The notes below the pieces were generated by a model. That model ran no database searches. It saw only the letters and a list, made by a program, of their open reading frames with translations, and had not been told where the DNA came from. Shown in pieces: positions 1-64,000 of a stretch of DNA of 64,000 bases (positions are counted from its first letter, which is position 1; the number at the start of each line of letters is the position of its first letter). The position numbers and the translations under genes were made by a program. The DNA is from Eledone cirrhosa (taxonomy: Eukaryota). The stretch is taken from NCBI GenBank assembly GCA_964016885.1, contig OZ024743.1, positions 248,434,001 through 248,498,000 on the forward strand. The letters are read 5' to 3'.

Positions 1-15356: not shown

Positions 15357-18300
15357 GGTTATACTTGGGGAGGGTCATATTTGTGTAATATTACCAGAAT
15401 TAATAACAGAATACACTCACTGTTTGGTTGGTTTTCGCTTCTCGCTGTCTTTTATATCTGTAATCTAGCTTACTCGGTCCTCAATGTTGCCATTGACTGA
15501 CCGACGGTCAAAAATAATACAGATACAATATAGACACAAACACATATATATAGTTTACATAATTTACATAAATCTTTCGTTGCACATCTGCAACATCGTC
15601 AGTGGTGTTATATTTTCCTCCTGTTGTGTTGTATGTCTACGCCATTTTTTATTCAGTCTGTCTATATATTTATTTATTTATTTGCTTGTTTGTTTATTTT
15701 ATTTTGTCTTCTTTGCGCATGCGTTTGCGTGTGTGTATATGTTATGTTTGCTGTGTGACTAGTGTGTATAGTGTTATGTTTGCTGGGTGACTAGTGTGTG
15801 TTTATGTGCTTGTTGTTATTGTGCTTGTGTATGTATTTATTTATCTTATTTTATTTACTTATTTATACTTCTCTTAGGTCAGTGTTGTTTGTTTGGGTGT
15901 TGTTGTTATTCCACTCATTCTTTCTGTTTAGCTTTGGTCTTCTAATTTCTATTTCACTGGCCTCTCTGATTTGCCTATCTGCTGGGTCATTTCTATGTTT
16001 AGATATTATTCTAATTTCTATGTTGTCTATGTTACCGTCATGTTGTTGTCTAGCATGTTCGTATAGTACTGACCCGTTTTTTCGTCCTTTTAGTTCCCCC
16101 CAGTGTTGGTCTATCCTTTCACCTATGCTACGAGCTGTCTCACCTATGTATGTTGTTGTCATGTTTCTGCAAGTACCCTCTGTACATCTTATGCTATAGA
16201 CTACGTTTCTAGTTTTACAGTTTATCCGGGGGTTCACCTTACATATGATACATTTCCTATTGGTACAGTGGGTTTTCTTAAAAGGGTAGGTTTTGCTGAT
16301 CAGGGATTTTATGGTGGTTCCTGGCTTTTCTACCACCTTTATTTTTAAGTGGGTCCTTCTCAGGGCCTTTCTACACTGGTTAGCTAATTTCCCTCCAGGG
16401 GTGGCGTCCACAAACATGACACTCTGGTATCTCTGGTTGTCGTACCATGATGTGGCTTTCCCTATCTTATGTCTAGCCCTATCTAAGCTATTCCATGATT
16501 TGCTCCTGTATAATGGGCAAATTCCTTTCATGTCCAGTTCTATGAGGGTCTTATACTTTTCCATGGCTCCTTCGTATACTCTGACTCTGTCTCTTTGGTT
16601 GTAGCCAGAGAACTGCATGCGGTTGATGAAGTGTTGGGTGTGTCTTTCCATTTCTGTTGGGTCGCACATGCTGGACACATTCTTCATCACTCGTACCAAA
16701 TCTGCGATCAGAATATTAAACTTAGCACTACTGGACATTGCTGAGTTTTTGAGTATTAGGTATTTGGAGGCCATGGGTTTAGCATAGTGTGAGTGGAGAA
16801 TTTGGGCTCTCTCGTCTATAGTGTTAATCCAGAGTTCTGTGTCTAATACAGCTAGTCTATTGTTAGGGTGTTTGGAAGGGAAGTCGATAGTTACAGTTAT
16901 ACTCTGGTGTATGGAATTAGCTATCTGCTGGATGCTTTCCATCGTGCTACGTTCTAAATCAAACTTGTTAGTGCTCTCTAGTGGGGGTGTTCTTATAACT
17001 ATATTGATATCGTCTACATAACGAGAGTACATGATGAGGTCTATGGAGCTTTCATTAAGGAGATCTTTAAGTCTCCTTTCCCACCATACCATGAAAAGGT
17101 TGGCAACATCACCAGCTATGCTGACGCCGATGGCTGCTCCCTCATTTTGGGTGTAGATTTTCTCATTGAACTTAAATATGTGGCCCTTTAGGGTAGTTTT
17201 GATACTAGCCCCTATTGCATGTGCGACCATTTTTCTTACCTGATCATTGTTTTGGGGGGTCCGTATAGCTTTGGTCCACCCAATCCACCTTCCCATGGGA
17301 GTCTTTTTTGCCATTGAGGTTATGGTGGGGGGGTCTACCTCTTATAGGTCTACTAGGGCAGAAACATCTAAGGTCATGGCTGTCTAGGTAGTCAGTGTCG
17401 TAGGTAAGTCTAAGTAGGAGGCCCAGTTCGTCTGTGTCGACGTCGCAGAACTCCACCTCACTCTCAATGATCATCTCCACACATCTTTTCACAGCAAAAT
17501 CAATGTTAATGGATGGGTACAGTGACACCACATCCATGCTGCCTATTATGCAGTTGGATAGGCTCCTGTTTTTGTTGCACTCACTGATTCTGCTGAGGAG
17601 GTCCTCTGTACTGTCACATACATCTGGGGACATCTTGATTATGGGGCGTATAACCATTGAGAGGAAGTAGGAGATCCTGTAGTTGCTAGCTATATTAGCT
17701 CCGCATACGGGTCTTGTTGGTGGTCCTGTTGTCGGGTCGTCGACTGTCTTATGGTCTTTGCGGAGCCCATACAAGGGTGGTATGCCATTGTTAGACGCCT
17801 GGAAGTTGTTGGCAGTGCGTCTGCTTGGCTTTAGGATGTCAGTCCACATCATCATGTGAGCGTTGAGGATTTTTTCTCTCCCATCGTGTGTTTGTTGTGC
17901 AACTTCGCTCGTGTTGGTGATGTGGGGTTGCATAGCCTCGATGTAGTTCGGCATGCTATCTATTGACATCCTACCAGACTTATCTGTGGGTAGACACACT
18001 ACCTCACCATCCCTTGTGCGCTGCTTGAGGCTAACCAAGCCTTCTACAGGTTTCCTCCCAAGTTGTTGGGCCTCTGGTCTGCTCTGTCTCTTAGTATACC
18101 TGTCTACTATTTGTCTAATCTTATTTCTAGCTATGGTGAACTGTGCCTCTGTCCCGTCATCTATTTGTTGTTGTATGCAAACTCTTTTATTAAAGGGTAA
18201 CCTCGTAGGATAGATATTACCCATCTTATATGTTTTGTCAGCTGGGTTGAAAAATAGTTTCTCTAAGGGGTTGTCATTATATCTATCGTCATAGTTGTGT

Positions 18301-18812
18301 GTGTTGCTATTATTGTTATCATGGTGGTTGTTGTTGTTTCTATCATTAGCATTAATATTATTATTGTTATGATTGCTAGATGTATTGTTGTTTACTTCAC
18401 CGTTATTGTTGTTGTTGTTACTGTTATTTCTACCATTGTGGTTGTTACTTTTATTATGTTTCTTGTTTTTGTTGTGTCTATCATTGATGTTGCTACATGT
18501 ACTATTTCCATTATTACCACTGTGGTTATTGTTGTTGTTGTTCGTATTGTTACCGTTATTACTACTGTGGTCGCTGTTGCTGTGTCTGTGGTTAATGTTT
18601 CTATTATTATTATTATTGTGGTTGTTGTTGTTCTGTCTATCGCTAGTATTATTACCATTATCACTATTTCTCACTTTCCTGCTATTGTTATGGCTGTTAT
18701 TTCTATACCCAGAGTTATTGTTTATATTACTACTACCGTTATTATTGCTGTTGTTGTTTACCTTTGCATTCCAACGTATTTTTGTGAAACACTTTTCCAG
18801 CTCCGTTTTGCA
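15357..18812 (-). mobile_element. Penelope-like element E3 (clade unassigned), near full-length RT + GIY-YIG, one frameshift
   Basis: ELEKCFTKIRW (open from ~18812), Asn-rich stretch, TDKSGR, LYGLRKDHK, RPVCG, SMDVVSLYPSI; frameshift in the G7 run at 17327-17333; then GAAIG, RYVDD, VVYSIRC, YIGET..R..H, E..I..LN. HHR in the 3' UTR. Confidence 0.88.
15566..15605 (-). ncRNA. Minimal hammerhead ribozyme (E3), short stem I
   Basis: CCA-CUGACGA-u[GUUGCA gaug UGCAAC]-GAAA-GAUU-UA-UGU; only 2 bp of stem I are retained. Confidence 0.65.
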
Positions 18813-18849
18813 CTATATAAATATATATATGTATATATATGTATATATG

Positions 18850-18884
<35 letters not shown>

Positions 18885-18933
18885 GTATATATATATGTAT
18901 ATATATATGTATATATATATGTATATATATGTA

Positions 18934-19720
18934 GGGTCTGTTCTAAAGGCGCTCATATATTCACCTAGCTTATGCTAAACAGAATAATTTTTGAAGCTTG
19001 TTTCTTTCCCCTACGGTTAGCTATACTCTTTGTTGTTCTCCTGTCTCACTCGCTTTACGCGTTTCAATTGTCCTAATAACTTATTTTGGTTATTATTGCA
19101 CCGACGTGAGGTATATGATTTTTAATGCAATGAAATATCTATGATCGTCGGCAAATCACTGATGAGGGACTCATTTTATTACATGTTATCCATGTGCTAC
19201 CTGCAGTATTTTTCTCTATATTTTATTACATATATTTACCACTGCGATTCTGTGTTTTTTCTCTCTCTCTCTTACTGTTCCCCCATTCTCTCTGCTTCTC
19301 CCCCTCTGTCATGTCAGTTAACTCTTCCTCACACTTTCACTCACTCACTGTTTCTCTTCTCTTCATTTCATCCTGTAAACCACGAAGGCTATTTTTCTCT
19401 CTTCTCACATAGCCTTCGCTCGTGTCGGGTCTGTTCTAAAGGCGCTCATATATTCACCTAGCTTATGCTAAACAGAATAATTTTTGAAGCTTGTTTCTTT
19501 CCCCTACGGTTAGCTATACTCTTTGTTGTTCTCCTGTCTCACTCGCTTTACGCGTTTCAATTGTCCTAATAACTTATTTTGGTTATTATTGCACCGACGT
19601 GAGGTATATGATTTTTAATGCAATGAAATATCTATGATCGTCGGCAAATCACTGATGAGGGACTCATTTTATTTACATGTTATCCATGTGCTACCTGCAG
19701 TATTTTTCTCTATATTTTAT

Positions 19721-19724
<4 letters not shown>
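18934..19724. repeat. Partial tandem duplication (493-bp unit plus ~300-bp second copy) bounded by (TA)n
   Basis: GGGTCTGTTCTAAAGGCGCTC starts at 18934 and again at 19427; the copies are nearly identical up to 19724. Confidence 0.9.
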
Positions 19725-19776
<52 letters not shown>

Positions 19777-19829
19777 GTTTCTGAATTTGTTTAGCAAGAT
19801 TCTTTATCTGAAATCGTGTGTTGAAACCG

Positions 19830-23096
<3,267 letters not shown>

Positions 23097-23205
23097 GTAA
23101 TAATAATAAAATTGAAGACTAAAATCCAAAGAGGGCTCGATAAGGAAAATATATATCAAATATATAAGAACCGTAGAGCAAATATTTATTAAAATAACAG
23201 ATTAA

Positions 23206-23256
23206 AGTTTAAGCAAAGAATCGCTGCTTTCACCCTTAACGGGATCTTCTGAAACT
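23206..23256 (-). ncRNA. Type I hammerhead ribozyme, CAGAAGA core variant (E5 main copy)
   Basis: AGUUU-CAGAAGA-u[CCC guuaa GGG]u-GAAA-[GCA 9nt UGC]-UU-AAACU. Confidence 0.7.
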
Positions 23257-24935
23257 AACAAAGTCAATCTGTAAACGCAGAACTGGATATTTCAAAAAAC
23301 GTTGCAACCGGCAGAAGACAGGAAGACGATACTTTGGTTCGTGGTAACGTTCGCTGGCAAAGAACGGGAAAAAACGAATAATACGTCATTAATAGGATCG
23401 GTGAAAAACAATTACGGTATAAAGGAGGTCGTAGACTAATGTTCTCTTAGGTGGTGCATAGAGACGTTCTCTGGCAATGAACGAAAAAACGAAGATAATA
23501 AGTCATATGTGGAGCGTGGAGAACAATAACACGCAAAGACAAAACCACGTAAATGGTATAGCAGAAACCGAAGACTAAAATTCTAACTAGGAGACCAAAT
23601 GAATCTCCGCTACAGAGTTAAGAACAAAGTAAATAAATACAATACAGAAGTAATAGAAACAAATAAATACATACACGCAAACAGATACGTACATACACAA
23701 GCATACGCAAAACCTTACCAAGGTATACAAAACCACGCACATATAAATTTGTGTGTGTATGCTTGTGTACAAATAAATAAATAATTATATAAACGTATAT
23801 AAGTAAATAAATTCGTATATAACAAGCGCACACACATACCTACATATAAATACACGAATGTTCGGAGAGGTAAGTCAACTAAAACAAGAAGTACACATAT
23901 ACACACACCCACCATACGTTCGAACCTGCATACTCACGCAGACGCAAAACTCCCGTATACACATAGCCAAACCCTAAATACCAGAATATGTAAAAATTAT
24001 ACGCCATAACAGTCAAATATACGTACGAGAAGGTATACTTACCTTCACAAAACATGCGGGTAATATATACTTACCTATGCAAATAAGTAAAGGAATAAAC
24101 AAAACATATACTTAGCTCCCACATCAAGACGTAAAATATCCACGTATAGATCGTGCTATCCGTTAGGGTATAACGTGGGGCTGTAATACAGGAAAGTTTT
24201 GTGCAATTTATGTTTACAAGCCGTAATTGCCTCAGATTTTTTGTTTAAGATGTGGTCTGTAGCGTAGAGTATTTCCAGGGCCTCAGCGGCGCAGAAGTCA
24301 CATGGTCTTTTATTTCCGTTATACGATCTAGCCCTAGCTAGGATCTCCCAGTGTAACTTATATTGGGTGTGGTTGTCTTTTAGACTCCAGATATAAGCTG
24401 AAAGTGACGTCATATTCCTTCTTAGAGGGTAACGAAAAGAATGGGTATGCATGTAGGCCCTACGGGACGTGGGTGTTACAACCTTACATTTGTAGACAAT
24501 GCTACTAGAGAGGCATTTCCCGGATAGGGGGCAATCAGCCCGATTCCTACAATTACAGTTAGTACTAACTACAGGGTTGCACGTGTTCCTACGGCTAGGT
24601 AGTTTTGCTAAATTTGAAGCTGTGATGTTATGTGCAAGGTTAGGAGTCGTAGAGTAAGAAATTTTATTATTATCTTCGTTTTTTCGTTCATTGCCAGAGA
24701 ACGTCTCTATGCACCACCTAAGAGAACATTAGTCTACGACCTCCTTTATACCATAAACGTGGTTCTGTCTTTGCGCGTAATTGTTTTTCACCGCTCCTAT
24801 TAATGACGTATTATTCGTTTTTTCCCGTTCTTTGCCAGCGAACGTTTCCACGAACCAAAGTATCGTCTTCCTGTCTTCCTCCGGTTGCAACGTTTTTTGA
24901 AATATCCAGTTCTGCGTTTACAGATTGACTTTGTT

Positions 24936-24986
24936 AGTTTCAGTAGATCCCGTTAAGGGTGAAAGCAGCGATTCTTTGCTTAAACT
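24936..24986 (+). ncRNA. Hammerhead, inverted copy (E5), core CAGUAGA, probably inactive
   Basis: Same fold with an additional A6>U change. Confidence 0.55.
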
Positions 24987-25010
24987 TTAATCTGTTATTT
25001 TAATAAATAT

Positions 25011-26668
<1,658 letters not shown>

Positions 26669-26669
26669 A

Positions 26670-26790
26670 GTGAAGGCGTGTGGCTGAGTGGTTAGAGAAT
26701 TGTATTCGCAATCGTAAGGTTGTTATTTCGATTCCTGGACAAGGCGATGCGTTATGTCCTTGAGCAAGACACTTTATTTCACGTTGCTCC
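26670..26790 (+). mobile_element. tRNA-derived SINE 5' part
   Basis: GGCGTGTGGCTGAGTGGTTAGAG (A-box-like), TTCGATTCC (B-box-like), followed by CCTTGAGCAAGACACTTTATTTCAC, which is shared with 58314-58630. Confidence 0.7.
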
Positions 26791-26904
26791 TTCTACCTGG
26801 AGTTGTGACCGATAGATAGTATTAGCAATTGGAAAGACCAACGGAAACATTGTTCCCTCGGTCCGATTTCACAAAAAAGTCGATCGTTCCTTATATATAT
26901 ATAT

Positions 26905-27830
26905 ATTCACACCTACCCATCCTCGCCCCCTACCATTCCACTGACTGCTACTGTGCCCTCTGGCCACCTCCCAGCACCAACAGACCACAGCACTCCCACT
27001 GCTGACCACTTCCTGTTGTGCGGGCACCCCACATCTCTCCTCTTCCGACCACCACTTCATGGATTACCCACACGCAGAATTTGACTTACAAACAATCTAC
27101 TAAACATCCTTGGAACTTACCAACTTTTCAACCATCCTCTTGCGTAATCACCTATATAACTCACCCGCACACACACCCCCCAAACATTTTTTTTTCTCCA
27201 CACGCCTCCCACACCACGCTTAAACCCCACACACACGTGCTTCCCACCACATATTTACACCCTCAGCTTCCTGATTCCTCTCCCCCCTATCCACACACGC
27301 ACAGACACTCCGATCCACAAAAACACCCCCCACACACACCCCTTCCTGAACATGCAACCCCGTTTTTCCCCCCAACCCTTACTTTCACATACACACACAC
27401 ACGCACACCTACACACACACACCACCTTCAGCCCTCCCTGCTCGGACACCCCGTCTCCATCTCCCCACTCCACCCCTACTCACCCCACACCCTTCCACCA
27501 CCTGTTTACCCCCCTTTTAATTTCAGTTTATTTTGATCATGCCTTTATTTTTAAATTTTCTCATTCCTTGTATTTTGATCATGCTTTAATTTTATTTTTT
27601 GTCTTTATTTGTTTTTTTTCATTCGCACCGTTTCCTTTCGCTATATGTCTCTCCACCACTCCCCTACACACCTTTTGAACTCTGTTCCCACACACTTCTC
27701 ACCTGAGGAAGGGCTTATGCCCGAACCCGAAACATCGTTCCCCACCTACCCCCCCACTCTCCTGAGCGTGAAATTAATAAACATTTATTGTACTGCCTCT
27801 CTGTTTTGTCCCTAGTCTGTGGTTTTTCTC
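26905..27830 (+). mobile_element. C-rich PLE 3' UTR/terminal-repeat remnant with HHR-like motif at 27703-27740
   Basis: CTGAGGA-A-GGGC ttat GCCC-GAA(CCCGAA dup)AC-ATCG followed by AATAAA; stem I not evident. A related relic lies at 55276-55310 (minus). Confidence 0.45.
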
Positions 27831-28106
27831 ACAGTGATGTGAGAAAAATCACAGACCCTCAATCTTTACTCTACTTTTGAAAAGCAGAAGAACTGCGAAA
27901 CCGGTAAAGGAACCAAATAAATATATATATTTAAAAAAAAAAAAGACTCCAGTTGCATTTTCAATTTCATCTTTTTTCCTTATACTTTCACTCGTGTAGG
28001 ACACTTCGGTTATTTTTCATTTTGTAAACAAAACCTCACTTTCTAATATACATATATATATATCATCATCATCACGTCCGTTCTTCCATGCTAGCATAGA
28101 AACTCA

Positions 28107-30486
28107 TTAACCCTTTAGCATTCACATTATTTTAAAATATGGAAGCTAAAGGACTCCACAGCCAGAAATAAATTTAAAAGCATATTACTTGATACTTTCG
28201 ACAGTAAGGAAGAGCATTTAGAGTCGTACAATATAGAGGAACAGCGGGAATTCCTGAAAGCAAACCTGCTGATGGCGGCAGACAAAGTCTGTGGCTGGAG
28301 CAGGCCTATAGGCAGGAGGAGAGTAACATGGTGGTGGAACAGTAAGGTGGAGGAGTCAATTAAGGCCAAAAAGCAGGCTTGGAAAGTATGGCGGGATGGG
28401 GGAAGTAGAGAAGACTATGAAGTGGCCAGGAGGGAAGCTAGGAGACAAGTGTACTTCGCAAGAAGGGAAGCAGAGAAAAGAAAGTTCAAGCATGTTCTAC
28501 AACGCGAGGACCAAAAACGTGAGGTGTTCAGGATTGCTAGGCAATGTGTCAAGGAAAACCGTGATATTGTTGGGGAGAAGTGTGTACTTAATGATGATGG
28601 CATACTTCCCATCACTGACGCTGATAAGAAGGTAGCTTGGAAGTGTCACTATGAAAGGCTACTAAATGAGGAGAATAAATGGGAGAAAGACAGTCTCCCC
28701 CACATCGATCCAATAGAGGTGACCAGCAGTGTTAGTCGAAGGTAGCATAATAAGTAAGGCAATCAAAGATATGAAGACGGGTAAGGCAGCTGGGCCTTCG
28801 GAAATTGTTGCTGAAATGCTGAAAGCATCTGGAACGGTGGGACACACCATGGTCACCCAGATAGTAAACCAAGTCATACAGAATGGGGTTGTTCCGAAGG
28901 ACTGGCTTAGCAACATCATCATTAACTGCTACAATGGTAAAGGAGATGCCCTAGATAGGAGTAAGTATAGAGGCATTAAATTAATCGACCAGGTCATGAA
29001 GGTCACAGAAAAAGTAATAGCGCAACAAATCAGCGAGAGAATTGATCTAGATGAAATGCAGTTCAGGTTTGTGTCAGGTAAAAGTACCACAGACGCTCTT
29101 TTCATTGTACGACAACTACAGGAGAAGTACCTAGATAAAAGTAAACCCCTATACTTAGCTTTTGTCGACTTGGAGAAAGCCTTTGACAGAGTCCCCCGTT
29201 CCATTATCTGGTGGGCTCTTAGAAAACTAGGTGTTGATGAATGGCTTGTGAGAGCTATACAAGCCATGTATAAAGAAACAGTCAGCAAGGTTAGAATTAA
29301 CAACGAATATAGTGAAGAGTTTAGCGTAAAAGTTGGTGTTCATCAGGGCTCCGTTCTTAGCCCCCTACTATTTATTATTGCCCTTCAGGCTATAACAGTG
29401 GAGTTCAAGACCGGCTGCCTATGGGAACTCCTATACGCAGATGATCTAACGCTCATAGCTGAATTAATGGCCGAACTAGAGAAGAATTCCAAACATGGAA
29501 GCATGGCCTAGAATCAAAAGGCCTTAAAATTAACCTGTCTAAGATTAAAGTTCTAGTTTGTAGGAAGGAAAATAGGGAGCCAGTCCCATCCGGGAAATGG
29601 CCATGCTCAGTGTGTAGGAAAGGAGTAGGTAGAAACACCATTTTATGTCCCAAATGCAAAAACGAACTAAGGGAAAAATTAGAAATAAGAGGGATCAGAT
29701 GTTGTTTACTCGAAAGAAGGCTACGTTGGTATGGTCACGTGATGCGCATGAAAGACGACAGCTGTATAAAAAAGTGCAGGGCAATAAAAATAGACGGTAG
29801 CCACAGAGTAGGCAGACCCAGAAAAACCTGGGACGACTTGATAAATTCCGACCTCACACACTTACACCTCTCCAAGACAATGTCACTGGACCGAGAGCTT
29901 TGGCGCTACACAGTAATAGAGAAGACCTGCCTTACCTAAGTCCAAAGTGAAACCTACTACAATCAGTAGGCACCTCTAACAAAATACACTCCCGTCCCAC
30001 TAGTCCCCCCCCCTCTCAATGTAAAGTTATGTTGGTACCACAACATCCAGCCCGAAACAAATGAGGTCGTGTAGGTGTCACAACAAAAAAACACACAGTC
30101 CACGCTGTAATGTGGTCGTGTAGGTAACACGGTAAAAACCTCCCAGTTCCACACTGTAAATGTGGTTGGTGTTAGGAAGGGCATCCAGCTGTAGAAAACC
30201 CGCCAGACAGTCCTATGCAAGCAAGACAACCACTCTTGCTTCAAGTGGGAAAACTCCCGTCCAAACCCATGCAAGCGTGGAATATGGACGTTAAATGATG
30301 ATGATGATGATGATGCTATTATATTTACATGATAAAGGCTTTACCTCACATATTATCGAATCTATGAGATTTTGAAAGTATTTATTTTGAGAACAATACC
30401 TTAACATCAGTTTGAGCGACCAGTTACAGCCAGTTTCAACAGATAGAGGTAGAGAATTCTGGTCAGTTTGAACATTAAAGGGTTAA
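28107..30486 (+). mobile_element. piggyBac-like MITE split by the RTE (28107-28133 plus 30317-30486)
   Basis: The two pieces join to match the intact MITE at 40540-40756; TTAACCCTTT...AAAGGGTTAA termini. Confidence 0.8.
28134..30316 (+). mobile_element. RTE (BovB-like) LINE, 5'-truncated, frameshifted, 450-bp internal deletion, inserted in a MITE
   Basis: WWWN, GKAAGPS, FVDLEKAFDRV, GVHQGSVLSPLLF, YADD, RLRWYGHV, GRPRKTW; (GAT)n tail. Lacks the sequence at 56248-56697 of the sister copy. Confidence 0.92.
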
Positions 30487-31160
30487 GGTCCCTTACAATT
30501 AAAATTAGCTCAAGGAAAAAATTTTCTGGGCCGTGTAATATAATTCAATATAAAGAGAAAAAAACAGATATATACACGTCTGTATTCCGATTATAAGGGA
30601 CCAACAATTGTTAGGTTGAACAGTATACGAACTATAAACAAAACTGTCAGCTAGACTCAATTAAAAAAAAGAATTAAGAAAAAACAAACCGGTTGTGATA
30701 ACTATCGAAAACATCCAGACAGTCTTTGGTAAACTGTTTCGTATTAATTGAAGGGTATTACTAATTCTTCTGCTCTTTAGTGGATGTAAGGAATTAGTAA
30801 ACTCTTCAATTCTATGTATCTTAGAAGATTAAAAGAAACATGCATTTAGAATGACGCATGTGGCATTCAGAGCCCAGCCTGTCTCGAAAAAAACTTATAC
30901 TGCTAAAAATAGCAGCCTGGTTTACGGGACGATTATTTAGCTCTACAAAATTAAATTTAAGGAGCCGTACATCAAAGTATATATTGAGTTAGAAACTCAT
31001 TAAGGTCCCTTACAATTAAAATTAGCTCAAGGAAAACATTTTCTGGGCCGTGTAATATAATTAGTTAGTATACTAGAAGCTAGCAAATTTTGGTCCCTTA
31101 TAATCTGAATACAGATGTGTATATATCTGTATTTTTCTCTCTTTATATTGAATTATATAT
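30483..31160. repeat. Composite repeat: 63-bp direct repeat plus ~70-bp inverted repeat plus internal hairpin (possible decayed PLE terminus)
   Basis: Direct 30483-30545 / 31000-31062; inverted ~30538-30604 / ~31090-31158; hairpin 30746-30767 / 30791-30811. Confidence 0.6.
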
Positions 31161-31275
31161 ATATATAGTAATAATAATAAATTTGAAGACTAAAATCCAG
31201 AGGGCTCGATAAGGATAAATATATATCAAATATATATGAACCGTAGAGCAAATATTTATTAAAATAACAGATTAA

Positions 31276-31326
31276 AGTTTAAGCAAAGAATCACTGCTTT
31301 CACCCTTAACGGGATCTTCTGAAACT
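31276..31326 (-). ncRNA. Hammerhead ribozyme, CAGAAGA core (E6 left arm)
   Basis: Same fold as 23206-23256; differs only in loop III. Confidence 0.68.
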
Positions 31327-32264
31327 AAAAAAGTCAATTTGTCAATGCAGAAGTAAATATTTCAAAAAACGTTGCAACCGGAGGAAGACAGGAAGACGAT
31401 ACTTTGGTTCGTGGAAACATTCCCTGGCAAAGAACGGGAAAAAACGAATAATACGTCATTATTTGGAGCGGAGAAAAACAATTACACGCAAAGACAAAAC
31501 TACGTTTATGGTATAAAAGAAGTCGTAGACTAATATTCTATTAGGTATGTGTGTGTGCGCGTTATATATGTATTTATTTATTTATATACGTTTATTTAAT
31601 TATATGTATACACGCACACACACAGAATATATATATATATTTTTTTATATATATTTTTATGTGTATTTGGTGTATACATTCGTATGTGTGCGGGTACTGG
31701 TGTTGTGTGCGTTCTGTATGTGCGTGCGGGTTTTTTTTTTTTTTTTTGTGTACGTGCTTGTTTTTGTATACCTATGGCGAGTGTTTTCGCGTATGCTTGT
31801 GTATGTACGTATATGTATGCGTGTATGTATTTATTTAATTTCAATTACCTCTGGTTTTTATTTACTTTATTCTTAACTCTGAAGCCGAGAATCATTCGGT
31901 TTCCTAGTTAGAATTTTAGTCTACGGCTTCAGTTATACCATTTACGTGGTTTTGTCTTTGTGTGCAATTGTTCTTCCCGCTCCACATATGATGTATTATC
32001 TTCGTCTTTTCCGTCCATTGCCAGAGAACATCTCCATGAACCACCTCATAGAATATTAGTCTACGACTTTATTTATACCATAAACGTGGTTTTGTCTTTG
32101 CGTGCAATTGTTCTCACCGCACCAAATAATGACGTATTATCTTCGTTTTTTCCCGTTCTTTGCCAGGGAATGTTTCCACGAACCAAAGTCTCGTCTTCCT
32201 GTCTTCCTCCGGTTGCAACGTTTTTTTGAAATATTTACTTCTGCGTTCACAGATTGACTTTTTT

Positions 32265-32315
32265 AGTTTCAGAAGATCCCGTTAAGGGTGAAAGCAGCGA
32301 TCCTTTGCTTAAACT
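32265..32315 (+). ncRNA. Hammerhead ribozyme, CAGAAGA core (E6 right arm)
   Basis: AGUUU-CAGAAGA-uCCCguuaaGGGu-GAAA-GCA gcgauccuu UGC-UU-AAACU. Confidence 0.68.
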
Positions 32316-32435
32316 TTAATCTGTTATTTTAATAAATATATATATATATTATAGATATTATATATATATTATAGAAATATGTATGCAGTAGATGTACAGG
32401 GAAATTAGACAGTAGAAGTCGCACTGATAGACACA

Positions 32436-33090
32436 TTTTTCAAATGCGAGAGGGCACTATAGAAGTGGTGGATAGCTTCCGGTACCTGGGAGATCAGATT
32501 AGCATGGGAGGAGGGTGTTCCGAGGCCATAGTATCTAGAATAAGGACGGGTTGGAAGAAGTTTAGGGAGCTGCTTCCTCTGTTGACGAAGAAGGGTTTCT
32601 CCCTGCGTACGAAAGGCCGGTTGTATGATGCCTGTGTGAGGAGCGCGATGCTGCATGGTAGTGAGACATGGGCAGCAACCGCAGAGGATATGCGACGGCT
32701 GGAGAGAAATGAGGCAAGCATGCTCCGTTGGATGTGCAGTGTAAATGTGCGTGAACGACCCAGCATAAATGTGTTGAGAGAGAAACTGCGTCTGAGAGGG
32801 ATAGAATGTAGTGTACGGGAGAGGAGACTGAGGTGGTATGGACATGTGATGCGCATGGAGGATGACCGATGGGTGAAGAAGTGCCAGGAAATGCCAGTTG
32901 AAGGAAGACGTGGTAGAGGTAGACCACGAAAAACATGGGCGGAGGTGGTGAGAACAGACCTCAGATCATTGAAGCTCACGGTGGAGATGACGAGGGACCG
33001 TGACGAGTGGAGAGATGCTGTGCTGAATAAGACCCGTCCCACCCTTGCAAGCAGGGAAAAGCGGACGTAAAATGATGATGATGATGATGA
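32436..33090 (+). mobile_element. RTE LINE 3' fragment (second family)
   Basis: FRYLGD, LHGSETW, RLRWYGHV, GRPRKTW; (ATG)n tail. Nearly identical to 63587-64000 (minus). Confidence 0.92.
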
Positions 33091-33675
33091 TATATATATA
33101 TATATGTTTATTTTTTGTTTTGTTGTGGTTGTCCATTGAAATGACCATTTTCTCCAGTTGTAGATTGCAGATCCTTTAATGACTATATTCCACTCTTTCA
33201 TGTACAGCTTTGGCCACAGACGATTTGTGAATATTTGGTTGGATATTGATCTGTGTACATGCCTCCTTTCTTATATCTCTTTGTATTATACAATATATTT
33301 CTCCTCCATGTCAATCCCCTTCCAACAGTGAGAATGTCAAAGTGAATAGTTGGTAGCAATGCTCCCCATGCTTGGTGTTAGATACACACACACACATTGG
33401 AAGAGGATTGACTGGAAGGGAATTGACATGAAGGAGAAATACAGTGGACCAAGAGAAACAAGAAAGATTGTTTTTGAAGATGGACAGCAGAATGATGTAT
33501 ATTGTTGAGGCTAATAGTATGGAGTTGCATAACTGCTATTGATTAGTCAATACATTAATACATTTTTAGTTTTTTTGTCTTTTGAAATGATCGTAAAACA
33601 AGGGATTAACTAACTACTGAATTTTGTCATATGTTTCATTGTTAAACCCATGCTAGCGTGGAAGATAGACGTTAA

Positions 33676-33706
<31 letters not shown>

Positions 33707-35475
33707 CTCTCTAGTTTTGAATTCTCAATGACTTGTAATAAGATACCAATTTTCCACAAAACAAATTTCGATTTGCTTAGATGGGATATTCACATCAGTA
33801 CTACATTGAGTTCTAATACCTTAAGTAGAATATTAATGAGTATATATATAATCATCATCATCATCATCATTTAATGTTTGTTTTCCCTACTAGCAAGGTT
33901 TAGATAGGACTTCACAGACTGATTTGGGTTGGGGGCCTGCATCTCCCATACATAGGATTCTGTACTCTACCGAGGGCATTTCATCATAAAATCAGCACTA
34001 GGGACGTTGTTCTGTCTTTGATTATAAACCATTTTCCAGAATGTATTGGGTACATTTATCATGTAGATCACAAACACAAGAGAGATTGTCATATCTGCCA
34101 CAACCAAAGAGTCCCTCTGAATTTTTTTGCTTAGCAAGCTGGATGCTCTTCCTATGCAGCGTACTCTGGGTGCAATTATCATGTAGATCACCAAACACTA
34201 GGGAGGTTGTCATGCCTTAGCATGACTGAAGGGTCCTCCCAACCCAACACTAGAGAGGTTGATATATGATATATATATATATATGATGATGATGATTTGA
34301 AGCTAAACTTAAAGTAGATATATTTACCATTTTTGAATGAGGAGCCTTTTCTTTGAAAAAAAATTACATGTGAATTGTAAATATTTTCACCTATTCCTCT
34401 GTATACAGAAAAGTATAAGAGATTATTCTTATGTATTTTGGACCTTATTGAGTGCTCATCAGGGAATATCTATCCCTATGATTCCAGAATGTTTTTAATA
34501 AAACTGAAACATGTATCATGAGTAGAATGAGTATTAATGCTTATGATTTTTCTTCTCATTGTGGATATAATTTCAATTGAGTAAAATTGTTTTGGGCTCA
34601 CAATATTATATATATATATATATATGTTAGCCTGCACTTAACTATATATTTTTTATGCAGACGGCATCCCTTGGACAATTTACAATGCTAATATTGTATA
34701 ATTAGATGATTTTATTACATGTCTTCTACAAATCTACATTGAGATATTTGAAGGTGTTAAATAGAACATCCTCAACTCTAGCAGAAAAGACACAGACTGT
34801 ATAGGAACAGTCACTGATTACACAACTCCTAATAGAGTAGTAAGCTAGTAAGGGTGCTGTTATATGACGTGTCTTGGGAATTTAAAACGTGACAGCACTT
34901 TTTTATCTCCAGGTTTGACCACAGCCATTTTTTTTTCTTTTGAGAGAGAGAGAGAGGGAGAGAGAGAGAGAGAGAGGGGAGACCATGCCAGAAAGGAAGA
35001 GGTAAAGTTGGCTTTGGTGAAATTTGAAAACGAGAATGAATACTGCAAAATGTTCTATCCAATGCCCTAATGACTGCCAATTCACCACCTTATATGGGAA
35101 CTGTACTTTTGGATTATCTTTTCTAGTTATGAAAAAAGGAAACAAGCTGATCCAAGGAAACTATGTTGTCATTGGTCTTTCCATTGATAATACTGTGTTG
35201 GGTTCAACTCCTGGCATCACATTTCTGGTGAAAGAAGGCAAGATTTGGACTCAGAATACAAGAGTCAGAATAAATGCTGCAAAGCATCTATTCTGACATT
35301 CTAATGACTCTACCAATTTGTTTGGCCAATGAATTAAATTCATGTCAAATAGCAAAGTCTGCTGATCACTTGCCATGTTGATATTATGGAATTTACTCCA
35401 AATAAAACATAAGTACGTGAAATAAGATTTAACCTTGTATTAAGTTAGTCTGAAATAAAATATTCAAAAATACAT

Positions 35476-36110
35476 TTAAGATCTTATAGGAATTGAGTCT
35501 TTAGGAATTTGAAACTCTTCATCAATAGTAATGTCAGCTGTACTTGAAAGTTCATCATCACTGTAAGATAAAGTGTCTTCATCATCAGCAGCTACAGAAG
35601 AATTTGATTCAATTTCTGATGACTCTACTGAAGCTGCGTTAACAGTATCCAACACACCACGGATGCTGTCAAGAATAGTGGGATGAGGTTTATGAAAGCC
35701 AGGAATTAATATGAGGCTTTTCTCTGAGTAAGGTTCGATGAAGTTAGCAACATAAGATGCACAGCCTCTAGGGTCATGATCACCACTTTTGGCAGGTTTA
35801 TTCCAAAATGTTCTTTGAGAAGCTGGGAATGGCTTTACTCTGTTGAGTCGAATCTCTTCAAGAAGCCAATGAGTAAGTTCAGGGGAGAAATATTTACTGA
35901 ACGTTTGCTGTACTTTGCTTCTAGAGCGAATGAGGAGCATCTTGGCTACAGTGTTTGGATGTAAGAAGGCCTTTATCGCTCTCCATACGCCCTGGAAGAC
36001 TGGACTGTGGTTAAGGCATATTACCATGCCGAGACGTTCAGGATAGTGGTTGGACATCACCTGAGTAACACCATAGCCGAGGCGTGGGTTGCATAAAGGA
36101 AGTCTCAAAC
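35476..36110 (-). CDS. CRAL-TRIO (Sec14-like) lipid-binding protein, last coding exon
   Basis: Acceptor tttcag (36111-36112), phase 1. Reads GLRLPLCNPRLGYGVTQVMSNHYPERLGMVICLNHSPVFQGVWRAIKAFLHPNTVAK, with the HYPERL CRAL-TRIO signature and an acidic C-terminal tail to TAA. Confidence 0.9.
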
Positions 36111-37201
36111 CTGAAATGATAATATTAGATTTAGAAATTTTAGCTATTTGAAATTTAAATCCATCAATGCATATTTTATACTTGTTATTCATAATTATGA
36201 TGATGTCTAAAGAATAATCTACCAACTGAACATAAATAGAATTTTACTGAAATGTTATTCCATTTCAAAAGGTTGTTTAAAGAAAGGGTGATATATAGAC
36301 ATGATAGAACTGAGGCTCCAATCATTAAAACATTCAAGAAACCAATGAGGTTGCATCTCATAAGAGGCTGGCTAAACCTATGCAGGTGTGACACTAGTTA
36401 GGCACTAGTTAGATGACTACAAAATGAAAGTAGCTAAGGTATCAAAACTATGGTCACTGTGCAAATCCTGAATTATTAATCCAATTAGGAACTCTTATAA
36501 AATGATTTGTTACACCTGGTAATGGTTACTTAAACAGAGTTGTAAGTGCAGATGAGAAGTTTCAGTTGTACTACTGATGAAGTTGGCAAAGAGACTTTTC
36601 TCATCTTTGACTCAATCATACTAAATATCTCTTATTTTCTACTTAATTTACCTAACAGTCGGTTGATTATGAGTCCAATTTACTTTAGAGGAGATAGGTT
36701 AGTTGTATATGTCCTAATACTATTAGTGATGCAAATAAATTGTAACCACATCACAAAATCATCTTTAAAGGGGGCTTGCTTTATAACACTCACAATCTAT
36801 CTACTTATATATTTGATAAATCATTAAATTTATCTTTAATTTACTTAGTTACTTATTTACTAATTATCAATTTACCTATTTATTCATTTATTAGATACAT
36901 GATTATCTGCTTTTCTCATTAACATCCCACACCTATGTATGAAGTCACTAACTGGTCTATACTACAAATTATGACAACATGAAGATCAATAATATATATG
37001 AGAACTATTGATTTTGCTCATGAGCTAGTCAATGAGGTTGATCCAAAAAACAAATCAATTTCACAAATGTTTTTTCCCTTATTGAAAACATTAAGGTAAA
37101 GTATCAGGATTCTTATATTAAGAGGAATAAAAAATACATATTTTTACAGTTATATTGACCCCTTTTGTATTTAGTATATTAATTGATATACCCTTTTTGA
37201 T

Positions 37202-37370
37202 AATAATTGTTTCTACTTTTGGCACAAGGCCAACATTACTGGTACTTTATTTTATCGACACCGTAAGGATGAAAGGCAAAGTTAACCTCGGCTGGATTTG
37301 AACTCAGAATGGCAAGTGCCATAACTATGCGTCAAAGCATGGCGTCCGACTCTCTACCGATACTGCCAAC
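37202..37370 (-). mobile_element. tRNA-derived SINE (family also at 39861-40040, 45838-45930, 47401-47591, 52042-52232 on minus; 51251-51431, 53890-54022 on plus)
   Basis: Shared head TGGCAGTATCGGTAGAG..GAGTTCAAATCC (B box), core TTTCATCCTTACGGGGTCGATAAAATAAAGTACCAG and tail GGCCTTGTGCC..AGTAGAAACAATTATT. Confidence 0.85.
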
Positions 37371-37750
37371 CCTTTTTGATAATAATATAAATAATACATT
37401 TTAACATGATTGACATGATGACAAATGTTCTCCATGGATTGAGTTTAAATCCTGTCAAAGACAACTTCGCATTTCCTCCTTTCTGGTTTGGCAAAATTGT
37501 TAGAATGTCAGACAGTTTACCTTCCAACTCTGAGTTCTGAGTTTGCTTACAATGTCACTGGTGCCAAGTTGTTGTCTTTACCTTGGACAACATCAGTGGT
37601 ATGGAGCATGGAGATTTGCATGTATGAACAATTGTTGGTCTTCAACAAATAACGGTTTCTGATTTAGGTCCAAGGCCAATAATTTTGGAGGAAGGGAAAG
37701 TCGATTAAATCGACCTCAGTGTGTTACTGGTACTTTATTTTATCAACCCC

Positions 37751-37970
37751 TTAACCTTTTAGCATCTACATTACTCTATATATACTATTGTATTTTCATA
37801 GTAAACACTTCATCACACATAATTATCTCACATTATATTGAATCTGAGATTTTGATATTATTTATTTTGAGAACACTACCTTAACATCAGTATGAGCAGC
37901 CAGTTACGGGTGGTTTGAACAGAAAAAGGTGAAAGGAATCTGGCCAGATACAGCTGGTTTAAAGGGTTAA
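37751..37970 (+). mobile_element. piggyBac-like MITE inserted into a SINE (37655-38085)
   Basis: TTAA at both ends; interrupts the SINE core between ATCAACCCC and GGATGAAAGG. Confidence 0.8.
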
Positions 37971-39528
37971 GGATGAAAGGCAAAGCTAACCTTGGTGGGG
38001 TTTGAACTCAGAACGTAAAGGGATGTAACTATGCCACGAAGCATAGTGCTGGATGCTCTACTGATACTGCATTTCCACCGCTCTGTCTTCAACAAATAAT
38101 AAGAGAGAACTTTCCTGGTACAGATATATTTGTCTCACAGAACATAAGGAGATACCAGATTTATGAATGTGTATTCTAAGATATTCTAGATATTTTATCA
38201 AATTTGATCGAATTGGATCTGTTATGGAATTGGATTATGTGTTCTGTAAGTTTGAAATTTGTTGGAGTGTCTCCCCTCTAATCTGCTAGCATGTTAATAC
38301 AAGTAAATTTTAACCTTTTCATTATCATGTTTCTAGTGAAAGACTATGATTTTCAAATAATTTCAATACTAACCAAGAATTCATGGGTTTTAGAAATATA
38401 ATTAACTTTGTATTTGGTTTTTGGAATTTAACAAAATAGTGTGTTTTATTAAATATATAATCATGATAGGTTTAAATAAATGGTTTCCTATCACAGAACC
38501 AGGGTCGATTTTAGGTGGTTTGATATCAAAAGGGTTAAACAATGTTTGAGTCTGTTAGGGGAAAAATTATCACCAATGATAATTTCAAGTATACCGTACA
38601 AACCCATGCAAGCGTGGAACAGGGACGTTAAACGATGATGATGATGATGATGATGACTGTGCAATGAAGATGAACAACAAACATAATGATGCTAAAAGAA
38701 ATAAAAAGTAATCCAGATAATAATCAATAATATTTGATGACAAAAGCAGAACTTAATATAAATTCATTGAATTCTTTGTTGAATTGCTGAAGAAATCGAT
38801 AAAGTAAACTATGTAAATAACTAACTAAACATTATGTGTGGTCTCAGATTTAAGGGATGTGATTGTGTGTCTAAGGAAAGAATGGATGGAAAATAAAGAG
38901 AGTGTGATTAAGAAATACATGTTATAGGCACGTGTATGTTTTTGTAGAGATGTGTGTATATATAGCAGAAAAAGATAAATATTTGTGAAGATAATGTGTT
39001 CATCTCAGTAAAATATTTGAATGGTTGTATTTATGTATGAGTGTATGTGTTTGTATGCGTGTGTGTGTTTGAGTGTGTATGTTGCTGAATCAGCATCATC
39101 ATCACAATTATCCCCACTATTACCACCAGGACAAACTAGACAAAACTAGACCAAACCAGACCAGAGATGAGCCAGTTGGAATCTGCTTGCTACACATTCT
39201 AGTTCTTTTATTTTGTTCTCTTACATGTAAGTACATTATGTACACTACATACCATGCACATGTATATACCCACAACCAATGCATAGATCATATGTATTTA
39301 GCACTGGTTACTAAAATACTTAATAGACAGTTTGAAATGGGGCTTACATTTCACCTCTTGCCAAGGTTTATAACCAACCTTTTGTGTGTGTTTGTTTGCG
39401 TGCATGTGAGAGAGAGAGAGAGAGAGAGAGAGGGGACACTTTACATTCTGCTTTGGCCTGACCATCACCAACATTTGTCCTCATGATCATACATAACAAA
39501 GTAAGTAGTGTTGTACAATTAAACATAC

Positions 39529-39706
39529 CTGTACAATCAATGATGAACACCCATGTGGTAACACCAGGTCTCATGGTTACTTTGGCATTTTCAATAAGGT
39601 AAGTCACATGACTGATAGAATCTTCTACGGTGATTTTCCGTGCTGTCGTCTGTATAAAACTGGAATAGATAACTGGACGGCCCAACTCATCAAAGCCAAC
39701 TTGTCT
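39529..39706 (-). CDS. CRAL-TRIO protein, internal exon
   Basis: AG acceptor 39707-39708, GTATGT donor 39528; 178 bp, phase 0 to 1. Reads RQVGFDELGRPVIY...TWVFIIDCTG; phases match both neighbouring exons. Confidence 0.88.
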
Positions 39707-40539
39707 CTAAAAAAAGAGAAATGATAATATACAATAAATATACATATATAATTCTTTCTACTTTTGGCACAAGGCCAGAATATACATATATAATGATACT
39801 TGGTTAACTTACAAAGCATTGAAAAATTTGAAAATATAGTTGCCACATGCAGATAGCTATAATAATTGTTTCTACTTTTGGCACAAGGCCAGCAATTACC
39901 CAGTGCATTACTGGTACTTTATTTTATCGACCCCGTAAGGATGAACGGCAAAGTTAACCTCGTCGGCATTTGAACTCAGAATGGCAAGGGCTGTAACTAT
40001 GCGTCAAAGCATGGCGTCCGACCCTCTACCGATACTGCCATAATAATAGTTGATAACTATAGATAATAGTTGAATAAATCAAATAAAATATCCCTGAAAT
40101 TGGAAAAACATGGTTAGCAATTTCTTTTATTATCTATATTAATCAGGTATTATCATAGTTATCTGCATTGTGGCAACTGTATTTTCAAATATATATGATA
40201 TAATTATTTGAATGTGTTTCATATCACAAGAGAATGAGCCATCGATATATAAACAGATATGAATGTATGTATTTCTGTGTGAGATCAGTTAAGTTTATGG
40301 AACTAATAGCATCATTGGTTGATCAATCAATGATCTACATCTATAAATATTTAGTTACAGATGGAAATATATTCCTAGGAACAAAAAAAAACAAACAAAT
40401 CTAAATTAAACCTTCAGTGACTTAAACTACTGTAAACATCCAGACTCTAATATATAACATCATCATCACCACTACCATTTAACAACTATTTTCCATTCTT
40501 ACATGGGTTAAACTGGTTATCATTGTTTTTTTTTTTTTA

Positions 40540-40756
40540 TTAACCCTTTAGCATTCACATTATTTTATATATACTATTATATTTTCATGTTAAAGGCTTT
40601 ACCTCACATAATATCTCACATAATATCGAATCTATGAGATTTTGAAAGTATTTATTTTGAGAACAATACCTTAACATCAATTCGAGCAACCAGTTACAGC
40701 CAGTTTCAACAGAAAAAGGTAGAGAATTCTGGCCGGTTTGAACATTAAAGGGTTAA
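40540..40756 (+). mobile_element. Intact piggyBac-like MITE (other copies ~1238-1400, 43846-44047, 47290-47670, 48542-48766)
   Basis: TTAA-CCCTTTA ... TAAAGGG-TTAA terminal inverted repeats, ~215 bp, non-coding, multiple copies in the window. Confidence 0.82.
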
Positions 40757-43276
40757 ATATATAATCATGATAGATTTTTAGATAGATATAAATACTTTAA
40801 ATAAATGGTTTCATATCACAGAACCAGGGTTGATTTCTGGTGGTTTGTTATCAAAAGGCTCAAACAATGTTTGAGTTGCTTAGGGGGAAAATTATCACCA
40901 ATGATAATTTCAAGTATATTATACAATGAAGATGAACAACAAATATAATGATGCCTAAAAGAAATATGCTCCATTTCTGGCTTGGTTTCTATGGCTGGGT
41001 GTCCTTTCCAGTGCTAATTACTTCACAATGTGTAATATGAGCATTTTTCATGGCACCAGCACTTTCATGGGTAGAACAACAACAACCTCATTGTTAGATT
41101 GATATTTGTAAAGACTGAATAGCTTAGTGTATAAAATTTAAATAATTAACAGTTCTTTTTCTGTGCATGCAGAGGATACCCAGCCATAGAAACCAAGCCA
41201 AAAATTTATTTATATTTGTTCCTTTTTCACAGCGAGGCATATATTTAAAAAAAAATGAATTTATGCTTTTATTAAAATATGCACAATTATATATTAAATT
41301 ACATTTTCAAATTTAATATTTTCCTCTCTCCATATTTATGACATTTACACAAATTGGATTTTATGGCACATAGAACTTGTTATATTTTGTTGCATTCAAT
41401 GGTAGGTAGGTAAATGGAATGATAGATAGATAGAGACAGATATAAATATACATTGACAAACATAGGTATACCATATATACTTGGAAATAAGCAGAGAAAT
41501 ATGTGACAAAAAAAAAAATCAATAGTAAAATGGGGTTAATTTTTAGTAGAGGTCAATATTTTGCTGATTTTCACCAACTCTAATTTTCAAAATTCTAATA
41601 AATGAAGTGCTAAAATATTTTCTCTTTGGTGGTTAATATTACACCAGTTTCACTTTGGAGGTGAATATTACATTGGTTTCACTTTCAATGGGAAATTCGT
41701 ATTTCCTATTATTTTTGATAGGTTTTGGATAAATATTGTCTTCAAAATTGCCGTCAGAAATTGGTAAAAAAAAAAATCATTGGAGTTGTGAATTAAAAAC
41801 AATACTCTAAATGGCACTTAAAACATTTTAAATATCAAAATATTAAAACTTCATAAATATATTCTCCACTCATGAGAATTTCAAAACCACACTTGACTTG
41901 GTTTATAAACAGGGTTTGGGTTTTTATCTATTTCTCAGACATAAAATTGGTATTGGGCTAGTAGGTATCATGACAAAAGTGAGCGCCCATGTGTAGGTGT
42001 CATGGCAAAAAGCATCCAGTCTGCACTGTAAAGTGGTTGTGTAGGTGTCATGTCAAAAAGCACCCAGCCCACACTGCAAATGTGGTTGGCATTAGGAAGG
42101 GCATCCAGCCGTAGAAACTAAGCCAAAATCAGTTCTGTGTGAGTGAATCATGGTCTCCCGACCTGATCTCTCACAAAGCGATAGCCCGTCCTACTCATGT
42201 AGTGTGGAAGATGGACGTTAAACGATAGACCAAAACAAAATAGATAGATCAACAAAGACAGATGTTCAGAAGCAACCAAACACATTCAAATTTGCTTAAC
42301 CCTTCAAAACTAGCCTGCCTGCGACTGTCCATGATTGTATGATATAAACTCTCACATTTTACATTGTCTGTATTTAAATTGAAACCTTCCTTTATGATTT
42401 TATGTGAGAACCTATTAAGTTATATTCCAAACATGAGTTTGATGAGAAGAAAATGAGGTATTCTACTAAATCCAACTAAGTTCTTGGTTATTTTCAAGAT
42501 TATTTGAAACTCATAAGCAGTGTCTTTCATTAAAAAATGTGGCAATGAAAGGATTAATAAGAAAATGAAGTATTTTTAACTAATATATATATATATATAT
42601 ATAAACAGTATATAAGAAATATAGATATAAACTTAACTATTTCTGCATTTGTTTCACACCCCCCAGTTAAACAATGATATAGACCCCATTGTCTAAATAT
42701 CTTAGAATTTCATGTTACCAGTTGCAGTTTTAGTTCTATATTCTATCCAACCATTTTTAATCTACTTCTGAATGAAGCCTCAACTATGCTAGTTTTAGTC
42801 CTATCAATCTATACAGAAGTGTAGGGGGCTGAGTAAATATTCCTGGCCACTGACACCTTAAAGTCTATATTATATGTTACTTATTCTAAACACAGTTCAC
42901 GTGCGTGTTGATTTTGTTAAAGTTATTACACTAGCTACTTATTCCTTGGAATATGATGGACTTAACATGTTTTCTAGGTGAAAAATCAACGTACTTACTA
43001 CTAATAACTGTCTTCCTTCAATAAAGGAGAAATGATTTATTAAGAAGTAGACTAGATATTTCATTGGAGGTATATTGCTACATAAACAATCAATATATCT
43101 TTGTGACAACAACATTTGGAGATTTCCTTTCACACCATGTGAACAAATATTGGACAGTCAAAAAGAGAATGAAAAAATATACATAAATACATGAAATTAA
43201 AGAGTGTAGAGTAAAGAAAGAAAGAATAAAAGAAAAAGAAGAAAGGGAAAGAAGGGATGAAAGAAAGAAAAGAGAG

Positions 43277-43489
43277 AAAGAAAAAAGAGAAAGAAAAAGA
43301 GAAAGAAAAAGAGAAAGAAAAAGAGAAAGAAAAAGAGAAAGAAAAAGAGAAAGAAAAAGAGAAAGAAAAAGAGAAAGAAAAAGAGAAAGAAAAAGAGAAA
43401 GAAAAAGAGAAAGAAAAAGAGAAAGAAAAAGAGAAAGAAAAAGAGAAAGAAAAAGAGAAAGAAAAAGAGAAAGAAAAAGAGAAAGAAAA
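43277..43489. repeat. 12-bp all-purine tandem repeat (GAAAAAGAGAAA)n in a CRAL-TRIO intron
   Basis: About 17-18 exact units. Confidence 0.95.
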
Positions 43490-46400
43490 CGAGAAAGGAA
43501 GACAAGTGCAAATACTTTAAAGAGAACTTGAAGAATTTTGTTTTAAGTTTATATTTTGAAGATTAATAATCATGCATCTGAACATAGTTGTATAAGCATA
43601 TTTGACGTGTATATGTTTATTGATTTATAGTCTTAATGCCAGGAAAAAGACTCTCAACAAATTGATTCTGTTATTAGCTTTAAGATGGAATAGTTTCAAG
43701 CAGAATCAGAGTTGTAGTTCGAAAATTTCACAAGACACAAGAAAGTCATATGAAAACGAATGGTAATGCTTTAGCTTTTAGTTTTATGACTCAAGTGAAA
43801 TGAATTTATGCAGTGTCAAGTCATGGAAAGTACTTTTAAATGGTATTAACCCTTTAATGTTCAAACCGGCCAAAATTCTCTACCTTTTTCTGTTGAAACT
43901 GGCTGTAACTGGTCACTCAAATTGATAAGGTATTGTTCTCAAAATAAATTCTTACAAAATCTCATAGATTCGATATTATGTGAGATAAAGCATTTATCAT
44001 GAAAATATAATAGTATATATAGAGTAATATGAATGCTAAAGGGTTAAGAAATGAGATCTCTAGTGGCAGTGAACACATCTATCTGAGTTCAAAAGAATGA
44101 GAAGAAAGGTTCAAATATTATCTGAACTTTTGTAGCAAAGAACTTTTTATAGAAATCAATTCTTTTGTCTATGGTTACCATATTCTTTGGCTGGTTTCTA
44201 TTCAGCAACGAGGAAGTGTCTGAAAAATTTGATACAGAACAAATATCACAAGGGATTTAGATTGAGAAGCAGTAGTTTTTTGGTTTCCTTGCCAAGGTTT
44301 ATACATTCTTCATTGATATATGTTGGCAATAAATAGATAGACAGACAGACAGATAGATACATAGACACACACACAACTTCTGTACAGTTTCCTTCTCAGC
44401 AATTCCATTGACAAGACAAACATCAACCTGAAGCTTTAGAAGACAAACAACATTTGCATGAGGTATAGTGTAATGAAATCAAACCCAGAACTAAGTAGTT
44501 GTGAAACAAATTCTTAACCAAATAACTATGCCGGCATCCGATTTGCTCAAACATTCAGCATAATACTTATGAAATTTTTAGACAAACTCATTGGACTACT
44601 AATGTTATTTAACAGGGAAATTTTGAAAAATAATAAAAAATGTATCATTGTGGAATTTTGATAATATTTCTAGAAGAGAAAATACATCTGCAGCATACAT
44701 CCGAGGCATTAAGATTGTTTCAATATGTATATCTGATGAGACCATGGATCTATGCCTGGAAAGTTTCTTCCCGAAGTGCAGGTTTGGAAATGTTTCTTTG
44801 TGTGTGTGTTTGGAAGACTAGAGGTCACCTATGTATGCAAGTCTCCCCTCTCTATGCCATCTATATTGTCCAAGGAAAAACAATAGCTGATACAGCTTAT
44901 CACCAAAATCATTGCAGGCAAAGTCAGAACACAAAAGAGATACACTGTCATTTTTGAAAGGATGAAAGGAAAAGTTGAGCCCAGTGGGATTTAAACACTC
45001 AATACAGAGAAAGCCAGAACAAATACAGCAAAGCATTCAATTTGACAGAGCCAATTCACTACTTTCATTATAGCACATTACTTTGTAGTAGTTTAATCTA
45101 CCTCAGTAACGATTTGTTTCAAACATTTTAACTAGGAGTGAATACCGATATTAATGATTGTTAGTTCAAATTAAGAGTGTGATTAATTGGCATCATATGT
45201 GACAAAGTATTTATAATGACAACATACTTAAAACAAGATAAGTTTATTGTAACGTTACCCAATAGTTCTCATTAATACTTATTGAAAAAATATTATGATG
45301 TATTAATGAGTAGTGTTATTCTTAGCAGCTATACTGACAAAGAGAGCAAGAAAACACATCATTATCTCTGAATATGTTTGATTAAAGCAAATGGATCTCC
45401 GTTGATTTTGATGATGAGTATTCTTATTGAATTAGCATGTATCCTTAATGTAATTCCCAAGCCAAATCAGCATGACAATGTTTGACAAAACTGGATGGAC
45501 ATTTTACAATCCATCTGGCAGGATTTTAAACAGTTTCCATCTAACCAAATTCCCTCACAAGGGCCAGAGGTGTATTTTCACTGCTGAGGGCCATAGATGT
45601 GTTTTCACTTCTTAGCTAAGGCGACACTGACTAAAAGACTTCTGATAGCCAGAGGTATGTTTTCACTTCTCAGCTAAAGTATGTTCCATTTTCTTTACAC
45701 TCTTTGAAAAGTGGCTTTGATTTCAGTTTTTTGTAACATTTTTTCAGCAGTTCTTTTTTCTATCTAGCCCAGTCACCCATTGCTGAACAATGCCAAAATG
45801 CCTGTAAGGTCAGTTCACTTCCGTAGATAGATAAATATAATTGTTTCTACTTTAGGCACAAGGCCAGCAATTATCCAGTGCATTACTGGTACTTTATTTT
45901 ATCGACCCCGTAAGGATGAAAGGCAAAGTCAGGTAGATCAGTGACATAGCAAAGGTTTTTAGTGTCTGTGAACCAAAAAGACTTTTAGCCCACCCACTTA
46001 ATTAACAGGCAATAAGCTAATGGAAACTTTGCACCCCTTAATACCTGTTCTTGAGACCTACTTCTTCCAATCACTCTCTTCTTGCTATGTCTCTGAATCA
46101 AACTTTACAAGATCAACAATGGATTGCAGAAAATCAAATAACTTACAAACAATAAACTGTCAATATATAATAAACATTACAATGACTGAGCTACCATACT
46201 TTTGGGGGATATAATATATATTGCACCAGTATATAAGATGCATCCATATTTTGAAGAAAACGTTCTAGAATAAAGATATCAATATTGATAATAATTGTGT
46301 ATTGATATATACTAAACTGCATGTCTATTTAAATATACAACTATACTTGTACAAGGTTTGTGTAAAGTATACAGACATTATTATTAGATGGTGGGTTGGC

Positions 46401-49331
46401 AAAATCGTTAGAGTATTGGTCAAAATGCTTGGAAGTATTTCTTCCTTCTCTTTATGTTCTGAGTTCAAACTTTGCCTCACATCCCTCTAGGGTCAATAAA
46501 ATCAAATCCCAATTAAGTACTGGGGTCAATTCAATCAATTTTCCCAGCCCATCAAAAATGTCTGGCTTTGTGCTTAGATTAGAAATTATTATCATGTATA
46601 AAATGCACGAAGATTTTAACATCAAATTTCTAGTTAAAATGAGCATCTTTTACTTGAAAGGTATGGTGTTAGTTTTCATTTTACCTTGCAGCATATATCA
46701 CCAGGAAAATATTGGTTAGTTTTGAAGAGTAACACATTACCAAGTTTGAAATGGGAAGATACAGTTGACTAAATCAAATATAATGTACTATTAGAACTTA
46801 TTCGAGTCAATTAAGTCTATGTAGTCACTTGACTAGCTGGAAATAGCAGCCAAATCTCTCTCAAATTACACCCTTAAAATGAAAGGATAGCTTGAATAGT
46901 GTAGAGAGGTGTGCCACAAAAATAAAATTACATTTAAATGATATGAAAAATACAAACTGAAATTCAAAATGTAAAGTTGTGATAGCTAAAACTTGTTTCC
47001 TTTATTGAATAAGGTAGTAAATCTGTTCTTAATAGATTTCCGTTGTTTGAATTAGTCTAAAAAAGAAAAGATTTGTCCAAGTGTATCTGCTGCATGATCC
47101 CAGTAGACAGAATTAAGAATGAATGATGAAAGAGATTCACAAAAAAGATTTAGTTCAACTCAAAGAGTTTATTTTTGCGGGTGGTGATCTCCGTCCTGGT
47201 TGCAGTAAATAGGGAAATGGTTCAGAGACCTAGGACATCAAATGTTTCCACTGTTATTTATTTATATTTAGAAGCAGAAATATATAAATAGCATTTAAGC
47301 TGGCTTTATCATGCCAGAATTCCCTCACCTCTTTCTGTTCAAACCGGCCATAACTGGCTGCTCAGCCATAACTGGCTGTTAAAGTATTGTTCTCAAAATA
47401 AATAATTGTTTCTACTTTAGGCACAAGGCCAGCAATTACCCAGTGCATTACTGGTACTTTATTTTATCGACCCCGTAAGGATGAAAGGCAAAGTCAACCT
47501 TGGCGGGATTTGAACTCAGATCGTAAAGGGACGTAACTATGCTGGAAAGCATGACGTCCGACCCTCTACCGATACTGCGAATCCACCGCCCTTCTCAAAA
47601 TAATTAATATCAAAATCTCATAGATTCAATATCATTACCATGAAAATATAATAATATATATAGAGTAAATGCTTTAAGTATGAAATGCACTAAAAAATAT
47701 CTATTTTTATTTGCTGCAAGTAAAAAAATGTTTAGAAACTAGTGATGTAGCTAGAGTTTGTACCATCTGGGTCAGTCCTTACATTTTCTTCTCAATTCCT
47801 GCTACAAAAAACAGCACACTTTACATACTCCACACTCCAAAAAAGTGCCACTCAGAGCAAACCACCCTTCTTGCCTCCTTATAGCTAAGCTACTGTTGGG
47901 AACATCTAAACTACAATCTCAGTTTTCTCAAACATATACTGTAGCTAGTCCATGAAAGATATTTTGTGACATGAACTAGACAGAATATCTTAATACAAAT
48001 ATGCTTCTGTGAACAAAAAAGACAAGTCTAATGTTGTTAAATTACATATCTCTCTCCATCACATAGCAACAGCATTTTCACTACACTTATTCATTAAACA
48101 GAAATCAATGAATATTCACAAATATATATTCCATTTCTATGCAGGAGTGATAGTAGTAATAGTATTAAGCAGTAAATTATAGAATTCAGTTAGTTTGGCA
48201 GTCATTAGAGAGTTGGATAGAATGTGTTGTGATATTTTTTCCAGCTCTCTGCACCGTGTGATCAAATCTCACTGAGGTCCACTGTGTATGAAAACAATCC
48301 TTTGGGTTCAGGTCCAAGGCATTAATATTTTTGTAATTGTTGAAATAAATTGGGTTGTTGTCTAATCTTCTTTAAAAACTTGATTTATTCCAATTTCTTG
48401 ATTGTGATTGAACCTGTTTGGCGTTGTTATTAGGGTTATAATTTTTGTTATGTTGTGTGAACTAGTATCCCCAATACTGAGTGGTATTGTGACGAGTTGA
48501 AGAGAGGTTCTTGTTTCTTCCAATAAAGTTGTTTCATTGTCTAACCCTTTAGCATTTACATTACTCTATATTTACTATATTTTCATGGTAAAGGTTTTAC
48601 CTCACATAATTATTTCACATAATATCAAATCTACGAGATTTTTTATATTATTTATTTTTAGAACAATAACTTAACATCAGTATGAGTGGCTGGTTATAGC
48701 TGGTTTGAACAGAGAGAGGTGTGAAAATTTTGGCCGGACCGGCTGGTTGAAATTCTAAAGGGCTAAATATTGCAGGAACTTCTCATAAGATTTAATATTA
48801 CTGTATCTGTATCCTCAATGAGAAATATTGTATCCTTATGAAAAGGGTTTTTGTGAATAATATTTTACACATTCAAGCAATTTCAATACTTTTGACTATA
48901 CCACTACTTGATAATTATAGATAAGCCTGTTTGTTACTTGCTGTTTGTGTGCAGGATTTGTAAGTTTTTATTTTCTTTAAGAATTATACTCTGCTTTGAA
49001 TCCTGTTCTTTTGAAAATAGGGTTGTATTTTTAATTTTTATCAAACCGGATATCTTTCAGTTAGGAATCTATCCAATCACAGTGCTGTAATCCTAAGGCA
49101 TTAAAAAGTAATCAATTACCAAAGGGTCAAATGTTCTAAAAAAAAACCTGAATTGGAAACCACCCCTTTGAAGATAACTTCGTATATTCTTTTTATCAAA
49201 TCAGATATATTTCTGAAAGGAATATATCCAAATTGCAAAGTTCTATTTGCAGGACATTTTGAAAATGGGTAGACAAAATAAATAACAGAATAATTGTACG
49301 AAATAGAGCAACTGCGACAATCATATCTATA

Positions 49332-49460
49332 TATGCACCTCAATCTGGACTGTCAGACATACTAAAAGACAGGTTCCATGTGTCTGTAATGCACACTGCT
49401 TCCCAAATAAGTGACAACGACCTCATAATCATTGCAGGCGACTTTAATGGGTATGTGAAT
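49332..49460 (+). mobile_element. RTE APE-endonuclease relic
   Basis: YAPQSGL..KDRF....LIIIAGDFNGYV motif. Confidence 0.65.
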
Positions 49461-49719
49461 TGATATGAAATATCAAATCCATTTTTCTCTAGGACACACC
49501 GTTTCGGAGCCTTTCAGTGACATACACATATACATACATATACATACTCTCTTAAATATATAGTAGATATACATCTTCAGAGCACAGAAGTGTGTGAATG
49601 AAACAGATAAGTAGGTAAGAAGCATGAACATTAAACTTCAGAAGAAAAGGAAAAAGAAAAGAAAGGAAAAGAGAAAGAAGACGAAGGAAAAATTGAGTAT
49701 AAAATTGAGAACAACTCAC

Positions 49720-49864
49720 AATTGAATGATATCCAGGTCGATCATGACACCACTGGCAATCTACTTGTAGTGGTTTGACAGTCCGTCGATATTCAATTGT
49801 GGCTTTCAAAGCTTTCTCAGCAACATCGATATCCCAGTCTCTTGCTTTGAGAAACCGGCAAAGA
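49720..49864 (-). CDS. CRAL-TRIO protein, internal exon (CRAL/TRIO N-domain)
   Basis: tatgcAG acceptor, GTGAGT donor; 145 bp. Reads LCRFLKARDWDIDVAEKALKATIEYRR (RFL.AR.W motif); phase-0 end matches the next exon. First coding exon not identified. Confidence 0.88.
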
Positions 49865-50413
49865 CTGCATAAAGAGAGAAAAGAAATAACAGAAACCAAA
49901 AAAAAAAAAGGGCAATCGATTAAGGAAATGTAAATTCTAAGGAATGACATATATTAGATGAAAAATAAAGGGCTGATGCCGTTGTTGAATGTCAATTAGA
50001 TTTGCCCATATAGTCATCAAATAAGTTTACCTCTTTCATGTACCTTCACCTTACTCTTGAAGAAAATACCTAGACACATATAGATGTACACACACAGTTA
50101 TGTATGATTACACAGATGCACATACACAGAAAGATATGCATTATCACATAGCTAAATACACAGAAAATTATGTATGATCACATAGCTACATACACAGCTA
50201 CATGTAAAGACCTAGATCTGATTATATATATTAAGAAGAATTTGGGAAAGGTACAGTTCAATTTAGCATCTTGACATCAAAACACACAAAACAAAAACGT
50301 CAATAACAATCCTTTTAGATCAATAAGTTCAAATTACTCGAACTGAAAAATGTGTGCATTGATGTTCTCTCTCTTTCACAAACTGCCTCCATCTCTCTCG
50401 CTCTCCCCATCTC

Positions 50414-50830
50414 TCATGCAAACGGGAGCCCATGAACTGGCTGGCCTGTGGTCCTGGAGGGCAGAATAAAGAAGGCATTTCCCCTTAGGATAGTGAGGGA
50501 GATGTGTTGGAAGAGCCATTCCAACTCGCAAGGTTCACACCTGCAGATAGCCAACTCTCTGCTGATAGTGGTGAGTAGGGAGGTGGTCCTAGGGCTAAAA
50601 ATGCTAAAAGTCTCCACTGTTATGGGCTCGCCCGCAAATCTGTCAGAGAGTGACCAATATTTGGAGAGTTTACCCTCCTTGGCCTGAAGTGCAGAAGAGC
50701 CTGGATTAATAGCAAACTGCACCAGGTTGTCACTCAAGAAAGTGTCACCGCATGTATCATTCCAGATGAAATATTTACTGCCACAGAAGATGGTTACGCC
50801 ATCTGGACTTTTGCTGAGAGGGGAAGCCTG
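50414..50830 (-). mobile_element. CRE-type non-LTR retrotransposon restriction-like endonuclease relic
   Basis: PDG..IW.DTC.DT..K.SKY..P..VETF..LFQHISLTILRGNA pattern; a more decayed relative is at ~47130-47253 (minus). Confidence 0.65.
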
Positions 50831-52884
50831 CAGCAATCAATAGGTTACATGTTTCTTATTAGGATTATATACCATGTAACCTTTAAGAATTTCAGCTAAT
50901 AAACTTTTCAATGTCAGCTATGTTAAACAAGGTGTGTTAATTTTTAGCAACTCTGAAGAAATACAGGAGATAATTTCAAGAAATTAAGAATAAATTCAGT
51001 TAAATTGACATGCTTAAGACAAAAGAACAATTTCATTTCCCTCTACTATGAAATATAAAGATGGAAACTAAAGTCAGATAAAACAAAGTTGTTTAGAACT
51101 GGAACTTTAACTGGCACCTTGGTATTTTACCTATCCACCCTTCACATCTACAATGGATTACATGGATTTCCAAAGGATTCCTTAAATTTTTGGATTATTT
51201 TTTATTAGCTGTTTATTATTACTATCTTTCTAAAAAAGACTACTACATTATTGCTTGGCAGTATCGGTAGAGGGTCGGACATGCTTTCCAGCATAGTTAC
51301 GTCCCTTTACGATCTGAGTTCAAATCCTGCCGAGGTTAACTTTGCTTTCATCCTTACGGGGTCGATAAAATAAAGTACCAGTAATGTACTGGGTATTTGC
51401 TGGCCTTGTGCCTAAAATAGAAACAATTATTGCTTACATTATAAATACATTGGACAAAATATTTTTCTATACATTCATGTTCACACACACACATATAGAG
51501 AGAAATAGAGGGGGAAAGGCATTTCAACCAATTACCTCCCCTTCCTGATACTAATCCTTTTAGTTGCGTTTTACGACATGCAGGGATATACAGTGTGCCA
51601 TATATATTGGGAGGGTCATGCTACCAATCAAAACAGTTGAGTTTCACTTCAGTGATTTTATCAATCAGTTGGTCAAAATTCTTTCATCACAGCAAGTGAC
51701 CTTATTCGTGGCTCTTGTTATCTATGCATTCTTTTCATCCACATACATACATACATACATACATACACATACATACATACATACATATAAGGAGACAAGC
51801 TGGCAGAGTTGTTAGAACATCAGATAGAATGCTTTACCATATTTGTTCAGGCTTTCTGCATTTTGAGTTCAAATACTGCCAAGAGCAACTTTGTTTTTCA
51901 TCAATTAAATAAAGTACCAGTCTAGTACTTGGTTGATTATTATTATTACTATCTAAACTATAATAAAGGAAGATCTGCGGGATTGCGTACGGTTTATTTA
52001 TTTTTATCCCGTTTGTAAAATAAGTTGGATTACTTTGAATAAATAATTGTTTCTACTTTAGGCACAAGGCCAGCAATTAACCAGTGCATTACTGGTACTT
52101 TATTTTATCGACCCCGTAAGGATGAAAGGCAAAGTTAACCTCGGCGGGATTTGAACTCAGATCGTAAAGGGACGTAACTATGCTAGAAAGCATGGCGTCC
52201 GACACTCTACCGATACTGCCAATCCACCGCCCTTTGAATAAATAATGAATGAATATTACATAATTTATGTGCTAAATTTCGTAAACAAAAATAATTTCGT
52301 AAAAATAAATAATCTAAAATTGACTTCTTTTCAAAGTTGAACTTCCGGTATTGCGTTGCCACCACCACCACCATATATATAGAAAGAGACTTTGTGATCA
52401 CACAAATATACATACATTCACACAAACATACATACTTTCACACAAATATACATACATTCACACATATACATTTACACAAACACATACAGTCATGATAGCG
52501 TTCGGTTTAATTGGAGAATGGGAGGGTATACTTTCACACAAATATACATACATTCACATATACTTTCACACAAACATACATTCATACATAAATTCACACA
52601 TATACATTTACACAAACATACATACATTCATACATATACATTTACACAATCACACACATACAGTCATGATAGCGTTCGGTTTAATTGGAAATGGGAGAGT
52701 AAAACAAGTATAACGTTTTATTTATTTATTAACTCTTTTTTTAAAAACTCATCTAAACTATAATAAAGTAAGGAGCGCGGGACTTCTTTAAAATTTCTGA
52801 AATGTCAACACTTCCGATTGGCCATCGCTTAAATAAACACTAATTTTCTGTCACTAATTTTCTCCTAATGCAGTTTATATATAA

Positions 52885-53666
52885 CTAGCAGCAGTACCCA
52901 GCGTTGCATTTGTAGGTAAAATAATATCTGCTTTGATGAAAAGGTGTTGATCTTAGCGACTGCTTCTCGATGACTCATCTATGGGTGGCCATGCGGGGGA
53001 GGGTGATGATGACCTCTATCACTGAGAAACCCGGGTGACTGACGAAGGGACATGCTGGGGGAGGGAGTTTAGAATTTGAACGAAATCGGTAAATCGGTTG
53101 AAGAGCTAAAGCCGAAACGGCGGAAATTTGAGCAAAAAGGTGGTATTTTCAAATATTTAAGCGGCTGCCACGCCGTTCCTAAACAAAAAATCCAAAATGT
53201 AAACCCACTTTAAGACGTGAAATAATCAGATCTAGCGTAGTGTAAAATTTGAACAAAGTAGGTTGATTAATATGAGTCTAAAATGGTATTTTTGAATATT
53301 TAAGCGGCTGCCACACCGTCCGTGAACAACAAATGCAAAATATAAAGCCATCACAGGATGTGAAATGATAAATTCTATTTTGCTTTAAAATTTGAACGAA
53401 ATCGGTGGCAAAATGTGGGAGCTAGAGCTAAAAATCTTATTTTTCGATACCTAAAAAAAGGTGACCCCCCCCCCCCCCCCTATCGATTTTTATCTGCAGA
53501 ATGACCCCGGAATAAAAAAAAACGATACGCTGATATATAGAAAACACTCCCCGATGACTAATCTATGAGCCTGTAAAGTTTCTTCAAAATCGGTCGTAAG
53601 ATGTAGGCCCCTATAGGTAATACACAGACACACACACACATATACTTAATTTTATATATATACAGA
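52885..53666 (-). mobile_element. Non-autonomous Helitron
   Basis: The minus strand starts A|TCTGTATATATATAAAA and ends GCAACGCTGGGTACTGCTGCTAG|T (5'-TC...CTAG-3' in an AT site). Internal ~140-bp subrepeats (AATATTTAAGCGGCTGCCAC x2, AATTTGAACGAAATCGGT x2). Confidence 0.65.
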
Positions 53667-54029
53667 TTTCGTCTTTTTTAATGTATCATGGATTACGTTA
53701 CTGATTAAATAAGACAGTGTAATGCAGTCTTTGTTCAATTTCTATGTTTTATATATTGTCAATTACGATTTTATTTGATGTATCATATCTACATGTATAT
53801 ATACCCGCGTATAATATCAATATACACATTACACATGCTAGCAGAAAACCACCCTTTGGGTGGTTTTTCTGCTAGTTATTATAAAGGGTGGTGGATTGGC
53901 AGTATCGGTAGAGAGCCAGACACCATGCTTTGCAGCAAAAAGTTACAGCACTTTACGGTCCGAGTTCAAATCCCGCCAAAATTAACTTTGACTTTCATCC
54001 TTACAGGGTCGATAAAATAAAGCAACACC

Positions 54030-55110
54030 GTCCTTGTTGTATGTATTGACTCTCGAGCCACTACTACACAAATTAGAGACATTGAGGAGCACCCCGCACA
54101 AACTAGGACATGGAAGATCTGTGTCGGCTTATGCCAATGACGTCACAGTCATAGTGTTGAACACCAAACACATTAAGGTGATTGGCACTACTCTGAAGGA
54201 ATATGAAGTGCTGACAGGATAAAAATTAAGGAAAAATCCGTGGGCCTACAACTCGGCAAATGAAGGGGCAGGTCCATGTTGTCTAACAGTGTAGTCTAAC
54301 AGGATGGATGGACCATTTAAATTATTCGGGGTCTGGTTTGGGGCCTGACCTCCAGATGGACAGAAATTGGGATGAGGTGCTGAACGGAGTGGCCAATCTC
54401 ACCCAGAAATGAGCCGAGAGCTGTCCCTGAAAGGTAAGGCAGAGGTGGTGAACACGTTCATCATGTCCGTCATCTACAACCGCTCGACCGTCGTGCCTTG
54501 TCCCAAACCCCGTCTGACTGCACTGGAGCATTTGCTCTTCCAATTCTTGTGGAAAGGACGTGTTCTGATGGTCAGGCAGACCATTGGCTGTCAACAGCCC
54601 CTGAGTAGATGACTGGGAATGCCGTGGCTAATGATATGCAGACATGCGCTGAGGCCCGACATCTCTATCTCTTCCTAATCAGTGAACAGGTGTAGTCACC
54701 GTTCACCAGATGCATGTTCCACCCAGCTTGTATCCTTAACGGAGCTACAGTCCTTGGTCAAGCGGAGATTGAGAGAGAGTACTTGGAAACTGGAATGTCT
54801 CAAGGCGCTTACAGCCCTTCAACAATCAGGCAATATGATCGGTGGAATCACTACCTTGGCGTTCTATAAAGGGTTAGTGGCAGATAAAAGCGAGAACGTT
54901 CTTAGGGAAGCTCTAGACATTGACGAAAATCAACTAACCACTTTTTTCGAAAGGACTTTCGGTCCAGGGCCCATGGATAATTTCCAGAAATCCGTGCTAC
55001 CAAGGAGCTTTGCCAGTTTGAGATAAACTCTACAGACATGGAAGTGCCGTCAGCCGGGCCTGTCTGAGATGTGCGCAGGACCTTGAAACCCTCCTGCACG
55101 AGATCGACCT
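54030..55110 (+). mobile_element. Decayed L1/Tx1-type LINE fragment
   Basis: LYVLTLEPLL, SAYANDV, GVWFGPDLQ..NW, LSLKGKAEV, FLWKG; many stops. Confidence 0.7.
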
Positions 55111-55521
55111 AACACATTGAGCATGTGGCTGGGGATTGAAATCAAATTTCATTATAATAAAAAATTTGTTATAATGGAATTTTACCTGTATATACACATA
55201 TATATAGTTCAATGAAGCAACAGAGGTACAAAATGTCTTAGTTTGATGCATTATATGGAAAAGGGGATGAGAGTTCAATGCATCAGGCTTTAGCCCTTCT
55301 TCAGGAGTACAAAAATAGAGACAGGATCACAAAGGATAGATACAGAAAATAAAAGGTAGTCCAAGTAACGCAAAACAAAACAAAAATAAAGAGTAAACAA
55401 GATAAATTATTAGGTAGTCTTGGTAACAATTTTGGAACGCAAAGTGAACATATATATATCATCATCATCATTTTGATACATATAAAAAGAATTATGATGA
55501 TATATATATATTATGATAATA

Positions 55522-57462
55522 TGTAAAGGAGATGCCCTAGATAGGTGTAACTATAGAGGCATTAAATTAATCGACCAGGTCATGAAGGTCACGGAAAAAG
55601 TAATAGCGCAACTAATCAGAGAGAGAATTGATCTAGATGAAATGCAGTTCGGGTTTGTGTCAGGCAAAAGTACCACAGACGCTCTTTTCATTGTACGACA
55701 ACTACAGGAGAAATACCTAGCTAAAAGTAAACCCCTATACTTAGCTTTTGTTGACTTGGAGAAAGCCTTCGACAGAGTCCCCCGTTCCATTATCTGGTGG
55801 GCTCTTAGAAAACTAGGTGTTGACGAATGGCTTGTGAGAGCTATACAAGCCATGTATAAAGAAACAGTCAGCAAGGTTAGAATTAACAACGAATATAGTG
55901 AAGAGTTTAGCGTAAAAGTTGGTGTCCATCAGGGCTCTGTTCTTAGCCCCCTACTATTTATTATTGCCCTTCAGGCTATAACAGAGGAGCTCAAGACCGG
56001 CTGCCCATGGGAACTCCTATACACAGATGATCTAACGCTCATAGCTGAATCAATGACTGAACTAGAGAAGAAATTCCAAACATGGAAGTACGGCCTAGAA
56101 TCAAAAGGCCTTAAAATTAACCTGGCTAAGACTAAAGTTCTAGTTTGTAGGAAAGAAAATAAGGCGGCGGTCCCTTCCGGGAAATGGCCATGCTCAGTGT
56201 GTAGGAAAGGCGTGGGTAGAAACTCCATTTTATGTCCCAAATGCAAAGTATGGGTGCATAAAATATGTAGTGGGATCACAGGTAAGCTAACTAAGAACAT
56301 AGATTTTACATGTGGCCGGTGCTCTGGTGCAATAAGTAGCAGCAAGTGCCCACAAAATACTAGCTCTTTCAATTGCGCAGAGGGTTCTATAGAAATAGTG
56401 GACAGCTTCCGTTACCTGGGTGACAAAATCAGCAGTGGGAGAGGGTGCTCTGAAAGTACAGTAGCTAGAGTCAGAACTGGATGGAAAAAGTTCAGAGAGC
56501 TTATACCACTATTAGCTGCTAAAGGGTTCTCCCTAAAAATGAAAGGCAGGTTATACGATGCCTGCATACGAACAGCAATGCTGCATGGCAGTGAGACCTG
56601 GGCATTGTGTGCAGAGGATATACGCAGACTAGAGAGGAACGAAGCTTGCATGCTCCGCTGGATGTGCAATAGTAATATATGTGAACGGCTAAGCATAAAC
56701 GAACTAAGGAAAAAATTAGAAATAAGAGGGATCAGATGTTGTTTACTCGAGAGAAGGCTACGTTGGTATGGTCACGTGATGCGCATGAAAGACGACAGCT
56801 GTATAACAAAGTGCAGGGCAATAAAGATAGACGGTAGCCATGGAGTAGGCAGACCCAGAAAAACCTGGGACGACATGATAAATTCCGACCTCACACGCTT
56901 ACACCTCTCCAAGACAATGTCACTGGACCGAGACCTTTGGCGGTACTCAGTAATAGAGAAGACCCGCCTTACCTAAATACAAAGTAAAACCTACTACAGT
57001 CAGTAGGCATCTCTATCAAAACACACCCCCACCCCATCCACACCGCCCCTTTCAATGTAAAGTTATGTTGGTGCCACAACATCCAGGCCGAAACAAATGA
57101 GATCGTGTAGGTGTCACGACAAAAAAACACACAGTCCACGCTGTAAATGTGGCCGTGTAGGCAACACGGTAAAAACATCCCAGCCCCACACTGTAAATGT
57201 GGTTGGTGTTAGGAAGGGCATCCAGCTGTAGAAAACCCGCCAGACTGTCCACGCTGTAATGTGGCCGTGTATGCAACACGGTAAAAACCTCCCAGTTCCA
57301 CACTGTAAATGTGGTTGGTGTTAGGAAGGGCATCCAGCTGTAGAAAACCCGCCAGACAGTCCTATGCGAGCAAGACAACCACTCTTGCCTCAAGTGGGAA
57401 AACCCCCGTCCAAACCCATGCAAGCGTGGAACACGGACGCTAAACCTTGATGATGATGATGA
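55522..57462 (+). mobile_element. RTE LINE, 5'-truncated, open RT frame (sister of 28134-30316)
   Basis: Uninterrupted frame to 56976 with a Cys-rich insert (C..C...C..C...H..C); YADD reads YTDD; duplicated block in the 3' UTR; (GAT)n tail. Confidence 0.92.
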
Positions 57463-58313
57463 ATATGTGTGTGTGATTTACATCCTATTTTAGATACTAA
57501 ATAAAAACTGTTCATATTTTATCCGATGTTATCCTAGAAAGCGTTATATTAAAACAATATGTCTTAAATCTGCTAACAAGCAACTCTATGCAGCACAATG
57601 AGTTAAAACAAAAATCAGACCAATCATGATACAATGTTAGCAACAAAATATGTTATTGAGGCTATAACATTTTTTTAATTTTTTTATTTACTTGATCATA
57701 AACCTACATAGATTATTTTGTCACACTCGAAAAAGATAATGACATGTTAGTATAGATTCTGTGTAACCAATGATTCTTTAAAGAATCCGTTTTATTGATT
57801 TCTAAAGATACATTTTTCACATATGTGTATTAACTGATCACCAAAGGGTGGTACAAAATCAGTGATTCCACTCAATAAAAAAATTGCCCCCCCCCCCCCC
57901 CCCCCTCCTGAGACCTATTCCTGAGAAATTCTGAAATGAAAGGCTGTTAATAATATCCATATCCTTCATTGCTTAACTAAAGCTAATAGGAATCATGTGC
58001 CTAATAGAATAGAAATATGATACATGAATATAACATGAAGCAATAGATAAATAATCAAAAATAATTAATAAACATGATAGCTCTTTTGTTTTCCTTAAAC
58101 CTTCAGGCTCACATTTATCAATTATCCTACAATGATTCATACTAGGGAAATCACCTAAAATATTCAGTTACACAGAAAAATTAAATGATATTCAATATCT
58201 ATATATTTGCTACTAAATATTGAAAAGCTAGATTGTTTTATAGACTATGTATAACTGATTTGTTATTCCTCATGTATAGGTAGTAAGGTTTCGAATTAAA
58301 ATCTATACATGAT

Positions 58314-58650
58314 GGAGGCACATAGCTTAGAGCATTGGCCTTGCAATCGAAAGGTTGTGAGTTCAATTCTCAGACCGGGTGATGTGTTGTTTCCTTGAGC
58401 AAGACACTTTATTTCACATTGCTCCAGTTTACTCAGCTGTAGAAATGAGATGATAGGGACTGAGGTCCATATCATTCCACTGCAAAGTGGTCGTGGAGGT
58501 GCCACAGCAAAAAAGCACCCAGCACTCACTGTAAATGAGGTTGGTGTTAGGAAGGGCATCCAGCTGTAGAAATCAAGCCAGAATCAGTTCCCGTCCCACC
58601 CTTGCAAGCAGGGAAAAAGCGGACGTAAAATGAAATGATGATGAATGATG
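58314..58650 (+). mobile_element. SINE with tRNA-like head and RTE-derived tail
   Basis: GAGTTCAATTC B box; ends CCCGTCCCACCCTTGCAAGCAGGGAAAAAGCGGACGTAAAATG, matching the RTE 3' end at 33033-33075. Confidence 0.75.
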
Positions 58651-58745
58651 ACATATATTTATGTATATAGGAGGCCCAGGTTCAATCTGGGGTAACAACA
58701 GTTAGTAAGTTACTCAATACATTAGTAGAGTGTAAAGATCTAGTC

Positions 58746-59121
58746 GGAATTCCACCTGTGTATATATATATATATAGAGAGAAAGAGCCATATATATACA
58801 CAGGTGGAATTCCACCTGTGTATATATATATATAAAGAGAGAAAGAGCCATATATATACACAGGTGGAATTCCACCTGTGTACATATATATATAGAGAGA
58901 AAGAGCCATATATATACACAGGTGGAATTCCACCTGTGTATATATATATATAGAGAGAGAAAGAGCGATATATATACACAGGTGGAATTCCACCTGTGTA
59001 TATATATATAGAGAGAGAAAGAGCCATATATATACACAGGTGGAATTCCACCTGTGTATATATATATAGAGAGAGAGAAAGAGCCATATATATATACACA
59101 GGTGGAATTCCACCTGTGTAC
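58746..59121. repeat. ~60-bp minisatellite, each unit carrying a perfect palindrome centred on GAATTC
   Basis: TACACAGGTGGAATTCCACCTGTGTA x6 plus a half copy; GAATTC at 58747, 58807, 58867, 58925, 58985, 59043, 59105. Confidence 0.95.
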
Positions 59122-59194
59122 ATATTCTTCTATGGAATATGTATTTGGTATATATACAGTATTTCTTAAATGATATGTGGCTCTTTCTCTCTCT

Positions 59195-59632
59195 CATCAT
59201 CATCGTTTAACATCCATCTTCCATGCTAGCATGGGTTGGAAGGGCTTGTCCCACTTGAAGCAAGATTGGTCAGGTGACCGTGTCTTGCTCGTACAGAACT
59301 GTTTCTGGCAGGTATTCTATGGCTGGATGCCCTTCCTACCACATTTACAGTTTGAAATGGGTGCTTTTTTCTTGTCACCTACACGACCACTTTACAGTGG
59401 GAGGATGGAGTGAGGGGTGTGAGGTGTGGTAGGGTGGGGGTGTATATTGGATTTAGCGGTGCCTTCTGACTAGGTTTAAGTTCGTATGTAAGTGAAGGCC
59501 TGTTTTCTGTATAACTACATAGCACCAAAGTTCTCGATACAGTGACATTGCCATAGAAGTGTAAGTGAGCAAGGTCAGTTTTTATCACCCCATCCCAGGT
59601 TTTCCTCAGTCTACCCACTCCGTAGTTTCCAT
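59195..59632 (-). mobile_element. Decayed RTE 3' end
   Basis: GVGRLRKTWDGVI motif, RTE 3' UTR and (CAT)n tail. Confidence 0.7.
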
Positions 59633-60798
59633 ATACATATATATTTTTCATTTGGTTATATATATATATAGATGTATATATATATAGGGACTACAGAAGT
59701 TTTTTTATGTGGGGTGTGGAACATTTTGGTAGTATTTTTTATAGTTTTGAGAAGGGTCATTAACATTCAAATAGTCCTTTGGAAGAAATAGCATTTTTTT
59801 TCAGATATAAATCATATAAAGGAAGATAAAGAATAACTTAATGAGTAAAATTTTATTTTTTCTATTTACATCTTCTGTGCCTAAAAACATTACCTTGGGT
59901 AGATTTTGAATGTTTTAAAAACCATAACAATTTAAAATTGTATTTTAATAAATTTAATTATAAATGATATAGCTTAGTTTTAGGGAAGTTATTTATATGA
60001 AGTCATTTGTTGGAGAAACAGTAAGCGCTATTTCACTTTCACACTTGTGGCTCAAAATCAGCTGCACCTCACATATTAATTTTCTCTTTTCTGTTTTCTC
60101 TTCATGAATTTTCCATACACTCGCTCACTTGATATTAAAATGTTGCACAAAAGTTGTGCAGTTTTTAACATTGAAGCAGTGATTTCAAGTGTGGTTACAT
60201 ATCTTTCAGGTGCCAAAGTAAAACAACACTGAGAAAGTATTAAACATTAAAAAAATATTTGCTGATTTTTTATTAGTTGATGGTAGTGTATACATACACA
60301 CAATGAAAAATTGCCCACCAGAAAATGGTAGAAGAGAAAGATATGCAGTCGCCTGTTTGTCTTATGTAACTGTTTTCTTATGTGTTTTTATATAATTCAT
60401 CATCATCATTGTTTAACGTCCATCTTCCATGAAGTATGAATAAAAATTGTTTAATTAATTTTTTTGTCATCACTTACAATGGTAACTAACTATAAAACTA
60501 AATTAAATCCTTTATAATTAAATTTAACGAAGCACAGTTTCAAATGGTCAAGTTTGCTTTCATATGCCAAGTATATATATATATATAAATACATAATCGG
60601 AGAAAGCTAATAGCGATACTCTGGCCAAATCCCAACTCACTCAACAAACATTAGGAAATACCCGAGTATATTCCTGATTAAACGTTCGGGGTGTTAACTA
60701 ATTGTATTGTGTGGAAAATTGGCTGTATCATTTCATATGAGATATATCAAATATATCCCTTCCCAGACGGACATATATATATATATATATATATATAT

Positions 60799-61473
60799 TC
60801 TAAGGCGGGTAAAATTCCCGAGATCCATGGACGAGTTCTCTCCAGCGGTCTCTATCCCTCATTATCGCTGCCATGTCCTGCGTCTCCAACAGATCAGTGT
60901 CTGTCCTTAGGGCATCAACATACGTTAACCTTGGTCTTCCTCTTCTAGTGTGTCCATGTAGGGGCTCCCAAAGGAGCACTGAGTGCAATGTCAACTCTGG
61001 ATGTCGGTGAGCATGTCCAGCTAACCTCAGTTTCCTCTGTGTCACTTTTGAGCTGACTTTTGGGATGCTCCCATACAGCTCTGAGTTTTTCATCCTCAGT
61101 GTATACTGATTAATGTTGAGAGCCATCCTCAGCATTCTCGTGTAGCACCCATCCACCATCTGAGGATTTGATGCGGGAGGTTGAGACTGTGTCGATGAGT
61201 GTGGGGCTGAGAATCAATGAGACTAAAACAAAATATCTGGTAGAGAATGTTGAGAAGCCAGAGGGGATCACTAATGTAGGCGGGAAGCCATTAGAATTGG
61301 TTGAGGGCTTCCTGTATTTGGGAGCAAAGATTGGGAATACGGAAGATGATGTGGTTGAGAAGAAGAGCAAAGCCTGGGCGGTGTGCCACAGCTTGAGATC
61401 GGTGTGGAAGTCGGACCTTCGTAAAGACCTGAAAATCCGCCTCTTCATTGCTGTAGTGGAGTCTGTGCTGCTG
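60799..61473 (-). mobile_element. RTE-like LINE with 5' inversion, in (TA)n
   Basis: The 3' part on minus (60800-61158, DGCYTRMLR..LAGH..GRP) is joined to the upstream RT segment on plus (61159-61473, GLRINETKTKY..FLYLG..VESVLLY). Confidence 0.85.
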
Positions 61474-61504
<31 letters not shown>

Positions 61505-61706
61505 CTTCTTTAGGTTTGTTGGTTCACCACTGGATAGAACTGGTCATTCCGTATGGTCAATCCTGGTGTAATATTGTGAAGAGTACTCAACGCAGTGCAG
61601 TTCACCCATCTTCGTTTGTGTAGTTGGTGGTGCGAATACGGAGTTAATTAGGAATAAAATAAAATAACAGGAGGCTGGACTGGTGTAAATCCTTGAAAGG
61701 TTTATT

Positions 61707-61764
61707 ATACTATGATCATTTCAATGACCGGGTTCCATATGAATCCGGTGATATCATCAGGTAT
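61707..61764 (-). ncRNA. Type I hammerhead ribozyme, canonical core (E7 main copy)
   Basis: AUAC-CUGAUGA-uauc[ACCGGauuc auaug gaacCCGGU]cauu-GAAA-UGAUCA-UA-GUAU; palindromic stem III AUGAUCAU. Confidence 0.82.
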
Positions 61765-62579
61765 TGGAATATAACAAAGGAATATGTAAAAAACCATGGG
61801 TCCGAAAAATCAGAGACAGAGACAAAGAGGACGACTGACCAACTAGCTGCTCGGCCAGTCGCCCTCAAAGTGGTGGTTACTGAATCTACTAATGAACATT
61901 TGGTGAGGGGGCGAAGGCTTATAATGCACTACCACCACTCCGTCAAAGAAAAAGGGGAAGAAAGAAAGAAAGGGAGAAAGAAGTGTAGTGTAAGGGTCAT
62001 ACTACATTCATGCTAGAAAATGCCGCGAAAAAATGCTACTCCAAAGAATCTATAATGGGTGTCTGTATGGTCTAATGTGTGAACCGAAGATTGGAACGTT
62101 AAACTTGTGTTGTGAGTTATAGGATGAAATTAAATTAAATTAAAAATATTAAATTACAAAATGATAAATTGAAAAATAAGTTATTAGAGAATTAAAGGTT
62201 AAGGTAGCGAGATTTATTTATTTAATGAACTTGCGGAGAGAGTCTTATAAGAAAAAATTTATCTTGTTAAGATATTAGGATGGGATATAGAGTAAAGATT
62301 TCGATTGGGAGTCCCAGCCAGCACCCCTCACCCCCCCCCCCCCATGAGTCAGCCTGTCTCGAGTGGTATCGTCCAGCGAGAAATGGAAATTAATTTTTCC
62401 GAGTACTCTAGGAACGTAGCTACCTTAGGCCCTGGGAGCGCTAGCGGGAACTCCACAATTTCGACAGGCCATCGTCTATACCAAACGAATACTATTAAAT
62501 CACACATGAGGGGTTTATTTGTCTCTGTCTCTGATTTTTCGGATCCATGGTTTTTTACATATTCCTTTGTTATATTCCA

Positions 62580-62637
62580 ATACCTGATGATATCACCAGA
62601 TTCATATGGAACCCGGTCATTGAAATGATCATAGTAG
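62580..62637 (+). ncRNA. Hammerhead ribozyme, inverted copy (E7)
   Basis: Same core; one mismatch each in stems I and II. Confidence 0.75.
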
Positions 62638-62712
62638 AATAAACATTTCAAGGATTTACACCAGTCCAGCCTCCTGTTATTTTATTTTATTCATATATAT
62701 ATATATATATAA

Positions 62713-62786
<74 letters not shown>

Positions 62787-62789
<3 letters not shown>

Positions 62790-63585
62790 TTTGATAGGTT
62801 TCGCCCAGTATTGGCCCAGGCCATGTCTAACTTAATAGCACCACCTGGCGAAGTCTTACAAATCAGTGTTTGGACACCATGGCCCACTCGAGCAGAGAGT
62901 TATTATTTACGGAGGCATATCCGGGTGTAGGAGGCTTATCCGGGATTTCTTGAAGGAATTTATCCAAAGACTTCTTGAACTTGATGGGGTCTGTCTCTGC
63001 TTTGATGTGTTTTGGTGTAATGTTAAAGAGTGCAGGGCCAAGTGAGGTGAAATAATTGTGCCGTATTGTTGTTATGTGATGCGAGTGGGATTTTTGTCGT
63101 GGGTGGATAGCATAGGGCCCAAGCCTTCGGTGTACACTAAAGGTGATGCCAACATCATTTGGGCTAAGCTGATGGAATATTTTCCACATCATACAGATAA
63201 TGTAGCGCTCACGGCGACGTTGAAGAGAATAAAGTTTGAGCTTTTCTAATCGACCCCAATAGTCAAGGCCTGTCATGCCAACTATCTTTTTTGTAATTGA
63301 CATTTGGGGTGCTTCAACTTTCATGATACTTTGTTTCGTGCGGGGTAACCACAGTGGACAACAGTATTCAAGGTGGGGTCGGGCAAAAGTGGAGAAGTGG
63401 ATAACTCTCGACTGGAAAGTTCTGAGAATCCAGGAACACATTCTGTGGGCCATATCAACTTTGCTGTTTATATGAGTGGCCCAGCTTATGTTGTTGTCCA
63501 CAATTACTCCCAGGTCTCTGATGTTATTGGAAGCCACCAGAGTTTCACCTGAAGGAAGAGAGTATGGTAGTTTCAGGGCATCCAT
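62787..63585 (-). mobile_element. CR1/L2-group LINE 3' fragment (second family)
   Basis: RDLGVIVD, RPHLEYCCPLW, LYSLQRRRER, LD.FL..IPD.P; the 3' end abuts (TA)n. Confidence 0.88.
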
Positions 63586-63586
63586 A

Positions 63587-64000
63587 TCATCATCATCATC
63601 ATCATCATCATCATTTTACGTCCGCTTTTCCCTGCTTGCAAGGGTGGGACGGGTCTTATTCAGCACAGCATCTCTCCACTCGTCACGGTCCCTCGTCATC
63701 TCCACCGTGAGCTTCAATGATCTGAGGTCTGTTCTCACCACCTCCGCCCATGTTTTTCGTGGTCTACCTCTACCACGTCTTCCTTCAACTGGCATTTCCT
63801 GGCACTTCTTCACCCATCGGTCATCCTCCATGCGCATCACATGTCCATACCACCTCAGTCTCCTCTCCCGTACACTACATTCTATCCCTCTCAGACACAG
63901 TTTCTCTCTCAACACATTTATGCTGGGTCGTTCACGCACATTTACACTGCACATCCAACGGAGCATGCTTGCCTCATTTCTCTCCAGCCGTCGCATATCT
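63587..64000 (-). mobile_element. RTE LINE 3' end (runs off window)
   Basis: Translation differs from the 32.4-kb copy by one residue over 126 aa; (CAT)n tail. Confidence 0.92.

What the first reader, a model, noticed from the sequence alone, without database searches (positions are those of the whole stretch)
23206..23256. Hammerhead family with CAGAAGA core (U4>A) fixed across independent insertions
Seen: four copies in two insertions (23206, 24936, 31276, 32265) all have A at position 4. Stems I, II and III are perfectly conserved and the other differences lie in loop III (plus one A6>U), although flanking sequence has diverged. Unlike the other HHRs here, stem III is a true hairpin. Established: U4 of CUGANGA is highly conserved, so pattern searches would miss this. 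Together with the U4>C variant in E1, this suggests Naiad-like elements in this lineage use a relaxed-core ribozyme (inference).
Basis: partly seen in the sequence, partly recalled or inferred. Interest (0 to 1): 0.78.

Follow-up and report, generated by a model that had tools for sequence, protein, structure and literature searches.

The report
Altered hammerhead heading a Penelope retrotransposon
A jumping gene with tens of thousands of copies in this animal genome carries a hammerhead-shaped RNA with one normally fixed core letter changed (U to A); it likely sits at the capped start of the element's RNA and likely cuts only weakly, which would let uncut RNA be copied into the genome.

Summary
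They are the direct and inverted pseudo-LTRs of two insertions of a Hydra-type Penelope-like element (C-terminal GIY-YIG), not a Naiad. The genome holds 33,494 matches to the A4 pattern (control 3). A4 is inherited from the master lineage, so it is not independent evidence per copy. Between an old and a young subfamily, 0 of 37 core and stem positions differ against 23 of 165 loop and flank positions (p=0.007), so the fold looks constrained. Copies do not start at the predicted cut (1 of 100). They pile up at the 5' arm of stem I (24 of 100), often after an untemplated G (2,071 matches), the likely trace of a 5' cap. A canonical-U4 Hydra family shows the same pattern. The motif therefore likely opens the capped transcript, and uncut RNA is the template. 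Cleavage is untested; published mutagenesis predicts a slow ribozyme. Most families here keep U4 (102,569 matches). A4 and C4 look like separate lineage-specific changes.

The parts
23206..23256 (-). Type I hammerhead-like motif, core CAGAAGA (A4 at 23250), U·U at 10.1/11.1; predicted cut between 23211 and 23210; inferred transcription start (+1) at 23256
   Evidence: +1 inferred
23095..25009 (-). Insertion 1: 5'-truncated Hydra-type Penelope-like element (23095-24666, minus strand) with an inverted pLTR copy at its 5' end (24667-25009, plus strand), in (TA)n; ends read by eye
23095..23181 (-). 3' tail beyond the first terminus (about +75); present on the left arm only
   Evidence: two termini in 100 copies, 53 ending near +75 and 47 with tail
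24159..24666 (-). C-terminal fragment of the element ORF: CxCX5C linker, GIY-YIG-type endonuclease with an internal deletion, CxxC and CxH motifs
   Evidence: compared with full copies
24936..24986 (+). Motif copy in the inverted pLTR of insertion 1 (A4 at 24942, A6>U, likely a post-insertion mutation)
31166..32338 (.). Insertion 2: two inverted 3'-UTR/pLTR arms of the same family, left arm with tail; ends read by eye
31276..31326 (-). Motif copy (A4 at 31320; one loop III change)
32265..32315 (+). Motif copy (A4 at 32271; one loop III change)
4034..4080 (-). Comparison: C4 motif (CCGAAGA, A·G at 10.1/11.1) of a second Hydra-type family (E1); inverted copy at 7696-7742 (+)
10503..10541 (-). 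Comparison: canonical CUGAAGA motif with U·U of element E2 (RT followed by GIY-YIG)

Best explanation
This is a hammerhead-shaped RNA motif with U4 replaced by A in the pseudo-LTRs of a very abundant Hydra-type Penelope-like retrotransposon; it likely forms the first 51 nt of the capped transcript and is likely a slow, possibly protein-assisted ribozyme whose fold is still under selection. Shown: the motif, its host, its copy number, A4 as the state of old and young subfamilies, conserved core and stems, copies starting at stem I with an extra G, and no excess of copies starting at the cut. Inferred: Pol II starts at the A of AGUUU in an upstream pLTR; the RNA runs through a 202-nt leader without upstream ATG, the ORF, a 1-kb 3' UTR and a second motif; the element's RT primes in the tail downstream of either motif and must read through an uncut motif. 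Efficient cutting would decap the mRNA (46-nt leader lost) and cap every cDNA at 30-110 nt, so low activity costs the element little and a weakening change at position 4 can be carried to high copy number, while G5, G8, G12, A13-A15, U16 and the stems stay fixed.
For: 33,494 matches vs 3 control. Host ORF with RWR, DKT, CxCX5C, C-terminal EN; 3,259-bp unit. A4 in 52/52 young and 11/11 old copies with intact 5' arm. 0/37 core+stem vs 23/165 loop+flank differences between subfamily majorities, Fisher p=0.007 (23 old and 64 young copies chosen without core patterns). 5' ends in the first 100 downstream-anchored copies: 24 at 40-47 nt upstream of the cut, 1 within 3 nt, 49 extend 120 nt or more (binomial p=3e-15). 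2,071 G-AGUUU matches; 29 of 30 inspected begin there, 22 with a G that the element cannot template. Control family with canonical U4: 29 of 74 ends at 39-46, 6 of 7 at its +1 preceded by G, TATA box at -30 to -23. Literature passages: CUGA-turn mutants have low activity (PMC9901934); U4C lowers activity in vitro yet supports viroid infectivity and U10.1·U11.1 is tolerated (PMC3088659); an Anolis PLE hammerhead needs the element protein and is dispensable for insertion in vitro (PMC11167929); untemplated G as cap trace (PMC9341517).
Against: No cleavage data and no measured rate for U4A were found. The hammerhead fold is not the predicted ground state: -4.8 against -8.8 kcal/mol, stem I pair probability under 0.1, z about 0. 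Stems are invariant within the A4 lineage, so there is no compensatory change; invariance could come from promoter or protein-binding constraint, and +52 to +60 is unchanged as well. The lack of copies starting at the cut is shared with a canonical-U4 family (2 of 74), so it does not show that A4 is what slows cleavage. About half of the 40-47 pile-up (positions 42-43) is fold-back at a quasi-palindrome rather than run-off at +1. No clear TATA box upstream of the A4 family's +1. Only two subfamily groups enter the conservation test.
Confidence: 0.55

Rival explanations
1. The motif no longer cleaves. The three-way junction or its sequence is kept because the element's protein, the promoter or the ribosome needs it, and position 4 drifted once catalysis was lost.
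For: U4 is part of the U-turn and CUGA mutants were not rescued by any second change in a type III hammerhead. Catalytic mutants do not impair insertion in vitro for an Anolis PLE. Naiads spread without canonical hammerheads. The motif overlaps the inferred start site. Weak predicted folding.
Against: All other catalytic positions (C3·G8, G5, A6, A9, G12, A13, A14, A15.1-U16.1, U17) are unchanged across subfamilies while loops change. The C4 family also changes position 4 and keeps those positions. A dead ribozyme would be expected to lose other core letters too (inference).
Confidence: 0.3
2. One reading: a fully active ribozyme with a relaxed core, in which A4 is compensated by context (A7, U·U, a real stem III, or the element protein).
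For: A4 carried through tens of thousands of copies and several subfamilies. Stem III is a true hairpin, so no dimer is needed. Natural core variants can be active.
Against: Copies that start at the cut are not enriched: 1 of 100, and 137 genome-wide matches with three non-template bases before the site against 29,953 anchors, many of them inversion or deletion joints. Capped, uncut RNA appears to be a main template. Published CUGA mutants are slow.
Confidence: 0.1
3. A neutral relic: an ancestral hammerhead was hit once in a master copy and is merely young, so it looks conserved.
For: Top copies are 96-100% identical; window-only conservation is marginal; no covariation inside the lineage.
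Against: Old copies (about 81% identical to the young reference) differ at 4 of 14 loop and 19 of 151 flank positions but 0 of 37 core and stem positions.
Confidence: 0.05

Closest known systems
Hydra-clade PLE hammerheads (Craig et al. 2021, PMC8557442, File S2)
   Same: Type I motif near the 3' end of the element, short stem I, U·U at 10.1/11.1, 3-4 bp stem II, GAA-A, NUH site; host with DKT, RWK-like and CxCX5C motifs, inserting in (TA)n. Hydra-1_aJap has nearly the same stem I.
   Different: Every Hydra row in that table has CUGANGA (found with a descriptor that requires it). Here position 4 is A, loop III is 9 nt rather than 1-3 nt, and the unit is 3.26 kb rather than under 3 kb. The searched passages do not place the motif at the cap site.
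Minimal PLE hammerheads (Cervera and de la Pena 2014, PMC4209133)
   Same: Located in pLTRs, massive copy number, inverted pairs, expected low activity, a known core variant (U3-A8).
   Different: Those have U4, G10.1-C11.1 with a bulged base and little or no stem III (dimer-dependent). This one has A4, U·U and a monomeric stem III.
Viroid U4C natural variant and other core variants (Perreault et al. 2011, PMC3088659)
   Same: A natural change at position 4 that is tolerated in vivo; U10.1·U11.1 seen in nature.
   Different: U4C, in a viroid; U4A does not occur in that paper's main text. Here the variant is the state of a whole retrotransposon lineage.
Anolis Poseidon (PAc) hammerhead (Frangieh et al. 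2024, PMC11167929)
   Same: Hammerhead near the 5' end of the RNA, RT starts at two internal sites that bound the tail, uncut RNA is the template, no reads end at the cut.
   Different: Canonical core as far as the passages show; the ORF starts inside the motif, whereas here it starts 202 nt after +1; different PLE clade.

Membership tests
Hammerhead ribozyme, type I | Three stems around the core, stem I open | tested here: met
   Stems of 5, 3 and 4 bp in all four copies; not the minimum-energy fold
Hammerhead ribozyme, type I | C3·G8 pair, G5, A6, A9, G12, A13, A14, A15.1-U16.1, H17 | tested here: met
   Present in 3 of 4 window copies (A6>U in 24936) and in both subfamily majorities
Hammerhead ribozyme, type I | U4 of the CUGA turn | tested here: not met
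   A in 63 of 63 pattern-independent copies with an intact 5' arm. Filed therefore as a hammerhead-like core variant, not as a canonical member
Hammerhead ribozyme, type I | 10.1-11.1 base pair (usually G-C) | tested here: not met
   U·U; a known tolerated variant and the common Hydra state
Hammerhead ribozyme, type I | Match to an Rfam hammerhead model | tested here: not met
   No hammerhead family at E<=10 on 23170-23300
Hammerhead ribozyme, type I | Site-specific self-cleavage | not testable with these tools
   No RNA holder listed; genomic 5' ends show no excess at the site in this or a canonical family
Hydra clade of Penelope-like elements | Single ORF, RT followed by C-terminal GIY-YIG endonuclease | tested here: met
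   Overlapping ORF pieces in L063, L072, L069, L070; no uninterrupted full-length frame was seen among the loci read
Hydra clade of Penelope-like elements | RWK-like motif, DKT, CxCX5C linker, CxxC and CxH, no CCHH cysteine pair | tested here: met
   RWR, SDKTG, CNCRNRADC, CDLC, CKH, one Cys in the GIY-YIG core read against the text
Hydra clade of Penelope-like elements | (TA)n target, pLTRs, inverted 5' copies, tail | tested here: met
Hydra clade of Penelope-like elements | Phylogenetic placement with named Hydra families | not tested
   The tree used unnamed homologues only
Naiad clade | N-terminal GIY-YIG endonuclease | tested here: not met
   Endonuclease is C-terminal in the A4 and C4 families
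Naiad clade | DKA motif | tested here: not met
   DKT in both families

The most novel reading that the evidence does not exclude
Hydra-type Penelope elements begin their capped mRNA with the hammerhead itself, so cleavage is a self-decapping switch between a capped RNA that serves as RT template and a cut RNA that is degraded or translated without a cap; position 4 is the tuning site, changed independently to A and to C in two of this genome's most successful families, and the A4 form is an active natural ribozyme that standard descriptors and Rfam miss.
Probability: 0.25. Interest if true: 0.78.

Novelty: new variant of a known kind. Interest (0 to 1): 0.55.

Why it matters
What hammerheads do in Penelope-like elements is an open question (PMC8557442 calls it unclear). 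This family gives a natural core variant in tens of thousands of copies, a canonical relative with the same layout as a control, and a genomic trace that puts the motif at the cap site. That makes the question testable with a 51-nt RNA and a 5' RACE. It also shows that CUGANGA descriptors miss whole families, which bears on reports that some PLEs lack hammerheads, and that fold-back junctions create false canonical cores.

Tried and rejected
Rfam on the whole window: the 150 listed of 239 matches are AT-repeat noise with no hammerhead; the other 89 were not shown. The repeat finder was swamped by (TA)n. A canonical-U4 sister subfamily was considered after 1,054 non-A4 matches (82 of the first 100 with T) and rejected: of 30 loci, 23 are fold-back junctions at TTC(A/T)GAA without a stem I arm (19 flagged by script, 4 by eye) and 7 are point variants (3 G, 2 C, 2 T). 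Other A4 families with U·U: 3,779 matches against 918 control, by eye mutants of known families plus one small repeat without stem II; families whose stem II starts with C, or without U·U, were not surveyed beyond. First conservation test (p=0.013) used copies partly selected by core patterns and was redone without them. First 5'-end census merged 17 identical long copies (83 of 100) and was redone by coordinate. L165 first looked like a U4 relative of the C4 family; one search showed that motif belongs to a nested element. Sequencing runs: no RNA holder listed. Contigs of organisms B and C cover the motif at low depth with family-type letters; they may be trace DNA and were not counted as cross-species support. 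No metagenome loci. Protein search gave 857 homologues without context. Earlier findings: nothing. Papers not held: Lunse 2017, Martick and Scott 2006, two further PMC ids, so a published U4A variant or rate there cannot be excluded. Searches for a natural U4A or CAGAAGA core listed nothing relevant by title or abstract start; file 1 of the PMC4209133 supplement was not searchable. The tree is the quick one; the careful search did not finish.

Full report
Observation. A relaxed scan of the window found the four motifs at 23206-23256 (-), 24936-24986 (+), 31276-31326 (-) and 32265-32315 (+). Each reads as a type I hammerhead: 5-bp stem I, core CAGAAGA, U, 3-bp stem II with a 5-nt loop, U, GAAA, 3 further pairs of stem III with a 9-nt loop, and the site CUU/AAACU. 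Differences are A6>U in 24936 and one loop III change each in the last two. Positions 10.1/11.1 are U·U. The same scan found E1's CCGAAGA motif twice and E2's canonical motif once. Rfam gives no hammerhead match on this stretch at E<=10. The hammerhead fold is 4 kcal/mol above the predicted minimum and folding is no better than shuffles.

Host element. Each insertion is a pair of inverted arms in (TA)n, with a tail on one arm, the layout described for Penelope-like elements (PMC8557442, passages). The two motifs of an insertion are therefore not independent. Insertion 1 carries a C-terminal endonuclease fragment. Longer copies give a 3,259-bp unit (L063) with an ORF of RT followed by GIY-YIG, and the motifs RWR, DKT, CxCX5C, CxxC and CxH. 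These match the Hydra clade as defined in section 11 of PMC8557442 and fail Naiad, whose endonuclease is N-terminal. E1 has the same motifs and is 40% identical in protein. No uninterrupted full frame of the A4 family was seen among the loci read. File S2 of that paper lists Hydra hammerheads with CUGANGA throughout and U·U in many (supplement part 2), so U·U is a clade trait and A4 is the new part.

How fixed is A4. The pattern with A4 has 33,494 matches against 3 for the reversed control; these are motif copies, not insertions. A related pattern with C, G or T at position 4 has 1,054. Of 30 such loci, 23 are fold-back junctions at the quasi-palindrome TTC(A/T)GAA, where the opposite strand supplies a T and the stem I arm is missing; 7 are point variants. 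Older subfamilies with other loops keep A4. In samples chosen without core patterns, A4 is in 52 of 52 young and 11 of 11 old copies that retain +1. A4 is thus the state of the master lineage, inherited by each copy.

Is the fold constrained. Window-only evidence is marginal (P 0.015-0.056 per pair between insertions). Between majorities of 64 young copies (downstream anchor) and 23 old copies (similarity search), 0 of 37 core and stem positions differ, against 4 of 14 loop and 19 of 151 flank positions (Fisher p=0.007). Changes fall in both loops and spare both strands of each stem, which fits RNA structure. Against: no compensatory changes, only two groups, and +52 to +60 is unchanged as well.

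How general is the relaxed core. A canonical pattern with U·U has 102,569 matches (control 657). A4 with stem II not starting with C has 3,779 (control 918), by eye mutants and chance. E1's C4 is in 32 of 32 motifs matched in 30 loci and in a diverged relative (L469). In a quick tree of 17 genome rows and 14 homologues, the A4 family, a canonical-U4 family (family B) and the group holding C4 form an unresolved fork, and C4 sits in a supported group (98) that includes L474, whose nearest downstream motif has U4 (association by proximity). With U4 in an outgroup (L481) and in the published table, A4 and C4 are most simply separate derived changes (inference).

Where copies start. If the motif cut the template, copies should begin at AAACU. 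In the first 100 copies anchored just downstream of the site (all 100 recovered), 1 begins within 3 nt of it, 15 at 4-39 nt, 24 at 40-47 nt, 11 at 48-119 nt and 49 run further. The 40-47 window is the 5' arm of stem I (binomial p=3e-15); 12 of the 24 are at 42-43, mostly fold-backs, and 8 are exactly at the A of AGUUU, 6 of them after a G where the element has T. Genome-wide, 2,071 matches have G before AGUUU; 29 of 30 inspected begin there, 7 could take the G from an inverted arm, 22 cannot (a few are two arms of one insertion or near-duplicates). An untemplated 5' G is a recognised trace of copying the cap (PMC9341517, passages). The sequence at +1 resembles an initiator (recalled consensus). 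Only 137 matches have three non-template bases before the cut site against 29,953 anchors. Control: family B (canonical U4, U·U, true stem III; 12,370 anchors; 74 of the first 100 listed were examined) has 29 ends at 39-46, 6 of 7 at its +1 after G, a TATA box at -30 to -23, and 2 ends at the cut. So the start at stem I is shared by both families, and the lack of cut-site starts is not special to A4.

Mechanism. Inferred: transcription starts at the first base of stem I in an upstream pLTR; a 202-nt leader without upstream ATG precedes the ORF. RT primes at one of two sites, near +75 or +158 (53 and 47 of 100 copies), as shown in vitro for an Anolis element (PMC11167929, passages). Priming on the 5' copy yields the short copies that end at the cap; priming on the 3' copy yields long ones. 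Both need an uncut motif. Cutting would remove the cap with 46 nt. Weak or conditional activity is then tolerated, and may be favoured. The literature fits: CUGA-turn mutants are slow (PMC9901934, passages), U4 contacts the A6-N7 phosphate and U4C still supports a viroid (PMC3088659, passages), metazoan PLE hammerheads are slow (PMC4209133, parts 1-2 of 4), and the Anolis one needs protein. Cleavage-linked cap-independent translation is reported for viral 5' UTR hammerheads (PMC13725137, passages) and is a possible purpose, untested here. In Drosophila Penelope an intron begins 46 bp after the start (PMC2377424, passages), so a hammerhead at +1 is not universal.

Novelty and verdict. Hammerheads in Hydra PLEs are known. 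I found no natural U4A core in searches or in the supplements searched, and no statement placing the motif at the cap site's listing or the passages read; several key papers were not held. PMC6765202 was seen as passages and PMC11014351 as passages without U4 variants. The finding is a real, large-scale core variant with signs of constraint, on a misnamed host, with activity unproven. Best reading 0.55; dead but useful fold 0.30; fully active 0.10; neutral 0.05. Interest 0.55.

Noticed in passing
G000, e.g. L077-L084 (C1:747964, C1:4182333): Fold-back inversions at TTC(A/T)GAA inside the core create a canonical-looking CUGAAGA on one arm without stem I; about three quarters of 1,054 non-A4 matches by the 23-of-30 sample.
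   Followed up: yes
L399-L468, L470-L472 (family B): Canonical-U4 Hydra-type family with a TATA box 30 nt upstream of stem I and extra-G starts at the first base of stem I.
   Followed up: yes
window 3830-7784; L107-L136, L364, L365: E1 is a young Hydra-type family: 150 of 150 scored hits at 99-100% identity, many 832-aa open frames, C4 core with A·G at 10.1/11.1.
   Followed up: partly
window 15300-21170: Another Penelope-like element pair (71% identical inverted ORFs) with a canonical CUGAAGA motif about 205 nt after the ORF end at 20779.
   Followed up: no
L021, L056: A family with the U3-A8 covariant core (UUGAUAA) and full stems.
   Followed up: no
G000:C1:5388711-5392665 and C1:5544277-5546331: Tandem arrays of 310-bp hammerhead-bearing units, one in two inverted halves.
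   Followed up: no
G000:C1:53356631-53369063: Seven nearby copies of an otherwise canonical family all carry A4, a local amplification of one mutant.
   Followed up: no
window 35479-36243 and 49555-49953 (minus strand): CRAL-TRIO and CRAL_TRIO_N matches, likely exons of a host gene.
   Followed up: no
window 55501-56973 and 28723-29939: LINE-type RT, with a PHD finger in the first; the two copies are 93-95% identical.
   Followed up: no
window 58746-59130: Array of a 22-nt perfect palindrome spaced by AT/AG repeats, source of spurious miRNA matches.
   Followed up: no
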